Positions 1 to 55,731 of a DNA stretch of 55,731 bases are shown one piece after another; positions within the stretch are counted from its first letter, which is position 1, and every line of letters begins with the position of its first letter. The notes beneath the pieces were generated by a model. It was not told the DNA's origin. It did not search any database and saw nothing but the letters and a program-made list of their open reading frames with translations. Position numbers and translations under genes: made by a program. Source of the DNA: Candidatus Caccovivens sp. (GTDB lineage: Bacteria > Bacillota > Clostridia > Christensenellales > UBA1242); the NCBI GenBank assembly GCA_051888935.1, contig JBJFCL010000019.1:1-55731 (forward strand). Direction: 5' to 3'.

Positions 1-90
1 AGGTCGTACAATTTTTATATCTTTCTGAGCTTTCTTTTTGCCAACTTTGTTTACATAATCGGCAACTTTTTTTTGATTTTTGCTTCCCAT
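1..90 (-). CDS. hypothetical protein, N-terminal 30 codons only (gene runs off the window start)
   Basis: Minus-strand ATG at 90-88 lies 4 nt after GGAGG (99-95). It reads MGSKNQKKVADYVNKVGKKKAQKDIKIVRP to the window edge. No family recognised. Confidence 0.35.
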   Translation of the reverse strand, partial: MGSKNQKKVADYVNKVGKKKAQKDIKIVRP

Positions 91-262
91 AAGACCTCCT
101 GTATATACTTTTTAAAAGTATATCATATATAGAGTTTTTTGTCAATAATTGTTATAAACTTTAACTTTTTGCCTTATCTCTTTGTAAGAGTGCCAAATTG
201 ACTTGTTTTTTTTTATTATTTTTGATATTATTGTTAATATTTAAACTTAAAATGAGGTTATT

Positions 263-2956
263 ATGGGACTTTTTGGAAATGAAAACAAATCACAAGTAAA
301 AAAACTTAGAAAAATTGCCGATAAAGTTATTGCACTTGAAGATAAATATCGTGCTTTTTCTGACGAACAACTTAAATCATGCACTGACGATTTCAAAGCC
401 CGTCTTAAAGCAGGCGAAACCCTTATGGACATTTTGCCAGAAGCTTATGCCGTTGTGCGTGAAGCATCTGACAGAGTTTTGAAAATGCGACATTTCTATG
501 TGCAGATTTTGGGTGGAATTGCACTCCATCAAGGTCGTATTGCTGAAATGGCAACAGGTGAAGGAAAGACTTTGGTTGCAACACTTCCTGCATATCTAAA
601 CGCTCTCACTGGACTTGGAGTTCATGTGGTCACAGTCAATGAATATTTGGCAAAGCGTGACGCAGAGTGGATGGGAAAAGTCTATCGTTTTCTTGGACTG
701 ACTGTTGGGGTTGTTGTGTCTGGAATGGACGAGAAAAAGAAACGCGAGGCATACAACAGCGACATAACCTATTGCACAAACAACGAACTTGGCTTTGACT
801 ATCTTCGTGACAATATGGCGATTATGAAACAGCAACGCGTTCAGCGTCCGCTCAATTTTGCCATTGTCGACGAAGTGGACTCCATTTTGATTGATGAAGC
901 AAGAACACCGCTCATTATTTCTGGTCGTGGAATGAAATCTTCTGACAATTATGTCAAGGCTCAAAAGTTTGCCAAGACATTGAAAGCAGAAGACTATGAA
1001 AAAGACGAAAAAACAAAACAACTCAACCTCACTGAAAGCGGTGTGGCAAAAGCAGAAAGATATTATGCCATTGACAACTTGTCAGATGTTGACAATTTGG
1101 AACTCAATCACTACATCAACAATGCATTGAAAGCCAATTTTGTTATGTATAAAGATGAAAACTACATCGTCAAAGATGGAGAGGTTGTGATTGTTGATGA
1201 ATTTACTGGTCGTCTTATGCCCGGCAGACGCTACAACGATGGACTTCATCAGGCGATTGAAGCAAAAGAAGGTGTGGAAATCAAAGACGAAAATATGACA
1301 CTTGCAACTATCACTTTCCAAAACTTTTTTAGAATTTACAACAAACTTTCTGGCATGACAGGAACCGCAAAGACGGAAGAAGGTGAATTTAGAGCAATTT
1401 ACAAATTGGATGTTGTCACAATTCCAACAAATAAACCAAACATTAGAATTGACGAACCTGACATCGTTTTTACGACAGAAAATGGAAAAATTAAAGCAAT
1501 TGTTGAAGAAATCAAACGCCACAATGCTTTGGGACAACCTATTTTGATTGGTACAATCACAATTGAGAAAAGTGAACTTTTGTCCAAGGCACTCAAAGAG
1601 GCAAAAATCAAACACACCGTTTTGAACGCGAAGAACCATGAACAAGAATCGCAAATTGTTGCACAAGCGGGAAGAAAAGGTGCGGTTACAATTGCCACAA
1701 ACATGGCAGGTCGTGGAACAGACATACTTCTTGGCGGAAATGCTGAATTTATGGCAAAAAAGAAGATGCGGGAAGAGGAATTTACCGAAGAACAAATTTC
1801 TTACGCAACTGCTTTCAACAATTCTGAGGACGCTGAACTTAATCGAGCACGTGCACGCTACAACGAACTTTATGCCGAATTTAAAAAGATTACAGATGTT
1901 GAAAAAGAAGAAGTTAGAGCGGTCGGTGGTCTTCACATAATCGGAACAGAGCGTCATGAATCAAGGCGTATTGACAACCAGTTGCGTGGTCGTGCTTCTC
2001 GTCAAGGTGACCCTGGTTCAAGTGTGTTCTTCTTGTCACTTGAAGATGACCTAATTCGTAGATTTGGTGGTGATAGACTTAAAAATATCGCCATGTTCTT
2101 CAAACTTGATGAAGACACTCCAATTCAACTTAAAATTCTTTCTAGACAAATCGAGAGCGCACAAAAAAAGATAGAACTCCAAAACTTTGCAATCAGAAAA
2201 ACTGTTTTGCAGTTTGATGATGTTATGAATGCTCAAAGAGAAATCGTTTACAAAGAGCGTAACAAAGTGTTGGACGGACTTGAAGTTCATTCTCAAATTA
2301 TGAGTATGTTTTCAGGCGTTATTTCACGCGTTGCAGATAAGTGTGTTGATGATGAAAAACCTTACTTTGATTGGGATTTTACAAAAATAAATCAAGAGTT
2401 TGAAAGAGGGTTATTGGAAAAAGGTACAAATGCCTTTTCAGAAGATTCATGTGAAGGATTTGACCGTGCTGACCTTGAAGAAGCGGTTTTGCGTTTGGTT
2501 GAAAAACGCTACAACGAAAAAATGGTGGAAGCAGGCAAACTTGGCATTGATTTTGAGAATGTTGAGAGATTTATTTTGCTTAAAGTCGTTGATTCCAATT
2601 GGATGAATCATATTGATGATATGCAGACGATGAAAAATGAAATTTTCGCTCGTGGATTTGGAAATCAAGACCCTGTTATTGCCTACAAAAAAGAGGCGTA
2701 TGACATGTTTGATAAGATGATTGAAAAGATCAGAGAAACCACATGTTTGATACTTCTAAACACCAATGTTGAATTGCGTAAACCTGAGCCTCAAAGACCT
2801 GTAAAGATGACAGAAGCAAAGGTGGAGAATGTTCAAAAACGCCCAGAAGAAATCAAGAAGCAAACAACAGTTGTAAACACTGAAAAGAAAGTGGGACGCA
2901 ATGACCTATGTCCATGTGGAAGCGGGAAGAAATACAAAAATTGTTGCGGGAAATAG
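263..2956 (+). CDS. secA: preprotein translocase ATPase SecA
   Basis: 897 aa. MATGEGKTLVATLPAYLNAL Walker A region, DEVDSILIDEARTPLIISG, TNMAGRGTDI, and a C-terminal zinc motif CPCGSGKKYKNCCGK. GAGG RBS before the ATG at 263. Confidence 0.97.
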   Translation: MGLFGNENKSQVKKLRKIADKVIALEDKYRAFSDEQLKSCTDDFKARLKAGETLMDILPEAYAVVREASDRVLKMRHFYVQILGGIALHQGRIAEMATGEGKTLVATLPAYLNALTGLGVHVVTVNEYLAKRDAEWMGKVYRFLGLTVGVVVSGMDEKKKREAYNSDITYCTNNELGFDYLRDNMAIMKQQRVQRPLNFAIVDEVDSILIDEARTPLIISGRGMKSSDNYVKAQKFAKTLKAEDYEKDEKTKQLNLTESGVAKAERYYAIDNLSDVDNLELNHYINNALKANFVMYKDENYIVKDGEVVIVDEFTGRLMPGRRYNDGLHQAIEAKEGVEIKDENMTLATITFQNFFRIYNKLSGMTGTAKTEEGEFRAIYKLDVVTIPTNKPNIRIDEPDIVFTTENGKIKAIVEEIKRHNALGQPILIGTITIEKSELLSKALKEAKIKHTVLNAKNHEQESQIVAQAGRKGAVTIATNMAGRGTDILLGGNAEFMAKKKMREEEFTEEQISYATAFNNSEDAELNRARARYNELYAEFKKITDVEKEEVRAVGGLHIIGTERHESRRIDNQLRGRASRQGDPGSSVFFLSLEDDLIRRFGGDRLKNIAMFFKLDEDTPIQLKILSRQIESAQKKIELQNFAIRKTVLQFDDVMNAQREIVYKERNKVLDGLEVHSQIMSMFSGVISRVADKCVDDEKPYFDWDFTKINQEFERGLLEKGTNAFSEDSCEGFDRADLEEAVLRLVEKRYNEKMVEAGKLGIDFENVERFILLKVVDSNWMNHIDDMQTMKNEIFARGFGNQDPVIAYKKEAYDMFDKMIEKIRETTCLILLNTNVELRKPEPQRPVKMTEAKVENVQKRPEEIKKQTTVVNTEKKVGRNDLCPCGSGKKYKNCCGK

Positions 2957-3044
2957 GCGATTATATTACAAAATTTTTTATAAATCAAAATATCAAAAGA
3001 GCAACCTTATAATTGCTTAGTTTATTCATGAGATAGGAGTTGAC

Positions 3045-3761
3045 ATGAAATACATTAGAGCAGAAAAATATAACAATGATTTTATAAACCCAAAAATTAT
3101 GGGACCAAATCCATTAAAATTGGAAGAGGAACTTATGAAGGACAACAAAATAACTCCAAATTCAGTTGTGATGGATTTGGGAAGTGGGCAAGGTGTCACA
3201 TCAATTTTTTTGGTGAAAGAATATGGGTTTAAGGTATATGCAGTAGACCTATGGAGCGATGCAGAAGAAAACAAAAAATTTTTTAATGAAATGGGCTTGA
3301 CAGAGAATCAAATCATACCTGTAAAGGCTGATGCAACTGACTTAAAATTTGAAAAAGAATTTTTTGACGCAGTTGTGAGCACAGACTCGTATAACTATTT
3401 TGGAAGAGATGAGAATTATTTAGACGAAAAACTCATGCCATTTGTGAAGTCGGGTGGTTATGTTTATATAGTAGTTCCAGGTATGAAAAAAGATTGTCAT
3501 AATAACATTCATAAAGAATTGTTGCTATCATGGACTGCTGAGCAATTGGATTATCTGCATGACATTGAATATTGGAAAGATATTATTTCCAAATCACAAA
3601 ACAGTGAAATTGTTTCTTTATATGAAATGGAAAGCAACGAAGAATGTTGGAACGATTGGATAAAATGTGATAATGAATATGCAAAAAATGATAAAAAAGC
3701 TATTGATGCTGGGGCTTGCAAATATTTAAATTTCATTGCCATTGTTTTAAGAAAAAAATAG
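3045..3761 (+). CDS. class I SAM-dependent methyltransferase
   Basis: VMDLGSGQGVTS matches the glycine-rich SAM-binding motif I, followed by an acidic VYAVDLW motif II. TAGGAG RBS. Confidence 0.8.
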   Translation: MKYIRAEKYNNDFINPKIMGPNPLKLEEELMKDNKITPNSVVMDLGSGQGVTSIFLVKEYGFKVYAVDLWSDAEENKKFFNEMGLTENQIIPVKADATDLKFEKEFFDAVVSTDSYNYFGRDENYLDEKLMPFVKSGGYVYIVVPGMKKDCHNNIHKELLLSWTAEQLDYLHDIEYWKDIISKSQNSEIVSLYEMESNEECWNDWIKCDNEYAKNDKKAIDAGACKYLNFIAIVLRKK

Positions 3762-3766
3762 AAAAT

Positions 3767-3796
3767 TAAAAGAACGATTAAATTCGTTCTTTTTGT
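3767..3796 (+). terminator. intrinsic terminator after the methyltransferase
   Basis: AGAACGA (3771-3777) pairs with TCGTTCT (3784-3790), followed by a T-run. Confidence 0.6.
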
Positions 3797-3824
3797 TTTA
3801 TTAATGTCAGATTATAAAATTTAC

Positions 3825-3853
3825 TTGACATTTTGTTTTGTATATGTTATATA
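3825..3853 (+). promoter_or_regulatory. sigma-A type promoter of the rpsF-ssb-rpsR operon
   Basis: TTGACA (3825-3830), a 17-nt spacer, then TATATA (3848-3853). Confidence 0.45.
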
Positions 3854-3854
3854 T

Positions 3855-3928
3855 TTAGAAGCAGTAAAAATACTGTCCTTGTTCTTGGAAAAATTCAAGA
3901 ACCATTAGTCCAAAAGGAGGTAAATGTG
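3855..3928 (+). promoter_or_regulatory. structured rpsF 5' leader (candidate S6:S18 autoregulatory leader)
   Basis: Two hairpins: CAGTA/TACTG (3862-3876) and GTTCTTG/CAAGAAC (3881-3902). They lie just upstream of AAGGAGG (3914-3920). Confidence 0.3.
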
Positions 3929-4210
3929 ATGAATAAGTACGAACTTATGTTTATCGTTGCAAGCGATGTAACCGAAGAAAAGCGTGAAGAACTTATCGCC
4001 AAATTCAAGGCATATGTTGAAGCACACAAAGGAAACATTGAAGGCATCGAGAAAGTTGGCATGAAGAAGTTTGCTTATCCAATCAATTTCAAAAACGAAG
4101 GTTTTTATGTGATTTTCAACATGAACTTACCTGCTGAAGAAGTTGATGCTATGAACAAACTTATGACAATCACAGAAGGGATTGTTCGTCAAATCTTTGT
4201 AAGAAAGTAA
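3929..4210 (+). CDS. rpsF: 30S ribosomal protein S6
   Basis: MNKYELMFIV... is a typical S6 N-terminus. The ATG at 3929 lies 8 nt after AAGGAGG. The track ORF start at 3833 is an upstream in-frame extension. Confidence 0.93.
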   Translation: MNKYELMFIVASDVTEEKREELIAKFKAYVEAHKGNIEGIEKVGMKKFAYPINFKNEGFYVIFNMNLPAEEVDAMNKLMTITEGIVRQIFVRK

Positions 4211-4232
4211 GATTTGCAAAAAGGAGAAATTT

Positions 4233-4655
4233 ATGAACAAAGTTATGTTAATCGGAAATTTGACCAGAGACCCAGAACTTCAAACCACAAACGGCGGAGT
4301 TTCTGTTTGCAGATTTTCACTTGCTGTAACAAGAAGATTTGCAAATGCTGACGGCGAAAGAAAAGCGGATTTCATCAACATTGTTGTTTGGAGAAATCAA
4401 GCAGAAAATTGCCATAAATATTTGAAAAAGGGTTCAAAAGTTGCTGTTGTTGGAAGCATTCAAACTTCCAATTACGACGCTCCGGATGGTTCAAAGAGAT
4501 ACACAACTGATATAGTTGCTGATGAAGTTGAATTTATCAGCACAAATCGTGGAAATGGTGATGATATGTCTTATTCTGCTCCAAGTGAAGCAAAGCCAAA
4601 AGCACAAGAAACTGCTGAGCTTGAAGAGATTGATGACGACAGCCTTCCATTCTAA
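4233..4655 (+). CDS. ssb: single-stranded DNA-binding protein
   Basis: OB-fold N-terminus MNKVMLIGNLTRDPEL, acidic tail ending DDDSLPF, and the position between rpsF and rpsR. Confidence 0.95.
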   Translation: MNKVMLIGNLTRDPELQTTNGGVSVCRFSLAVTRRFANADGERKADFINIVVWRNQAENCHKYLKKGSKVAVVGSIQTSNYDAPDGSKRYTTDIVADEVEFISTNRGNGDDMSYSAPSEAKPKAQETAELEEIDDDSLPF

Positions 4656-4697
4656 CAAAATTGAAATCGCGGAAAGACCGCTGTAAAGGAGAATAAA

Positions 4698-4958
4698 ATG
4701 AGCGAAGTTGTTAAGACCGAAGAAAAGGTTGTTAAAAAATTTCGTAAACCTGCAAAGAAGAAAGTATGTGCTTTCTGCGTTGCTGGCGAGAAATGTATTG
4801 ACTATAAAGATGTAGCAAAAATCAGAAAATACATCACAGAAAAAGGCAAAATTTTGCCAAGAAGACAAACTGGGGTTTGCTCTTATCACCAAAGAGAACT
4901 CTCAAACGCTATCAAAAGAGCAAGAAACATGGCTCTTTTGCCATATGTTGGTGACTAA
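4698..4958 (+). CDS. rpsR: 30S ribosomal protein S18
   Basis: Conserved [40 protein letters not shown] pattern. AAGGAG RBS. Confidence 0.95.
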
Positions 4959-4972
4959 TTAAAAAGGAGAAC

Positions 4973-5185
4973 ATGAAGATGCAAAAAGAAATTCATCCAG
5001 ATTATCATGAAGTTACTGTTGTTTGCGCTTGTGGAAACACTTTTAAAACTGGCTCTTGCGTAAAGGGAGACACTCTAAAAATTGATATTTGCAATAAATG
5101 TCACCCATTCTACACAGGAAAGAAAAAGGTTGTTGATTCCAGCGGAACTGTTGAAAACTTCAAGAAAAAATACAATTTACAATAA
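4973..5185 (+). CDS. rpmE: 50S ribosomal protein L31 (Cys-containing type A)
   Basis: [14 protein letters not shown]......[20 protein letters not shown]. The second ATG at 4979 could also be the start. Confidence 0.93.
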
Positions 5186-5190
5186 AAATA

Positions 5191-5220
5191 AAAAAATCAG
5201 CAAATTTGCTGATTTTTTTT
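5191..5220 (+). terminator. intrinsic terminator after rpmE
   Basis: Palindrome AAAAAATCAGCAAA|TTTGCTGATTTTTT followed by a T-run. Confidence 0.7.
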
Positions 5221-5311
5221 CTTATGAAACAGAACAAGGAATTTTTGTTAAGATAGTATAAAAAACGGGGCTGATAAGATATATTTTGAGCAATTTGGAA
5301 ATAATCAGTAC

Positions 5312-6970
5312 ATGAAAAACACATTATTTCCATTGTCAAATGGAGTTCAGGTTTGTTTGCAAGACAAGCAAGTCATTTCTCTCATTGATTGCAATGGTCA
5401 AAAGAAACTTAAAAGTTCAAAAAACGAGAATAAAATTATCTTTTGGCATTTTCCGTTTATGAGAGGGATTCAATACTTTTTTTGTGGAATCTTTGGATTT
5501 TTTCAAGCATTAGTTTTGGCGAATGATTTGTGTGGCTCTACTATAAGAATCAAAGATTTAAAGAAATATTACACTCAAAAATTGATTGTTTTGGGACTGA
5601 TTGCAATTTTTGCGATTCTTTTTTCTGCTTTTGCTTTGGGATATGTGCCGGCAAAACTAGGATATTTGATGGTTGGAGCACAAGGCAGTACACTTCTGAG
5701 AAATTTTTGTATTATGACCTTAAAGTTGGCATTTTTTTATATTTTTTTATTGTTTTTTCGCATTTTTCCTGCCGTAAATGAATGTTTTAGATTTAATCGT
5801 GCAATTTCAAAGAGTAAGACTGACCAAACACCAAATTTTTTAAATTATTTCATTTTTGTTTTTGTTTTGCACTTTGTTGTGATACACTTGATTGGAGCGA
5901 GTTTTGGATTTTGGTTCAACATACTTCTTAATATTGCCATTTTTCTTGTGTGTACAAGTGTGGCATATGAGGTGGCGATGGTTGTCCAAAAATTCAAATT
6001 CTTGCATTTTTTAAGTTTTGTGACTGGTTGCTTGTGTTATGCAAAGCCAACTCGCACTCATTTTGAGACCGTCTCGGTGGCATTGACCGAAATGAATATG
6101 CTTGTGAAAGGTAGGGAATTTATGGAAGACGAAAGCAAAAAGGCTTTTTCTGTGGTGTATAATGAAGTAAAAAACAAATTGGCTCTTGCAGGAATCAATG
6201 AGAAAAGTGAGGCCGATTGGTTGATTGCCACTGTGTTAGGAAAAAATCGTGCAGAAATCAAGCTTGTGCCATTTGTGACTGACAAACAATATGAAGAGAT
6301 TGTCAAGGCAACAGATAGGCGTGCAAAAGGCGAAAGTTTGGATAATATTTTTGGATACACAGAATTTTATGGACTTCGTTTTGATGTCAACAAAAAAGTT
6401 TTAACTCCACGCATGGAAACGGAACTTTTGGTGGAACTGGTTTTGAAAGCACAACAGCAGTATAAGCATTGCACCATTCTTGACCTTGGAACTGGTTCTG
6501 GTGCTATTGCAGTTTCTGTCGCAAAAAACTGTGATGCTCGCGTCACTGCGATTGATGTCAGCAAGAGTGCGCTTCTTGTTGCCGAGTCAAATGCCAAGAA
6601 AAATGGTGTGGAAATTGAATTTTTACATTCAAATTTGTTTACACACTTGAAAAGAAAGCGTAAGTTTGATATAATTGTCTCAAATCCTCCATATATTCCA
6701 ACAAAGGACATAGCAAAACTGGACAAAAATGTCAGAGAATGCGACCCAACTTTGGCACTTGACGGAGGAGAAGATGGACTTGATTTTTATCGTCAAATTG
6801 CAAGTGAGTTGCCATCAAGGTTGAATGCAGGCGGGCAAGTGTTTTTTGAAATCGGCAAAGGACAAGCAAGAGCGGTGCGAAAAATCTTGCGTGATGCGGG
6901 ACTTGGAGACATAAAGACCATGAAAGATTACAACAAGATAGAGAGGTTTGTTTGTGGAAGATACAAGTAA
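5312..6970 (+). CDS. prmC: fusion protein: N-terminal polytopic membrane domain (DUF1385-like by position) plus release-factor glutamine N5-methyltransferase PrmC/HemK
   Basis: The C-terminal ~290 aa carry LDLGTGSGAIAV (SAM motif) and IVSNPPYI (NPPY catalytic motif). The N-terminal ~250 aa are hydrophobic with several TM segments (PFMRGIQYFFCGIFGFFQAL...). One uninterrupted ORF. Confidence 0.85.
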   Translation: MKNTLFPLSNGVQVCLQDKQVISLIDCNGQKKLKSSKNENKIIFWHFPFMRGIQYFFCGIFGFFQALVLANDLCGSTIRIKDLKKYYTQKLIVLGLIAIFAILFSAFALGYVPAKLGYLMVGAQGSTLLRNFCIMTLKLAFFYIFLLFFRIFPAVNECFRFNRAISKSKTDQTPNFLNYFIFVFVLHFVVIHLIGASFGFWFNILLNIAIFLVCTSVAYEVAMVVQKFKFLHFLSFVTGCLCYAKPTRTHFETVSVALTEMNMLVKGREFMEDESKKAFSVVYNEVKNKLALAGINEKSEADWLIATVLGKNRAEIKLVPFVTDKQYEEIVKATDRRAKGESLDNIFGYTEFYGLRFDVNKKVLTPRMETELLVELVLKAQQQYKHCTILDLGTGSGAIAVSVAKNCDARVTAIDVSKSALLVAESNAKKNGVEIEFLHSNLFTHLKRKRKFDIIVSNPPYIPTKDIAKLDKNVRECDPTLALDGGEDGLDFYRQIASELPSRLNAGGQVFFEIGKGQARAVRKILRDAGLGDIKTMKDYNKIERFVCGRYK

Positions 6971-8039
6971 AGAATTTTTGGAAAAAACAAAAAAATCAAA
7001 GGTGAGGTTTGATGAACTTACTGACCTTATTTCTCGTCCAGAGATTATCGCTGACAATCGCGAATGGAAGAAATTGGTCAAAGAAAGAAATTCCTTGGAA
7101 GAATTGGCAGGGGCTCACTCTGCTCTGAAAGGTTTGGTTGAAAATCTTGATTCTTGCGAGTCGGATTATGCAAAAGAGACAGATGCAGAGATGAAAGAGT
7201 TGTTTGCCAGTGAAATATCATCACTCAAAAAACAAATCTCCGAAAAAGTGGAAGATATCAAAATCTTGCTCTTGCCAAAAGATGAAAACGATGATAGCAA
7301 TGCCATTTTGGAAATTCGTGCTGCTGCTGGCGGAGAGGAAAGTGCACTTTTCAGTCTTGAACTTTGCAGAATGTACAGTCATTATGCAGAAAAGCACCGC
7401 TGGAAAGTGGAGTATATCGACATGAATGAGACCGAACTTGGTGGAATAAAAGAAGCCACAATCATGGTCAAGGGAAAGGGTGCATATTCGCGTCTAAAAT
7501 ATGAAAGTGGCGTTCATCGCGTGCAAAGAGTGCCAGAGACAGAAAGTCAAGGGCGTATTCACACTTCAACAGCAACTGTGGCAGTTTTGCCAGAAGTTGA
7601 AGAAGTGGATTTTGAAATTTTGGACAAAGACTTACGCATTGATGTTTATCATTCAGGCGGAGCAGGTGGACAAAATGTCAACAAAGTTGAAACGGCAATA
7701 AGAATTACATATTTGCCTCTTAACATTGTTGTTACTTGCCAAGATGAAAGGTCACAACTCAAAAACAAAGAGAAAGCGATGAACATTTTGAAAGCAAAAC
7801 TCTTTGACTATTATCAAGAACAGCGTGACAAAGAATATCGTGAAGACCGTAAAAGCCAGGTGGGAAGAGGAAACCGCAATGAGCGTATTCGCACTTACAA
7901 CTATCCACAAGGCAGAGTGACTGATCATCGAACCAATCTTTCTTCATATGATTTGAATGGCGTTTTAAATGGCGACTTGGACGAATTTATTGATGCAATG
8001 ATTTTGAAAGAACGCACCGAGATGCTGGCAAATTGTTAG
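6954..8039 (+). CDS. prfA: peptide chain release factor 1
   Basis: HSGGAGGQNVNKVETAIRITYLP contains the GGQ motif; RVQRVPETESQGRIHTS is also present. Start is uncertain: GTG 6954 lies 7 nt after AGAGAGG, while TTG 6948 is the track start. It overlaps the prmC 3' end. Confidence 0.95.
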   Translation: MEDTSKEFLEKTKKSKVRFDELTDLISRPEIIADNREWKKLVKERNSLEELAGAHSALKGLVENLDSCESDYAKETDAEMKELFASEISSLKKQISEKVEDIKILLLPKDENDDSNAILEIRAAAGGEESALFSLELCRMYSHYAEKHRWKVEYIDMNETELGGIKEATIMVKGKGAYSRLKYESGVHRVQRVPETESQGRIHTSTATVAVLPEVEEVDFEILDKDLRIDVYHSGGAGGQNVNKVETAIRITYLPLNIVVTCQDERSQLKNKEKAMNILKAKLFDYYQEQRDKEYREDRKSQVGRGNRNERIRTYNYPQGRVTDHRTNLSSYDLNGVLNGDLDEFIDAMILKERTEMLANC

Positions 8040-8084
8040 GACAGACAAGAATTTAATTTCTTTTCAACAAACATAAACTCGAAT

Positions 8085-8114
8085 AAAAAACCACCGCGAA
8101 TTGCGATGGTTTTA
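8085..8114. terminator. bidirectional terminator between prfA and the convergent membrane-protein gene
   Basis: CCACCGC (8091-8097) pairs with GCGATGG with one mismatch. Flanked by an A-run and a T-run. Confidence 0.5.
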
Positions 8115-8131
8115 TTGTTTTTGTAAAAATA

Positions 8132-8530
8132 TTAGAAATGGAGGAGTGTTCTAATTGCTTTTCCAGTTGTTTTTGGTGCGTCCTCAACAATTGGTTTAAA
8201 CACATCAAATGCACCAAGAATCATTGGCAAGAATGTGTTGAAGAACAAAATCAAAACGATGACAACAACAATTGAAATTACAATGTTGATGAGACGCTTT
8301 TTGTTTTCTTCTCTTTGTTCTGCACTGTCTGCACGTGCCATTTTGATTCCAACATAAAGTGCATAAATTCCGCCAGCAGCACCAACAAGTGCCAACAACA
8401 CCCAAAGAACAGTTGAAAGTGTATTCATTAAGCCTGGCAACCAATTTTCAAAACCTGTTCCACTTAAATCTTTCAAAAGATCATTCCAAGATGTAATTAC
8501 CTCATTCATTAAAGAAGTTAAAAGATTCAT
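8132..8530 (-). CDS. small two-TM membrane protein, function unknown
   Basis: ATG at 8530 follows GGAGGAAA. Two hydrophobic helices are separated by the charged loop KMARADSAEQREENKKR. That layout is reminiscent of pilin-like/VirB2-like small proteins but is not diagnostic. Confidence 0.6.
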   Translation of the reverse strand: MNLLTSLMNEVITSWNDLLKDLSGTGFENWLPGLMNTLSTVLWVLLALVGAAGGIYALYVGIKMARADSAEQREENKKRLINIVISIVVVIVLILFFNTFLPMILGAFDVFKPIVEDAPKTTGKAIRTLLHF

Positions 8531-8757
8531 TTTCGTTTCCTCCAATAATTTAAAATTATTGTTCTCAAAAGTTGAGAAGAATATTCTCTCTTTTGATTAC
8601 AAACAAATAATAACATATGCAAAAAAAAATTCCAAACGATTTTGACAAAAAAATATAAAAAATTTAAAAAATATTTTTTGTTCGATTTTTTATTGGAATT
8701 TTTTTATTAAATTAAGCAATTTATTGCCCTTGAAAATGGAATTTTAAATTGTTTTAA

Positions 8758-8943
8758 TTAAAAGAATTGTCCAAGACATCTACGGCAGTTGCAACTTGTG
8801 AAATTATTGTTGTTGAAATTGTCCCCAGAAAGCCCAAGCAAAAGCAGAAGCAAAATGTTGGTGTTTGTTGCAAGGTTTGTGTCATTGTTTGAACTTAAAA
8901 CCGACAGCAAAAACACAAATAAAAATTCTTGTGATGTTACCAT
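8758..8943 (-). CDS. 61-aa hydrophobic, Asn-rich protein with C-terminal Cys cluster (hypothetical)
   Basis: ATG at 8943 lies 5 nt after AAGGAGGG. Sequence: MVTSQEFLFVFLLSVLSSNNDTNLATNTNILLLLLLGLSGDNFNNNNFTSCNCRRCLGQFF. Confidence 0.45.
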   Translation of the reverse strand: MVTSQEFLFVFLLSVLSSNNDTNLATNTNILLLLLLGLSGDNFNNNNFTSCNCRRCLGQFF

Positions 8944-9030
8944 AATTCCCTCCTTTTCAACAAGAAAATGCAAAATAAGTCCAAAAGCAAAAATTTTTTC
9001 TTTTGACTTTTCTTCTTTTGTTTGGGTAGA

Positions 9031-9077
9031 ATTGAAATATAAATTGTTACTTTATTGTATATGACACAATATTTCAA
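9031..9077. promoter_or_regulatory. inverted repeat in the divergent promoter region, candidate ArsR operator
   Basis: TTGAAATAT (9031-9039) and ATATTTCAA (9069-9077) are exact inverted copies, with ATTGT/ACAAT nested inside. Located 30 nt upstream of the arsR-family ATG. Confidence 0.3.
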
Positions 9078-9107
9078 AGTGTTCAAAAATTTAAAAGGTA
9101 GGAAAAT

Positions 9108-9443
9108 ATGAATAAATTGTTGAAGCTTACAGAACGCAATAAATATGAAATACAAGATTTGCTTCCAGATGAGGCGTGTACAAACAAATTGGCACTTTAT
9201 TTTCAAAACTTTTCCGACCAAACACGAATAAAAATTTTGTCGGCACTTTCAATTCGTGATTTATGTGTCAATGATCTTTCCAAACTTTTAGGAATAAATC
9301 AAACGACTATTTCACATCAATTAAAGACTTTGAAAGATCAAAATATTGTGGAATATAGGCGTGACGGCAAGATTTTGATTTATCGCATAAAGTCTCCGAG
9401 TATCAATGAGATGATGCTTTATGCCGTGAAGGTAATAAGTTAG
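9108..9443 (+). CDS. ArsR/SmtB family transcriptional regulator
   Basis: QTRIKILSAL....LCVNDLSKLLGINQTTISHQLKTLKDQNIV is the winged-HTH signature. Confidence 0.9.
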   Translation: MNKLLKLTERNKYEIQDLLPDEACTNKLALYFQNFSDQTRIKILSALSIRDLCVNDLSKLLGINQTTISHQLKTLKDQNIVEYRRDGKILIYRIKSPSINEMMLYAVKVIS

Positions 9444-9447
9444 CGGA

Positions 9448-9991
9448 GCAACCTGCGTTTTTGCTCATTTTTGCCACAGTGTGTCAAAAAGTATCGCGTT
9501 GATGCTTGGTTGCTCCGCGTATTCGCGCCAAACGAAAATCGCACTCCGCAAAAAGAATTTGCTATGTTGGCGATTTTGCGCGACTTAAAGAGGTGACATC
9601 GAAATGTTCCATTAGGCAGGGGTTGTGGAAACAAACGATATTGGACTTATGATGGGTGTGGGGTGGCTACGCAACCTGCGCTGTTGCTCATTTTTGCCAC
9701 AGTGTGTCAAAAAGTATCGCGTTGATGCTTGGTTGCTCCGCGTATTCGCGCCAAACGAAAATCGCACTTCGCAAAAAGAATTTGCTATGTTGGCGATTTT
9801 GCGCGACTTAAAGAGGTGGCATCGAAATGTTCCATTAGGCAGTGGTTGTGGGAACAAACGATATTGGACTTATGATGGGCGTGGGGTGGCTACGCAACCT
9901 GCGCTTTTGCTCATTTTTGCCACAGTGTGTCAAAAAGTATCGCGTTGATGTTTGGTTACTCCGCGTATTCGCGCCAAACGAAAATCGCACT
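9448..9991. repeat. tandem repeat, 223-bp unit x about 2.4 copies (units start at 9448, 9671 and 9894; the third is truncated after ~98 nt)
   Basis: Direct reading shows near-identical units with only a handful of substitutions. The array is visibly more G+C-rich than its flanks, starts 4 nt after the arsR-family stop, and ends 45 nt before the next ATG. Confidence 0.9.
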
Positions 9992-10036
9992 TTTTTAACT
10001 TGGGTGAAATTTATTTTTTTTGCACACAATAATCTT

Positions 10037-10246
10037 ATGTATTTTAATTATCATGCAAAAGTAAGAAAAATGATTGAAAATGGTAAGGCGACATATTATG
10101 AAATATTGAAAGAATATCATGGAATTTCGCCATGTATGATTATTTATTTTAGAGATTCCAAGCCGATGCCAATTCGACAGCATAAATTTGATGAATATCG
10201 ATTTTTACTTGCAAAATTTAATATAAAAGAAAAAACAGAGTTTTAA
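10037..10246 (+). CDS. small hypothetical protein (69 aa)
   Basis: MYFNYHAKVRKMIENGKATYYEILKEYHGISPCMIIYFRDSKPMPIRQHKFDEYRFLL... The upstream part of track ORF 9842-10246 is repeat DNA. No clear RBS. Confidence 0.5.
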   Translation: MYFNYHAKVRKMIENGKATYYEILKEYHGISPCMIIYFRDSKPMPIRQHKFDEYRFLLAKFNIKEKTEF

Positions 10247-10257
10247 TCTGTCTTTTT

Positions 10258-11298
10258 TTATTTTATATGTTCTTGTAAATCCTTAGATTTAAAATCTCTC
10301 TCAATTTTACAGACCATTTTATATAAACCAACCATATCAACTGGTTTAATTCTTTTGTCTTCGGTTTTCATTCCTCTATCTACACCATTTGCAATTGAAT
10401 AAAAGAACATTTGTGAAAAACAATCAAGGTTTTTGTCATTGGCATAACTTATGTCCCATTTATTGTCTCTACTAAGCAATTGGAATAGATGTTCATTTTC
10501 GTTTGTTGTATGTTCATTCAATAATTTTGTGGAAAAAATTTTCACTCTTTCAAAATCACATTTGCTTTTTGTTGCACCGTCCAGACTTTCTCCAAAAAGT
10601 ATACCTCTTTTTTCAAAATCAACCAAAATTCCATCTGGCTTTATTTTTAAATCTTTCATATAACTGTCAAACAAATCTCTGACCAAGCCTTCGTTTCTTT
10701 GCTTCAAATCAGAGATGGAATATGCTTGAACCGTTGGGCATTCAACCCGTATAATTTCTGGGGAATAACAAACAGAAAACAAGTGAGTTGCAACTTTGTA
10801 AGTATCGTCGTGTGTAAGACCTTTTTCTTCTAGTTGAAATCTCAATTCTTTAATAACTTTGCATATTTCTGTTTGACCATGACAAAAACCAACAAAGGTA
10901 ACTTTTGACATTTTCTTGCATATTTCGTCCAATGTTAAGATATTTTTGTTTTCATCAAGACATCTTGACAACAAATAATTCTTTACAAAAGTTTTTACCT
11001 CGTTTTTTGACATTTCACCAGTGTTTTGGCTAGTATAGTCAAATCCATAGTAAATTCCATAAATTGAAATGCGTTTGTAAAGTTCTTCTTTATCCGAAAA
11101 ACCAAGCAACAAACCATTCTCAACAATTTTGCATCCGCCATTTGCGTCCTTTGAAGTGATTCCTCCATTTCCCGGAAAATAAAAAACGGAAATTTCTCTG
11201 TCTCCATCAAAATTATCTTCAAGATCTCTGTTTTCACAATTAAAATATTGAGTATAGTCTCTTTTTATAATTCTTGTGCATTGCAACCTATCTTCCAT
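10258..11298 (-). CDS. hypothetical protein, possible alpha/beta-hydrolase-like fold with Cys nucleophile
   Basis: 346 aa with a GAGGGAAAA RBS. VFYFPGNGG and FVGFCHGQ (GxCxG elbow-like) are suggestive only. Confidence 0.65.
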   Translation of the reverse strand: MEDRLQCTRIIKRDYTQYFNCENRDLEDNFDGDREISVFYFPGNGGITSKDANGGCKIVENGLLLGFSDKEELYKRISIYGIYYGFDYTSQNTGEMSKNEVKTFVKNYLLSRCLDENKNILTLDEICKKMSKVTFVGFCHGQTEICKVIKELRFQLEEKGLTHDDTYKVATHLFSVCYSPEIIRVECPTVQAYSISDLKQRNEGLVRDLFDSYMKDLKIKPDGILVDFEKRGILFGESLDGATKSKCDFERVKIFSTKLLNEHTTNENEHLFQLLSRDNKWDISYANDKNLDCFSQMFFYSIANGVDRGMKTEDKRIKPVDMVGLYKMVCKIERDFKSKDLQEHIK

Positions 11299-11440
11299 TT
11301 TTCCCTCGATAAAAAAAGTATATCACTTTTTTATCACAAAAATCAATATACTTTTCTCGTTTTTTCAAAATCTTTCGCTCAAAGGCATATAAAAATAAAA
11401 CAAATAAAACTACCTTTTTGAAACTAATATAAAACACTTT

Positions 11441-12829
11441 TTAGTCTAAGTTTTTGTTTGTTTTTAGTTTGAGTTTACTTCCTTTATCAGTGTTTTTACA
11501 ATTTAATTTCATAACTTTTTGAGATTTTAGTTTTGAGGTTTCAGCAGGTAACTCAATTTGAGTTATAACTTTGTTGCGTTTGATTTGTTTCCATTTTGGC
11601 TTTGTAAGTGCTCCCCAAGTTATACCAAGTGCATAAATAATCATAAATCCTGGGAATAAAAGCATTGATGGAATAAGTTTTTTAATTGGAGTGTTAATTT
11701 TCTTTTTGTCTAGGAAATAAACCAAAAATGCTTGTGCAATAAACGGAATTAAGAATGCAAAAACTAAAATTATTCCGATAAATTTTGCCAAATCAATAAC
11801 ATATGCGAAGTTTCCGACACAACAGTTGTAAATGATGTCATAACAATAATATGCTGGCATCCAAATCACCAAAACCACTGCAATTGGAATAAATAAGAAG
11901 TTGAAGAACATGTCAAGATATTTGTATTTGAAGGTTGTAAAGAACTTCCAAAGGGATTTTAGACCATGTGTAAAAAACATCTTAAAAAGTCCATGTCCCA
12001 TACGCACATTTCGGTTGAATGTGTCTTTGATGGTGGTTGGTTCATCTTCATAAACAACTGCATCTGAGACATAAGTTGCATTGTTTCCGGCAAATAGTTC
12101 GTCCATTGAAAATTCTGCATCTTCGCTTACTCCAAGGGCTGTCCACTCGTAGTTTTTGCGTTTCATAATTTCGTCAGAGATCATCATTCCTGAGCCAACT
12201 AAGATTTGAGTGCAACCAATTCGGGAGCGAACTTGGCAGTTAAAACGACAATCTCGAATATACCATAGACCTGAAATTCCAGAGATGACATTTTGCGTAA
12301 GGTTTTTTGCACTGTTGTAACCTTTTGCCAGTTTTGCACCACTTGAAAGGGCGTCGTTCATGCATGAAACATAATTCTCATCAACATAATTGTCTGCATC
12401 AAAGCGGATAAAAGCGTCATAGTGCAAATCGTTTTGTTTGATATAATCAAAGAAATATTTGACAGGATAGGCAGCACGATGATGATTTGGGTCATTGTCT
12501 GTGTATTCCAAAACGGTAACTTGCTCTTTTCCAATTTTTCTACATACATCTGCCGTGTTGTCAGTGCTGTTGTTGACAATCACAAAAATATCAATAAGTT
12601 CTTTTGGATAATTTTGTTTTTGCAGACTGACAAGCACATCAACAATGGCATCTTCTTCATTGCGTGCAGGGATAAAAACAGCAAATTTGTGTTTTATTTC
12701 TGATTTTTTGAATTTTTTTGGTTTAACAAAAAACAAAAGTGTGTAAATAAATTGCTGAATAAATGCCACACTCGCAATTCCGAGCAAAACATAGTTTATC
12801 CAATAGAGGATAGAGTTAAAAATTTCCAT
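11441..12829 (-). CDS. membrane-bound family 2 glycosyltransferase (processive synthase-like)
   Basis: N-terminal TM segment, FAVFIPARNEEDAI, FDADNYVD (DxD-like), several C-terminal TM helices, and a Lys-rich tail. Confidence 0.85.
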   Translation of the reverse strand: MEIFNSILYWINYVLLGIASVAFIQQFIYTLLFFVKPKKFKKSEIKHKFAVFIPARNEEDAIVDVLVSLQKQNYPKELIDIFVIVNNSTDNTADVCRKIGKEQVTVLEYTDNDPNHHRAAYPVKYFFDYIKQNDLHYDAFIRFDADNYVDENYVSCMNDALSSGAKLAKGYNSAKNLTQNVISGISGLWYIRDCRFNCQVRSRIGCTQILVGSGMMISDEIMKRKNYEWTALGVSEDAEFSMDELFAGNNATYVSDAVVYEDEPTTIKDTFNRNVRMGHGLFKMFFTHGLKSLWKFFTTFKYKYLDMFFNFLFIPIAVVLVIWMPAYYCYDIIYNCCVGNFAYVIDLAKFIGIILVFAFLIPFIAQAFLVYFLDKKKINTPIKKLIPSMLLFPGFMIIYALGITWGALTKPKWKQIKRNKVITQIELPAETSKLKSQKVMKLNCKNTDKGSKLKLKTNKNLD

Positions 12830-12980
12830 AAAAATTGTTCCTATGCTTTATAGTAACATATTTATAAAAAAAATACTAGTATTTTCTTGACTTTTGTGTG
12901 TTAAAACCAATAATTCTTTTATAATTTGAGAATTTTGACCTTAATTTGACATTATTATTCACAATGCAACAAGGGTTTGC

Positions 12981-13009
12981 TTGACAAGAACTAGTTTTCA
13001 AAGTAAAAT
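12981..13009 (+). promoter_or_regulatory. consensus sigma-A promoter of queH
   Basis: TTGACA (12981-12986), a 17-nt spacer, then TAAAAT (13004-13009). The ATG follows 7 nt later with no SD. Confidence 0.5.
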
Positions 13010-13016
13010 AGCGTCT

Positions 13017-13562
13017 ATGGAAAAACTTTTGTTGCATTCTTGTTGCGGACCTTGTTCTACGGTGGTTATTGAGCGACTTAAAGAGCGCTTTGATGTGACC
13101 GTCTTTTATTTTAATCCAAATATTGAACCTTTTGAAGAATATGAAAGACGAAAAACTGAACAGAAAAAAGTTTGTGCATTCTTTGGTGTGAATTTTATTG
13201 ATTTTGATTATGATAATGCGGGCTGGACAAAATTTGTTGAAGGACTTGAAAACGAAAGAGAAGGTGGTGCGAGATGCACAAAGTGTTTCTTCTATCGCCT
13301 TGAAATGACAGCGAAATATGCAAAAGAGCATGGGTTTGACCTTTTTGCAACAACTCTCTCAGTGAGTCCTCACAAAAACACAAATGTTATCAATGAAGTC
13401 GGGGAAGCAATTTCAAAAAAATTGGAAATTCCATTTTTACCAGAAAGTTTTAAGAAAAAAGATGGATATTTGAGAAGCATAAATCTTTCAAAAGAACTGA
13501 ATCTTTATAGACAAGATTATTGCGGTTGCCATTTTGCAAGGAGGAATAGTGAGCAAGTTTGA
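13017..13562 (+). CDS. queH: epoxyqueuosine reductase QueH (DUF208)
   Basis: LLLHSCCGPCS N-terminal motif and C-terminal RQDYCGC. The track start TTG 12981 coincides with the -35 box, so ATG 13017 is preferred. Confidence 0.88.
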   Translation: MEKLLLHSCCGPCSTVVIERLKERFDVTVFYFNPNIEPFEEYERRKTEQKKVCAFFGVNFIDFDYDNAGWTKFVEGLENEREGGARCTKCFFYRLEMTAKYAKEHGFDLFATTLSVSPHKNTNVINEVGEAISKKLEIPFLPESFKKKDGYLRSINLSKELNLYRQDYCGCHFARRNSEQV

Positions 13563-14424
13563 CGGAGATTTTATTCAATACAGCGAACAGAAAGTCAAAA
13601 ATGAAACAAAAAATTTGGCTGTCTATTTCATTTTGCATATATCTCTCTATATTGTGCTTTTGTTTTTTGCTATTTTCTTTGTTTGGTACACAGTTTTTGT
13701 CAGTACGCACAGTTTCTATGCTGTTCAAGGTGCATCGATGAAATACACTCTTAATAGTCAAATTTTGGACGGAGACACAGAATCGTCTTATGATGCTGTT
13801 TATGTTAACAGACTTGATTCATTACGCGATTATGATATCGTTGTTTTAAATAGAGAAGGTTCAAGTCCAATTATCAAGCGTTTGATGGCAACAGAAGGAG
13901 ATTATATCACTATTGCCAAAGTGCCTGATGGAACTTATCGTTTCTTCCGCATCAAAAATCCAACCACGGAAGAACTTGCCAACATTTCTGACGATGAGGC
14001 GATGCTTGACGAAGAGTCAGGAGAACTGGGTTATCGCATAAGAGGTTACAGCAACTGGAAAGCAACATGCTTTGAAACAGAAGACATCGCTGTTGACGTT
14101 GGTGGTCAAACGCTTGTAAATCGATATGAAGACTATTTTTATGGCACATTTTTGTCTTATTATGGTCAAGAGGGCGCTCCATATAACTATTATGTTTCGG
14201 CAAATGGTCTGATTTATGTTCAAGTTCCACAAGGCAAGGTCTTTTGTATGGGCGACAACAGAGGCTTTTCCACCGACAGCAGAGCCAAAGTTAATGGTTT
14301 CTTTGATAGAACGCAAATTGCTGGAAGAACGGAGTTTATTGTTTATAACTTTAATTTTGGAAATCGCATCTTGGAAGTTGTTAAGTTTTATTTTTCCGAA
14401 GTTGAGAAATTTTTTGCAAGATAG
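13549..14424 (+). CDS. lepB: signal peptidase I
   Basis: N-terminal TM anchor, VQGASMKYTL (catalytic Ser box), IIKRLMATEGD (Lys box) and GDNRGFSTDSR. GTG 13549 lies 5 nt after AAGGAGG. Confidence 0.9.
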   Translation: MSKFDGDFIQYSEQKVKNETKNLAVYFILHISLYIVLLFFAIFFVWYTVFVSTHSFYAVQGASMKYTLNSQILDGDTESSYDAVYVNRLDSLRDYDIVVLNREGSSPIIKRLMATEGDYITIAKVPDGTYRFFRIKNPTTEELANISDDEAMLDEESGELGYRIRGYSNWKATCFETEDIAVDVGGQTLVNRYEDYFYGTFLSYYGQEGAPYNYYVSANGLIYVQVPQGKVFCMGDNRGFSTDSRAKVNGFFDRTQIAGRTEFIVYNFNFGNRILEVVKFYFSEVEKFFAR

Positions 14425-14508
14425 TGAAATTATTTGCTAAATCCGTTTATTTATGGTAGAATAACAATAGCATTGAATTGCGAAAAATTATCAAAAGGAG
14501 ATAGAATA

Positions 14509-14784
14509 ATGAATAAAGGTGAATTCGTTAAAGCAGTTGCTGAGAAGGCAAATTGCACACAAAAGGACGCAGGAATTGTGTTTGATGCAGTTATTGACAC
14601 AATTGTAAACGTTCTTAAAGGTGGAGATAAGATTCAAATCCCAGGTTTTGGTTCATTTGAACTTGTTTCAAAGCCAGCAACTACAAAAATCAATCCACTT
14701 ACAAAGAAAACTGTTAAAGTTGCCGCTTGCAAACAACCAAAATTTAAATTTGGAAAGAGCTTCAAAGCAATCTTCAACGCATAA
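14509..14784 (+). CDS. hup: HU family DNA-binding protein
   Basis: MNKGEFVKAVAEKANCTQKDAGIVFDAVIDTI...IQIPGFGSF. AAAGGAG RBS. Confidence 0.93.
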   Translation: MNKGEFVKAVAEKANCTQKDAGIVFDAVIDTIVNVLKGGDKIQIPGFGSFELVSKPATTKINPLTKKTVKVAACKQPKFKFGKSFKAIFNA

Positions 14785-14816
14785 CAAAAAAATCGACCAA
14801 TTTGGTCGATTTTTTA
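14785..14816. terminator. bidirectional terminator between hup and rubrerythrin
   Basis: ATCGACC (14792-14798) pairs with GGTCGAT (14804-14810). Flanked by an A-run and a T-run. Confidence 0.7.
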
Positions 14817-15410
14817 TTCTTTCATTTCTTTTTCAAAGTCGATAATAACATATCCTTGTGGCAGATGGCAAAGAGGGCAAGTTTTGAATGCCTCTTTTGA
14901 TATTTCTATGTGTCCACAAGAAGAACATTTCCATTCTGTGCGATTTTCTCGTTTATACATTTTTCCACCTTTGTAAAGTGTGGCAAGATAAGCCAAAATC
15001 TTTGAGTGAGTGTCCTCAACGGAGGCAATCATATCAAAAGATTTTGCAATATCCAAAAATCCTTCATCTTTTGCAATTCGGGCAAAACTTGGATATATGT
15101 TTTTTGCTTCTGACTCCTCTGTTTTACTTTCTTCCATCAAACTGGTTTTGAGTTCTGGAACTTCATATGGGAATCCTGCTTCAATGGCAATGTTTCGTAC
15201 ACTACCGTTGGAATACTGCAAGATATAGTCATAAAAAACTTTGGCATGAGCCATTTCGTTTTTCGCCAATGTTTTCATCGTGTCTGAGATGAATTGTTGT
15301 TGGTCTTGAAGTGCCATTTTTGACATAAATTGATATCTTGCACCTGCCTGACACTCAGCAGCAAAAGAGCGTGCTAAATTCGTTTTTGTTACACTTTCAT
15401 TAAAATCCAT
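14814..15410 (-). CDS. rubrerythrin
   Basis: Ferritin-like N-domain (ECQAGARYQF, EMAHAKVF) plus a C-terminal rubredoxin-like CSSCGH...CPLC. ATG 15410 follows GGAGAA. Confidence 0.92.
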   Translation of the reverse strand: MDFNESVTKTNLARSFAAECQAGARYQFMSKMALQDQQQFISDTMKTLAKNEMAHAKVFYDYILQYSNGSVRNIAIEAGFPYEVPELKTSLMEESKTEESEAKNIYPSFARIAKDEGFLDIAKSFDMIASVEDTHSKILAYLATLYKGGKMYKRENRTEWKCSSCGHIEISKEAFKTCPLCHLPQGYVIIDFEKEMKE

Positions 15411-15510
15411 ATTTTTCTCCTTCCTTAGCATTTAATATTGCCCAAATTTGTGTGTTTAAACATTTGCTTTTTTTTTCTTTTTTGTTTAGAATATATCAAA
15501 AGGAGATGCG

Positions 15511-16293
15511 ATGTTTCTTGGTGATAATGGAAAACCTAATAAGTTTCCGTCTGTGAGATATAACTATGACATCATCATTGATGATGAGAAGTTTACACTG
15601 CAAAAACTTAGCAGGAATTTGGGTTTTTACACGATTTTGTTTGAAGAAAAGATCAAAGATGTGGAAACTGTGTATGACACAGAACGCTATCTTTTAACTG
15701 GTGCTGGGCTCTTAATTCGAAAAAAGAACACTCCCACTGGCTCTTATTTTTCTTTGGTGCGTATAAGCGGAATAAACAACAGTGAAAATCGTGAAAAAAA
15801 GTCTTTTTTGGGAGAGTGTGAACCGCAAGACCAACCAAGTGATTTTCCAGTGCAGATTGCTGACGCAATAAACAAAGTATTCAACAATTTGTTTACAATA
15901 AATGTGGTCGACATTGTCAAGCACTGCACACCTTATATTCGCACAGAAATCACAGGCAATCGCTATAAGATTGTCAGCGGAACGGGTTATGAAGTTGAGA
16001 TGACCTTTGAAAATTTGAAGGTCAGAGATATGCGTTCTGGTAGAAAAGCAAAAGTGAGAAACTTTTCCATTGAGATGGAACTTAATCCAGAATACGAGAA
16101 AGAACGAACTCGTATTTTGGAAGTTATTGACCGCTGGTGCAAAGAACTTGTACCACAAAACCGAAACCGATTTGAAATTTCACAAGTGGCGGTTCGCCCA
16201 CCTGTGCAAAATAATGCAAACGCTGAGGTCAAGGTCGACAAAAAAGACAAGAAAGGTAAAAAAAATAAAAAAGAGGGGAATCAAGAAGAATAA
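15511..16293 (+). CDS. hypothetical protein (possible CYTH-like domain, Lys-rich tail)
   Basis: Alternating beta-strand pattern with YDTERYLL..LLIRKK, VEMTFENL and FSIEMEL. The canonical N-terminal ExExK was not seen. Confidence 0.55.
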   Translation: MFLGDNGKPNKFPSVRYNYDIIIDDEKFTLQKLSRNLGFYTILFEEKIKDVETVYDTERYLLTGAGLLIRKKNTPTGSYFSLVRISGINNSENREKKSFLGECEPQDQPSDFPVQIADAINKVFNNLFTINVVDIVKHCTPYIRTEITGNRYKIVSGTGYEVEMTFENLKVRDMRSGRKAKVRNFSIEMELNPEYEKERTRILEVIDRWCKELVPQNRNRFEISQVAVRPPVQNNANAEVKVDKKDKKGKKNKKEGNQEE

Positions 16294-16348
16294 CCTCTTT
16301 TTTTTGTTTTTAAGTTTTTTTGTGGACAAATTCTTCATATGTTATTAG

Positions 16349-17803
16349 GTGAAGAAAAAGAAATTGGGATTTTTTACGAAACTTTGTTATGGCACAGGCA
16401 ACCTTGGCTATGGTGCAATGGGACAAACTGTGTCCAGTTTTATCATGTTTTTTGCCACAAGTGTTTTGGGGCTTTCAGGTTTGGTGGTGGGCATTACCAT
16501 TGCCATAACTTCTTTGTGGGACGGACTTTCTGACCCAATCATCGGATATTTGTCCGACCGCACAAAGAGTAAACTATTTGGTCGCAGACTTGGGCATATG
16601 CTTTTTGCGACTTTTGCTCTTGCCATAAACAATGTTTTGTTGTGGCTATGTCCAATATCAAACAATCATGCGGTCATGGTGTTGTGGATTTTGGGATTTT
16701 TGCTTTTGCAAGAGACTTTCAACACTTTTTTCGCCACACCATATTCTGCTCTTTGCATTGATATCGCACCTGATTATAACGACCAAACCAAAACGCAAGG
16801 ATTTAAAACAGTCTTTTACATTTTGGGACTTGTCTTGCCTAGTGTTTTGATGTATATTTTTATGCCAGAGGGTTCGGGAGCACAATTTAACAGGCAAGGA
16901 TATATCAATATGGCAATCATCAACTCCACTCTTGTGCTGATTTGTGGAATAATTACAATTTTTGGCACAATAAAGCGAGTTCGAAGTATGCCAAACTATC
17001 ACGAAGTTATGCTGGAAAATGGAGAAGGACAACAAAAGAAAAAACACAATTTAAAAACCATTATGGCAGGATATGTAGAAACTTTTAAAAAGAAAGATTT
17101 TCGCACAGTTATGTTGGGTTATTCAGTTTCACTCATTGCCATGGTGTTTATATCTTCTGTTGGTATGCATTTGTTTACATTTTGCTATCATTTTTCCAGC
17201 ACTCAAATTTCTGTGCTTATGTTTTGCCTCTTTGGAGGGGCAATCTTGTCACAACTTTTGTGGGTGAATGTTGTCAAAAAATATGACAAAAGACAGACTC
17301 TTATCTTTGCACTTTCTGTCATCTTGTTTGGCATCGCCATGACTAGCATAACTTTTTTGTTTCGACTTTATTGTACCAGTGATTTTATTTTTTGGTTTGT
17401 TATGCCATGTCTTTTTATATGTGGAGTTGGTTCGGGAGCACTTTACAGTCTTCCACATTCCATGTATGCCGATGTTGTCACCATGGAAGCATTCAAAACA
17501 GGCGTAAACAATTCAGGGCGTTACACTGGCTATTACACTTTCACCTACAATTTTTCCAATTCAATTGCACTGCTTTTCATTGGAGTTTTATTGGATTTGG
17601 TTAAATTTGACTCTTCTCAACCTGTTCAAGCATTGTCTGTACAGGCTGGATTGGGACAAATCGTTTTCTTTGGCAGTGCCATTGCTCTCACTCTTGCAAT
17701 AATCATTTTTTCAAAATACAATATCAAGCGCTCAGATGTATTAAAGGTACAAATCAAGGAATATGAAAGTAAAAACAAAGTTATAGAAAACAAACATTCA
17801 TAA
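16349..17803 (+). CDS. MFS transporter, glycoside-pentoside-hexuronide:cation symporter family
   Basis: KLCYGTGNLGYG and LWDGLSDPIIGYLSDRTKSKLFGRR are GPH-family signatures. About 12 TM segments. GTG start. Confidence 0.88.
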   Translation: MKKKKLGFFTKLCYGTGNLGYGAMGQTVSSFIMFFATSVLGLSGLVVGITIAITSLWDGLSDPIIGYLSDRTKSKLFGRRLGHMLFATFALAINNVLLWLCPISNNHAVMVLWILGFLLLQETFNTFFATPYSALCIDIAPDYNDQTKTQGFKTVFYILGLVLPSVLMYIFMPEGSGAQFNRQGYINMAIINSTLVLICGIITIFGTIKRVRSMPNYHEVMLENGEGQQKKKHNLKTIMAGYVETFKKKDFRTVMLGYSVSLIAMVFISSVGMHLFTFCYHFSSTQISVLMFCLFGGAILSQLLWVNVVKKYDKRQTLIFALSVILFGIAMTSITFLFRLYCTSDFIFWFVMPCLFICGVGSGALYSLPHSMYADVVTMEAFKTGVNNSGRYTGYYTFTYNFSNSIALLFIGVLLDLVKFDSSQPVQALSVQAGLGQIVFFGSAIALTLAIIIFSKYNIKRSDVLKVQIKEYESKNKVIENKHS

Positions 17804-17877
17804 AATTTTGTATTATTTAAAAAGATTTATTTTTGTATAAATAGAATAAAAAACACAAAAACAAACACACTAAAAAC

Positions 17878-18384
17878 ATGAAAAAAATGAAAATTTTGAT
17901 GATGTTTTTGTGTGTTTTGACGATTTTTATGTCAGCGGGTTGTGGAGACAAGGAACTTCCTTCGGCAAAAATTGTTAGAGATGACCAACGCACAGGCGGA
18001 AGTTTGAGTTTTGTTTATGATAGTCGGGACCGCGTGATTTATATTGGCGGAGAAGACGAAGTTGTGCAGTTTTCAAGTGCAAATGAAGAGAAGGGTTATG
18101 GCGAAGGCTGTCGAATAGGGCTTAAAGTAACCGCTCCGGATGAAGAACTTGACATTGAAAATGCCACTCTTGAAATGCATGGAGTAAATTATTCTTCTGG
18201 CGACTTTTTGGAAGTGATAAACGGACAAAAACAGCGATTCTTCAACATTTATCCGCTTGTTTCAAAAGAAGATAAAGAGATTTATTTTACTGTCAAATGG
18301 CAAGACGGAACAAAAGCACAAGAATATAAAATTGTTGTTGTGGAAGGCACAAAATTTATGCAAAGTGATGGCTCAGTTCAATAA
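17878..18384 (+). CDS. lipoprotein, function unknown
   Basis: Signal peptide ending in the lipobox MSAGC. Confidence 0.7.
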   Translation: MKKMKILMMFLCVLTIFMSAGCGDKELPSAKIVRDDQRTGGSLSFVYDSRDRVIYIGGEDEVVQFSSANEEKGYGEGCRIGLKVTAPDEELDIENATLEMHGVNYSSGDFLEVINGQKQRFFNIYPLVSKEDKEIYFTVKWQDGTKAQEYKIVVVEGTKFMQSDGSVQ

Positions 18385-18393
18385 AATATGTGT

Positions 18394-18426
18394 AAAAAAA
18401 CTGTCATTGTCTATGGCAGTTTTTTG
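18394..18426. terminator. bidirectional terminator between the lipoprotein gene and eno
   Basis: CTGTCAT (18401-18407) pairs with ATGGCAG (18413-18419). Flanked by an A-run and a T-run. Confidence 0.5.
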
Positions 18427-18441
18427 TTTATATAATTTATG

Positions 18442-19755
<1,314 letters not shown>

Positions 19756-19890
19756 TTAATTCCTCCTTAATCCTCTTATATAATTATATATTTTGTAAAG
19801 AATACAAGTCAAACATTTTGACTTAGAGTTTTTGTAATAGCGATGAAATAAAAAAATTACTAAATAAAAGTTTAGCAATTTTTTTTAATT

Positions 19891-20574
19891 TTATTTTGTA
19901 TTTTCTTTCTCTATTTTGTCCAATTTTTCTGCTTTTGCTTTAAGCAATTCATATTCTTCTTTGGAAATTGTCACAGTTTCGCTATGTTGTATATTTTTAT
20001 TGTCGTTTTTGCCAACTTTTGCCAAAATTTTTAGCGTTACAATCAAAACAACAGCAACAATCGCAAAAGAAACAAAGATTTTTGTTCCCATGCCATTGCC
20101 TTTTGGAATGGTGTCAAAAATAACCAGCGTTGCCACAAAATCCAAGATTGCCAGCAAAATGTAGGTTATAATCTGAAAAACATAGTATCTTTTTCCGAGT
20201 TCCAATGCGATTGAAACCAAAAGATTAAACAGCACAGAAAGTAGTGCAAAACTAATTAAAAAGTGGACATAAATGTCATTGTCTATTGAAAAAGTTGTTT
20301 GAAGTAAAGTGAGAAGAACTGCAACGCTAATAAGAGCCAAAGAAATCCAACCAAGGATTTTGTTTTTTGACAACATATTTATGCTGTTAATTGCGAAGAA
20401 ACACCCAAGAGCAATCGCAAGAATGGAAATAATCAATGGCAAGAACCAACTTCCAAACTGAACACCAAAAATAGCAATAATTCCAAAAATGGCAGCCACA
20501 GAAAGAAACGCCAATGAAACAATCATCAAAATAAATTTTGCAAGTTTTAGTCCTTTCAATTCTCTAATTTTCAT
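19891..20574 (-). CDS. polytopic membrane protein with C-terminal coiled-coil tail, function unknown
   Basis: 227 aa, at least 5 hydrophobic helices, AAGAGG RBS. It overlaps the upstream gene by 11 nt. Confidence 0.65.
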   Translation of the reverse strand: MKIRELKGLKLAKFILMIVSLAFLSVAAIFGIIAIFGVQFGSWFLPLIISILAIALGCFFAINSINMLSKNKILGWISLALISVAVLLTLLQTTFSIDNDIYVHFLISFALLSVLFNLLVSIALELGKRYYVFQIITYILLAILDFVATLVIFDTIPKGNGMGTKIFVSFAIVAVVLIVTLKILAKVGKNDNKNIQHSETVTISKEEYELLKAKAEKLDKIEKENTK

Positions 20575-21199
20575 AATGACCTCTTTTTGTAATGACTAAA
20601 TTGGATAATATCCCTACTAATAATCCTTCGATAAACGCACTGCCATGATTAACTGTAAATAATGTTACAAAAGGACTAAATTCAAGTTTTATCGTAAAAC
20701 TCATTAACAAGAATATAAGAAAAATAGTAATGATTGTAAAAATATTTTGATATTTGGTTAAAAAACATTCTTTAAAATTAAATAATATCTCGATAAAGAA
20801 AAGCCCAAATAGGAAAAAGTTTACCAAACTTTCTCCTCCATTATAAAAGTTAAAGCCCATAATAGCAAAATCAGCCAGCGGACTCAAAGGAATTGTGATT
20901 AAAATAATTAAAGCATATTTAATACTGCCATATCTTCTTTCCAAAAATAAAGATACTACCAAAAAACTTGCAAGATTTCCAATTAAGTGTACCCAACCCC
21001 CAACATGCCTAAAAGGCCGCAAGATAATATTCCATTTAATATTTGTTTTCAAAATTTCATCTATTGCAGGGCGACACCATAAAAATGTTGCCACTAAAAC
21101 CAACATAAACACAATTGTAGTTACATAACAAAAATTAGTGTTTTTCCAAGTTAATGTTTTTCTTTTTTCATTAATTATATTTTTATAAAACTTTCCCAT
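20564..21199 (-). CDS. rhomboid family intramembrane serine protease
   Basis: FRHVGGWVHLIGNL (HxxxxxHxxxN), GGES (GxS) and NHGSAFIEGLLVG. Start is uncertain: ATG 21199 lies 8 nt after TGTTATAAT, while the track start is TTG 21250. Confidence 0.7.
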   Translation of the reverse strand: MGKFYKNIINEKRKTLTWKNTNFCYVTTIVFMLVLVATFLWCRPAIDEILKTNIKWNIILRPFRHVGGWVHLIGNLASFLVVSLFLERRYGSIKYALIILITIPLSPLADFAIMGFNFYNGGESLVNFFLFGLFFIEILFNFKECFLTKYQNIFTIITIFLIFLLMSFTIKLEFSPFVTLFTVNHGSAFIEGLLVGILSNLVITKRGHYEN

Positions 21200-21500
21200 A
21201 ACAAAACTATTATAACATACTATTCCAAAATTTTTATAAAAAAAATGCAAATTTTAAATCAAGTACGAAAAATTTAACATATTAAAATAAAAAAACTTGT
21301 CTCGGCGAGTCTTTTTTGATATAATAACGGACATATCTTCAAAAATACATAAGTTTTGTCGTAGTGTTCGTATAAAAATCGTTTCGGTTGACCTTGACAA
21401 AATATTAGATTGAGAAGAATTTTTGACCCATGACGACAAGAAGTGAACTTACTCGCAAGAGTATGACGCGCAGTGGTCGAATAAACGCGTGGCGTTTCTG

Positions 21501-21554
21501 TTTGCAATTGCAAACAGCCGTTGGGGAAATAAAAAAAACGCCAAAAGGCGTTTT
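21501..21554 (+). repeat. direct repeat copy 1 (palindrome plus terminator hairpin)
   Basis: TTTGCAATTGCAAACAGCCGTTGGGGAAATAAAAAAAACGCCAAAAGGCGTTTT. It is embedded in the perfect 20-bp palindrome CTGTTTGCAATTGCAAACAG (21498-21517). Confidence 0.8.
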
Positions 21555-21601
21555 TTGGTGAACCGATATCAACCTAAATCGAAACATATAAAATAGTAAA
21601 A

Positions 21602-21844
21602 TTACATATATTCTAAATCTTCTCTTTTAAATACATCATTATCTAAAAATTCAATTGGTGTCATTTGAAAACCATCGGCAACTTGATAAATTATTGCGAG
21701 TGTAGGACATTTTGTGTTGCCTTTCATAATGTTGACAATAGTCGACCTTGCAATGCAACTATCTTTTAAAAATTTATGCAATGATATATTCCTTTTCTTT
21801 AACAATTCGTTAAGTCTTATTGTAAATGCTTCGCCTAATGTCAT
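21602..21844 (-). CDS. XRE family HTH transcriptional regulator (repressor-like)
   Basis: 80 aa. LNELLKKRNISLHKFLKDSCIARSTIVNIMKG is an HTH_3-type motif. AAAGGGGA RBS. Confidence 0.85.
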   Translation of the reverse strand: MTLGEAFTIRLNELLKKRNISLHKFLKDSCIARSTIVNIMKGNTKCPTLAIIYQVADGFQMTPIEFLDNDVFKREDLEYM

Positions 21845-21867
21845 AATATTCCCCTTTTACTAATATG

Positions 21868-21989
21868 TCCTAATTTGAATAGTATCATTCTATCAATGGG
21901 AACATTTAAAATTGCGACCTAATTCGGTTAAACATCCTAATTTGGTTGCTATTTTTTTGTCAATGCTGTATAATTGTCCTAATTAGGAC
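21868..21989. promoter_or_regulatory. divergent promoter/operator region with four CCTAATT sites
   Basis: TCCTAATT at 21868, ACCTAATT at 21917, TCCTAATT at 21935, and the perfect palindrome GTCCTAATTAGGAC at 21976-21989. The palindrome lies just downstream of TTGCTA-17-TATAAT (21946-21974). Confidence 0.55.
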
Positions 21990-21995
21990 GATATT

Positions 21996-22568
21996 ATGTG
22001 TAAGGTTTGTTCATTTTTTGGTCATAGAAAAATAGAGATGACAGAAGAACTGAAACAAAAAGTAAGGGTAGTGGTTGAAGGTTTAATTTTAAATCACAGT
22101 GTTTCCACTTTTTTGTTTGGCAGCCGAAGTGATTTTGATTATCTATGCCATTTGGTTGTAACGGAATTAAAAGAAAAATATCCAAAAATAAAAAGAATTG
22201 CGTATACTTGTGGAAGTGAAAGTTGCACATTAGAAAGTGAAAGATTAGAATTGGAAAAATTGTATTCAAAATTCTTTAAACAAGAAGTTAGTTTGCTCGG
22301 GGTGGAAGAAGAAAGGGAATACAAAACAAAATATACATCTGGCAGAGCAAGTTATGTGGAAAGAAATCAAGCAATGATAGATGATAGCGATTATTGTGTT
22401 TTTTATTATGATGAAAATTATAAACCTGAAATGCGAAAATACTCAAAAAGATGTGCTTGCTATTATCAGCCTAAAAGTGGTACAGCGCTTGCCTATGCTT
22501 ATGCCAAACAAAAACGAAAAATTATGATAAATATAAACTTTGCAAAGCAAACAGCCGTCGGGCAATAA
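21996..22568 (+). CDS. SLOG/DUF1273 (YpsA-like) family protein
   Basis: N-terminal CSFFGHRK motif, then a GS..DFD..C..VV.ELK..YP.I Rossmann-like pattern. Confidence 0.65.
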   Translation: MCKVCSFFGHRKIEMTEELKQKVRVVVEGLILNHSVSTFLFGSRSDFDYLCHLVVTELKEKYPKIKRIAYTCGSESCTLESERLELEKLYSKFFKQEVSLLGVEEEREYKTKYTSGRASYVERNQAMIDDSDYCVFYYDENYKPEMRKYSKRCACYYQPKSGTALAYAYAKQKRKIMININFAKQTAVGQ

Positions 22569-22589
22569 AAAAACGCCAAAAGGCGTTTT
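22539..22589 (+). repeat. direct repeat copy 2 (covers the SLOG gene 3' end plus its terminator)
   Basis: TTTGCAAAGCAAACAGCCGTCGGGCAATAAAAAAACGCCAAAAGGCGTTTT. It matches 21501-21554 apart from a few substitutions or indels. Confidence 0.8.
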
Positions 22590-22602
22590 ATTCAATGTAT
22601 CT

Positions 22603-23148
22603 TTATTCCTTTAGTTTACTAATTGTAATTTTTTCTCCATTTAGTTCAAGAGTAAATTTATCTTTATCTTTCAAGTTTAATTTTTCCCTTATATATTTTG
22701 GAATTTGTATAAGCCCATTTGAAAACATTGTTGTAGTTTTAGAATGTAAACTTTCTCTTGTAATATTTGGAATAAGTCCTTCATCTATCGACCTATAAAT
22801 TGTTGTCCTTGAAGGGCATTCAATTCCTTCTTTTTTACATTTTTCTTTTATTTGTATAATAGTCATATGTTCTTGTAAGATTAAGTTAGAAATTAGTTCC
22901 GCTAAATCTTTATTAATAATGAATTTTGGACTATTCCCTTTATTCTTATTTGTCTTCAACGATTTTTGAATTGAATATTCTGCATTATATTTTCCATTTA
23001 ACCAACCTCTTTTCAATTCTTTATATATTGTGCTATATTCAATTCCAACATTTGCTGCAATATTTTTTTTATCATAACCTTGTTCCAGTAATTGCTGAAT
23101 CTGTCTTTTTTGAAATTCTGTTATATTTTTTCTTCCAGTTTTTTTCAT
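22603..23148 (-). CDS. IS30-transposase-type double HTH fused to an AbrB/SpoVT (swapped-hairpin)-like C-terminal domain; no DDE domain
   Basis: The N-terminus is ITEFQKRQIQQLLEQGYDKKNIAANVGIEYSTIYKELKRG, then MTIIQIKEKCKKEGIECPSRTTIYRSI (IS30-like HTH pair). The C-terminus is LIQIPKYIREKLNLKDKDKFTLELNGEKITI. AGGAG RBS. Confidence 0.7.
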   Translation of the reverse strand: MKKTGRKNITEFQKRQIQQLLEQGYDKKNIAANVGIEYSTIYKELKRGWLNGKYNAEYSIQKSLKTNKNKGNSPKFIINKDLAELISNLILQEHMTIIQIKEKCKKEGIECPSRTTIYRSIDEGLIPNITRESLHSKTTTMFSNGLIQIPKYIREKLNLKDKDKFTLELNGEKITISKLKE

Positions 23149-23237
23149 AAATTACTCCTAAGTGAACTTTACCAATATATATTTATAAACTTTATAAAAA
23201 TTAAATTGAACATAGAATTTCTAAGTTTATATTTAAT

Positions 23238-25034
23238 TTATAAAGAATAAAAGTAATCTTTAACTTTATTAGCCATTAAGACTCGTCTTTGTGATAAAAA
23301 TTCTTCAAAGTTGTCGTAAGTCATATTCATAACACTTTCAGGAATTGCATTTTCTTTTAAGTTTTTAACCAAATCTTCTTTATTATCTATACATCCAAAT
23401 ACAGAATTTCCACCATTAACTTGTTGTTCAAGTTTATTAAAATATTCAATTGGTGGTAAATTACTAATTTGTATATTTATTTCTTGTTGCAAGTATACAT
23501 AATTTGCAATTTGATTATATTGTTGCATAGTATTTATTCCACTTTTAATTAGATAATCTTTTGGGAAAATGTGGTGTACATCTCCTCGCTGTTCAACTAA
23601 ATCTCTAACGGTCATACTCTTAGATAAAAATGCTCTATTTGATAATTTAATTTGACTAACAACAAACATTCGCCAATAAGGGCTGCTTGTAACAGAAGTG
23701 TTGAACTTATCCACCAATATTTTGTTCCAATATGCTTCAGATAATTCTGCTTCTTCTTGCATTTTAATATAAGAAGGTATATTTTCACAATTTGCTAATC
23801 TTTTAACATCATAGTCAAATCTTGATTCTGGAGAGCCAGAATATCTTTCTGTTAGAATGCTGTATACAACCCATCTTCTTACAGAATTTTCAATGATACT
23901 GGCATCATATCCTTTTTCTTTCATAAGCAAATACAAAATATATCCAAAATTTAGTACATTTTGTGACCTTATTAAATCTTCATTTATTATACCCGAAGAT
24001 TTTACAATCATTATGTATCTTTTATAATTTGTTTCATTTACAAAATCTTTAACTCCTGAATACAACTCGCTAAAACTTTTTTCAATTATTTCTTCTTTAA
24101 ACTCTCTTGTCTCAAAATCTCTACCAGACAAAAGGCTTACAAGGTCTTGCAATTTTCCTCTCTTAAATTTATAAGTAAAAGCAACTCTCAAAATGTCTAC
24201 ATATGATGGTTTATATAAATTATCAGTATATTTACTCGCCCAAGCAATTTTGCTAAACACCTCTTTGCTTGCAAATTCTTTATCATAATTTTTTATAGAA
24301 TCAAAATCTTGTGGAGTTTCAAGAAAATGAGAAAAATAATCAATGACTTTTCTTATATCATTCCCTTCGTATTCTTCATTTACACTTATTTTAGACAATG
24401 CAAAATCTGCTTGTGAAAGAGGAACGCCTTTTGAGTTTATTCTTACAAATATTTCAGTAACTGTATCAATATCTATTTTTGAAGATAATTCAATTCTACC
24501 AATTCCTAAGTTTAGAATTTCATTTAACTTATTTAATCTTTGATTTACTTCATTAGGAGTAATATTTGCAATCTTTGCATAATCAGTACAAAATTGAAAT
24601 GTATCTAAAACTTTATCATTCATTAAAGTTGCAATATCGCTTATCCATTCGTTACTCTTTTCGTGAGCAGGGGTAGAAACTGCAAATATCTCATTTTTAA
24701 TATTAAAAGCTATTTTTATTCTTTTTTTCTTATATTGAGAATTTAACACTTCATTCCCGCGAATTGCTGCTGATAATGCAGTTACTCTCTGTTGTCCATC
24801 AATAAGTATTTGTTTTCCCTCTGAAATTGTTCCATCTTTTAATTTTACATTTGGATTTTTCCAAGTAATTATATAGCCAACAGGATAACCTTTATATAAA
24901 GAATCAATTAAATCTCTAACTTTTGTTGCATCCCAAACAAAAGGTCTTTGAATTTCTGGGATAGCAATAACACCATCATCAACATAACTAAGTAAAGTGT
25001 TAATTTTAACACTATTAACTTCAAAACTTGCCAT
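23238..25034 (-). CDS. DUF262/DUF1524 protein (GmrSD-like type IV restriction / ParB-like NTPase plus His-Me nuclease)
   Basis: IPEIQRPFVWD and LIDGQQRVTAL (DUF262 motifs). C-terminal GDVHHIFPKDYL ... IANYVYLQQEINIQISN is HNH-like DUF1524. AAGGAG RBS. Confidence 0.88.
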   Translation of the reverse strand: MASFEVNSVKINTLLSYVDDGVIAIPEIQRPFVWDATKVRDLIDSLYKGYPVGYIITWKNPNVKLKDGTISEGKQILIDGQQRVTALSAAIRGNEVLNSQYKKKRIKIAFNIKNEIFAVSTPAHEKSNEWISDIATLMNDKVLDTFQFCTDYAKIANITPNEVNQRLNKLNEILNLGIGRIELSSKIDIDTVTEIFVRINSKGVPLSQADFALSKISVNEEYEGNDIRKVIDYFSHFLETPQDFDSIKNYDKEFASKEVFSKIAWASKYTDNLYKPSYVDILRVAFTYKFKRGKLQDLVSLLSGRDFETREFKEEIIEKSFSELYSGVKDFVNETNYKRYIMIVKSSGIINEDLIRSQNVLNFGYILYLLMKEKGYDASIIENSVRRWVVYSILTERYSGSPESRFDYDVKRLANCENIPSYIKMQEEAELSEAYWNKILVDKFNTSVTSSPYWRMFVVSQIKLSNRAFLSKSMTVRDLVEQRGDVHHIFPKDYLIKSGINTMQQYNQIANYVYLQQEINIQISNLPPIEYFNKLEQQVNGGNSVFGCIDNKEDLVKNLKENAIPESVMNMTYDNFEEFLSQRRVLMANKVKDYFYSL

Positions 25035-25136
25035 AAGAGACTCCTTATTTAAAAACTAATTATAATATAACATAAAATTAAGAATTTGTATAAATATATT
25101 TTAAAAAATTAAAATAATTTTTTAATTTGGCATTTA

Positions 25137-25232
25137 GGCGTGTGCTTGGTTATACAAGTGGTGAGCTATCACCCCAAAAGTGCTATGCACTTTCGGGGAA
25201 CCCCGATATGCTCCACCAACCAAGCACACGCC
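25137..25232 (-). ncRNA. 96-nt G+C-rich rod-like hairpin (candidate structured RNA or replication-origin hairpin)
   Basis: A 15-bp outer stem, GGCGTGTGCTTGGTT/AACCAAGCACACGCC, encloses GGTGAGC/GCTC(C)ACC and a 12-bp inner stem. The single non-Watson-Crick position of the inner stem is A.C on the plus strand but G.U on the minus strand. Confidence 0.4.
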
Positions 25233-25306
25233 CTATCTTTAACTTTAATTAAAATGAAAATAAACTTAAGTATACAAATATTAACAAAAAATTAAATAAT
25301 GCTCTT

Positions 25307-25370
25307 TGCAAAACGAAAAGTGGGCTAAAAAGTGGACACGGCTAAAGCAATCGTGCTCCACTTTTTTCTT
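25307..25370. other. second nested hairpin carrying AAAGTG repeats
   Basis: AAAGTGGGC (25307-25315) pairs with GCCCACTTT (25362-25370). Inside it, AAAAAGTGGACACG pairs with CGTGCTCCACTTTTT. Confidence 0.4.
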
Positions 25371-25769
25371 CGCCCACTTTCTTTTTTTTGCACTATCCAT
25401 AATTTTCGTATAAAAATTTTCTTATTGACCTTTCATAAACAATAAAAAGTTTTGCTTTTGTTTTTGTTTTATTTGAGAATTACTTTTGATTTCGTTTGAG
25501 TTGAGTTTGTTGTATTCGATTGAAACGCTTGCTAACATAAAGAAGAATGTTATCAAACAATGTTGGAAAAGTGATTGCTGTGGGGCAAGCGATATCATTC
25601 TTTCACATTATTGTTTGTGATACATTTACAACAGCAATAAGAAAGACAACGCAAAAATGACAAGCCGAGATTTTCGCATAGAAACAGTGGTTGCATTTTA
25701 ATGGCGTAGGAAATTAAAAAGTTTCTCTATGCCTTTTTAATTGCAAAAAACTAAAAGGAGGCAACCACT

Positions 25770-25898
25770 ATGAAAATCGTTTTTACAAACGAATTCAATC
25801 CAAATGTTTTAGATTCTTCATTCTTCCAAACATTATTTAATCGCCTTGTAATATTGCAAGAACAAAAGGAAAGCGAAGATGCACTACCCAAAAGTTAA
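25770..25898 (+). CDS. 42-aa ORF upstream of and overlapping rep (below the ORF-track cutoff)
   Basis: ATG 25770 lies 8 nt after AAAGGAGG. Sequence: MKIVFTNEFNPNVLDSSFFQTLFNRLVILQEQKESEDALPKS. The stop at 25896-25898 overlaps the rep ATG (25879) out of frame. Confidence 0.35.
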   Translation: MKIVFTNEFNPNVLDSSFFQTLFNRLVILQEQKESEDALPKS

Positions 25899-26748
25899 AG
25901 TGTATTTTGATGGTGGTCATTACATTGGTATCCCACAAACACCACAAATTTGGAAGAAAAGAAAGAATAAAAAGAAACCTACAAATGACACAATGAAAGT
26001 AAGATTTGATGAACTTTATAAAGAAAATAGGGCTTTGAAGAATAAAGAGAAACAAGAAATAATTGTAAACAAATTAACAGCAGAATTTGAAAGCGAGGAA
26101 AAAGCAAGAGAGTTTGTAAAAAAGAATTTTGAAAGAAAACGAAGAAACGATATTGAACGCAGAAAAAGATTGTATAGAAAAGTTTATTTGCAAGAATGGA
26201 ATTATTTTTGCACATTTACTTATGATGATAAAAAACTAAATGAAACTGAATTTAGAGAAAAACTGACTAATTGTTTAAGACATTTGGCAAATCGCAATGG
26301 GTGGAAATATGTTGGTGTTTGGGAAAGAAGTCCATTGAACAACAGATTACATTTTCATTCTTTGGTGTATGCACCACAAATGGTTGGAATATTTGAAACG
26401 AAAACAGATTACAGCACAGAGAAACATAAAATGCAGACAACAAATCAAAACACATTTTTCTTGCAACGATTTGGCAGAAACGATTTTAAGATTATCAACG
26501 ATTTTGAATTAAATCAAGCAGTTAAATATTTGACAAAGTATATGGAAAAGAGTGGAGAGAAAATTGTCTATTCAAAGGGTTTGAAAACATATTTTGTAAG
26601 CGAAATTATAGAAAGCGATATTGTTTGCACAATTGGAAATGAGAATAGAAAGTTGTTATTGTTTGACGATTTTTATTGCATTGTAGATGATGAATGTATA
26701 GGCAAAGTTTGCCTAGAAGTTATACAAAAGATGCCAAAGTCGAATTGA
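25879..26748 (+). CDS. HUH-superfamily rolling-circle replication initiator / relaxase-like protein
   Basis: Three ordered motifs: FCTFTYD (motif I), RLHFHSLVY (HUH) and AVKYLTKYMEK (YxxxY catalytic tyrosines). Confidence 0.8.
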   Translation: MHYPKVKVYFDGGHYIGIPQTPQIWKKRKNKKKPTNDTMKVRFDELYKENRALKNKEKQEIIVNKLTAEFESEEKAREFVKKNFERKRRNDIERRKRLYRKVYLQEWNYFCTFTYDDKKLNETEFREKLTNCLRHLANRNGWKYVGVWERSPLNNRLHFHSLVYAPQMVGIFETKTDYSTEKHKMQTTNQNTFFLQRFGRNDFKIINDFELNQAVKYLTKYMEKSGEKIVYSKGLKTYFVSEIIESDIVCTIGNENRKLLLFDDFYCIVDDECIGKVCLEVIQKMPKSN

Positions 26749-26752
26749 TTTT

Positions 26753-26901
26753 GTCTTTTCGCCTACAGAGCGTAAACGAAACTACATTTGCTGTCAAGGG
26801 TAAAGTTCATTGACTTTGTCAACCCTTGACAGTAAATAAAAGAAATTTTGAAGAATTAAAATTTGAAAGCGGTTTCGTTTTTACGCCCCTTGTCGAAAGA
26901 C
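26753..26901. repeat. nested inverted repeats between rep and the recombinase gene
   Basis: Outer arms are GTCTTTTCG..GCGTAAACGAAAC and GTTTCGTTTTTACGC..CGAAAGAC. The inner repeat is a perfect 11-bp pair, CTGTCAAGGGT (26791-26801) and ACCCTTGACAG (26822-26832). Confidence 0.6.
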
Positions 26902-26932
26902 AAATAAAAAAATATATAAAAGGAGTTTAGAA

Positions 26933-28435
26933 ATGAAAAAAGCAGTTGTATACGCAAGATACTCTTGCGACAATCAAACAGAACAAAGTATTGAGGGACA
27001 ACTAAGAGTGTGCGAAGAATATGCAAAAAATAACGACATATTAATTTTGAACACTTACATTGACCGAGCAATGACAGGAACAAACGATTTGCGACCAGAT
27101 TTTCAAAGAATGTTGAAAGACAGCAAAAACAAACAATGGGACTATGTATTGGTCTATAAACTTGATAGATTTTCGAGAAATAAATATGAAAGTGTTTTGC
27201 ATAAAAAGACATTGAAAGAAAATGGTGTGAAAGTGATATCTGCAATGGAAAACATACCAGACACACCAGAGGGCATAATCTTAGAAAGTTTACTTGAAGG
27301 TATGAACCAATACTATTCAGCAGAACTTGCACAAAAGGTAAAAAGAGGTATGCACGAGACAAGATTAAAAGGTTATTTTCAAGGAGGCACATTATTGTAT
27401 GGATATAAACTTGACGGAAGAAAAATTGTTGTCGATGAAGAACAAGCTGAAATAGTAAGATATATCTATAAGCAATATTCACTTGGCATATTTGTCAAGA
27501 CAATAATAAAAACTTTAACTGAAAAAGGTGTTTTATATAAAGGAAAACCTTTGGCAAGAAACACAGTATATGGCATTCTAAAAAATGAAAAATATTCTGG
27601 AAAATATATGCACGAAGAAGAAATAGTTGACAATATGTATCCTCAAATCGTGCCAACTGAACTTTTTCAAAAGGTAAGAGATAAGATAAGCAAAAACAAG
27701 TATGGGAAAAAGAGTGTAAAAACAACATATCTTTTAAGAGGTAAATTAAAATGTGGTTATTGTGGATTGCCAATAATTGCAGAGAGTGGAACAACAAGGC
27801 ACGGCAAAACTATTCATTATTACAAATGCTCTGGAAGAAAAAATAAATTGAACAATTGCCAAAAAAGTGTAATTCAAAAAGAAATATTAGAAAAGTTTGT
27901 GTTAGACAATGTAATAAATCAACTCAAAAAGCAAGAGAATATGAATGCGATTGTAAAAGGATTGTTAGAAATTCAAGATAAAAGTTTAAATGAAAACAGA
28001 GAATTATCGATAATGCAAAAACAGAAAAAACAATTAGAGAATACACTCAACAACATTATGTCGGCTATTGAAAAAGGTGTTGTGACAAAGACAACGGCAA
28101 ACAGACTAAAAGAAGTTGAAAGCCAGCTTGAAGAATTAGAGAAAAAGATTTTGATCGAGAAGAACAAATTGTCAGTTAAAATACCAGAAAGTATAATAAG
28201 ACAATATTACAGCGTTATGTTAGAATTAGAACCTTTGCCTTTAATAAACAACCTAATAAAAGAAATCAAATTGTATGATGATAAAATTGAAGTGACTTTC
28301 AATAGTCCAATAAAAACAAGTCCTGACGAAAATCAGGGCTTTTTATTTTACTCAAAAACACATAAAATCTTATTTGTAAATCAAAACCAAAATATATGTG
28401 AAATGAGAGATATTGTGATTAAATTATTTGTATAG
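26933..28435 (+). CDS. large serine recombinase (integrase)
   Basis: VVYARYSCDNQTEQSIEGQ contains the catalytic Ser region; YKLDRFSRN is also present. Followed by a recombinase domain, Cys-rich zinc ribbon (CGYCG...YYKC) and coiled-coil. AAAGGAG RBS. Confidence 0.93.
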   Translation: MKKAVVYARYSCDNQTEQSIEGQLRVCEEYAKNNDILILNTYIDRAMTGTNDLRPDFQRMLKDSKNKQWDYVLVYKLDRFSRNKYESVLHKKTLKENGVKVISAMENIPDTPEGIILESLLEGMNQYYSAELAQKVKRGMHETRLKGYFQGGTLLYGYKLDGRKIVVDEEQAEIVRYIYKQYSLGIFVKTIIKTLTEKGVLYKGKPLARNTVYGILKNEKYSGKYMHEEEIVDNMYPQIVPTELFQKVRDKISKNKYGKKSVKTTYLLRGKLKCGYCGLPIIAESGTTRHGKTIHYYKCSGRKNKLNNCQKSVIQKEILEKFVLDNVINQLKKQENMNAIVKGLLEIQDKSLNENRELSIMQKQKKQLENTLNNIMSAIEKGVVTKTTANRLKEVESQLEELEKKILIEKNKLSVKIPESIIRQYYSVMLELEPLPLINNLIKEIKLYDDKIEVTFNSPIKTSPDENQGFLFYSKTHKILFVNQNQNICEMRDIVIKLFV

Positions 28436-28457
28436 TGCCTATTTATTCCACGGTGAA

Positions 28458-28573
28458 CTTGACATGAGCCTCTTGAATGGGAAATTTTTTGGCAAACAAG
28501 TCAAAGGAAGGAAGCAAAATGCTGTTAATCCTTTGCCTTGTTTAATTATGTACCCATTCCTTCTCATGTCAAG
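28458..28573. repeat. 116-nt extended imperfect hairpin between the recombinase gene and tRNA-Glu
   Basis: Paired segments are CTTGACATGAG/CTCATGTCAAG (11 bp), GAATGGG/CCCATTC, AAACAAG/CTTGTTT and CAAAGGA/TCCTTTG. Confidence 0.6.
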
Positions 28574-28667
28574 CACCTTTCGCGGCATAAACCGGCACTC
28601 AAATGGAATGAAAAAAGAAAACCTAGCTCTTTCCCCTAAATATAGGGGGTTCGAATTAGGTTTTGAT

Positions 28668-28742
28668 TGGTGACCCCGACGGGATTCGAACCCATGATAC
28701 CGCCGTGAAAGGGCGGTGTCTTAACCGCTTGACCACGGGGCC
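28668..28742 (-). tRNA. tRNA-Glu (anticodon UUC), CCA encoded
   Basis: Reverse complement is GGCCCCGTGGTCAAGCGGTTAAGACACCGCCCTTTCACGGCGGTATCATGGGTTCGAATCCCGTCGGGGTCACCA. It folds as a cloverleaf with anticodon loop CTTTCAC. Confidence 0.95.
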
Positions 28743-28759
28743 AACTCAAATGCTTTTTG

Positions 28760-28789
28760 ATTATAATATAAAAATCATGCATCTGTCAA
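28760..28789 (-). promoter_or_regulatory. consensus promoter of tRNA-Glu
   Basis: Minus strand: TTGACA (28789-28784), an 18-nt spacer, then TATAAT (28765-28760). It lies about 18 nt upstream of the mature tRNA 5' end. Confidence 0.6.
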
Positions 28790-28899
28790 GCATTTTATTA
28801 AAAATAAAATATTTTTTTTATTTTATCAATTTTTTGTCAACCTTGATAGGAAATCCTACCATTTGTGTAAAAATTTACGAAAATAAGTATCATAACAAT

Positions 28900-29109
28900 A
28901 TGAATACTGATATGAATTTTGTGGACATCTTAAAAGATATCATGGTTGACCAAAACCTCAATAGAGCACAAATTGCCAAATTGGTTGGAGTGAAACCTAG
29001 TCAAGTATCTGAATGGTTAAGTGGGAAATACAAACCAGGCTATGACACCTTGCGTGCAATTTGCAAAGGTTTGGGTGTTTCTGGGGACGATATTTTGGGA
29101 TTGAAATAG
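28900..29109 (+). CDS. XRE family HTH protein (69 aa)
   Basis: LNRAQIAKLVGVKPSQVSEWLSGKYKP. The upstream part of track ORF 28663-29109 overlaps the tRNA and is discarded. Confidence 0.8.
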   Translation: MNTDMNFVDILKDIMVDQNLNRAQIAKLVGVKPSQVSEWLSGKYKPGYDTLRAICKGLGVSGDDILGLK

Positions 29110-29895
29110 ATGTCCAAAGACATAAATATCAAAAAAGATGGATTGTTTAAGACAAAAATGAAAAATTGGTTAGTAAAGTTTTCAAAATTTTTTGACAAAC
29201 TTCTTTTTCCAGATGATATTAAATGTATTTTTTGTGGAAAAGACATTCAAAATTTTGAAGAGCGTCCTTATTGTGAAGATTGTGAAAAAGAAGTTATTTT
29301 AAACAATGGCAACCGTTGCATTATTTGTGACGAGCCGATTGATAATGAAGCGGTTGTGTGTGATGAATGTCAAAAGCACAAAAGAAATTTCAAGCGTGCT
29401 TTTTGTCCTTTTGTTTATGATGGAAAAGTTCGCAGTGCTATTCTTGCTTATAAAGATTCCAATCAAAGATACAAAGCAAAAGCGTTTGCAGATGCAATTG
29501 GCAGATACATTACAAATGAAAAGGTGAATTTTGATGTGATAACTTATGTTCCTCTCACAGCAAAAAAGAAGAAAATCAGGAGTTTTGACCAAGCGGAACT
29601 TTTGGCGAGAGAACTTGCAAAGCGTTTAAACAAACCAGTTGTTTCCATGTTTTCAAGAGTAAAAGATGGACAGGCACAAAAAGTTTCAACTTATAAAGAA
29701 AGACAAGATAACATCAAAGATATGTATGTTTTGAAAGATACTAAACTTAAAAAATCTCAATCGGTTTTGATTGTTGATGATATAATAACCACTTGTGCCA
29801 CAATAAATTTTTGTGCAGGACTTATTGCAAACAAAGTTAAAGATGTGTATGTGTGTGCTGTTGCGAGAAACAAATTGAAGAAAAAAGACACCTAG
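29110..29895 (+). CDS. comFC: ComF family protein (ComFC, phosphoribosyltransferase-like)
   Basis: N-terminal 4-Cys zinc fingers (CIFCGK..CEDC, CIICDE..CDEC) and the PRT motif VLIVDDIITTCATI. Confidence 0.88.
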   Translation: MSKDINIKKDGLFKTKMKNWLVKFSKFFDKLLFPDDIKCIFCGKDIQNFEERPYCEDCEKEVILNNGNRCIICDEPIDNEAVVCDECQKHKRNFKRAFCPFVYDGKVRSAILAYKDSNQRYKAKAFADAIGRYITNEKVNFDVITYVPLTAKKKKIRSFDQAELLARELAKRLNKPVVSMFSRVKDGQAQKVSTYKERQDNIKDMYVLKDTKLKKSQSVLIVDDIITTCATINFCAGLIANKVKDVYVCAVARNKLKKKDT

Positions 29896-31565
29896 ATGAT
29901 GTCTTTTTTTGTTTCGTTGTAAGAAATCGATTTGATTGTTCCTCTTTCCATTGTGATGATTTTGTCGGAAATATCTTGGCAAATATCTTTGGCACTAAAT
30001 ATGATGATTGTGCGAGTTCCGTGCATTTTGTGTAATATTGATTTGACATTTTCTTGTTCTTCGGCACTCAATCCATCTGGAAATTCATAAAGCACTAAGA
30101 TGTCACTGGAAGTGAGAATTGCACGAGCCAGTCCAAGCAAATATAACTTATCATATGGCAAGATGGAAATATCACTTGAAAATTTTTGAGGTAAGGCGTT
30201 TATAAAGTCATACAAATTCAATTCTTTGCAAACTTGATATATGATTTTTTTGTTTTTTTCGACGACAGACAAATTTTTGATAATGCTACCATTAAAAAAT
30301 GTTGGGTGAGTGGTTACATAACTTAAACATGAACGATAACTTTTCTCGTTGTAGTCAAACAAATCAACACCACTAATAAGAATTTGTCCTTCATTTTGTT
30401 TTATAACTCTTCGCAAAAGATTGAAAATCGTCCTTTTGCCACAATTTCTTGGTCCAAGAATCAAACTTGTTTCTTTTTCTTTCAAAAGAGCATCAAAATC
30501 CTTGATTGTTGGATTTCCTTCATCATCTTTTTTGTATGAAACTTTGTCGAAACAAATTCCTCCCAAAACATCCGTCAAATTAACTTTGCCGAATTCTACA
30601 TTATCATGTTCAACGAAATTTAGGACTGTTTTTACTCTTGCGGTTGCCACACTTGTCTCTTTGAAATATGGAATGACGCCATACAAATCTTTGGTGTTGG
30701 TTATTCCGTTTGTGACATAAGAAACGATTACGAAATAAGTTTCCAATTTCAACATATTTTGTGATACCAAAAAGACTGATATCAATGTTGCCAACAATAT
30801 TAAAAATTCATAAAAAACGACATAGTAACTTTCTTTAATGGATTCCCAAAAAGTCCTTTTGTGTAAATTTGATATATAATCATCCAAAATTGAGTTGTAT
30901 TCTTTCTTAACTTGTTTTTCTACGCCAAGGTCTTTTATTGTTTCTCTTGTGTCCACAATTTCACTGAACTTTTCATAAAGTTTGTCGTTGTTTTCTCTTA
31001 TTGCACGAACATATTTTTGTCGTTTTGAACTGGCCCAGTTTAAGACAAAAAAATCCAAAATATCTGCAACTATAACGATAATTCCTGCATAAACATTGAC
31101 GGTAAATATGACAATTATCGAAACAAAAGTCATGACCAGTCGTGCAGATGCAGTGGCAAGTTGGTCAGCAAAGTCTGCAACAGTTTTTATGTCTGTATGA
31201 ACAATATTTAAAATGTGTTCCTTGGTAATAGTTTTAAAATTTACAGACTTAGCATTAAGACTTTTGTTAACGAATTCATTTGAAAGTTTGTTGTATGATG
31301 ATTTTATCATCTTTGAATAAAGAAGATAATTTATATGCCACAAAGATTTCCTCAAAAATAACAATGAAAAAACAACCAGCAAATATATCACTGCCATCAA
31401 AAATTCGGAATTTGTCATTGCAATAGTTACTTTTGCAGCAAATATAGGTGCAACTATTAAGCAAACTTGTGTCAAAACAACAAGTATAAAAAGACAAAAC
31501 CAAATCACTTTGTTTGGTTTTGCCAAATTGTACCATTCTTTTAGCGTTTTTATATAATCTTTCAT
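29892..31565 (-). CDS. ABC exporter-type fused permease/NBD protein with degenerate ATPase motifs
   Basis: Six-TM exporter domain plus an NBD. In the NBD, Walker A is GPRNCGKRT, the signature is LPYDK (consensus LSGGQ), Walker B is ILVLYEF (consensus hhhhDE), and the H-loop His is absent (IIIFSAKD). Confidence 0.85.
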   Translation of the reverse strand: MKDYIKTLKEWYNLAKPNKVIWFCLFILVVLTQVCLIVAPIFAAKVTIAMTNSEFLMAVIYLLVVFSLLFLRKSLWHINYLLYSKMIKSSYNKLSNEFVNKSLNAKSVNFKTITKEHILNIVHTDIKTVADFADQLATASARLVMTFVSIIVIFTVNVYAGIIVIVADILDFFVLNWASSKRQKYVRAIRENNDKLYEKFSEIVDTRETIKDLGVEKQVKKEYNSILDDYISNLHKRTFWESIKESYYVVFYEFLILLATLISVFLVSQNMLKLETYFVIVSYVTNGITNTKDLYGVIPYFKETSVATARVKTVLNFVEHDNVEFGKVNLTDVLGGICFDKVSYKKDDEGNPTIKDFDALLKEKETSLILGPRNCGKRTIFNLLRRVIKQNEGQILISGVDLFDYNEKSYRSCLSYVTTHPTFFNGSIIKNLSVVEKNKKIIYQVCKELNLYDFINALPQKFSSDISILPYDKLYLLGLARAILTSSDILVLYEFPDGLSAEEQENVKSILHKMHGTRTIIIFSAKDICQDISDKIITMERGTIKSISYNETKKDII

Positions 31566-31571
31566 TCTTTT

Positions 31572-31811
31572 TTATTCGTCTTTCTTTTGTTTTTCTTTTC
31601 TGTATTCTTTAACATTGGAAATCAGTTCGCCAACAATGCCGATAATTCCACATGCGATTGCTCCACAAACAACAATTAACCAACCTGGGTGCCAATAACC
31701 AATTGTGACGCCCAAAATAAGATATACAATTATGCAGGTTAAAATCAAAATTCCGCAAAATGCTTTGCTTATGATTTGTGCAAGTGTTTTGGTTTCTTCG
31801 TGTTTACTCAT
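31572..31811 (-). CDS. small two-TM membrane protein
   Basis: 79 aa with an AGGAGG RBS. It lies 9 nt after the cysS stop and 6 nt before the ABC gene. Confidence 0.6.
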   Translation of the reverse strand: MSKHEETKTLAQIISKAFCGILILTCIIVYLILGVTIGYWHPGWLIVVCGAIACGIIGIVGELISNVKEYRKEKQKKDE

Positions 31812-31820
31812 TTTTTCCTC

Positions 31821-33176
31821 CTATTTTTTTATTATTTCAAAGCCCTCTCGGGTGTCTTTGACAGTGTAACCCAAAGCGTCAATTTTTGCTCTTAATGCAT
31901 CAGCTGTGGCAAAATCTTTGTTCTTCTTTGCCTGCCATCGCGCTTCGCATAATTCTTTGATTTCATTTGGAATTTCGTCATCTTCAAATGAAAGTCCGAA
32001 AATTTGATTGAATTTCATTAGGGTGTTGTAAACGTCTTGACTTCTTTCTTCTTTGAGCATTTTCAAAGTGCAAGCAATTGCTTTTGGCATATTGAGGTCA
32101 TCATTGATATTTTCCAAAAATTCTGCCTCATAACTGCTTGTGTCCACTTTTGCTGTTCCGTTTTTGTGTTCTTTTGCCAAATTTTTGATGGATTTTAAAG
32201 TGTTTTTTGCCATTTCAATGGCATCAAAAGTGAAATTTTGTTGTTTTGAATAGTGTGCCAGAAAGTAAAAAAATCTAAAATCTTCCGCACTATATCCGCG
32301 TTTTGACAAATCTTCAAGAGTATATATATTTCCAAGACTTTTGCTCATTTTTCCGCCGTCAACTTGCAAAAATTCCAAATGCATCCACATTTTGACCACT
32401 TGATGCCCATATCGACAGTTGCTTTGTGCAATTTCGTTTTCGTGATGCACTGGCTTATGGTCAACTCCGCCAGTGTGAATGTCGATTGTTTCTCCCAAAT
32501 ACTTGTCACCAATCACAGAACATTCGATGTGCCAACCAGGATAGCCCATTCCCCACGGACTTTGCCATTGCATGATGTGTTCTTTTGGTGCTTTTACCCA
32601 AAGAACAAAGTCATAAGGAGAACGCTTTTCATCGTCGACATCAATACGTGCACCAGCCAACTTTTCATGGATATCCATTCCAGAAAGAGCACCATATTCT
32701 TTAAATTTCGCAATATCAAAATAGATACCTTTGCTGGTTTCGTAGGCATATCCTTTTTCAATGAGTTTTTGAACGAACTCAATCATTTCGTTTATGACGC
32801 TTGTTGCAGGGACAATATGCTCTGGCAGGTCGATGTTTAGTGCTTTGGCGTCATTCATAAACACATTTGTATAAAACTTTGCAATTTCCCATGGCGACTT
32901 GTGTTCACGCTCGCTTGCCACGAGCATTTTGTCTTCGCCTTCATCTGCGTCTGAGGTTAGGTGACCAACATCAGTTATGTTCATGACACCATCAATGTGA
33001 TAGCCATTATATTTTAGCACGCGTCTAATGTTGTCCATAAAAAGATACGCTCTAAAATTTCCTATATGTGGATAATAATAGACCGTTGGACCACAAGAGT
33101 ACATTTTGACAACTTTGCCTTCGTGAAAAGGCACTTCTTCTTTGCGTCTTGTGAGAGAATTATAAAACTTTATCAT
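31821..33176 (-). CDS. cysS: cysteine--tRNA ligase
   Basis: CGPTVYYYPHIGNFR (HIGH) and KMSKSLGN (KMSKS). GGAGG RBS. Confidence 0.97.
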   Translation of the reverse strand: MIKFYNSLTRRKEEVPFHEGKVVKMYSCGPTVYYYPHIGNFRAYLFMDNIRRVLKYNGYHIDGVMNITDVGHLTSDADEGEDKMLVASEREHKSPWEIAKFYTNVFMNDAKALNIDLPEHIVPATSVINEMIEFVQKLIEKGYAYETSKGIYFDIAKFKEYGALSGMDIHEKLAGARIDVDDEKRSPYDFVLWVKAPKEHIMQWQSPWGMGYPGWHIECSVIGDKYLGETIDIHTGGVDHKPVHHENEIAQSNCRYGHQVVKMWMHLEFLQVDGGKMSKSLGNIYTLEDLSKRGYSAEDFRFFYFLAHYSKQQNFTFDAIEMAKNTLKSIKNLAKEHKNGTAKVDTSSYEAEFLENINDDLNMPKAIACTLKMLKEERSQDVYNTLMKFNQIFGLSFEDDEIPNEIKELCEARWQAKKNKDFATADALRAKIDALGYTVKDTREGFEIIKK

Positions 33177-33191
33177 TTAAAAACCTCCAAA

Positions 33192-33575
33192 CTAAATCTT
33201 TTTGTTGAGATATGTGGAAAGTGTCTCGATTGCGTGTTCGACTTCACAATTGTTTTCTGGAAAATGACTTTCAAGTTCACTCATAAATGCGTTCAAAAAC
33301 TCTTTCCCTTTTTCAGTAAGATTCATCATGCGACATCGTTTGTCGATTTCGCCTTGTCTAGAAGTTACTAGTTCTTCTTTTTCAAGCTCCTTTGCCATAA
33401 GAGCAAAATTGGACTTTTTTAAGCCCAGTTTATCAATAATCATACTAACAGACAAATTTTCATATTCGGAGATAAAATAAAGCACCTTGACTTTGAGCAG
33501 GTTGTTGTTTGCAATGTGTTTTGTCAAGTTTTCGGTGAGAGCCTCGATTTCAAGTAATTTGTCAATATTTTTCAT
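33192..33575 (-). CDS. MarR family transcriptional regulator
   Basis: Winged-HTH pattern LSVSMIIDKLGLKKSNFALMAKELEKEELVTSRQGEIDKR. It ends 15 nt upstream of cysS. Confidence 0.88.
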   Translation of the reverse strand: MKNIDKLLEIEALTENLTKHIANNNLLKVKVLYFISEYENLSVSMIIDKLGLKKSNFALMAKELEKEELVTSRQGEIDKRCRMMNLTEKGKEFLNAFMSELESHFPENNCEVEHAIETLSTYLNKKI

Positions 33576-33807
33576 ACTTTATAATTATATAGAATGGAAT
33601 TTTATTTTGCAACTGTTTTGCTTCTATTTTATGCAAAAAGTTATGAAATTATCGAATATATTAACGAAAATTTATTGTTTTTTTTGATAATAATTTATTA
33701 ATCAATTTGCTAATAAAATTTTTTTATTGATATTGTATTTGAAAGGGTAAAATCTTTTATTGATATAATTGCTTGCTTTTTGAGTGGAAAAACTTTAAAA
33801 TAATTTT

Positions 33808-36039
33808 ATGGCACTTACTGGAACGATTGAAGATATTGTATATAGAAATGAAGAAAATGGTTATACTGTTGCGCGTCTTGAAAAAGATGACAGCGTTGTC
33901 ACTGTTGTTGGGAAGTTTATTGATGTGCAGGTTGGAAGTCTTGTCACGCTTGATGGAAAATTCGAAAAGACGAAATACGGCGTGCAATATGCTTTTTCAT
34001 CATATGAAATTTCCATGCCACAATCCCTTGAAGGCATTGAAAAATATCTTGGGAGTGGTCTGATTAAGGGTGTTGGACCAATTACTGCCAAGAAAATCGT
34101 GGAGCGCTTTGGCAAGGACACTTTGGACATTTTGGAATATTCTCCACAAAAATTGGCGCAAGTGTCAGGCATAAGTGAAAAGAAAGCGGTGGAAATTGGT
34201 TTTTCATATAAAGAACATAGGGAAGTTCAAAATACGATTATGTTTTTGCAAAATTTCAACATTACAACAAACATGGCGTTGAAAATTTACAATGTTTATC
34301 ATGAAAAGACAACGGAAATTGTTAAAAATAATCCATATAAATTGGTGGAAGATGTCGATGGTATAGGTTTTACAACAGCAGACCGTATTGCACAAAATGC
34401 TGGTTTGCCAAAAGATAGTCTTTTTAGATTGCGTGCGGGACTTATTCATGTTTTGAAAACATCTTGCGAAAAAAATGGAAACACATATTTGCCAAAGAAT
34501 ATGCTTTTTGAACAAGCATCACAGGCATTGGAACTTGAATTTGAGGAAAATAAGGATAAATATGAAGAGGCTTTTGACAGTTTGACATTGGATAGAACTG
34601 CCGTTGTAACTTGGGTTGACGGTTTGGAAATTGTTATGCTGTCAAAATACTATTATTATGAAAATTCGGTTGCACAAAAATTGGTCTGGCTGGCAAATTG
34701 TCAAAAGACAGAAGAACAAAATTTGGACGAGGAGATTGCCAATTTTGAACTTAGAAACAAAATATCTCTTCATGAAGAACAGAAAAACGCTGTCATTGGG
34801 GCGATAAATAATGGCGTTTTTGTCATTACTGGTGGGCCGGGAACTGGAAAAACCACAATTATCAAATGTATTTTGGAAATTCTGACAAGTCAACAAAAGA
34901 CGGTTTCCATGGTTGCTCCTACTGGGCGTGCGGCAAAGCGTATGAGTGACAGCACAGGGCATGAAGCAAAGACGATTCACAGACTTTTGGAAGTTAATGT
35001 CATTCAAAATGAACAAAGTTTTTTTGTGCATAACGAATCGAATCCGCTTAAAACTGATGTTGTTATTGTTGATGAAGTTTCCATGGTCGATGTGGCTCTG
35101 ATGTGTTCTCTTTTGAAGGCAATGCCAAGAGATTGCAAACTTATTTTGGTGGGGGACAAAGACCAGTTGCCAAGTGTTGGTGCAGGAAATGTACTTTCGG
35201 ATATTTTGCAGAGCGGAGTGGTAAATTATTGTATGTTGACCAAGATTTTCCGTCAAGATGAAAAAAGTTTGATTATCACCAACGCACACCTTATTAATGA
35301 AGGAAAAATGCCACTTATAGACAACACCAGCATGGATTTCTTTTTTGAAAGCAAAAATGACCCAGAAGTAATTAAAAACACCATTATAGATTTAGTAACG
35401 GTGCGTTTGCCGAAATTTTTGAAGGTTGAACCGCAAAGTATTCAAGTGCTTGCTCCACTTAAAGCAGGCGTTTGCGGAATTGAAAACCTAAACAAAGTTT
35501 TACAGGAGCGCATCAATGCTCCTGCTTCAAATAAACGCCAAGTCGAATTTGGACAAACCATTTTCCGCGAGGGAGACAAGGTTATGCAGATGTCCAACAA
35601 CTACGACCTTGAATGGAAAAAACATGGGCGTTATGCTGACGAAGTTGGGCAGGGCGTGTTCAATGGCGACATTGGAATAATCAGCACCATTGACCCAAAC
35701 ACCAGTGAGGTGATTGTTGAATTTGAAGATGGAAGAATTTGTCTTTATACTCGACCAGACCTTGTTGACTTGTCTCTTTCATATGCAATTACCATTCACA
35801 AAAGTCAAGGTTCAGAATTTGACACAATTGTCATTCCAGCCATTGCTGGTCCAAGCATAATACTTACTCGAAATCTCATATACACAGCGGTTACGCGTGC
35901 AAAAAAAATGGTGGTAATCGTTGGGGAAAAGCAATATCTTAGACGCATGGTCTCCAACAAATATACCGCCACTCGTTTTACTCTATTAAAAACCTTATTA
36001 GTAACTGCAAATGAGAAAGTTAAGACAATGTTTGATTAA
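33808..36039 (+). CDS. recD2: ATP-dependent RecD2-like SF1B DNA helicase
   Basis: ITGGPGTGKTT (Walker A), VIVDEVSMVD, LVGDKDQLPSVGAGN and SYAITIHKSQGSEF. Confidence 0.93.
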   Translation: MALTGTIEDIVYRNEENGYTVARLEKDDSVVTVVGKFIDVQVGSLVTLDGKFEKTKYGVQYAFSSYEISMPQSLEGIEKYLGSGLIKGVGPITAKKIVERFGKDTLDILEYSPQKLAQVSGISEKKAVEIGFSYKEHREVQNTIMFLQNFNITTNMALKIYNVYHEKTTEIVKNNPYKLVEDVDGIGFTTADRIAQNAGLPKDSLFRLRAGLIHVLKTSCEKNGNTYLPKNMLFEQASQALELEFEENKDKYEEAFDSLTLDRTAVVTWVDGLEIVMLSKYYYYENSVAQKLVWLANCQKTEEQNLDEEIANFELRNKISLHEEQKNAVIGAINNGVFVITGGPGTGKTTIIKCILEILTSQQKTVSMVAPTGRAAKRMSDSTGHEAKTIHRLLEVNVIQNEQSFFVHNESNPLKTDVVIVDEVSMVDVALMCSLLKAMPRDCKLILVGDKDQLPSVGAGNVLSDILQSGVVNYCMLTKIFRQDEKSLIITNAHLINEGKMPLIDNTSMDFFFESKNDPEVIKNTIIDLVTVRLPKFLKVEPQSIQVLAPLKAGVCGIENLNKVLQERINAPASNKRQVEFGQTIFREGDKVMQMSNNYDLEWKKHGRYADEVGQGVFNGDIGIISTIDPNTSEVIVEFEDGRICLYTRPDLVDLSLSYAITIHKSQGSEFDTIVIPAIAGPSIILTRNLIYTAVTRAKKMVVIVGEKQYLRRMVSNKYTATRFTLLKTLLVTANEKVKTMFD

Positions 36040-36042
36040 GTT

Positions 36043-38748
36043 TTAATTTTTTGTATTTCTTTTTGATTTTGTGTTGTTTGATTTTGTTGTTTTCTCCAAA
36101 GAACTTTCATTTTGCTTTTTTGATTTAACAACTTTGTTTTGTTGAGGTTTTGTTTCGTTGTTTGGTTGAGATTCCGCACTCTCAACCTTTTTTGTTGTAT
36201 TCGATTTTTTTGGTGTTGTTGTATTCGATTTTTCTGGTGTTTCAAAAGTCACAGTCAGATTTTCATCGTCTTTTTCTTTTGTAAATTTGGACGATATTTT
36301 TTGCCACCAAGAATCCCGTTTGTTTGAATTTTCAGTTTTTACTGGCACAGTTCCCACATTGCTCATTTTCTTGTGTTGCCACCATTCTTTAAGGTAAAAT
36401 ATTCCGACCAAAATCATTATGGAGCAAAGGAGTAATGTCACAAGCGTAATCATAACTGGGAATGTGTAGTCTGTGATTGAGAAGAATTTTCCTAAACCAC
36501 TTAGTGTTGAAATTATAAGAATTGCTGAAATAGCCACGCAAATTGAACGGAGCCAGTTGAGTGGCCAACAAATCCACACGAGGTTGATATATCCAATAAA
36601 TGTGAGAAGTAAGGTACAAAGAGAGGTGTATTCCGACGGCATTAAAGTGGTTGTGTTTTCATTCAAAATCAGAACAATCAAAATGTTAACAAACATCACA
36701 ATTGAACAAGGAATAGATTTTTTGAGGACTTGTGGAATGAAATTTCCACGAATGATGTCGCTGTTTGGTTGGAAAGTCAGTATAAATGAAGGAACTCCTA
36801 TGACAAACATTTCGAGAAGTAGCAGTTGTTTTGGAGTGAAAGGATAGGATATCTTTAACACCAAGGTTGTTATACAAAGCATGATTGTAAACAGAGTCTT
36901 CATCAGATAAAGCACCGAAGAACTTTGCACATTGTTGACAATTTGTCTGCCTTCTTTGACAATTGCAGGCAAAGCAGAGAAGTTGCTCTCCATAAGAACT
37001 AAATGAGAGATGTTTCTTGCCACTTCGCTTCCGTCTGCCATGGCAATGGAACAGTTTGCTTCTTTGAGTGCCAGTGTGTCATTTACACCATCTCCCGTCA
37101 TTGCCACAACATGACCTTGGGTTTTAAGTGTTTTTATGATGGTGTGTTTTTGTTCAGGTGTAACGCGACCAAAAACGGTAAATTTTCCTGCAATTTGAGC
37201 AACTTCTTGCAAACTCATGTTTTCAAGAGAGATATACTTGTCATAATTATCAACGCCAACGCGTTTGGCAATTTTTGAAACGGTGAGAGCGTCATCGCCA
37301 GATATGATTTTTATGTCGACATTGTTCTTTTTGAACCAGTCAATAGTTTCCACAGCGTCTTTTCTGATGTGGTCTTCCAACACAAAGAATGCCAAAAGTT
37401 TTCCACGCTTTCCTGCCATTTTTTCATTATATGGATTTGCGTCTTCAACAAAACTTATGACACGATAGCCTTTCTCCATATAACTTTCCATAAGTTTCTT
37501 TTGGGCAGATGTTATTGCACACTTGATAAATCCAACTGCACCAATAAAATATGTTTTTCCATTAGCAAGGGTGGTGGCAGAGTATTTTCTTTGTGATGAA
37601 AATTCGATAACTTCTTTTACATTTCCAGTTTCTTTCCCAAAATGCTCCAAGAGTGCAACGCTGGTTGCGTTCATGGTTTTTTGATTGGCAAGGATTACTT
37701 TCATCACTTTTTGTATGTTTTCAATTTTTACATTGTCTTGTGGAACAACTTCCACAACATTCATAGTGCCGTCAGTTATTGTGCCAGTTTTGTCTAAACA
37801 AAGGACATTGGCACGAGCAAGCATTTCAATGGAATACAAATTTTTTACGAGAGTCTTTTTCCTTGCAAGTTTGATTACGCCAACAGAAAGTCCAACTGTA
37901 ATCAAAAGATACATGCCCGCAGGAATCATGCCAGTCAATGCACCGCTTGTGCTGGTGACAGATTCTTGAACAGTTGAACCGGCCATTAGATATTCTTTGC
38001 AAAATGTAAGCACACCCACAGGGATTAAAATGACAATTATTATTTTAATCAAGTTGTTGAGGTCTTTAAAAAGGTTTGATGTTTGAGGTTTAAAGTCTTT
38101 CGTACGCTCTGCAACTGTTTGAATGTAGTTGTTTTTTCCAACCTTATCCACGCGTGCATAACAAAGTCCTGCAACCAAGAAACTTCCTGCCAAAAGAATG
38201 TCTCCCTCTTGTTTTTTAATTAGGTTTGATTCTCCTGTCAACAGACTTTCATTTGCTTCAACATTTCCTTCAACAATAATGCAGTCGGCAGGAATTTGAT
38301 TGCCGTTTTCCAACACAATGATATCGTCCAAAAGCAAATCTTCACCTTTGACTTCCAGTTGAAGTCCCATACGAATAACTTTTATTTTTGGTGCTGTTAC
38401 CATGGAAAGTTTTTCAACAGTGTTTTTTGCTTTTATTTCTTGAAAAATTGAGATGGCGGTGTTTGCAATGACCACAAACAAAAATAGCAGGTCGCTCCAA
38501 GCATTGACACACATAAGTGCAACTGCAATGAATAGCCAAATGCAGTTGAAAATCGTAAACACATTTTTGCAAATGATGGCAAGATAGGAATTTGAAGTTT
38601 TGATTTTTGTGTCATTTACAAGTTTATGCTCAATTCGTTCGTTTATTTGTTCCTCAGAAAGACCATGCTCCTTATCTGTTTGATAACGAACAATTGGGAT
38701 ATCTTGCAAGATTTGTTTTTTCTTTTTTGATTTTTTAATTCTTTTCAT
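36043..38748 (-). CDS. cation-transporting P-type ATPase (HAD-IC family) with Lys/Asn/Thr-rich C-terminal tail
   Basis: LTGES, DKTGTITDG (phosphorylation site) and TGDGVNDTLALKEA. About 10 TM segments, then a ~130-aa low-complexity tail. Confidence 0.93.
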   Translation of the reverse strand: MKRIKKSKKKKQILQDIPIVRYQTDKEHGLSEEQINERIEHKLVNDTKIKTSNSYLAIICKNVFTIFNCIWLFIAVALMCVNAWSDLLFLFVVIANTAISIFQEIKAKNTVEKLSMVTAPKIKVIRMGLQLEVKGEDLLLDDIIVLENGNQIPADCIIVEGNVEANESLLTGESNLIKKQEGDILLAGSFLVAGLCYARVDKVGKNNYIQTVAERTKDFKPQTSNLFKDLNNLIKIIIVILIPVGVLTFCKEYLMAGSTVQESVTSTSGALTGMIPAGMYLLITVGLSVGVIKLARKKTLVKNLYSIEMLARANVLCLDKTGTITDGTMNVVEVVPQDNVKIENIQKVMKVILANQKTMNATSVALLEHFGKETGNVKEVIEFSSQRKYSATTLANGKTYFIGAVGFIKCAITSAQKKLMESYMEKGYRVISFVEDANPYNEKMAGKRGKLLAFFVLEDHIRKDAVETIDWFKKNNVDIKIISGDDALTVSKIAKRVGVDNYDKYISLENMSLQEVAQIAGKFTVFGRVTPEQKHTIIKTLKTQGHVVAMTGDGVNDTLALKEANCSIAMADGSEVARNISHLVLMESNFSALPAIVKEGRQIVNNVQSSSVLYLMKTLFTIMLCITTLVLKISYPFTPKQLLLLEMFVIGVPSFILTFQPNSDIIRGNFIPQVLKKSIPCSIVMFVNILIVLILNENTTTLMPSEYTSLCTLLLTFIGYINLVWICWPLNWLRSICVAISAILIISTLSGLGKFFSITDYTFPVMITLVTLLLCSIMILVGIFYLKEWWQHKKMSNVGTVPVKTENSNKRDSWWQKISSKFTKEKDDENLTVTFETPEKSNTTTPKKSNTTKKVESAESQPNNETKPQQNKVVKSKKQNESSLEKTTKSNNTKSKRNTKN

Positions 38749-38871
38749 AATTTTTATTTTCCACTTATTTTCGTATTTATGATATTAAATTTTACTACAA
38801 TTTGTCAAATATATTTGACTTTTTTAAATAATTAAATTATTTTAAATATAAAGACATGGAGTGGGGTGAAA

Positions 38872-40101
38872 ATGTTTATTTCAATTTCCGACAATTTAAA
38901 GAAACTGTCCAAATTTTTTCCAGAGAATTTGTATGTTGTTGGTGGATATGTCCGCAACAAATTACTTGGTATTGAAAGCGGAGATGTGGACCTTTCCAGT
39001 AGTGTAAATATTGAAGAAGTTTCCAAGCGTCTTGAAGGAAGTGAATTTTCGGTCAAAATCAAGAGTCTCAAATGTGGAAGTCTTTTGATTTGTAAAGATG
39101 ATGAATCATATGAGTACACTGCTTTTAGAAAAGATGTCTATGAAACTGATGGCTCACATATGCCAATCCGAGTTGAACGCACAGACAAAATTGAAGAGGA
39201 TGCTCAGCGCCGAGATTTCTCTGTAAATGCCATGTATTATAATATCAACAAGGACGAAATTGTTGATTTGCATCATGGTATTATTGACTTGACTGACAAA
39301 ATTTTAAAAGCAATAAATGAAGATGTCTTGAAATTCGATGGCGAGCGCGTATTAAGAATGGTTAGAATTGCTGGCGAATTGAATTTTAAAATAGATAAAA
39401 GCACTTTGCATTCCGCACAAAAATATGCTTCAAATGTTGAGGCTTTATCTGGTGAGAGAAAATATAATGAACTTGAAAAAATTCTCTATTGCGACAAGCG
39501 TTATCAATTAAACAAAAAAACAGGATTTAAAATTGCTTTAAAACTTTTAAATGTGCTAAATATATGGAAATATTTTGGACTTCAAACCAACATGATTAAA
39601 TATAAAATGGTCTTTAAATCCGAAGATAGATTTCTGGGACTTTTGATTGATATTGTTGACACTTTGAAACCAGAATGTTTGCAAGTGTTTTTGGAAAAAC
39701 TGCTCAAAGACCAGTTTGGATACACAAATGCCATGACAAGCAAAGTCTTTGTTGTGCTTGCAGGCTATTACAACGCTCTTAATGGTATGAAAAATAAGGA
39801 ATATTTCTTCAATTATTTTGAGAATTGGCAAAATATTGAGCCTCTTATTGCTTGTAAGTCCAAACACTTGCAAAACAAATACAATTTTTTCTATCAATAT
39901 ATTATTGAACATAATTTAGTTATCAAAATTGGTGATCTTGCTGTTGATGAAAATGACATCAAAACAAATTTCCCTAAAATTGATAAGAGAAATTATGATA
40001 GAATACTTCAAAATCTTTTGAGCAAAGTTTTCAATGCAAAAGTTGCAAATGAGAAAGAAAGTTTGATTGCGGAAATAGAAAAAAATTTACAAAATTACTA
40101 A
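38872..40101 (+). CDS. cca: CCA tRNA nucleotidyltransferase / poly(A) polymerase family protein
   Basis: LYVVGGYVRNKLLG..GDVDL and RRDFSVNAMYYN. ATG 38872 follows GGAGTGGGG (the track start is GTG 38866). Confidence 0.88.
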   Translation: MFISISDNLKKLSKFFPENLYVVGGYVRNKLLGIESGDVDLSSSVNIEEVSKRLEGSEFSVKIKSLKCGSLLICKDDESYEYTAFRKDVYETDGSHMPIRVERTDKIEEDAQRRDFSVNAMYYNINKDEIVDLHHGIIDLTDKILKAINEDVLKFDGERVLRMVRIAGELNFKIDKSTLHSAQKYASNVEALSGERKYNELEKILYCDKRYQLNKKTGFKIALKLLNVLNIWKYFGLQTNMIKYKMVFKSEDRFLGLLIDIVDTLKPECLQVFLEKLLKDQFGYTNAMTSKVFVVLAGYYNALNGMKNKEYFFNYFENWQNIEPLIACKSKHLQNKYNFFYQYIIEHNLVIKIGDLAVDENDIKTNFPKIDKRNYDRILQNLLSKVFNAKVANEKESLIAEIEKNLQNY

Positions 40102-40203
40102 AATATCAAACATAAAACACGCTTTTCAGTGTGTTTTTTTATGCAAAATTTATGATTTTCTTCTGTTTAAAATATTTTTGCTTTTATTTGACATAATATT
40201 TTT

Positions 40204-41781
40204 ATGAAAAAAGAAGAACAAAATAAACAAGAAAAAAATAAATCTTTAAAAAGCAAAAATACAAATCAAAAAAAAACAAAGCAAAAGGGATTGTTGTGGT
40301 TTTTGGGAGCGTCAGCATTGTCTGTGACATTGCTTCTTTGCTGTCAATTTTTCTTTGCAAACACAATCACGGGCAGAGAAAGATTTTATGATAACACGCG
40401 CATAAATGGAATTGATGTCAGCGGAATGAGTGTTGCGGAAGCGGAAAATGTTGTCTTGACAGATATGTTGGAGCATAAAAATGAGGTCGAAATTGAACTT
40501 GTCAGCGGACAGAAAAGTTGGACATTATCTGGCAATGATTTTGAAGTTGCCAACAAAATTCAGCCTGTCATTGCCGAAGTGTCAAAGTTTGGCAAAAATG
40601 GAAATTTTTTCCAAAATCTTAAAGTTGAAAGAGAAATAAGAGAAAACGGAAAAGACTTTCAAGTTTCTTACACGAATTTGCTTTCAAACATAAATGAAAA
40701 AATTGATGAAATAATTTCAGAGGTCGAACAAGAGGCTAAACCTGCAAGTTTGATTTTTCAGCCAGATGAAACAGAAACTTTTGCGGTTTATAAAGGGCAA
40801 AACGCCATTTTGGTCAATCGCGACCAACTTTATCAAGAGATTGACAACGCACTTAAAGTGTCAAAAAAAATCAAAGTTGAAATTCCTATCATTGAGATAG
40901 AAAACGAAATAGACCTTGATGCATTGGAAAATAGTGTCATTAAGCGTAGCGAATTTTCAACTTCATATGCCAAGAGTTCAGCAAGCAGAAAGAACAACAT
41001 CAAAAAGGCACTTTCTGCATTTAATGGAATGATTGTTCAACCAGGGCAGACGGTTTCTTTCAATGAAACCACTGGACCAAGGACAGAAAGCGAGGGTTAT
41101 AAAAGTGCTCATATTATTGTTGGAGGGGTGTATGTTGATGGCGTTGGCGGAGGTGTGTGTCAAGCGTCCACGACACTCTACAATGCCCTTCTTCTTGCCG
41201 ATATTGATGTTTTGAGTGTCAATCATCATTCTTTGCCTGCTTCTTATGTTCCACTATCATTTGACGCGATGGTTTCTGGAAGTTATTCTGATTTGGTGTT
41301 CAAAAACAATCTTGAAACGCCGATTTATATCAAAACTTTTGCTGATGATGAAAACATCAAAGTGGAAGTTTATGGAGAAAAGTTTGACGATGGCATAACT
41401 ATCAAGCGTCGAGCAGAACTTGTCAAAATTTTGCCACATAATGGGGACAGAATTGTGGCAGACACCAAAGGAGAATATGCCAACAAAATTTTGTATAAAG
41501 GTGAGTATTTAAGAGTGAAATATCCTCGTGAAGGTTATGAAAGCAAAGGATATTTGCAGTATTACAAAGATGGACAACTTTTGGAAGAAAAGGAAATTAG
41601 ACATGATTTCTATCAACCGCAAGAGGGGATTGTTATGGAGGGTGTGGAGTCGCCAGTGGAAGGTATGACAATTCCTGTTAGCGATGTAAAAATTATCAAA
41701 CCTCAAAAAGTGACAAAACAGACCGAAGATAACATCAAAATCAAACTTTCCAAACAAAATCCAAGTGAATACAATCCGTAA
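40204..41781 (+). CDS. VanW family protein
   Basis: N-terminal TM anchor and the VanW core GGGVCQASTTLYNALLLADIDVLSVNHHSLPASYVPLSFDAMV. Confidence 0.85.
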   Translation: MKKEEQNKQEKNKSLKSKNTNQKKTKQKGLLWFLGASALSVTLLLCCQFFFANTITGRERFYDNTRINGIDVSGMSVAEAENVVLTDMLEHKNEVEIELVSGQKSWTLSGNDFEVANKIQPVIAEVSKFGKNGNFFQNLKVEREIRENGKDFQVSYTNLLSNINEKIDEIISEVEQEAKPASLIFQPDETETFAVYKGQNAILVNRDQLYQEIDNALKVSKKIKVEIPIIEIENEIDLDALENSVIKRSEFSTSYAKSSASRKNNIKKALSAFNGMIVQPGQTVSFNETTGPRTESEGYKSAHIIVGGVYVDGVGGGVCQASTTLYNALLLADIDVLSVNHHSLPASYVPLSFDAMVSGSYSDLVFKNNLETPIYIKTFADDENIKVEVYGEKFDDGITIKRRAELVKILPHNGDRIVADTKGEYANKILYKGEYLRVKYPREGYESKGYLQYYKDGQLLEEKEIRHDFYQPQEGIVMEGVESPVEGMTIPVSDVKIIKPQKVTKQTEDNIKIKLSKQNPSEYNP

Positions 41782-41889
41782 ATAGAGAATTTGCAAGTTT
41801 TTTAAATTAAATTAACAAAAATAACGGATTTTTTGATGGATTAACAAAATAGATTTGTATTTTGAATATAATTGTACTAAAATAATATT

Positions 41890-42798
41890 ATGGCAAACAA
41901 AAAACCACTGACAACAAAAAGTAAAATAATTCGTTCAAGCATTGTCATTGCAGTTATTATTGCAGTGTTGGTTTTGGCGTATTTTATTCTTGTTTGGACT
42001 GGTGCGTGGGAATATATCAATTCCGTGGACAAAATTAGGGAACTGATTTTATCTGCTGGTTTTTGGGGAAGATTGGCGTTTGTTTTTATTCAATTTTTGC
42101 AAGTGACATTTTTGCCAATTCCATCTACAATTTCCACGCTGGCAGGGGTGCTTATTTATGGACCGTTGGAAGCGGCACTGTTGAGTCTTGCTGGCATCAT
42201 ACTTGGCAGTGTGTTGGCTTTTGCACTTGGACGAACTTTTGGTCGCAAGTTGGTGGTTTTTATGGTTGGTGAAGAATCTTGCAAGAAATGGGAAAAATTC
42301 TTATCCAATGCCAAGTACTCCTTTTTTATCATGATGGTTTTGCCGATGTTTCCTGATGATGTTCTCTGTCTCGTGGCAGGACTTACTGATATGTCATGGG
42401 CATTCTTTGTCATAACCAACTTGGTTGCACGACCAATAGGTGTTTTTATGACTTGTTACCTCGGTAGTGGAGCGCTTATTCCTTATCATGGTTGGGGACT
42501 TGTGGCTTGGGCATTTATTGTGGTTATAGTGGCGGTTTTGCTGTTCCTTTCTTTCAAATATCGCGACAATATTGAAAATTTTTTACAGACAAAATTTAAA
42601 AGCAAAGCACATAAAATGAAAGAAAACCTGTCAAATACTGATGCATCAACAGAACAAGTTGCAGAAAAACAAGAAGATAACAAAGAAAAAGATGCTCCTA
42701 TAACAAAGAAAAACAATGAAAAAGATGCTCCTATAACAAAGAAAAACAATGAAAAAGATGTTAAAACAAACAAAAACACTCAAAAGCCTACAAAATAA
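41890..42798 (+). CDS. TVP38/TMEM64 (DedA/SNARE-associated) family membrane protein
   Basis: FLQVTFLPIPSTISTLAGVLIYG...LGRTFGRKLV. The C-terminal tail has a duplicated KDAPITKKNNE. Confidence 0.85.
   Translation: MANKKPLTTKSKIIRSSIVIAVIIAVLVLAYFILVWTGAWEYINSVDKIRELILSAGFWGRLAFVFIQFLQVTFLPIPSTISTLAGVLIYGPLEAALLSLAGIILGSVLAFALGRTFGRKLVVFMVGEESCKKWEKFLSNAKYSFFIMMVLPMFPDDVLCLVAGLTDMSWAFFVITNLVARPIGVFMTCYLGSGALIPYHGWGLVAWAFIVVIVAVLLFLSFKYRDNIENFLQTKFKSKAHKMKENLSNTDASTEQVAEKQEDNKEKDAPITKKNNEKDAPITKKNNEKDVKTNKNTQKPTK
42685..42761 (+). repeat. 33-bp perfect tandem repeat (2.3 copies) inside the TVP38 gene tail
   Basis: GAAAAAGATGCTCCTATAACAAAGAAAAACAAT at 42685-42717 and 42718-42750, then a partial third copy. 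Confidence 0.9.
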
Positions 42799-42800
42799 AA

Positions 42801-42965
42801 TTATTTTTTTAAAATAATAAAAACTCCTTCTTTGATTTGTTTTGGAAGAAGTTGATTGTCAAGCAAGATTTTTGTGCTGTCTATATTATATTTTTGGGAG
42901 ATAATCTTTAAATTTTCTCCTTTTTTTACTTGATAAAATTCAAAAGGGATTTTTTTGATGCTCAT
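42801..42965 (-). CDS. 54-aa LysM domain protein (below the ORF-track cutoff)
   Basis: Minus-strand ATG 42965 lies 5 nt after AAAGGAG. Sequence: MSIKKIPFEFYQVKKGENLKIISQKYNIDSTKILLDNQLLPKQIKEGVFIILKK, containing the LysM pattern Y.V..GD.L..I...Y......L...N. TAA stop at 42803-42801. Confidence 0.7.
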   Translation of the reverse strand: MSIKKIPFEFYQVKKGENLKIISQKYNIDSTKILLDNQLLPKQIKEGVFIILKK

Positions 42966-43020
42966 ACAAACTCCTTTAAATTTGGCATATATTTTAAAAA
43001 ATGCTTATAAATTAGAATGT

Positions 43021-44592
43021 ATGAAATCAATTTTTAAAAATGTGCTTTTAATAACATTTTTCTCGGTTCTTACAAGGCTTTTTGGCTTTTTGTTTAGGAT
43101 TTTTCTTTCGCGTACGATTGGGGCAGAGGCTCTTGGAATGTATCAAGTGGTATTGTCTGTGTTTATGGTGCTTTTGACGATTGTTTCCAGCGGTTTTACT
43201 TTGATTATTTCGCGCATGACTGCAAGTTATCGTGTTGGGGCGGACAAGAAGGCGATTGGGAGTTTGGTCACAACAAGTCTTTTTATTGGACTTGCTGTCA
43301 GCATTTTCTTGTGTTTGATAATTTTGATTTTTAGAAATCTTTTCCAAAATCTTTTTACCGACCAAAATTGTATGCATATTTTGATAATTTTGCTTCCATC
43401 ACTTGTTTTTTCGGCAATTTACAGCGTCTTTCGCGGTGCGATGTGGGGAAATGACAACTATTTTGGATTATGCGTTAGCGAATTATTGGAACAAATTGTC
43501 AAAATTGTCATCTGTGTGCTTATTCTTGCTTCCGGAATGACAGCACTTCAAAACGCTCTCGCTGTGGCATGGTCATTTACACTTTCTTGTTTTGTATCGG
43601 CATTTTTTGTTATGCTTCTTTATTTTTTCTATGGTGGAAAGTTGAACAAGCCGACCAAAATCTATAAAAAACTCATAAGACAATCAGCACCAATCACTGG
43701 GGTGAGAGTTGCTGGGAGTTTTGCTCAACCTCTTGTTGCTCTCATCTTGCCTGCAAGACTGATAACATCGGGTTATACTTCCAGTCAAGCAATGCAACTA
43801 TACGGTGTGGCAATCGGCATGACTTTCCCGCTTTTGTTTTTGCCTTCAACTTTGATTGGTTCGCTTTCCACAGCACTTGTTCCAGATATCTCAATGGCTC
43901 TTGTGCAAAACGATAACAAACATATCGAAAAAAGAGTGCAATCATCTGTGCTTTTTGCTCTTTTTGTTTGTTTCCTGATTGTCCCGCTTTTTATGGCAGT
44001 TGGAGACAAGATTGGTGTTTTTCTTTACAACGACGCTCTCAGCGGGAAACTATTGCAATATTCTGCTTGGATAATGGTGCCGATGGGTGTAACAAATATC
44101 ACTTCTGCAATCTTAAATTCTGTTGGCTTGGAAGTAAAAAGTTTTGTTAATTATTGCGTAGGTGGTGCTTTGATGTTTTTGGCAATTTTTATTCTGCCAA
44201 AATATATCGGCATAAATGCTCTTATTGTTGGAATGGGGTTGTCCTCAATTACTTCGTCAATATTAAATATCTTTATGATAAGAAAACGGCTTAAAATTGA
44301 AGTCAAAATAATGAAAAATTTGCTGTTGCTTGCATTGTTCTCTTTGCCTACCATTGCTCTAACTTCTTTTGTGAGTTCTCTCCTTTCATATGTTTTGCCA
44401 CTATTTTTTGATATTGCAATTTCCTGTGTTTTGGGTATGGTGGTTTACATTTTGTTATGTATGGTATTTAATGTTATAAACTTTTCAGTTTATCTCGTGC
44501 AATTCAAAGAAAAAATCGCGAAAAAGTCCAAAAATGTCGTTAATTTGTCAAAAAAAATACAAAAAAAGATAAAAAAAGCAAAAAAAATGTAA
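43021..44592 (+). CDS. MOP-superfamily polysaccharide/lipid II flippase (SpoVB/MurJ-like)
   Basis: MKSIFKNVLLITFFSVLTRLFGFLFRIFLSRTIGAEALGMYQ is a typical SpoVB/MurJ N-terminus. About 14 TM segments. The track start 42955 would overlap the LysM gene. Confidence 0.82.
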   Translation: MKSIFKNVLLITFFSVLTRLFGFLFRIFLSRTIGAEALGMYQVVLSVFMVLLTIVSSGFTLIISRMTASYRVGADKKAIGSLVTTSLFIGLAVSIFLCLIILIFRNLFQNLFTDQNCMHILIILLPSLVFSAIYSVFRGAMWGNDNYFGLCVSELLEQIVKIVICVLILASGMTALQNALAVAWSFTLSCFVSAFFVMLLYFFYGGKLNKPTKIYKKLIRQSAPITGVRVAGSFAQPLVALILPARLITSGYTSSQAMQLYGVAIGMTFPLLFLPSTLIGSLSTALVPDISMALVQNDNKHIEKRVQSSVLFALFVCFLIVPLFMAVGDKIGVFLYNDALSGKLLQYSAWIMVPMGVTNITSAILNSVGLEVKSFVNYCVGGALMFLAIFILPKYIGINALIVGMGLSSITSSILNIFMIRKRLKIEVKIMKNLLLLALFSLPTIALTSFVSSLLSYVLPLFFDIAISCVLGMVVYILLCMVFNVINFSVYLVQFKEKIAKKSKNVVNLSKKIQKKIKKAKKM

Positions 44593-44622
44593 AAAAATAA
44601 ATTTTTTAAACATAATACCAAT

Positions 44623-45342
44623 ATGTTAACAATCGTGATTAGAGCAATTATCATCTATTTGGTGGTGCTGTTTTTGTATCGACTTATGGGTAAGAGACAG
44701 TTGGGGCAAATGCAACCTTTTGAACTGGTGCTTACTCTTATTATTGCTGACCTTGCCACAATTCCGATGGCGGAAGTGTCGATGCCAGTGCTTCATGGGG
44801 TCGTGCCTTTATTAACTTTGGTTTTATTGCACTTTATCTTGACCTTTGCAAGTTCTTTATCCAGCAAATTTTCCACCTTTTTGAGCGGGAAACCTGTTAT
44901 TGTCATAAATCCAGAAGGAATTGATTATAAGGCATTGAAAAACTTGAATTTGTCTGTTGATGATGTTTTTGAAGCAATTCGAGGTTGTGGCTATTTTAGC
45001 ATTGAGCAGGTGCAATACGCCATAATGGAAACAAATGGCAAAATGAGTGTCTTACCTAAGAGTGAATTTGCTCCTGTGACTGTTCAAGATATGAAACTTA
45101 ATGTTGAAGCAAGTTCCATTCCGATCAACATTATAAATGAAGGAAGAATTAACCAAAACAATTTGAAAGTTGCAAAACTTGATGAGAACAAATTGAACGA
45201 AATTCTTCAAAAAGCCAAAGTCAAAAAAATAAAAGAAGTTTTGCTTATGACAGTGGATAAGTGTGGTGCAGTTTATTTGCAAAAATTTGGGCAAAAGTAT
45301 CAAACTTTTCAAATTGAACCACTTGGGCAGGTGACAGAATGA
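44623..45342 (+). CDS. DUF421 (YetF-like) membrane protein
   Basis: LYRLMGKRQLGQMQPFELVLTLIIADLA is the family signature. Confidence 0.85.
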   Translation: MLTIVIRAIIIYLVVLFLYRLMGKRQLGQMQPFELVLTLIIADLATIPMAEVSMPVLHGVVPLLTLVLLHFILTFASSLSSKFSTFLSGKPVIVINPEGIDYKALKNLNLSVDDVFEAIRGCGYFSIEQVQYAIMETNGKMSVLPKSEFAPVTVQDMKLNVEASSIPINIINEGRINQNNLKVAKLDENKLNEILQKAKVKKIKEVLLMTVDKCGAVYLQKFGQKYQTFQIEPLGQVTE

Positions 45343-45743
45343 CGAAATATGGTTATTTTAAACTTTTTTCAATTTTGATTATTTTTGCCACATTGGTTTC
45401 TATTTGTGTCATTGAAGATAGGTTGGTGATAAGTTCTTTGGACGCCGTAAATCGCTATTGTTATGAAATTGAAGAAGTTGCCAATCGTGAAGGAACAATT
45501 GTAAATGGTGAAGTTGCGAGTTTGGTGGACAATCTAGAATATAGTTGGAGAGAAAACGAAAGTTCTCTTTGCTTTCTTGCCAATCATAAGTCAATGGAAG
45601 CTTTGGGGATTGAAATAGTAAGACTTAAAACTTACATTGACGAGGAAGAGCCTATTGAATTTTTTACTTCATTGGAAATCATAAAACACTATGTTGAAAC
45701 CTTTCAACATTTTATGGGAGCAAGCATTCACAATGTGCTCTAA
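45339..45743 (+). CDS. DUF4363-like small membrane-anchored protein
   Basis: N-terminal TM segment. ATGA overlap with the DUF421 gene, a pairing common in Clostridia. Confidence 0.6.
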   Translation: MTKYGYFKLFSILIIFATLVSICVIEDRLVISSLDAVNRYCYEIEEVANREGTIVNGEVASLVDNLEYSWRENESSLCFLANHKSMEALGIEIVRLKTYIDEEEPIEFFTSLEIIKHYVETFQHFMGASIHNVL

Positions 45744-45747
45744 AAAT

Positions 45748-45772
45748 AAAAACAGGCACAAACCTGTTTTTT
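45748..45772. terminator. bidirectional terminator
   Basis: AAAACAGG pairs with CCTGTTTT, with loop CACAAA. Confidence 0.65.
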
Positions 45773-45776
45773 ATGT

Positions 45777-46892
45777 TTACCAAACTTTGTCACGCTTTTT
45801 TCTTAAAACAATTAACAAGATGACAACGCCGATGATTATAACAATTCCAATAATGAGAAGCACAAGCCAAACATATGAAGTTTGTGCTTGTTTTATTGTT
45901 GATAGGCCTGCAACTTGCAAGACTCTGTCCTGAGAAGATTGGCTTTTTATTGTAAGTGTTACAGTCCAAATGCCCTCAATGTCGTTTGAATCAAAAATGA
46001 AACTTGTTCCAGTCGGCTCTATTGGACTTTCGTAAAGCACACGATAGTTTGCATATTCTGCCATATTTGACTCTTTAATTGATTTCGACAAGACATAATT
46101 GATGTTCATCTTATCTTTTCCTACCACATTCCACTGCAAATTTGCTGGATTTACATATTTGTAAGTGTCATTGGAAAGATAAACATTATAGATGTTCATA
46201 AGTTTGTTTGAACTTGCGACAGAATACATTAACTTTACATCTGATTGTGCGATGCTGTCAACATTTTGAGGAAGAACGGCGATGTGAAAATCTCCAACAG
46301 ATATGGTGTGTGTTTCATCGTCTTCAACATATGTGTAATTGAAATCAAATTTGTATAAACCAAAGTCGTTTCCTTTGCATCTTGTTGCAGATTCTGTTAT
46401 TTTGCTGGTGCTGTCGATGTAATAATAAAAATCAAATTGAGGGAAGTTGTTGTTTGCAATATTTCCTCTATAAAGGACTTCCACATCTTGACCTCCAAGT
46501 GAGTCATTTAGGTCTTCACTTTTTCGATGTGTAAGCAAAAATTCAAAATTGGTAAAACTCTTAACTGAATTTTCAATATTGCTTTGAAAACGAAAATGTA
46601 AATCTTCCAAATCTTTCCATTCAAAAATATAATAAGTGATTGAACCAACATCTGTTTCAATTTCAGTGGTGTTTAACGGCAAAATGGAACTCTTTCTGGC
46701 GTCAGCACTTAGTGTCACAGAAAAATTGTCATCTTCTATTTTTGCCGATATAAATGTTTCTGCATTTGCTGAAAAATTTGGAATAAACACAAATGTTCCA
46801 ACAAAAACAAGCATACACAAAAGTGCACTACAAAAGATTTTCATTAGAGAAGTTTTTGCTTTCATATATTTAATTTTAGCATAACTTTTCAA
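45777..46892 (-). CDS. secreted, C-terminally TM-anchored surface protein, function unknown
   Basis: N-terminal signal sequence (MKIFCSALLCMLVFVGTFVFIPNFSANA) and a C-terminal TM segment followed by RKKRDKVW. Confidence 0.7.
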   Translation of the reverse strand: MKSYAKIKYMKAKTSLMKIFCSALLCMLVFVGTFVFIPNFSANAETFISAKIEDDNFSVTLSADARKSSILPLNTTEIETDVGSITYYIFEWKDLEDLHFRFQSNIENSVKSFTNFEFLLTHRKSEDLNDSLGGQDVEVLYRGNIANNNFPQFDFYYYIDSTSKITESATRCKGNDFGLYKFDFNYTYVEDDETHTISVGDFHIAVLPQNVDSIAQSDVKLMYSVASSNKLMNIYNVYLSNDTYKYVNPANLQWNVVGKDKMNINYVLSKSIKESNMAEYANYRVLYESPIEPTGTSFIFDSNDIEGIWTVTLTIKSQSSQDRVLQVAGLSTIKQAQTSYVWLVLLIIGIVIIIGVVILLIVLRKKRDKVW

Positions 46893-46949
46893 TTTTTAAA
46901 AACAAAATAAAGAATTTTGAAAAGAAAGTTTGTTTAAAGTTTTTGTTTG

Positions 46950-46978
46950 TTGACAAAAAAGATATAAAAACTTATAAT
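46950..46978 (+). promoter_or_regulatory. perfect consensus sigma-A promoter
   Basis: TTGACA (46950-46955), a 17-nt spacer, then TATAAT (46973-46978). The ATG follows 6 nt later. Confidence 0.55.
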
Positions 46979-46984
46979 AAACAT

Positions 46985-47815
46985 ATGGAAATAGCAGAAA
47001 TTGAAAACGAAATAACTGAAAATCAAATAAGTTTTGATTTTTTAAATGAACTTCAACCAACCGTGGAAGTAAGTGTGGAAGATAATCATGATTGGGTGGC
47101 AAATGAAACCTTGGTGGTTATCGTCAAAGCAAAAGGTGAAATATCACCAAATTTTGACCTTTGCGGAAAGAAACTTGTCGATTGGGTATCTCTTGCCACT
47201 TCTGGTTGCAAACAAGTTTTTATTGATGAGCCGGAAGGCGATATTTTGTCGGCGGTTCGAGACCTTGGAGAAGGTTATGCCTATATTGCGGTGCTATATA
47301 GCGATACTCCACTTCTCAAAAAATCGACTTTTTTTGATATTATGGACTATTTTTCAAAACATAGAATGAATGTTATGTGTCTTAAACGCGGATATGTGTT
47401 TAAGGCAGAATATCTCAAAACTGCAAAAATCATGCTTTCAAGTGCTGTACACGAGTTTGATGGTGAAGATTTTACAATAATTGACAATGCTCAAAAACTT
47501 TCTTATGCATTCAAAATTTTGAACAAAAGGATTTTGGATTATCACAAGAAAAATGGCGTTATTTTCTTTGGGGAAAACACCATTTTTGTTGATGCCGATG
47601 TGGAAATTGAAGCGGGAACAGTTGTCTATCCAAACAACATTTTGAAAGGCGAAAGTTACATTGGAAAGAATGTCATTTTGGAGAGTGGAAATTATATTTT
47701 TGACACAATCATTTGTGACGAGGCTTTTGTTTGTCAAAGTTATTTGGAAAAAAGTAAAATTGAAAAAGGAAAAGTGGTCGGACCTTTTGAAAGGATTATA
47801 AATCAAAAAGTTTAA
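46985..47815 (+). CDS. GlmU-derived protein: degenerate nucleotidyltransferase domain plus short left-handed beta-helix, lacking the acetyltransferase C-terminus
   Basis: Collinear with GlmU: YSDTPLL matches GDTPLL, and hexapeptide repeats run up to VVGPFERI (GlmU has IGPFAHIRP), where the ORF stops. The N-terminal G-x-G-T-R-M signature is replaced by KAKGEISP. Confidence 0.75.
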   Translation: MEIAEIENEITENQISFDFLNELQPTVEVSVEDNHDWVANETLVVIVKAKGEISPNFDLCGKKLVDWVSLATSGCKQVFIDEPEGDILSAVRDLGEGYAYIAVLYSDTPLLKKSTFFDIMDYFSKHRMNVMCLKRGYVFKAEYLKTAKIMLSSAVHEFDGEDFTIIDNAQKLSYAFKILNKRILDYHKKNGVIFFGENTIFVDADVEIEAGTVVYPNNILKGESYIGKNVILESGNYIFDTIICDEAFVCQSYLEKSKIEKGKVVGPFERIINQKV

Positions 47816-47824
47816 GGAAAAGAT

Positions 47825-48331
47825 ATGAATATTGTTGTTGGACTTGGAAATCCAGATGAGAAATACAAAAACACCTATCATAATGTTGGTTTTGATGCCG
47901 TTGATGTACTGGCAAAAAGACTGGGCATAACTTTTTCCAAGCAAAAATACAAAGCTGTTGTTGGAGAAGGCAGTTTCAATGGTGAGAAACTTATGCTTGT
48001 CAAACCTCTTACATATATGAACAACAGTGGGCAGAGTTTGGCACTTGTCAAAGAAAAATTTAAGGACGCCAGAATCATAGTGATTCTGGACGATATTGAC
48101 CTTCCAAGAGGAAATATTAGATACAGAGAGCATGGCTCGGCTGGCACACACAATGGGCTTCGGAGCATTGTGTCATACATCGGCGAAGATTTTGAGCGTA
48201 TAAAAGTTGGCATAGGCAGAGATATTTCGTTGGATTTGGCGGATTATGTGCTTTCAAAATATGACAAAAATGTTTTTGAGCCAATATTAGAAAAAGTTGC
48301 TGACGAAATTGAAGCGAGATTGCAAAAATGA
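47825..48331 (+). CDS. pth: peptidyl-tRNA hydrolase
   Basis: VGLGNPDEKYKNTYHNVGF, DDIDLPRGNIRYR and GSAGTHNGLRS. Confidence 0.95.
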   Translation: MNIVVGLGNPDEKYKNTYHNVGFDAVDVLAKRLGITFSKQKYKAVVGEGSFNGEKLMLVKPLTYMNNSGQSLALVKEKFKDARIIVILDDIDLPRGNIRYREHGSAGTHNGLRSIVSYIGEDFERIKVGIGRDISLDLADYVLSKYDKNVFEPILEKVADEIEARLQK

Positions 48332-51300
48332 AAGAATTTTTAAACTTCTTTAAAAGAAATCTACCCCAAACAAAACATTTGGGAGGTTTTTTTATTGGAG
48401 AAAAAGTTCTGTACTGTGCCAGTTTTGAAAAACTTGTCTATATGCCAGGCGATTTTGTCACAGCGAGTAAACTCAAAAAGGGACTTTCAGACTGCGGTAG
48501 ACAAGTGCAAATCGTTTCTTGTGGCAGAGAAGTGGAAGATGAAAAAGATGTCAATTTGTTGCCGTTTGCAAGTGCAATATGTTCATTTTTGAACAATCAA
48601 ACTGATGTCTTGATTTTTTTGCCGTCCTCATTGACAACAAAATTTGATTTAACTTTTTTAAAACGCAAACTTTCGCTTTCAGTTGGACAAACACTTCCAA
48701 TTGAAGAGCTTTCACAAATTCTCGTTGATTTTGGATATGAGAGAGTGGAATATGTGACAGGCGTTGGTCAATTTGCTGTGCGTGGAGATATTGTGGACAT
48801 CTTTGCCAGTGGGAAAGAACACCCTTACAGATTGGAATATTTTGACGAAGATATTGAAAAAATCATTTCTTTTGATTTTTCCACGATGAAAACAGAAGAT
48901 GTTCAAGACAGCATTGAATTGTTTCCGCTTATTTTGCCTTTTGGAAATGACAGTGTCTTTGATTTATGTGAAAATGTGATTGTTGATGAACCTTTGAAAA
49001 TTGAAAATGAATGTAAAATTCTTGCAAAAAGCAGACAAGAGTTGTCTTGGAATGTTGAAGGACGATTTTTGAATTTTGAAGAAATGGACCTTTCAGATTG
49101 TGTTGTGTTTTCAAATACCAATGACAGCGATTTTGAAAATAAAACTGTGGGACAAAAGAGTTATGTCACTGATTTTCTGTCCTTAAAAAAAGACCTTATG
49201 ATGTATGTCAATGGTCGCATAAATGTCTTTTTGTTTGCAGGTAAATTCTATGACATTTTGAAAGAATTTTTGATAACACACAAACTTTCCTTCCGCGATT
49301 TTGAAGGGCAACTTGTGGACGGCGTGCATATTTATTTGTGCAAAGATTATTTTTCGTTCAGTTTCAGTTTTTTGCAGTGCCAAATCATTGGAATTGGCAC
49401 TGACGACATGTACAAAGCACAAAGAACAGACTACAAAGGAGGGAAGCAAAACTTTTCTTATTTGCCAAAAGTTGGCGACTATGTGGTTCATTCTTTTTAT
49501 GGTGTTGGTCGATGCAAAGATATTGTGCGCATGAAGTTGTCGCACTTTGAAAAAGACTACTTTGTTTTGGAATACAAAAATGGTGCGTTGCTTTATTTGC
49601 CATCAGAGCAAGCGAATTTGGTGTCGGCATATGTCGGTGCAGATTCTCCAAAAATCAATGCACTTGGCACAAATGAATGGACGCGTATCAAAAACAAAGT
49701 CAAACAAGACCTCAAAGAAATTGCCATTTCACTTGCAAAAATTTACAAAGAAAGACGAGAAGCAAAGGGTTATAGATACAAACGAGATGAACAACTTGAA
49801 AAACAATTTGCTGACGCGTTTTTGTATGAACTTACCTCTGACCAAGCACAAGCAATTTGTGATGTTGACCAAGATATGGAAAGCGGTCGAATTATGGATA
49901 GACTTATATGCGGTGATGTTGGATTTGGAAAAACCGAAGTGGCTTTTCGTGCCATATTCAAAGCAGTTTACAATGGAAAACAAGTGGCCTTTTTGTGTCC
50001 AACGACCATTTTGTCAGAACAACATTATCGTTCTTGCAAGCAAAGAATGGAAGGCTTTGGACTTAGAATTGAAGTGCTAAATCGTTTCAAAACTGAAAAA
50101 CAGACCCAAGAGATTTACAAAAAAGTTGCAGAAGGCAAAATTGACATCTTGATTGGCACGCACAAAATTTTGAATGACAATTTACATTTCAAAGATTTGG
50201 GGCTTTTGGTGCTTGACGAAGAGCAACGCTTTGGTGTTAAAGATAAAGAAAAAATCAAGAAGTTCAAAACAGACATTGATGTTTTGACGCTCTCTGCAAC
50301 TCCAATTCCGAGAACGCTTCATATGTCGCTTTCTGGCATTCGTGATATCAGCGTCATCGCCACTCCTCCGAGAGATAGATTGCCAATTCAAACTTATGTC
50401 AGTCCATACAGTGATGGGCTTTTGCAAGATGTCGTTTCAAGAGAACTGTCAAGAGGTGGGAAGGCTCTTGTGCTTTTCAACAAAGTGGCGGAGATATATC
50501 AATTTAGAGCACATGTTGCCAATCTTTTGCCGAATGCCAAAATTGGTGTGGCACATGGACAGATGATGGAGAACGAACTTTCTCGCGTTATTGCTGACCT
50601 TTATGATGACAAATTCAACCTGTTTATTTCAACGACACTCATTGAAAATGGCGTTGATTTGCCAACTTTGAACACTCTTTTTGTTGTTGATTGTGACAAG
50701 TTGGGGCTTTCGCAACTTTATCAAATCAGAGGAAGAATTGGACGCTCTGACAAACTCGCATATGCATATCTCACATATGATGACGGCAAAATTTTGACAG
50801 AAGATGCCTATAAACGCTTGGAGGCGATTAAGGAATTTAGAGAACTTGGAAGTGGTTTTAAGATTGCAGTTCGTGACCTTGAAATCAGGGGTGCTGGCAA
50901 TATTTTGGGGAAAGAACAACATGGTCATATGCAAAAAGTTGGATATGATATGTATGTCAAACTCTTGGAGGAAGTCACAAAAGAACTTTCTGGGCAAGCG
51001 ACAAGCGTGCAGAAAGAAATCAAAATGGAACTTATGCTTGACGCTTATATTTCCGAAGATTATATTCCAATCCAGCAAGAGAGAATTGTTTTTTATGACA
51101 AAATCAGCAAAATTTCTTCCAAAGAAGAATATGAACGCGTGACCGAGGAACTCACTGACAGCAATGGGCTTATGCCTCCATCTGTCGAGAACTTGTGTAA
51201 AATCGCTTATTTGAAAAATTTGGCAAGCAATTTTAATGTCAAAAAAATACGCATAAACAATTCTGAATTTGAAGTTCATTTCTATAAGAGCGAGGAGATA

Positions 51301-51444
51301 ATTCCTCAAAAATTGTCGAATGTGCTCAAATTTTATGATTCGCGATTAAAATTTGAAGATTGTCCTATTCTAAAATTAAACTTTGTCGGCAAAATTGTTG
51401 AAAAAGTGGATCTTCTTATTGAAATTTTTTCCAATGCACTATAA
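48328..51444 (+). CDS. mfd: transcription-repair coupling factor Mfd
   Basis: CarD-like YVVHSFYGVGR, SF2 motifs GDVGFGKTEVA and LVLDEEQRFG, then a TRG/C-terminal domain. ATGA overlap with pth. Confidence 0.95.
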   Translation: MKEFLNFFKRNLPQTKHLGGFFIGEKVLYCASFEKLVYMPGDFVTASKLKKGLSDCGRQVQIVSCGREVEDEKDVNLLPFASAICSFLNNQTDVLIFLPSSLTTKFDLTFLKRKLSLSVGQTLPIEELSQILVDFGYERVEYVTGVGQFAVRGDIVDIFASGKEHPYRLEYFDEDIEKIISFDFSTMKTEDVQDSIELFPLILPFGNDSVFDLCENVIVDEPLKIENECKILAKSRQELSWNVEGRFLNFEEMDLSDCVVFSNTNDSDFENKTVGQKSYVTDFLSLKKDLMMYVNGRINVFLFAGKFYDILKEFLITHKLSFRDFEGQLVDGVHIYLCKDYFSFSFSFLQCQIIGIGTDDMYKAQRTDYKGGKQNFSYLPKVGDYVVHSFYGVGRCKDIVRMKLSHFEKDYFVLEYKNGALLYLPSEQANLVSAYVGADSPKINALGTNEWTRIKNKVKQDLKEIAISLAKIYKERREAKGYRYKRDEQLEKQFADAFLYELTSDQAQAICDVDQDMESGRIMDRLICGDVGFGKTEVAFRAIFKAVYNGKQVAFLCPTTILSEQHYRSCKQRMEGFGLRIEVLNRFKTEKQTQEIYKKVAEGKIDILIGTHKILNDNLHFKDLGLLVLDEEQRFGVKDKEKIKKFKTDIDVLTLSATPIPRTLHMSLSGIRDISVIATPPRDRLPIQTYVSPYSDGLLQDVVSRELSRGGKALVLFNKVAEIYQFRAHVANLLPNAKIGVAHGQMMENELSRVIADLYDDKFNLFISTTLIENGVDLPTLNTLFVVDCDKLGLSQLYQIRGRIGRSDKLAYAYLTYDDGKILTEDAYKRLEAIKEFRELGSGFKIAVRDLEIRGAGNILGKEQHGHMQKVGYDMYVKLLEEVTKELSGQATSVQKEIKMELMLDAYISEDYIPIQQERIVFYDKISKISSKEEYERVTEELTDSNGLMPPSVENLCKIAYLKNLASNFNVKKIRINNSEFEVHFYKSEEIIPQKLSNVLKFYDSRLKFEDCPILKLNFVGKIVEKVDLLIEIFSNAL

Positions 51445-51537
51445 AAAGATTGAGAAATTGTTTGCTTTTGCTTGAAATTTGTCGGCGTTTGTTTTATAAT
51501 ACTATGGTTTAGACAATAAATTAACTTTGGAGATAGC

Positions 51538-53301
51538 ATGAAAAGAAAATTTGGAGCATTACTTTTGTGTTTGATGATGTGTTTGTCTGTTTTTACAGGC
51601 TGTTCTTTGGTCGAAAGAAACGACAAAAATTATTACGAGGCAACTGTTGCCACAATTTCATACACAAATGGACAGACGGAAAATATCACGAAGAGAGAAC
51701 TTCTCACTGCTTACAACAGTTATGGATATAATTATGTCGATAATTATGGCTACACAAGAGAAAAAGCAATTGAAGAAACTTTGAATAGCATTGTAAACAA
51801 TCGTTTGACGTTGATGGCAGTGGAAAATTATTACAAAGAAAATCCAAGTGAAGGCGAGATGTTAAACGGCAATGAACAATCATACATTTGGGACAAAACT
51901 TATGACGCTCTTTATTCAAACTTGAAATCATATTTTGAAGATGCTGTTGAAGGCACAACTCCAAATGAAGTTGAAGCAGAAAAATCTCTCTATACACCTT
52001 TTGATAAGCAAGTTTATTTGGACGAAGAATTAAATCTTAGAAAGACAACTCCTGCAACAACAGTTCGAGAAGATTATGATGGTCTTAGAAATGGAGTTTA
52101 CTACAACTATGAACTTGTTGAAGATGGCGTTCAGACTTACAGAGAACTTATGTACAACAAACTTGTTCCAAATGCTGAAAATTTGGACGAACAATCATAT
52201 AGAGCATGGAAAAACGCTTTAAACAAATATCTTGCTGATGTAAGAAAAAATTATAGTTACATGGACCTTAAAGACGACAAAAAATGCTTCTTGTTTGAAA
52301 TGGACAGAGTTTACAAAATTTTGAAAGACAATTATGTCGTTGAGAAATATTCAGTTATCTTCAATGAACAAAATCATCAAGGTGTGGACATTTCAAATAT
52401 AACTGCAAGTGATGTTTTGGCTTATTATTCAGCAAAAGTAAGAGAAGATTACACAAAATATTATGTTCAAAATGATGTTTCTTCATATGCAAGTGCAATG
52501 CTTTCAAACATTGGCGATGTTGATTATATTTTGGAAGGAAAAGACGCATCACAATATTTCTATGTTGCATCAATCAAAATTGGACTCACAGAAGACCAAA
52601 AAACTGAACTTAAAGATTATCAATCTCAAAGAGATGCGGGCACAATAACTGCAACTCGTTATGAAGAACTTGAAGCACAAATTTATGCAAGTGCAAGTGT
52701 GACAGTTCGAGACAGCAAAACTGGAAAAGAAACAGAAAAGACAATTTCTGCAAGCAATTTACTTCAAATGATAAAAGATGATGTAAACAAACCAAGTTTC
52801 ACCGCAGAAGAGAAAGCAGAAGCATTTAGACAATATCTTTATTTGTATAATAGTGACGACGCTTTGAAAGGTGCAGATTACAACACTGTGTTTGGTCTCA
52901 ACTCATCAAATGAAGTTTTGGCAAACAGCACATTCTCTGAAATGACCGATGTTAAAGATGCAATAAAGGCACTCTACAACAATGGTGATGCACAAATTGG
53001 AGATATGACAGAACTTGTCAAAACTGATGACGGATATTACATTTTCTTCTATGCAGGAAAGATTGGCAATTTGTTTGCTGTGAACGAAAATTTTGAAGCA
53101 AGTTCAGATTTGGAAAAAATTAGAATATTGTCTTCAACAAAACTTAATATTTTCTCAAACAAAACTTTGCTTGACAAAATTTACTCAGAAATGTCAAGTG
53201 ACAACTTCTCCGTTTTTGAGAATATGAACATGAACTATTTGTGGAACAATTACACAAGCAAAGTGGAATATATTGAAAACAATTTGAAGGATTTGTATTG
53301 A
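51538..53301 (+). CDS. lipoprotein, PrsA/SurA-like chaperone with a degenerate parvulin-like C-terminus
   Basis: Lipobox FTGCS. C-terminal VKDAIKAL..GD.TELVKTDDGYYIFFY resembles the end of parvulin domains. The position after mfd matches Clostridia. Confidence 0.55.
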   Translation: MKRKFGALLLCLMMCLSVFTGCSLVERNDKNYYEATVATISYTNGQTENITKRELLTAYNSYGYNYVDNYGYTREKAIEETLNSIVNNRLTLMAVENYYKENPSEGEMLNGNEQSYIWDKTYDALYSNLKSYFEDAVEGTTPNEVEAEKSLYTPFDKQVYLDEELNLRKTTPATTVREDYDGLRNGVYYNYELVEDGVQTYRELMYNKLVPNAENLDEQSYRAWKNALNKYLADVRKNYSYMDLKDDKKCFLFEMDRVYKILKDNYVVEKYSVIFNEQNHQGVDISNITASDVLAYYSAKVREDYTKYYVQNDVSSYASAMLSNIGDVDYILEGKDASQYFYVASIKIGLTEDQKTELKDYQSQRDAGTITATRYEELEAQIYASASVTVRDSKTGKETEKTISASNLLQMIKDDVNKPSFTAEEKAEAFRQYLYLYNSDDALKGADYNTVFGLNSSNEVLANSTFSEMTDVKDAIKALYNNGDAQIGDMTELVKTDDGYYIFFYAGKIGNLFAVNENFEASSDLEKIRILSSTKLNIFSNKTLLDKIYSEMSSDNFSVFENMNMNYLWNNYTSKVEYIENNLKDLY

Positions 53302-53364
53302 TTTGACAAAAACAACTCTTAGGTGTTTGACAAGGGTTGTTTTTTTTGTTAAAATGATTTGGAA

Positions 53365-54699
53365 ATGGACGAGAATGAGAAAGTTGAACTTAATACGCAA
53401 CAGCCTGACAAAAAGCAGTCTTTTTTTTCTCGCCTAAAAAACAAGAGAAAACAAAAACTCGCAATGCTTCAAAATCAACAACTTTCGGAAGAAGAAACGA
53501 AGAAAGTTGAAGAAAAAATTGAGGAAGCAAACAAAGAAGTTTCCGAATCAAGCGGAAAAAAGAAGAAGATAAAAAACATATTATTTTTTATCTTCAATAT
53601 TGTGCTTGTTGCGGGCATTTTGGTTTGGAATATATTTTCAAGTGATGAATTTACTCCTTTAAAACTGCTTGATATAAACCTCCTCTATGTTTTTATTGTG
53701 CTGTTATTCTTGGCGTTTATTATGTTTGTTGATGTTTGCTCAATCCAGCGCATGATTTATCGAAAAACAATGCGTTCAAGATGGAATTTGTCATATAAAT
53801 CTTTGGCAATACTGAGATATTATGACGCAGTTACTCCACTTTCAACAGGTGGGCAAGCTTTTATGGTCACATATCTTACTGCTCGTGATGTCCCAGGGGC
53901 AACTTCGCTTTCCATTCCTATTGCAAAACTTATTTTTCAAAACATTTCATGGCTATTGGTGACTTTTGTTTGTTTAATTGTTTCTTTCACAAACGGAATG
54001 TCCACAACTTTTGTCTCTGCAACAAGCATTATAGGATTCGTTTTGGCATTTTTGATGATAGCAATCATCTTGTTTTTGTCATTTTCAAAAAAGTTGGGAC
54101 GAAAATTGGTGTCTGGCGGGCTGAAATTGCTTGTAAAAATGCGTATCTTGAAAGATTATGATAAACACTACAACAAAGTTTTGAGTTTTGTTGAAGATTA
54201 TCAAAACATTATGAAAGAATATTCCAAATCCAAACTTGACATCATCTATCAATTTGTTTTGCATATTTCAAGATTTATTTTCATGTATTCAATTCCGTTC
54301 TTTATTTATTGTGCATTTATGGGATTCGATGGGAGCAAATTTGGCGAATTCTTCATGTATACAGCGCTTATCGATTTGGCTTCCAGTTTCATTCCTTTGC
54401 CTGGGGGAACAGGAATGAATGAAATTACATTTACTGTTTTGTTTAATCGATATTTGGGTGGTGCAACATTCTGGGCATTGCTACTTTGGAGATTCTGCTC
54501 TTATTATTTCTATTTATTGCAAGGATTGGGAATTTTGATGTACGACACAATTTATGGCAACAGAAAGTATCGTTGGGTCAAGAAAAGATTTGACTTGCAA
54601 GAGGAAAGTCAAGAGTTTAAACGCTTGCAAATAGAAAATTTTAGACAAGAGAGAAACAAGCGCCGTAAACAACAGAAAAAATCCAAAATAACAGAATAA
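53365..54699 (+). CDS. flippase-like (LPG-synthase TM / UPF0104) membrane protein
   Basis: AVTPLSTGGQAFMVTYL and PLPGGTGMNE motifs, with multiple TM segments. Confidence 0.8.
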   Translation: MDENEKVELNTQQPDKKQSFFSRLKNKRKQKLAMLQNQQLSEEETKKVEEKIEEANKEVSESSGKKKKIKNILFFIFNIVLVAGILVWNIFSSDEFTPLKLLDINLLYVFIVLLFLAFIMFVDVCSIQRMIYRKTMRSRWNLSYKSLAILRYYDAVTPLSTGGQAFMVTYLTARDVPGATSLSIPIAKLIFQNISWLLVTFVCLIVSFTNGMSTTFVSATSIIGFVLAFLMIAIILFLSFSKKLGRKLVSGGLKLLVKMRILKDYDKHYNKVLSFVEDYQNIMKEYSKSKLDIIYQFVLHISRFIFMYSIPFFIYCAFMGFDGSKFGEFFMYTALIDLASSFIPLPGGTGMNEITFTVLFNRYLGGATFWALLLWRFCSYYFYLLQGLGILMYDTIYGNRKYRWVKKRFDLQEESQEFKRLQIENFRQERNKRRKQQKKSKITE

Positions 54700-54701
54700 A
54701 T

Positions 54702-55271
54702 ATGCTCTTTATAGTAAAAAATAAAGACATGAAAAAGCAATATATCGGCTGGCTTTTTGCAGTTATTGTACTGTCGTGTCTGCTTGTTATATCGGTCATT
54801 TTGGGATTGACTGGATATTATTTTTCGGTGTCTTATTTGTATTCCAATTCTCAACTTGTTGTTGGCGACCAAGTCACAGTTACTGTGGAACCAAACCAAT
54901 CAAATGTTGTTTCGTTCACTTTTGATGGCAGTTTTTTGCCTAATGAGACCATTCCACAAGTTGTGCAAATAAGCGCAACGGATTTAAATTCTGATTGTAA
55001 TGTCAGAGTAAAAGCAAAGGTTTTTGGTGTAAAAAACAAAATAGAGTTTGATTTTGTGACAACGGAACATTTTGAAAAAGCGCCAGATGGTTATTATTAT
55101 TATGACGGCGTTTTGAATGGCGGAAACAAAATTACATTTTGCAATTATTTAATTATGCCCAAAAGTGAAGATTTTGTCAGTAAAGAAAAATATATTTTAA
55201 CTTTGGTCGTTGAGACGCTTGAAAGTAAATATGATGTTGAAAATATTTGGAAAAATGTTCAACAAACATGA
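54702..55271 (+). CDS. membrane-anchored hypothetical protein
   Basis: N-terminal TM anchor then a soluble beta-rich domain. Start ambiguous (54702 or 54729). Confidence 0.55.
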   Translation: MLFIVKNKDMKKQYIGWLFAVIVLSCLLVISVILGLTGYYFSVSYLYSNSQLVVGDQVTVTVEPNQSNVVSFTFDGSFLPNETIPQVVQISATDLNSDCNVRVKAKVFGVKNKIEFDFVTTEHFEKAPDGYYYYDGVLNGGNKITFCNYLIMPKSEDFVSKEKYILTLVVETLESKYDVENIWKNVQQT

Positions 55272-55336
55272 AATTTGTTGGACTTTTTTTGTTTTTTATA
55301 ATAAAATATTTCTATAATTGAAAATTGGAGAGTAAT

Positions 55337-55642
55337 ATGGAAGAAAACAAACCATTTATGCCACCACCACCAAAAGAATTGAAATCAATGCCACCACCTC
55401 CACCACCAAAGACGGATTTCAAACCAATTGAACAAGCAGATATTCAAAAGGAAGAACAGGCGAAAGAGGTGGACTCAGTTCGGGAATTGCAAAAGACTGT
55501 GGCAGATGCAAACCAAGCAGATGTTGAAAAAAACAACAAAAAACATCAATCAAGTGGCGGAATAAAAACCGCACTATATTGGTTGGGTTTTATTCTCTCG
55601 CTTGTGGCAGTTGGAGTTTTGATTTTTTTGCTTATAAAATAA
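55337..55642 (+). CDS. Pro-rich, C-terminally TM-anchored small protein
   Basis: ATG 55337 follows TGGAGAG. Contains PPPPKE..PPPPPPK and a C-terminal TM segment ALYWLGFILSLVAVGVLIFLLI. Confidence 0.55.
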   Translation: MEENKPFMPPPPKELKSMPPPPPPKTDFKPIEQADIQKEEQAKEVDSVRELQKTVADANQADVEKNNKKHQSSGGIKTALYWLGFILSLVAVGVLIFLLIK

Positions 55643-55655
55643 TATTCACAATTGA

Positions 55656-55684
55656 AAGATTGCAAAAGAAGCAATCTTTTTTGT
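55656..55684 (+). terminator. intrinsic terminator
   Basis: AAGATTGC (55656-55663) pairs with GCAATCTT (55671-55678), followed by a T-run. Confidence 0.65.
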
Positions 55685-55714
55685 TACAGAAAACCACGGG
55701 ATAGTCCCGTGGTT
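55685..55714 (-). terminator. terminator of a convergent gene lying beyond the window end
   Basis: 10-bp G+C-rich stem AACCACGGGA/TCCCGTGGTT, followed on the minus strand by TTTCTGT. Confidence 0.45.
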
Positions 55715-55731
55715 CCATGGCGGTTTACCTG

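Follow-up and report, generated by a model that had tools for sequence, protein, structure and literature searches.

The array described here occupies positions 9448 to 9991/9992 of the window, by which we mean the whole 55,731-nt stretch of DNA that was analyzed. It starts 4 nt downstream of the TAG stop codon of an arsR gene and is followed by a small open reading frame (ORF) and then by queH. The region is organized as follows.

9108-9443, plus strand: ArsR/SmtB-family regulator gene, in conserved synteny, with the element immediately behind its stop codon
9448-9670: copy 1 of the repeated unit (Tandem Repeats Finder and copy alignment)
9671-9893: copy 2 (Tandem Repeats Finder and copy alignment)
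9894-9991: copy 3, truncated (Tandem Repeats Finder and copy alignment)
9584-9670, with a second copy at 9807-9893, no strand: tail of the unit (unit positions 137-223), no homolog found
9992-13017, no strand: lineage-specific block from the array to queH, not in any syntenic relative
10037-10246, plus strand: small ORF of 69 aa, beginning 45 nt past the array end
10258-11298, minus strand: 346-aa ORF in the lineage-specific block
11441-12829, minus strand: GT2 glycosyltransferase in the lineage-specific block
13018: start codon of queH, which has its own promoter

A first-pass annotation of this DNA had described a G+C-rich array with a 223-nt period and a truncated third copy, located between an ArsR regulator and a small ORF, and all of this held. 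Tandem Repeats Finder reported a 223-bp unit present 2.4 times in tandem, with 96% matches, 0 indels, and a score of 1027. In the three-copy alignment, the units differed at 9 to 10 substitutions, predominantly transitions, and copy 3 stopped past unit position 98-99, giving the layout A(98)-B(125)-A-B-A. The G+C content of the array is 47.2%, compared to 34.2% for the window and 25 to 33% for the immediate flanks. A 26-mer of the unit had three occurrences in the window, whereas 100 shuffles produced none, and blastn and nhmmer detected no further copies or fragments of the unit outside the array in the 55.7-kb window. Both outer junctions are also present in independent short-read contigs from two samples and must therefore be real; contig L001 stops in copy 1, contigs L002 and L003 begin in copy 3, and these contigs thus break within the repeat. 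The interior copy number comes from a single contig, the one analyzed here.

Both neighbors of the array are conserved genes. ArsR has hundreds of relatives in Clostridia assemblies, at 70 to 85% identity. The 69-aa product of the small ORF (MYFNYHAKVR...PMPIRQHKFDEY...) is not assigned to any Pfam or NCBIfam family; it is 60 to 75% identical to proteins of four other assemblies and is a real conserved protein. In one relative (not in this window), its homolog lies directly behind spoIVA, with no repeat ahead of it. The idea that the 346-aa gene travels together with the small ORF was discarded, as this gene is not homologous to the one behind the small ORF in L004.

The repeat behind arsR and at stable-RNA genes

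The arsR region was compared with twelve syntenic loci. Their common gene order is L31, PrmC, RF-1, a pilin-like gene (minus strand), ArsR, QueH, and signal peptidase, followed by HU, rubrerythrin (minus strand), a 256- to 260-aa protein, and an MFS transporter, and the window carries the same set. The distance between arsR and queH is 49 to 225 nt in the relatives versus 3.57 kb in the window. Spacers of 183 to 225 nt (L009-L014, L057, and L060) are filled with sequence homologous to unit positions 1 to ~140; each of those in the related clade contains one copy of this element, whose distance from the arsR stop codon is as in the window. The short spacers (L015-L017, L058, L059, and L061) lack it. 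Since a single copy occupies the same position in the related clade, the element would already have been behind arsR in an ancestor. Identity values for RF-1 and ArsR (82%) place the window as an outgroup to the two clades, filled and empty alike, and the pattern of presence and absence therefore fits one old insertion, then one loss, which would be the simplest history at the arsR site.

The unit is composite. Positions 1 to ~140 belong to a repeat family, and positions 137 to 223 form a tail for which no homologs were found in the collections searched. An origin of this tail from the queH promoter and start codon, hinted at by MAFFT, was rejected, as the local alignment scored no better than shuffles; likewise, a 13-nt identity (GCGACTTAAAGAG) between the unit and the queH coding region (13069-13085) is at chance level (E 0.12). 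To the right of the array lies a block of 3.4 kb, at whose left border the truncated copy 3 ends. Because the small-ORF homolog is found elsewhere behind spoIVA and the arsR-queH spacers of relatives are short, this block is lineage specific.

The same region offered two side observations. The type IV secretion pilin-like gene (8132-8545, minus strand; PF18895, NCBIfam Mbov_0395 family) stands alone between prfA and arsR and is kept at that position in all syntenic relatives, with no further conjugation genes nearby. Upstream of arsR, positions 8990 to 9107 contain a strongly conserved motif (TTCTTTTGACTTTTT.TCTTTTGTTTGGG...), which is also present in L009, L012, L015, L058, L060, and L061 and includes a promoter-like TTGACT-18-TAGAAT; the long arsR 5' leader harbors an inverted repeat with paired differences between clades (AGCACAAC...GTTGATGCT versus CACCACAT...ATGTGGTG). 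The apical palindrome of the element had been considered as an ArsR operator, and this was dropped because relatives do not conserve the similar string that the window has upstream of arsR.

Exact 20- to 21-mers of the unit had no hit in viral, genome, or metagenome contigs, and two units compared by blastn with plasmids and phages gave no match. A core pattern was then built from the arsR-spacer alignments and used in two collection scans, which returned three copies in L027, three in L031, and one each in L028, L048, and L054. Contigs L027 and L031 belong to the same genome bin (rabbit-gut Clostridia), which carries at least six copies in two 8-kb stretches. The best identity of family copies to the window is 91% across 64 nt. 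Positions 1 to ~140 recur both behind arsR and at tRNA and rRNA genes of other Clostridia.

The stable-RNA copies, from four other Clostridia assemblies, either adjoin tRNA genes or lie upstream of 16S rRNA, and every one of them shares the strand of the adjacent tRNA or 16S rRNA gene, which is equivalent to the minus strand of the window. In L031, three copies follow a sigma-A-type promoter (TTGTCA-17-TAGAAT), and two of them form a tandem (106-nt unit, 2.1 times). In L027, copies are located within the spacers of a tRNA-Gly, tRNA-Cys, and tRNA-Leu cluster, and one of them stops 5 nt before tRNA-Leu(UAA); in both contigs, the element ends 5 to 6 nt from the mature 5' end of a tRNA-Leu. In L054, the element is found between the 16S rRNA gene and a promoter matching the consensus at 11/12 positions, so that in L031 and L054 it is located downstream of strong sigma-A-type promoters.

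Some details of these loci were noted in passing. A tRNA-Leu 5' half, which extends as far as the anticodon loop and differs at two positions in the acceptor stem, is present in L031 (5690-5856, plus strand), directly behind an element copy and 30 nt upstream of a complete tRNA-Leu(CAA). The 16S leader of L054 (480-860, minus strand) measures ~520 nt from promoter to 16S start; past the element, it contains a boxA-like string recognized by eye (AACCTTGACAATTAAATAG), which the tRNA-adjacent copies lack, and an A/T-rich hairpin of 16 bp. In rRNA antitermination leaders (boxB-boxA-boxC), a boxA consensus stands beside a hairpin and is the binding site of NusB/NusE.

In L027 and in L028/L048, one copy lies between a complete tRNA gene with its terminator and a duplicate of the last 21 to 30 nt of this tRNA, again with a terminator. 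This arrangement was found at three places:

L027, 2950-3260, minus strand
L028, 6337-6654, plus strand
L048, 7000-7340, minus strand

At the other edge of the insert, there is a 12- to 14-nt inverted piece of the same tRNA, namely, the segment just 5' of the duplicated 3' part. The repeats flanking the element in L027 and L028 comprise 55 to 66 nt of tRNA 3' end plus terminator, and the unit tail of the window contains no recognizable counterpart of these fragments. The 8-kb surroundings of the copies in L027, L031, and L048 contain housekeeping genes and no integrase or transposase genes. The idea that the element is an arm of an integrated island was abandoned, given the lack of an integrase near it in the 8-kb loci.

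Rfam 15 gave no gathering-score hit over the array (at an E value of ≤10, two chance snoRNA hits), in line with the failure of the first-pass annotation to match the unit to a known RNA family, and it had no match to the elements in L031 and L027 either. No tRNA-like cloverleaf was detected over the array by ARAGORN or with Rfam RF00005; the only tRNA that ARAGORN found in the window is tRNA-Glu (28668-28742), which also accounts for the sole Rfam gathering-score match (28671-28742). Our literature search found no description of such an element. The family is a previously undescribed structured, dispersed, noncoding repeat.

A rod with a covarying closing helix

The repeat of ~140 nt consists of two modules, an upstream hairpin A (AAAA-stem-UUUU) and a rod of 66 to 76 nt. 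The rod is made of a 6-bp closing helix (P1), short helices P2 and P3, and an apical hairpin, with conserved single-stranded motifs on either side. In the window, these parts were located with the covariance model of the rod (R1), alignments, and folds:

9443-9518, minus strand: rod domain of copy 1 (P1-P2-P3 and apical hairpin), R1 84.9 bits
9666-9741, minus strand: rod domain of copy 2, R1 87 bits, P1 formed by 9671-9676 with 9731-9736
9889-9964, minus strand: rod domain of copy 3, complete, R1 83.5 bits
9468-9490, again at 9691-9713 and 9914-9936, minus strand: apical hairpin HP1 (alignments and folds)
9535-9577 in copy 1, again at 9758-9800, minus strand: upstream hairpin A (AAAATCGC...GCGATTTT; folds)

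P1 of copy 3 includes one U.G pair on the minus strand, and this copy keeps one arm of hairpin A (9981-9988) because the array ends there. On the minus strand, HP1 reads UUUUUGACAC-ACU-GUGGCAAAAA; its base is identical in sequence in every family member, and the apical hairpin has the invariant sequence UUUUUGAC-loop-GUCAAAAA throughout the family. The rod structure is seen in an alignment of thirteen copies, all placed in the tRNA-sense orientation, in which P1 has seven variants:

L027a: GCAAAC/GUUUGC
L028: ACAAAC/GUUUGU
L054: GACAAC/GUUGUC
Window: GCAACC/GGUUGC
L031c: GCAAUC/GAUUGC
L027c: GCAGUC/GAUUGC
arsR-linked clade: AAAAAC/GUUUUU

Pairing in P1 is 98.7%, and 4 of its 6 pairs vary on both sides in a compensatory manner, in a sample of about seven independent sequence variants that are few and partly related. 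When the 3' partner was shifted by 1 to 3 columns as a control, pairing dropped to 42 to 54%, with little covariation. RNAalifold, unprompted, returned the same P1 together with P2 and P3. In a search of 397 kb, model R1 recovered these copies, all at ≥52 bits, and no other sequence, and counts on a model-based alignment of 15 copies, which is biased by construction to the model's own structure, agreed on P1. Folds of single sequences gave the rod in the window minus strand, where it is the minimum-energy fold of copy 2, and in L027a, as well as in L054 (z -4.9), L031c (z -3.2), and L060 (z -3.4). Since P1 covaries, its sequence is not what is kept.

Hairpin A likewise shows paired changes in its stem relative to L027c and L031c (AAAACCGC/GCGGTTTT), L028, and L054: above the AAAA...UUUU pairing, the stems are CG/CG, GU/AC, UG/CA, and CCGC/GCGG, and UCGC/GCGA in the window. 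Behind arsR, P1 starts 0 to 4 nt past the stop codon and is lengthened to 10 to 11 bp in L060 and in copy 1 of the window, where the helix of 11 bp (9443-9453 with 9508-9518) extends up to the stop codon. That P1 is kept, and even lengthened, in the arsR-linked copies argues against these being mere relics.

The first-pass annotation had proposed a structured noncoding RNA (ncRNA), possibly read from the minus strand, with helices picked by eye. The sequence strings it named are all present, including the 11-bp complement, and its GCAACC/GGTTGC helix is P1, with compensatory changes in homologs from other genomes. Its other pairings did not survive comparison: CGCG-TATT-CGCG is present only in this window, the pairing conserved at the place of CGCAAAA/TTTTGCG is instead AAAATCGC/GCGATTTT, and GCCAC/GTGGC is not conserved, GCCAC being within the apical hairpin and GTGGC in the part without homologs. 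The unit contains a conserved structured element, but its 223 nt do not make up a single RNA: conservation is confined to positions 1 to ~140, and neither strand of the full-length unit folds with unusual stability (z -0.9 and -0.5).

With respect to the strand, the minus strand is indeed the one that corresponds to the tRNA/rRNA sense, but the argument from wobble pairs on which this had been based fails, with 5 to 6 G.U versus 5 A.C events family-wide and a minus-strand A.C in each of copies 1 and 3. Watson-Crick covariation is symmetric and cannot separate the strands. With the wobble counts balanced, only the orientation relative to stable-RNA genes favors the minus strand. The rod region folds at -26.2 kcal/mol (z -2.75) on the plus strand versus -18.3 kcal/mol on the minus strand; the folding-energy asymmetry of the two hairpins was discarded as a strand indicator, being inconsistent from copy to copy. 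The element runs antisense to the genes on either side of it, both in the window and in the related clade. A promoter scan detected no minus-strand promoter-like sites over or beside the array or in L009 and L060, and there are no minus-strand terminator-like sites within or upstream of the array units.

Origin of the array and role of the family

The array is best read as the local tandem amplification of one dispersed hairpin-repeat copy together with ~85 bp of adjoining unrelated sequence. In the lineage of the window, unequal recombination or replication slippage would have raised the ancestral element behind arsR to three copies, the third being truncated where the lineage-specific block begins. 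As the units are 96% identical, the amplification must be recent, and it provides no evidence of selection on copy number; we take it to have been neutral. The family itself would represent an RNA hairpin in the precursor transcripts of stable RNAs, acting in their processing, protection, or read-through, and the arsR-linked array would be a displaced copy that serves no dedicated function. We give about even chances to this account as a whole, that is, an amplified resident repeat of a family active in stable-RNA precursors. For the family, a role as RNA in such precursors is the most likely function judging from sequence, because of the location of the copies, their orientation, the covariation, and their abutment on tRNA 5' ends. 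A bolder version is possible and offered tentatively: the rod and the upstream hairpin may define a new class of cis-acting RNA in tRNA and rRNA precursors of uncultured gut Clostridia, serving processing, protection, or antitermination and able to be copied, with the array as a copy in the course of amplification.

Among known elements, the family appears by analogy to be nearest in its working to dispersed modular hairpin repeats such as BOX and REP/BIME and in its position to the spacer RNAs of tRNA operons. BOX of Streptococcus pneumoniae and REP/BIME of enterobacteria are dispersed, modular, hairpin-forming intergenic repeats. Like them, the family consists of short noncoding hairpin modules with several copies per genome, which combine variably (hairpin A is found in two forms beside the same rod), are in part arranged in tandem, and reside in transcribed intergenic regions. 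We know of no sequence relation to BOX or REP/BIME. In contrast to these repeats, the family has so far been found only at stable-RNA operons and in one arsR spacer, is always cooriented with the stable-RNA gene, and combines a covarying closing helix with an invariant apical hairpin. The spacer-derived RNA 3'ETS-leuZ originates from the glyW-cysT-leuZ operon of Escherichia coli. The family resembles it in being located in internal or external transcribed spacers of tRNA operons, and the Gly-Cys-Leu operon of L027 even has the same gene order, but there is no sequence similarity.

The serious rival to an RNA role is that the family acts at the DNA level, as a mobile or recombinogenic hairpin (REP-, BOX-, or MITE-like or a single-stranded recombination site) whose folded strand would be recognized by a transposase or recombinase encoded elsewhere, with clusters arising as by-products. 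The two copies placed between duplicated tRNA 3' ends point to DNA-level insertion or recombination, as the arrangements in L027 and L028/L048 show the element between a tRNA with terminator and a duplicated tRNA 3' end. The arsR-queH spacer is filled in some relatives and empty in others, two 8-kb stretches of a single genome bin contain six copies or more, clusters occur both in L031 (106-nt unit, 2.1 times) and in the window (223-nt unit, 2.4 times), and the apical hairpin with its flanking motifs is nearly invariant across genomes, as protein recognition sites are. However, with the window as outgroup, presence and absence at arsR fit one old insertion and one loss, and the constant orientation relative to stable-RNA genes would have to be explained separately. 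The family also lacked matches in plasmids, phages, and viral contigs. On balance, we consider the mobile hairpin doubtful.

MITEs are recognized by conserved terminal inverted repeats and short target-site duplications flanking each copy. Of terminal inverted repeats, only P1 is present, and paired substitutions have changed its sequence between copies; comparison of the window with filled and empty relatives revealed no target-site duplications at the arsR site. With regard to integrative elements inserted in tRNA genes, L027 and L028/L048 have the duplicated tRNA 3' segments, but their 8-kb loci have no integrase. Integron attC sites, IS200/IS605, and REP hairpins are recombination sites recognized as folded single strands, and the family resembles them in size (60 to 140 nt) and in a conserved shape with varied stem sequence. 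The attC end boxes (RYYYAAC and GTTRRRY) are not kept, however, as P1 reads GCAACC/GGTTGC, GCAATC/GATTGC, GACAAC/GTTGTC, or AAAAAC/GTTTTT; since GATTGC and GTTGTC are among the variants, the invariant GTT of attC is absent. Furthermore, and again unlike attC, the loop-proximal part is conserved in sequence, and no integron integrase or TnpA gene is located near the copies in the 8-kb loci of L027, L031, and L048, where transposases and integrases in general are missing. REP/REPIN elements are 20- to 40-nt palindromes with a conserved 5' tetranucleotide, arranged as inverted pairs in genomes with a RAYT gene, whereas the family has a longer rod in direct tandem, and no REP-associated transposase (RAYT) partner was identified on the contigs analyzed.

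The first-pass annotation had suggested small RNA genes, two or three of which would be encoded on the minus strand of the array. The minus strand is the sense strand of the family in its tRNA and rRNA contexts, the rod is complete in all three copies, and the G+C content exceeds that of the surroundings. Nevertheless, this is unlikely, since the minus strand has no promoter- or terminator-like sites in or upstream of the units, the amplification is recent, with copies 96% identical, related genomes carry one copy or none, and the 87-nt tail needed to complete each RNA is conserved nowhere. The LhrC1-5 RNAs of Listeria and the ToxI repeats of type III toxin-antitoxin systems are tandem arrays of small RNAs or antitoxins, the latter with repeats of 34 to 36 nt in tandem followed by a terminator and the toxin gene. 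The array shares with both the head-to-tail order of structured noncoding units. It differs from both in that its units lack a promoter or terminator of their own and that amplification was recent and confined to this lineage, and from ToxI in its unit length (223 versus 36 nt) and in that no toxin gene follows, the downstream ORF encoding the conserved 69-aa protein found elsewhere behind spoIVA. A dispersed or MITE-like repeat, which the annotation had named as its other option, is the better description of the array than tandem ncRNA genes.

The element might instead serve the plus strand, as a structure at the 3' end of the arsR mRNA that protects this end or causes weak termination. Owing to the symmetry of Watson-Crick covariation, a plus-strand RNA would fold equally well, and the plus-strand value for the rod region (-26.2 kcal/mol, z -2.75) and the retention of the fold in the related clade despite sequence drift are compatible with such a use; the lengthening of P1 to 10 to 11 bp right behind the arsR stop codon (0 to 4 nt) in the window and L060 leaves room for it. 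Against it, the helix is not followed by a T run, and the terminator scan found a single weak site in the array, a 5-bp stem in copy 2, and none in L009 and L060. Moreover, relatives with empty spacers manage without the element, and the oppositely oriented copies at tRNA and rRNA genes would be left unexplained. We therefore regard an arsR mRNA structure as improbable.

Finally, a gene fragment, a coding repeat, or an assembly artifact is very hard to credit, and the coding reading is effectively refuted: although copy 2 has one plus-strand frame that stays open over an entire unit, the 223-nt period is not divisible by 3 and stops occur in all frames across the array, the repeat-borne ORFs matched nothing in Pfam or NCBIfam, the 134-aa and 107-aa ORFs running through the repeat retrieved from 5.8 billion protein clusters only homologs of the real small ORF and the window's own ORF, and both junctions are present in independent assemblies.

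If the family is a functional RNA, as we favor, it would represent a new signal common to tRNA and rRNA precursors in poorly studied gut Clostridia, for which a fold supported by covariation and a covariance model applicable to larger databases are already available. Should it instead be a mobile hairpin at the DNA level, it would be a new dispersed repeat, one that reshapes tRNA loci through duplicated tRNA 3' ends and terminators and also breaks short-read assemblies, which is relevant to metagenome-derived genomes. Either way, the tandem array is a recent local duplication of an ordinary type and not a new kind of gene.

Two other features of the window were noted. Positions 22603 to 28742 look like a small integrated element beside tRNA-Glu (28668-28742, minus strand), with an HTH protein, a GmrSD-type restriction protein (23238-25034, minus strand), a Rep ORF2/G2P-like replication protein (25879-26748), and a large serine recombinase (26933-28435). 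A 33-bp tandem repeat (42679-42785; 3.3 copies, 89% matches) lies within the ORF at 41890-42798 and, its period being a multiple of 3, is probably a coding repeat.

Follow-up and report, generated by a model that had tools for sequence, protein, structure and literature searches.

An HUH Rep and a large serine recombinase in a probable integrative element at the 3' end of tRNA-Glu in Candidatus Caccovivens

Introduction

IMEs of Firmicutes that combine a serine integrase with an RCR-type Rep have already been described (PMC5357655, PMC5704250). The described serine-integrase IMEs disrupt genes, namely rumA, traG, maff2 and snf2 (Coluzzi 2017, PMC5357655; Guedon 2017, PMC5704250). Among streptococcal IMEs, RCR-Rep-like putative relaxases include Rel_PHA00330 and Rel_PF01719, and 35 of 118 such IMEs have no coupling protein (PMC5357655, PMC5704250). 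For large serine recombinases (LSRs), a model of the att sites places the attP and attB motifs 5 bp out of register (Rutherford et al. 2013, PMC3783163). Here we describe an island of this general kind in a 55,731-nt stretch of DNA from Candidatus Caccovivens sp., hereafter the window.

Results

Gene calls and domain searches bore out the gene census of the first-pass annotation: seven intact, full-length ORFs, none of them housekeeping, lie between a rhomboid gene (20564-21250), outside the island's left end, and tRNA-Glu(UUC). TTGGTGA, a block of 7 bp, is present at 21555-21561 and again at 28667-28673, and the element spans 21555-28673 of the window, with a size of 7,112 bp. The start originally placed at 21498 was wrong, the actual left end being ~60 nt further in, and the tRNA, originally counted in the block, is the target and lies outside the element. 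Upon clustering at 90% identity, all island proteins were singletons except the XRE regulator. The island is probably a site-specific integrative element, inserted by its own LSR at the 3' (CCA) end of tRNA-Glu(UUC); in all likelihood, the tRNA was undamaged by the insertion.

According to ARAGORN and Rfam (64.5 bits), tRNA-Glu(UUC) is encoded on the minus strand at 28668-28742, and its 3' end therefore faces the LSR gene, as the first-pass annotation had it. The tRNA, as integration target, provides the B' half-site. attR (28643-28673) comprises the element-side P arm (..GGGGGTTCGAATTAGGTTTTGA) and TTGGTGA (28667-28673), whose last 6 nt are the tRNA 3' end. attL (21555-21585) comprises TTGGTGA (21555-21561) and the element-side P' arm, ACCGATATCAACCTAAATCGAAAC. 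Within the island, the P and P' arms are imperfectly inverted copies of each other, with 18 of 25 positions identical; random 25-mers reached at least 17 identities at a rate of 7.5e-5. In both the window and L039/L041, relatives that have a P' arm homologue, the top-scoring inverted counterpart of the attR arm in 14 kb lay 4 nt past the core copy. This symmetry is as expected for the attL and attR of an LSR. We infer that the crossover dinucleotide is the GA at 21560-21561 within TTGGTGA.

The host-side flank of attL is an intrinsic terminator (21532-21554; AAAAACGCCTTTTGGCGTTTTTTT on the minus strand) predicted by DNA folding, and relatives L028, L030 and L041 likewise have terminator hairpins to their left. 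The host-side B arm contained no recognisable half-site. Joining the flanks in silico rebuilt an empty site consisting of tRNA-Glu with the terminator directly behind it. Together, the defined att ends, their LSR-type symmetry and this rebuilt site support the earlier proposal of an LSR-driven integrative element at tRNA-Glu. An empty site in related genomes and a circular junction of the exact element were looked for and not found, nor was a second copy; the host is not among the GTDB representatives.

TTCGAAC occupies positions 16-24 in the att arms and 11-19 in the T-loop of the tRNA. Judged from these sequences, the ZD-motif positions match the published 5-bp shift between attP and attB. 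The zinc ribbon of the LSR would, following the published LSR model, read TTCGAAC at both sets of positions, so that the T-loop of the tRNA itself seems to supply the sequence recognised by the enzyme.

The LSR (26933-28435, plus strand) comprises the Pfam domains Resolvase, Recombinase and Zn_ribbon_recom, matched a PHROG integrase at 1e-109 and has 6056 relatives. The alignment of its catalytic domain with that of TP901-1 integrase takes in YxRxSxxxQ and the DRxSR motif, which reads DRFSR in the island. CcrB and CcrA were its top NCBIfam matches, at 144 bits against a Ccr cut-off of 900. No directionality factor was identified in the element. A conserved 42-aa ORF (25770-25898, plus strand) overlaps the start of the Rep gene, and homologous small ORFs occupy the same position in L013, L021, L028 and L039; its product is a candidate regulator or directionality factor.

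The HUH rolling-circle Rep (25879-26748, plus strand) matched PF23343 (REP_ORF2-G2P) at 6.4e-12. It carries the motifs FCTFT, RLHFH and Y217xxxY221xxK, and these three HUH motifs are invariant across 30-37 homologues. A search of 72,556 plasmid records gave no relatives of Rep; replication as an autonomous, plasmid-like unit is thus undocumented for the Rep-LSR family. The absence from plasmids also fits a second reading, which we regard as a serious but minority possibility: that Rep is the relaxase of a classical IME and not a replication initiator, with hairpin 1 as oriT and export by the T4SS of a co-resident conjugative element. Streptococcal IMEs likewise combine integrases with RCR-Rep-like putative relaxases. 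However, this Rep family is not known to act as a relaxase, a YxxxY motif with two tyrosines typifies processive initiators of the phage type, and the island encodes no coupling protein. A relaxase role would be a sub-mechanism of the main explanation and does not exclude it, since MobT is known to serve both purposes.

The four long hairpins reported initially, which occupy the gaps between genes, were upheld: when each was folded as ssDNA and compared with 200 shuffles, no shuffle was as good. Hairpin 1 (25137-25231, plus strand; z = -6.7) forms the left edge of the conserved backbone. It occurs in 52 distinct sequences, 570-1140 nt 5' of Rep, where its stem covaries and its loop reads CTTG..ATACAAG, and is 100% identical to its L012 counterpart over 39 nt while the two Reps are only 72% identical. 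These features make hairpin 1 a plausible candidate for the Rep nick site and double-strand origin, or for oriT. Hairpin 2 (25307-25392, plus strand; z = -6.0) is kept in close relatives, with blastn matches to L016-L027. Hairpin 4, a nested structure between Rep and LSR (26770-26886, plus strand; z = -5.9), is kept in five relatives with some compensatory changes. Hairpin 5, a 150-nt closed structure (28442-28591, plus strand; z = -4.6), lies directly 3' of the LSR stop. Among 13 divergent examples, 12 of its 23 pairs had compensatory changes, as compared to 5.2 ± 1.2 in shuffles (0/500) and at most 5 in slid controls. It is a candidate single-strand origin, ssDNA promoter or RNA. Alternatively, the covariation of inverted repeats could reflect dimer binding on duplex DNA and not hairpins.

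The conserved backbone (25122-28673) consists of hairpin 1, the 42-aa ORF, the HUH Rep, the nested hairpin, the LSR, the 150-nt hairpin and the att arm, and recurs in hundreds of metagenome contigs (>582 loci). The combination of Rep, LSR, GmrSD, HTH-AbrB and SLOG that the first-pass annotation did not recognise as a described element type is therefore incidental, the conserved unit being only the 42-aa ORF, Rep and LSR with the hairpins. In 23 of 37 distinct Rep+LSR elements, the LSR end lies at the 3' CCA end of a tRNA on the minus strand, 85-1042 nt past the LSR stop; no tRNA was near this end in the other 14. The targets cover at least 7 amino-acid specificities. In the tRNA-associated relatives, a conserved TTCGAtTTAGGTT arm adjoins TGG(T/C)G, and a homologue of the attR arm adjoins the tRNA in 22 distinct relatives besides the island. 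L028-type relatives are 99.9% identical, yet have at least 4 different flanks, including two different tRNAs, with junctions of the form flank|TGGCGGAG.. and ..GTTGGCGGA|tRNA-Ser. The relatives are thus mobile, close copies being demonstrably at different sites. Together with the shared backbone, the invariant HUH motifs and the hairpin upstream of Rep, the multi-flank relative lends comparative support to the replication or mobilisation via Rep proposed at the outset. Apparently, these small elements of gut-type Firmicutes form a large family that has so far gone undescribed.

These observations bear on whether the island has become fixed, as a domesticated defence island that has lost its mobility and retains Rep and LSR only as relics. 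The element has been seen once only, with neither empty site nor circle. By contrast, none of its seven ORFs is truncated, Rep and LSR have intact catalytic motifs, both att arms are kept and symmetric, hairpins 1, 4 and 5 are complete and agree with the consensus of the family, and close relatives occupy different sites. We consider a domesticated remnant the most improbable of the alternatives.

It is scarcely more probable that the element is a satellite of a phage, or derives from a filamentous-type ssDNA phage, and that a helper virus replicates and packages it through the G2P-like Rep and the hairpins, the latter serving as packaging signal and minus-strand origin. The Pfam family of Rep is named for plectrovirus ORF2 and inovirus G2P, and the PDB structures nearest to its AF2 model, albeit weak matches, are HUH endonuclease domains of ssDNA-virus Reps. 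The multi-hairpin non-coding regions resemble the Ff intergenic region, and one Rep relative occurs in a record labelled bacteriophage. That record, however, is unverified and unannotated, with Dnd/Ssp-like genes beside Rep; the island contains no PHROG structural, packaging or hijacking gene; and the family accounts for only 2 loci in 2.9 million IMG/VR contigs, against the >582 in metagenomes. The absence of phage-related genes and near-absence from IMG/VR leave the label 'satellite-like', used initially, unsupported.

Cargo on the backbone changes between relatives, from R-M systems, the Kiwa component KwaA and SNIPE to helicases; here it includes a GmrSD-like nuclease. Hairpin 1 and the far att site bound the cargo slot, which in the island holds this nuclease, an HTH-AbrB regulator and an XRE-SLOG module. 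The 598-aa GmrSD-like protein (23238-25034, minus strand) matched GmrSD_N/DUF262 at 6.6e-33 and contains DGQQR. Of the DUF262-DUF1524 architecture assigned earlier, the DUF262 part stood; the C-terminal DUF1524/GmrSD_C match was weak (E 0.011; 16 bits, cut-off 23), with an HH...N...N motif visible. PADLOC matches were to HEC-05 (8e-29), a candidate-defence model, and SspE (4e-7). This is consistent with the anti-phage payload suggested previously: the protein is a putative type IV modification-dependent nuclease and would be the island's defence cargo. The HTH_38 protein with a C-terminal AbrB/MazE-like domain (22603-23148, minus strand; TIGR01439, 8.8e-8), whose N-terminus resembles the IS30 HTH, is probably a regulator.

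The XRE-family HTH regulator (21602-21844, minus strand; HTH_3, E 2.8e-5) is the last gene at the recombinase-distal end and belongs to a 16-member cluster at 90%. The divergent control region (21845-21995), with operator-like repeats TCCTAATTAGGA and variants, separates it from a SLOG/YpsA-family protein (21996-22568, plus strand; Pfam YpsA 2.3e-7, 31.4 bits against a cut-off of 27.7). The latter is 37% identical (E 2e-23) to the product of the L004 gene divergent from XRE, and is taken as partner to the XRE gene. The control region has 82% DNA identity with L004-L011. A 45-nt repeat has one copy in the host-side terminator at the attL flank and a second at the 3' end of the SLOG gene, with its terminator (22547-22589, plus strand). 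This terminator copy inside the island could hint at a more complex history. In one such history, the XRE-SLOG segment (21562-22589) was captured from another IME family or remains from an older element, and the native element is 22590-28673. The repeat brackets exactly XRE and SLOG and is absent elsewhere in the window, and unrelated tyrosine-integrase/MobL IMEs contain the module at 82% DNA identity, likewise with the XRE gene at the integrase-distal end. However, a functional-looking P' arm sits to the left of the XRE gene, which places XRE-SLOG within the present element; neither core nor P' arm follows the second repeat copy; and module swapping between elements also fits the main explanation. 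A composite is unlikely, if less so than a phage derivative.

We propose that the integrative element would move as follows. The LSR would recombine attL with attR at the GA of TTGGTGA, giving a circle with a near-palindromic attP. Rep would then make a plus-strand nick in the hairpin 1 loop, initiating rolling-circle replication, ssDNA transfer or both. Strand-specific hairpins might return the single strand to duplex, the least certain step, and the LSR would re-integrate the circle at a tRNA end. No gene for a coupling protein, a relaxase accessory factor or packaging indicates how the element would be transferred.

Discussion

The island belongs to a kind already known, the IME-like element with a serine integrase and an RCR-type Rep, and shares features with several other systems. 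As in pC194/phiX174-type rolling-circle replicons, Rep has HUH motifs; its two tyrosines are spaced YxxxY, as in phiX174 protein A, and the CTTG(A/G/T)..ATA loop of hairpin 1 resembles the nick consensus CTTGATA. Unlike them, the island is coupled to an integrase and normally chromosomal, and its Rep has no sequence-level relative among the plasmids searched. Tn4451/Tn4453 of Clostridium/Clostridioides (TnpX, TnpZ Mob, catP) are likewise compact (about 6 kb) clostridial integrative mobilisable elements that carry cargo besides a large serine recombinase and a single DNA-processing protein. However, TnpZ is a Mob/Pre relaxase where the island has an HUH Rep, TnpX is of low target specificity without tRNA targeting, and the cargo is antibiotic resistance.

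SCC elements (CcrAB/CcrC), too, integrate without disruption at the 3' end of a housekeeping gene related to RNA, have cargo that varies and includes defences, and occur in tandem arrays; they differ in targeting rlmH, not a tRNA, and in lacking a Rep, and the island's LSR scores far under the Ccr cut-off. Insertion at tRNA 3' ends with tandem accretion, and a small integration-plus-replication backbone with a swappable cargo/defence slot, are shared with the defence-carrying tyrosine-integrase elements (tycheposons, PICIs, P4-like satellites and pipolins). By contrast, the island has a serine recombinase, would replicate via an HUH Rep and not a primase, helicase or PolB, and is devoid of phage-interference and packaging genes.

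With A118/LI, Bxb1 and phiC31-type integrases, the LSR shares a three-domain architecture, an attP of two symmetric ~25-bp arms, an attB-side motif 5 bp nearer the centre and a short identity block around the central dinucleotide (PMC3783163). It differs in its target, a tRNA acceptor/T-arm end, in a motif that is the universal T-loop, in a second attB arm that is an arbitrary terminator and in the many tRNAs used by its relatives.

Finally, like the Firmicute serine-integrase IMEs with an RCR-initiator-like putative relaxase, for example the Rel_PHA00330 or Rel_PF01719 IMEs of streptococci, the island is small and integrated. One end has an integrase gene that faces outward, the sole DNA-processing protein is an HUH/RCR-type Rep, the cargo varies and T4SS genes are lacking. 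The island's Rep belongs to PF23343; hairpins 1, 4 and 5 and the 42-aa ORF are undescribed in those elements, and the island lacks a TcpA coupling protein. Whereas the described elements disrupt genes, the Rep-LSR family goes to the 3' ends of tRNA genes and leaves these intact. Its LSR targeting of tRNA ends and its PF23343-type Rep family look undescribed.

Gene content of the island

The gene inventory of the first-pass annotation was borne out by an ORF list, a tRNA scan and domain searches. Beyond its left neighbour, a rhomboid gene (20564–21250, minus strand), the ORF list and domain searches together yielded an XRE protein (21602–21844, minus), a YpsA/SLOG protein (21996–22568, plus), an HTH_38 and AbrB/MazE-like protein (22603–23148, minus) and a 598-residue DUF262/GmrSD_N protein (23238–25034, minus). 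These are followed by a 42-aa ORF from the ORF list (25770–25898, plus) and, from the domain searches, an HUH Rep of family PF23343 (25879–26748, plus) and a three-domain large serine recombinase (LSR; 26933–28435, plus). The tRNA scan placed tRNA-Glu(UUC) at 28668–28742 on the minus strand, its 3′ end towards the LSR gene. None of the seven ORFs is a T4SS gene. The four long hairpins are likewise real: folded as ssDNA, they reached z-scores between −4.6 and −6.7, and none of 200 shuffles folded as well. A search of Rfam over 19–31 kb returned no match besides the tRNA. The G+C content is 0.25–0.31 over the island versus about 0.33–0.40 elsewhere in the window. The rhomboid and adjoining membrane-protein genes just beyond attL (19891–21250) are also low, at 0.28–0.31, as in the island and under most of the window.

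The 598-residue protein had been called a GmrSD-type nuclease, and its N-terminal region agrees with that call: residues 12–214 match GmrSD_N (DUF262) at 6.6e-33, and the translation contains LIDGQQRVTAL, with the DGQQR motif. The C-terminal DUF1524 call is weak. The GmrSD_C match (E 0.011, 16.1 bits) falls below the cut-off of 23, and the protein shows a DVHHIFPKDYL...N...N motif. PADLOC assigned it to the candidate-defence model HEC-05 only (8e-29).

Together with its divergent, operator-rich promoter, the XRE gene shares 82% DNA identity over 437 nt with the integrase-distal end of unrelated IMEs (L004–L011; for example, L004 9250–10104) that encode a tyrosine integrase, a MobL relaxase and a BpuSI-like restriction-modification (R-M) system. 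In these IMEs the XRE protein is at least 90% identical, and its divergent partner encodes a protein with 37% identity to the SLOG protein. Operator-like TCCTAATTAGGA repeats accompany the XRE gene and divergent SLOG-like gene both in the window (21602–22568) and in L004–L011; within the element, no XRE operators occur outside 21868–21988. The recurrence of this pair in unrelated tyrosine-integrase/MobL IMEs indicates that it is a portable two-gene module.

Attachment sites and element boundaries

Boundaries were first worked out on a relative found in several contexts, and the same logic was then applied to the window. Five loci (L028, L030, L031, L034 and L035) share DNA that is 99.9% identical from TGGCGGAGCAAC at one flank to CCGTTGGCGGA at the other, and differ beyond. 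On the right, this shared DNA adjoins the tRNA-Ser(UGA) 3′ end in L031 and L035. In L034 it adjoins another tRNA-like 3′ end, on a contig that runs out too early for a tRNA gene to be called.

In the window, TTGGTGA occurs at 28667–28673 and 21555–21561, and the last six bases of the former correspond to the ..TCACCA-3′ end of the tRNA. For the 24 nt that adjoin the tRNA on its left, the best inverted match within 14 kb upstream lies at 21566, 4 nt past the second TTGGTGA. These two element-side arms, P (attR) and P′ (attL), are identical at 18 of 25 positions in symmetric register; random 25-mers of the window reach at least 17 at a rate of 7.5e-5. The same arrangement, scoring 18/24, was found in L039/L041, loci with the closest LSR relative (78% identity) inserted at a tRNA-Arg. 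Joining the outer flanks places tRNA-Glu directly before a strong terminator hairpin, and left flanks in relatives are likewise terminator hairpins. The two TTGGTGA copies, the symmetric arms and the rebuilt tRNA/terminator junction together delimit a predicted element of 7,112 bp, from 21555–21561 to 28667–28673, which leaves tRNA-Glu intact. At the level of sequence, its ends match the layout of LSR-type att sites: a short identity block, symmetric element arms, and a distal motif that on the host side sits 5 bp nearer the centre. The reconstructed attP includes GGGGGTTCGAATTAGGTTTTGATTGGTGAACCGATATCAACCTAAATCGAAAC and the reconstructed attB includes CGCCAAAAGGCGTTTTTTGGTGACCCCGACGGGATTCGAACC. 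We rejected ACCTTTCGCGGCATAAACCGGCAC as an att arm: this conserved motif makes up the 3′ strand of hairpin 5, 70 nt off the junction.

A 45-nt direct repeat occurs at 21510–21554, in the host-side terminator, and at 22547–22589, at the 3′ end and terminator of the SLOG gene; these are its only two copies in 55.7 kb. In the empty site, the first copy would be the terminator after tRNA-Glu. A rival reading of the repeat is that the island has a composite history.

An ungapped inverted-repeat search found no left ends in 20 further relatives; these probably lie beyond the 10-kb flanks or have indels in their arms. At the right end, at 28620–28662 and the equivalent place in many relatives, a second inverted AACCTA..TAGGTT pairing (e.g. 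aacctaaaccaaac..ttaggttcgatttaggtt) forms a small hairpin that takes in the P arm and may serve as an accessory site or as a terminator. In the tRNA-Arg-targeting L039/L041 sites, the central dinucleotide would by symmetry be GC, a palindrome. Known serine integrases lose control of orientation when the att centre is palindromic.

tRNA targeting by related elements

The 3′ ends of tRNA genes are classic targets of tyrosine integrases. We surveyed tRNAs in all fetched loci using tblastn and ARAGORN, which gave 37 distinct Rep–LSR elements with enough downstream DNA. In 23 of these, a minus-strand tRNA has its 3′ end 85–1042 nt beyond the LSR stop codon. The tRNAs are Glu, Arg, Ser, Val, Ala and Tyr, with several anticodons, as well as Lys in L082. 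A conserved arm, gTTCGAtTTAGGTT, is present in the DNA adjoining TGG(T/C)G in nearly all tRNA-adjacent relatives. The nearest LSR (78% identity) uses tRNA-Arg and a more distant one (73%) uses tRNA-Glu, indicating that targets switch readily.

Tandem or composite sites occur among the remaining 14 elements. In L020, the arm and TGGCGG are followed by another defence island. In L028 (12555–14800), the Rep–LSR element ends at TTGGCGGA, flush with a second LSR gene in the opposite orientation and with no tRNA between them. This second gene shares 74% DNA identity with the N-terminal region of the window LSR and lies in a prophage-like block that also encodes a LexA-like repressor. At the left end of L043 (60–110), a relative inserted at tRNA-Glu, the order is P arm, TGGTGA, P′ arm, and the P arm is unlike L043's own; this suggests two different related elements in tandem at one tRNA.

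A conserved backbone with variable cargo

Relatives of the backbone proteins are numerous: we found 4,239 for Rep and more than 6,000 at E ≤ 1e-50 for the LSR. At 90% identity every island protein is a singleton, XRE excepted. In all long contigs inspected, an overlapping ORF of 31–50 aa precedes Rep and an LSR of ∼480–500 aa follows it; the 42-aa ORF of the window is conserved in relatives. According to blastn of the island against relatives' loci, conservation starts abruptly at 25122 and extends to about 28530. The genes to the left of this backbone vary between the long contigs inspected and include AlwI-type R-M with DUF6119, methylases with KwaA, SNIPE/T5orf172, a DEAD helicase, DpnII/Mrr/DndB and type I R-M. 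Accordingly, the genes whose combination (Rep, LSR, GmrSD, HTH-AbrB and SLOG) had been singled out are indeed present, but the combination does not define an element type: it is incidental, the cargo differing between relatives. In the tRNA-Ser-targeting subgroup (L028 12595–13014, L031 and L033–L035), the place of hairpin 5, flanked by the LSR gene and the att arm, is taken by a 139-aa gene encoding a topoisomerase-type C4 zinc ribbon.

Profile searching of metagenome contigs identified more than 582 Rep relatives, many of human gut origin. In IMG/VR, just 2 loci in 2.9 million contigs carry Rep relatives, and one relative occurs in an unverified 'phage' record. This record (L038, MT835493.1 21730–40491, 'UNVERIFIED Bacteriophage sp.') has a Rep of 49% identity without an adjoining LSR. 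This Rep lies beside a PAPS-reductase/Fe-S protein, DUF4007, a 1202-aa protein and a class V aminotransferase, a set resembling a Dnd/Ssp-type phosphorothioation cluster.

Rep and the candidate origins

Rep scored 46 bits against PF23343 (cut-off 27.8). Its motifs I (FCTFT), II (RLHFH, the HUH motif) and III (Y217-x3-Y221-x2-K224) are invariant in 30–37 homologues. The AF2 model has a pLDDT of 76.5, and its top Foldseek matches, all weak (E 0.02–0.7, TM 0.2–0.56), are the Rep domains of wheat dwarf virus, vientovirus and circovirus. A Rep profile found no match among PDB sequences.

Hairpin 1 (25137–25231) marks the border between cargo and backbone. Across 52 distinct sequences, it lies 570–1140 nt upstream of Rep. 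A stretch of 39 nt is 100% identical to that in the related locus L012, while Rep is just 72% identical. The stem covaries (GGCGTGTGCTTG/CAAGCACACGCC; GGCGGGTG../..CACCCGCC; GGCGTATG../..CATACGCC), and the loop, CTTG(A/G/T)..ATACAAG, is similar to CTTGATA, the nick consensus of pC194 and phiX174. We infer that hairpin 1 may be the Rep nick site, as a double-strand origin or oriT.

Hairpin 4, in the Rep–LSR interval, is conserved with some compensatory changes. Hairpin 5 (28442–28591) begins a few bases past the LSR stop codon, and the near-invariant TTTATTCCACGG and CTTTCGCGGCATAAA close it. Over 13 divergent examples, 92.6% of cells are paired. Both sides have changed in 12 of 23 pairs versus 5.2 ± 1.2 in shuffles (0/500), and slid controls gave at most 5. 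Hairpin 5 also has G-T pairs on the plus strand, TTGACA within the stem and a terminator-like hairpin at its apex. A transcript ending at such an apex would be unable to form the outer stem. These features favour a role as ssDNA, and with modest confidence we propose a single-strand origin or ssDNA promoter; an RNA or duplex binding site is a possible alternative. A duplex sigma-70 promoter was dropped, as the −10-like element is not conserved among relatives. Together with the family-wide hairpin 1, hairpin 5 provides testable candidate ssDNA origins or promoters within an integrative element.

Mobility and class of the element

An exact look-up of the rhomboid protein, seeking an empty site or second copy, returned no match, and that of comFC returned two short Logan contigs only, both ending within the tRNA. 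These contigs (L001 and L002, from other runs) correspond to the window from 28706 onward, have an identical comFC region and break off within tRNA-Glu, 38 nt short of its 3′ end. Assembly could have been interrupted there by a repeated tRNA or by a polymorphic site. The sole comFC match among contigs of species-representative genomes, from Lachnospiraceae, is 30% identical, indicating that the host lineage is absent from these representatives. For the circular form, the attP-junction pattern had no match in IMG/VR and terminal overlaps were present in none of the fetched contigs; the only P–core–P′ junction seen was that at the left end of L043.

An integrase of its own and defined att boundaries, as in IMEs, are both present. 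A phage satellite (PICI, P4-like, PLE or cfPICI) is not supported: a PHROG scan yielded integrase, HTH and unknown-function matches only, and the family is nearly absent from IMG/VR. Nor is a rolling-circle plasmid: tblastn found no Rep relatives among the 72,556 PLSDB records. Overall, the att boundaries, the backbone family and the occurrence of relatives in different flanks support the main proposal of the first-pass annotation, that of an integrative element with its own LSR at tRNA-Glu.

Proposed site recognition by the LSR and comparison with known systems

The LSR comprises, in order, resolvase (PF00239, 6.8e-29), Recombinase (PF07508, 9.9e-15) and zinc beta-ribbon (PF13408, 4.9e-12) domains. 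Its YARYSCDNQ and YKLDRFSR segments align to YTRVSTTNQ and YKLDRLSR of the TP901-1 integrase (3bvp), so that the catalytic-serine context YxRxSxxxQ and the DRxSR motif (here DRFSR) are both present. Counting outward from the inferred central GA, AATTCGAAC and AAATCGAAA occupy positions 16–24 on the element arms, and GATTCGAAC, in the tRNA T-loop, occupies positions 11–19 on the tRNA side. In the LI/A118 integrase, the zinc-ribbon-domain motif is at 16–24 in attP and 5 bp inward, at 11–19, in attB (Rutherford et al., PMC3783163); the motif positions of the island match this geometry exactly. The host-side B arm, in the terminator, has no T-loop-like motif; this may account for target switching as well as for tandem insertion.

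A broader proposal, which we consider possible if somewhat improbable as a whole, is that compact Rep–LSR elements are a distinct, abundant and undescribed class in gut-type Clostridia, whose LSR evolved to read the T-loop/acceptor end as an attB half-site. Such reading would permit non-disruptive insertion, easy tRNA switching and tandem accretion, because a single specific attB arm would suffice. The elements would move or replicate as ssDNA through a conserved set of strand-specific hairpins, one providing the nick site and another, of 150 nt and just past the integrase gene, acting as ssDNA origin or promoter. They would also be a dedicated shuttle of anti-phage systems. If true, an LSR clade using the T-loop as its zinc-ribbon motif would mean that LSR specificity can rest on a universal sequence, and its related integrases, whose attB sites differ but are predictable, would form a natural series of use for integrase engineering. 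The catalogue of vehicles that move defence genes among gut Firmicutes is still incomplete. A very small one, with a 3.5-kb backbone, appears to carry such genes between them, its apparent cargo being R-M, a Kiwa component (KwaA), SNIPE, GmrSD-like and other defence genes.

In the literature searched, we found no description of the Rep–LSR family and no paper on PF23343. The kind of element is nonetheless already known: it is IME-like and pairs a serine integrase with an RCR-type Rep. The aspects of the family that look undescribed are the targeting of tRNA ends by a T-loop-like motif, the conserved hairpins and the apparent role as a compact carrier of defence genes. Site-specific IMEs with serine recombinases are described as inserting within genes, tRNA ends being the targets of tyrosine integrases (PMC5357655, PMC5704250).
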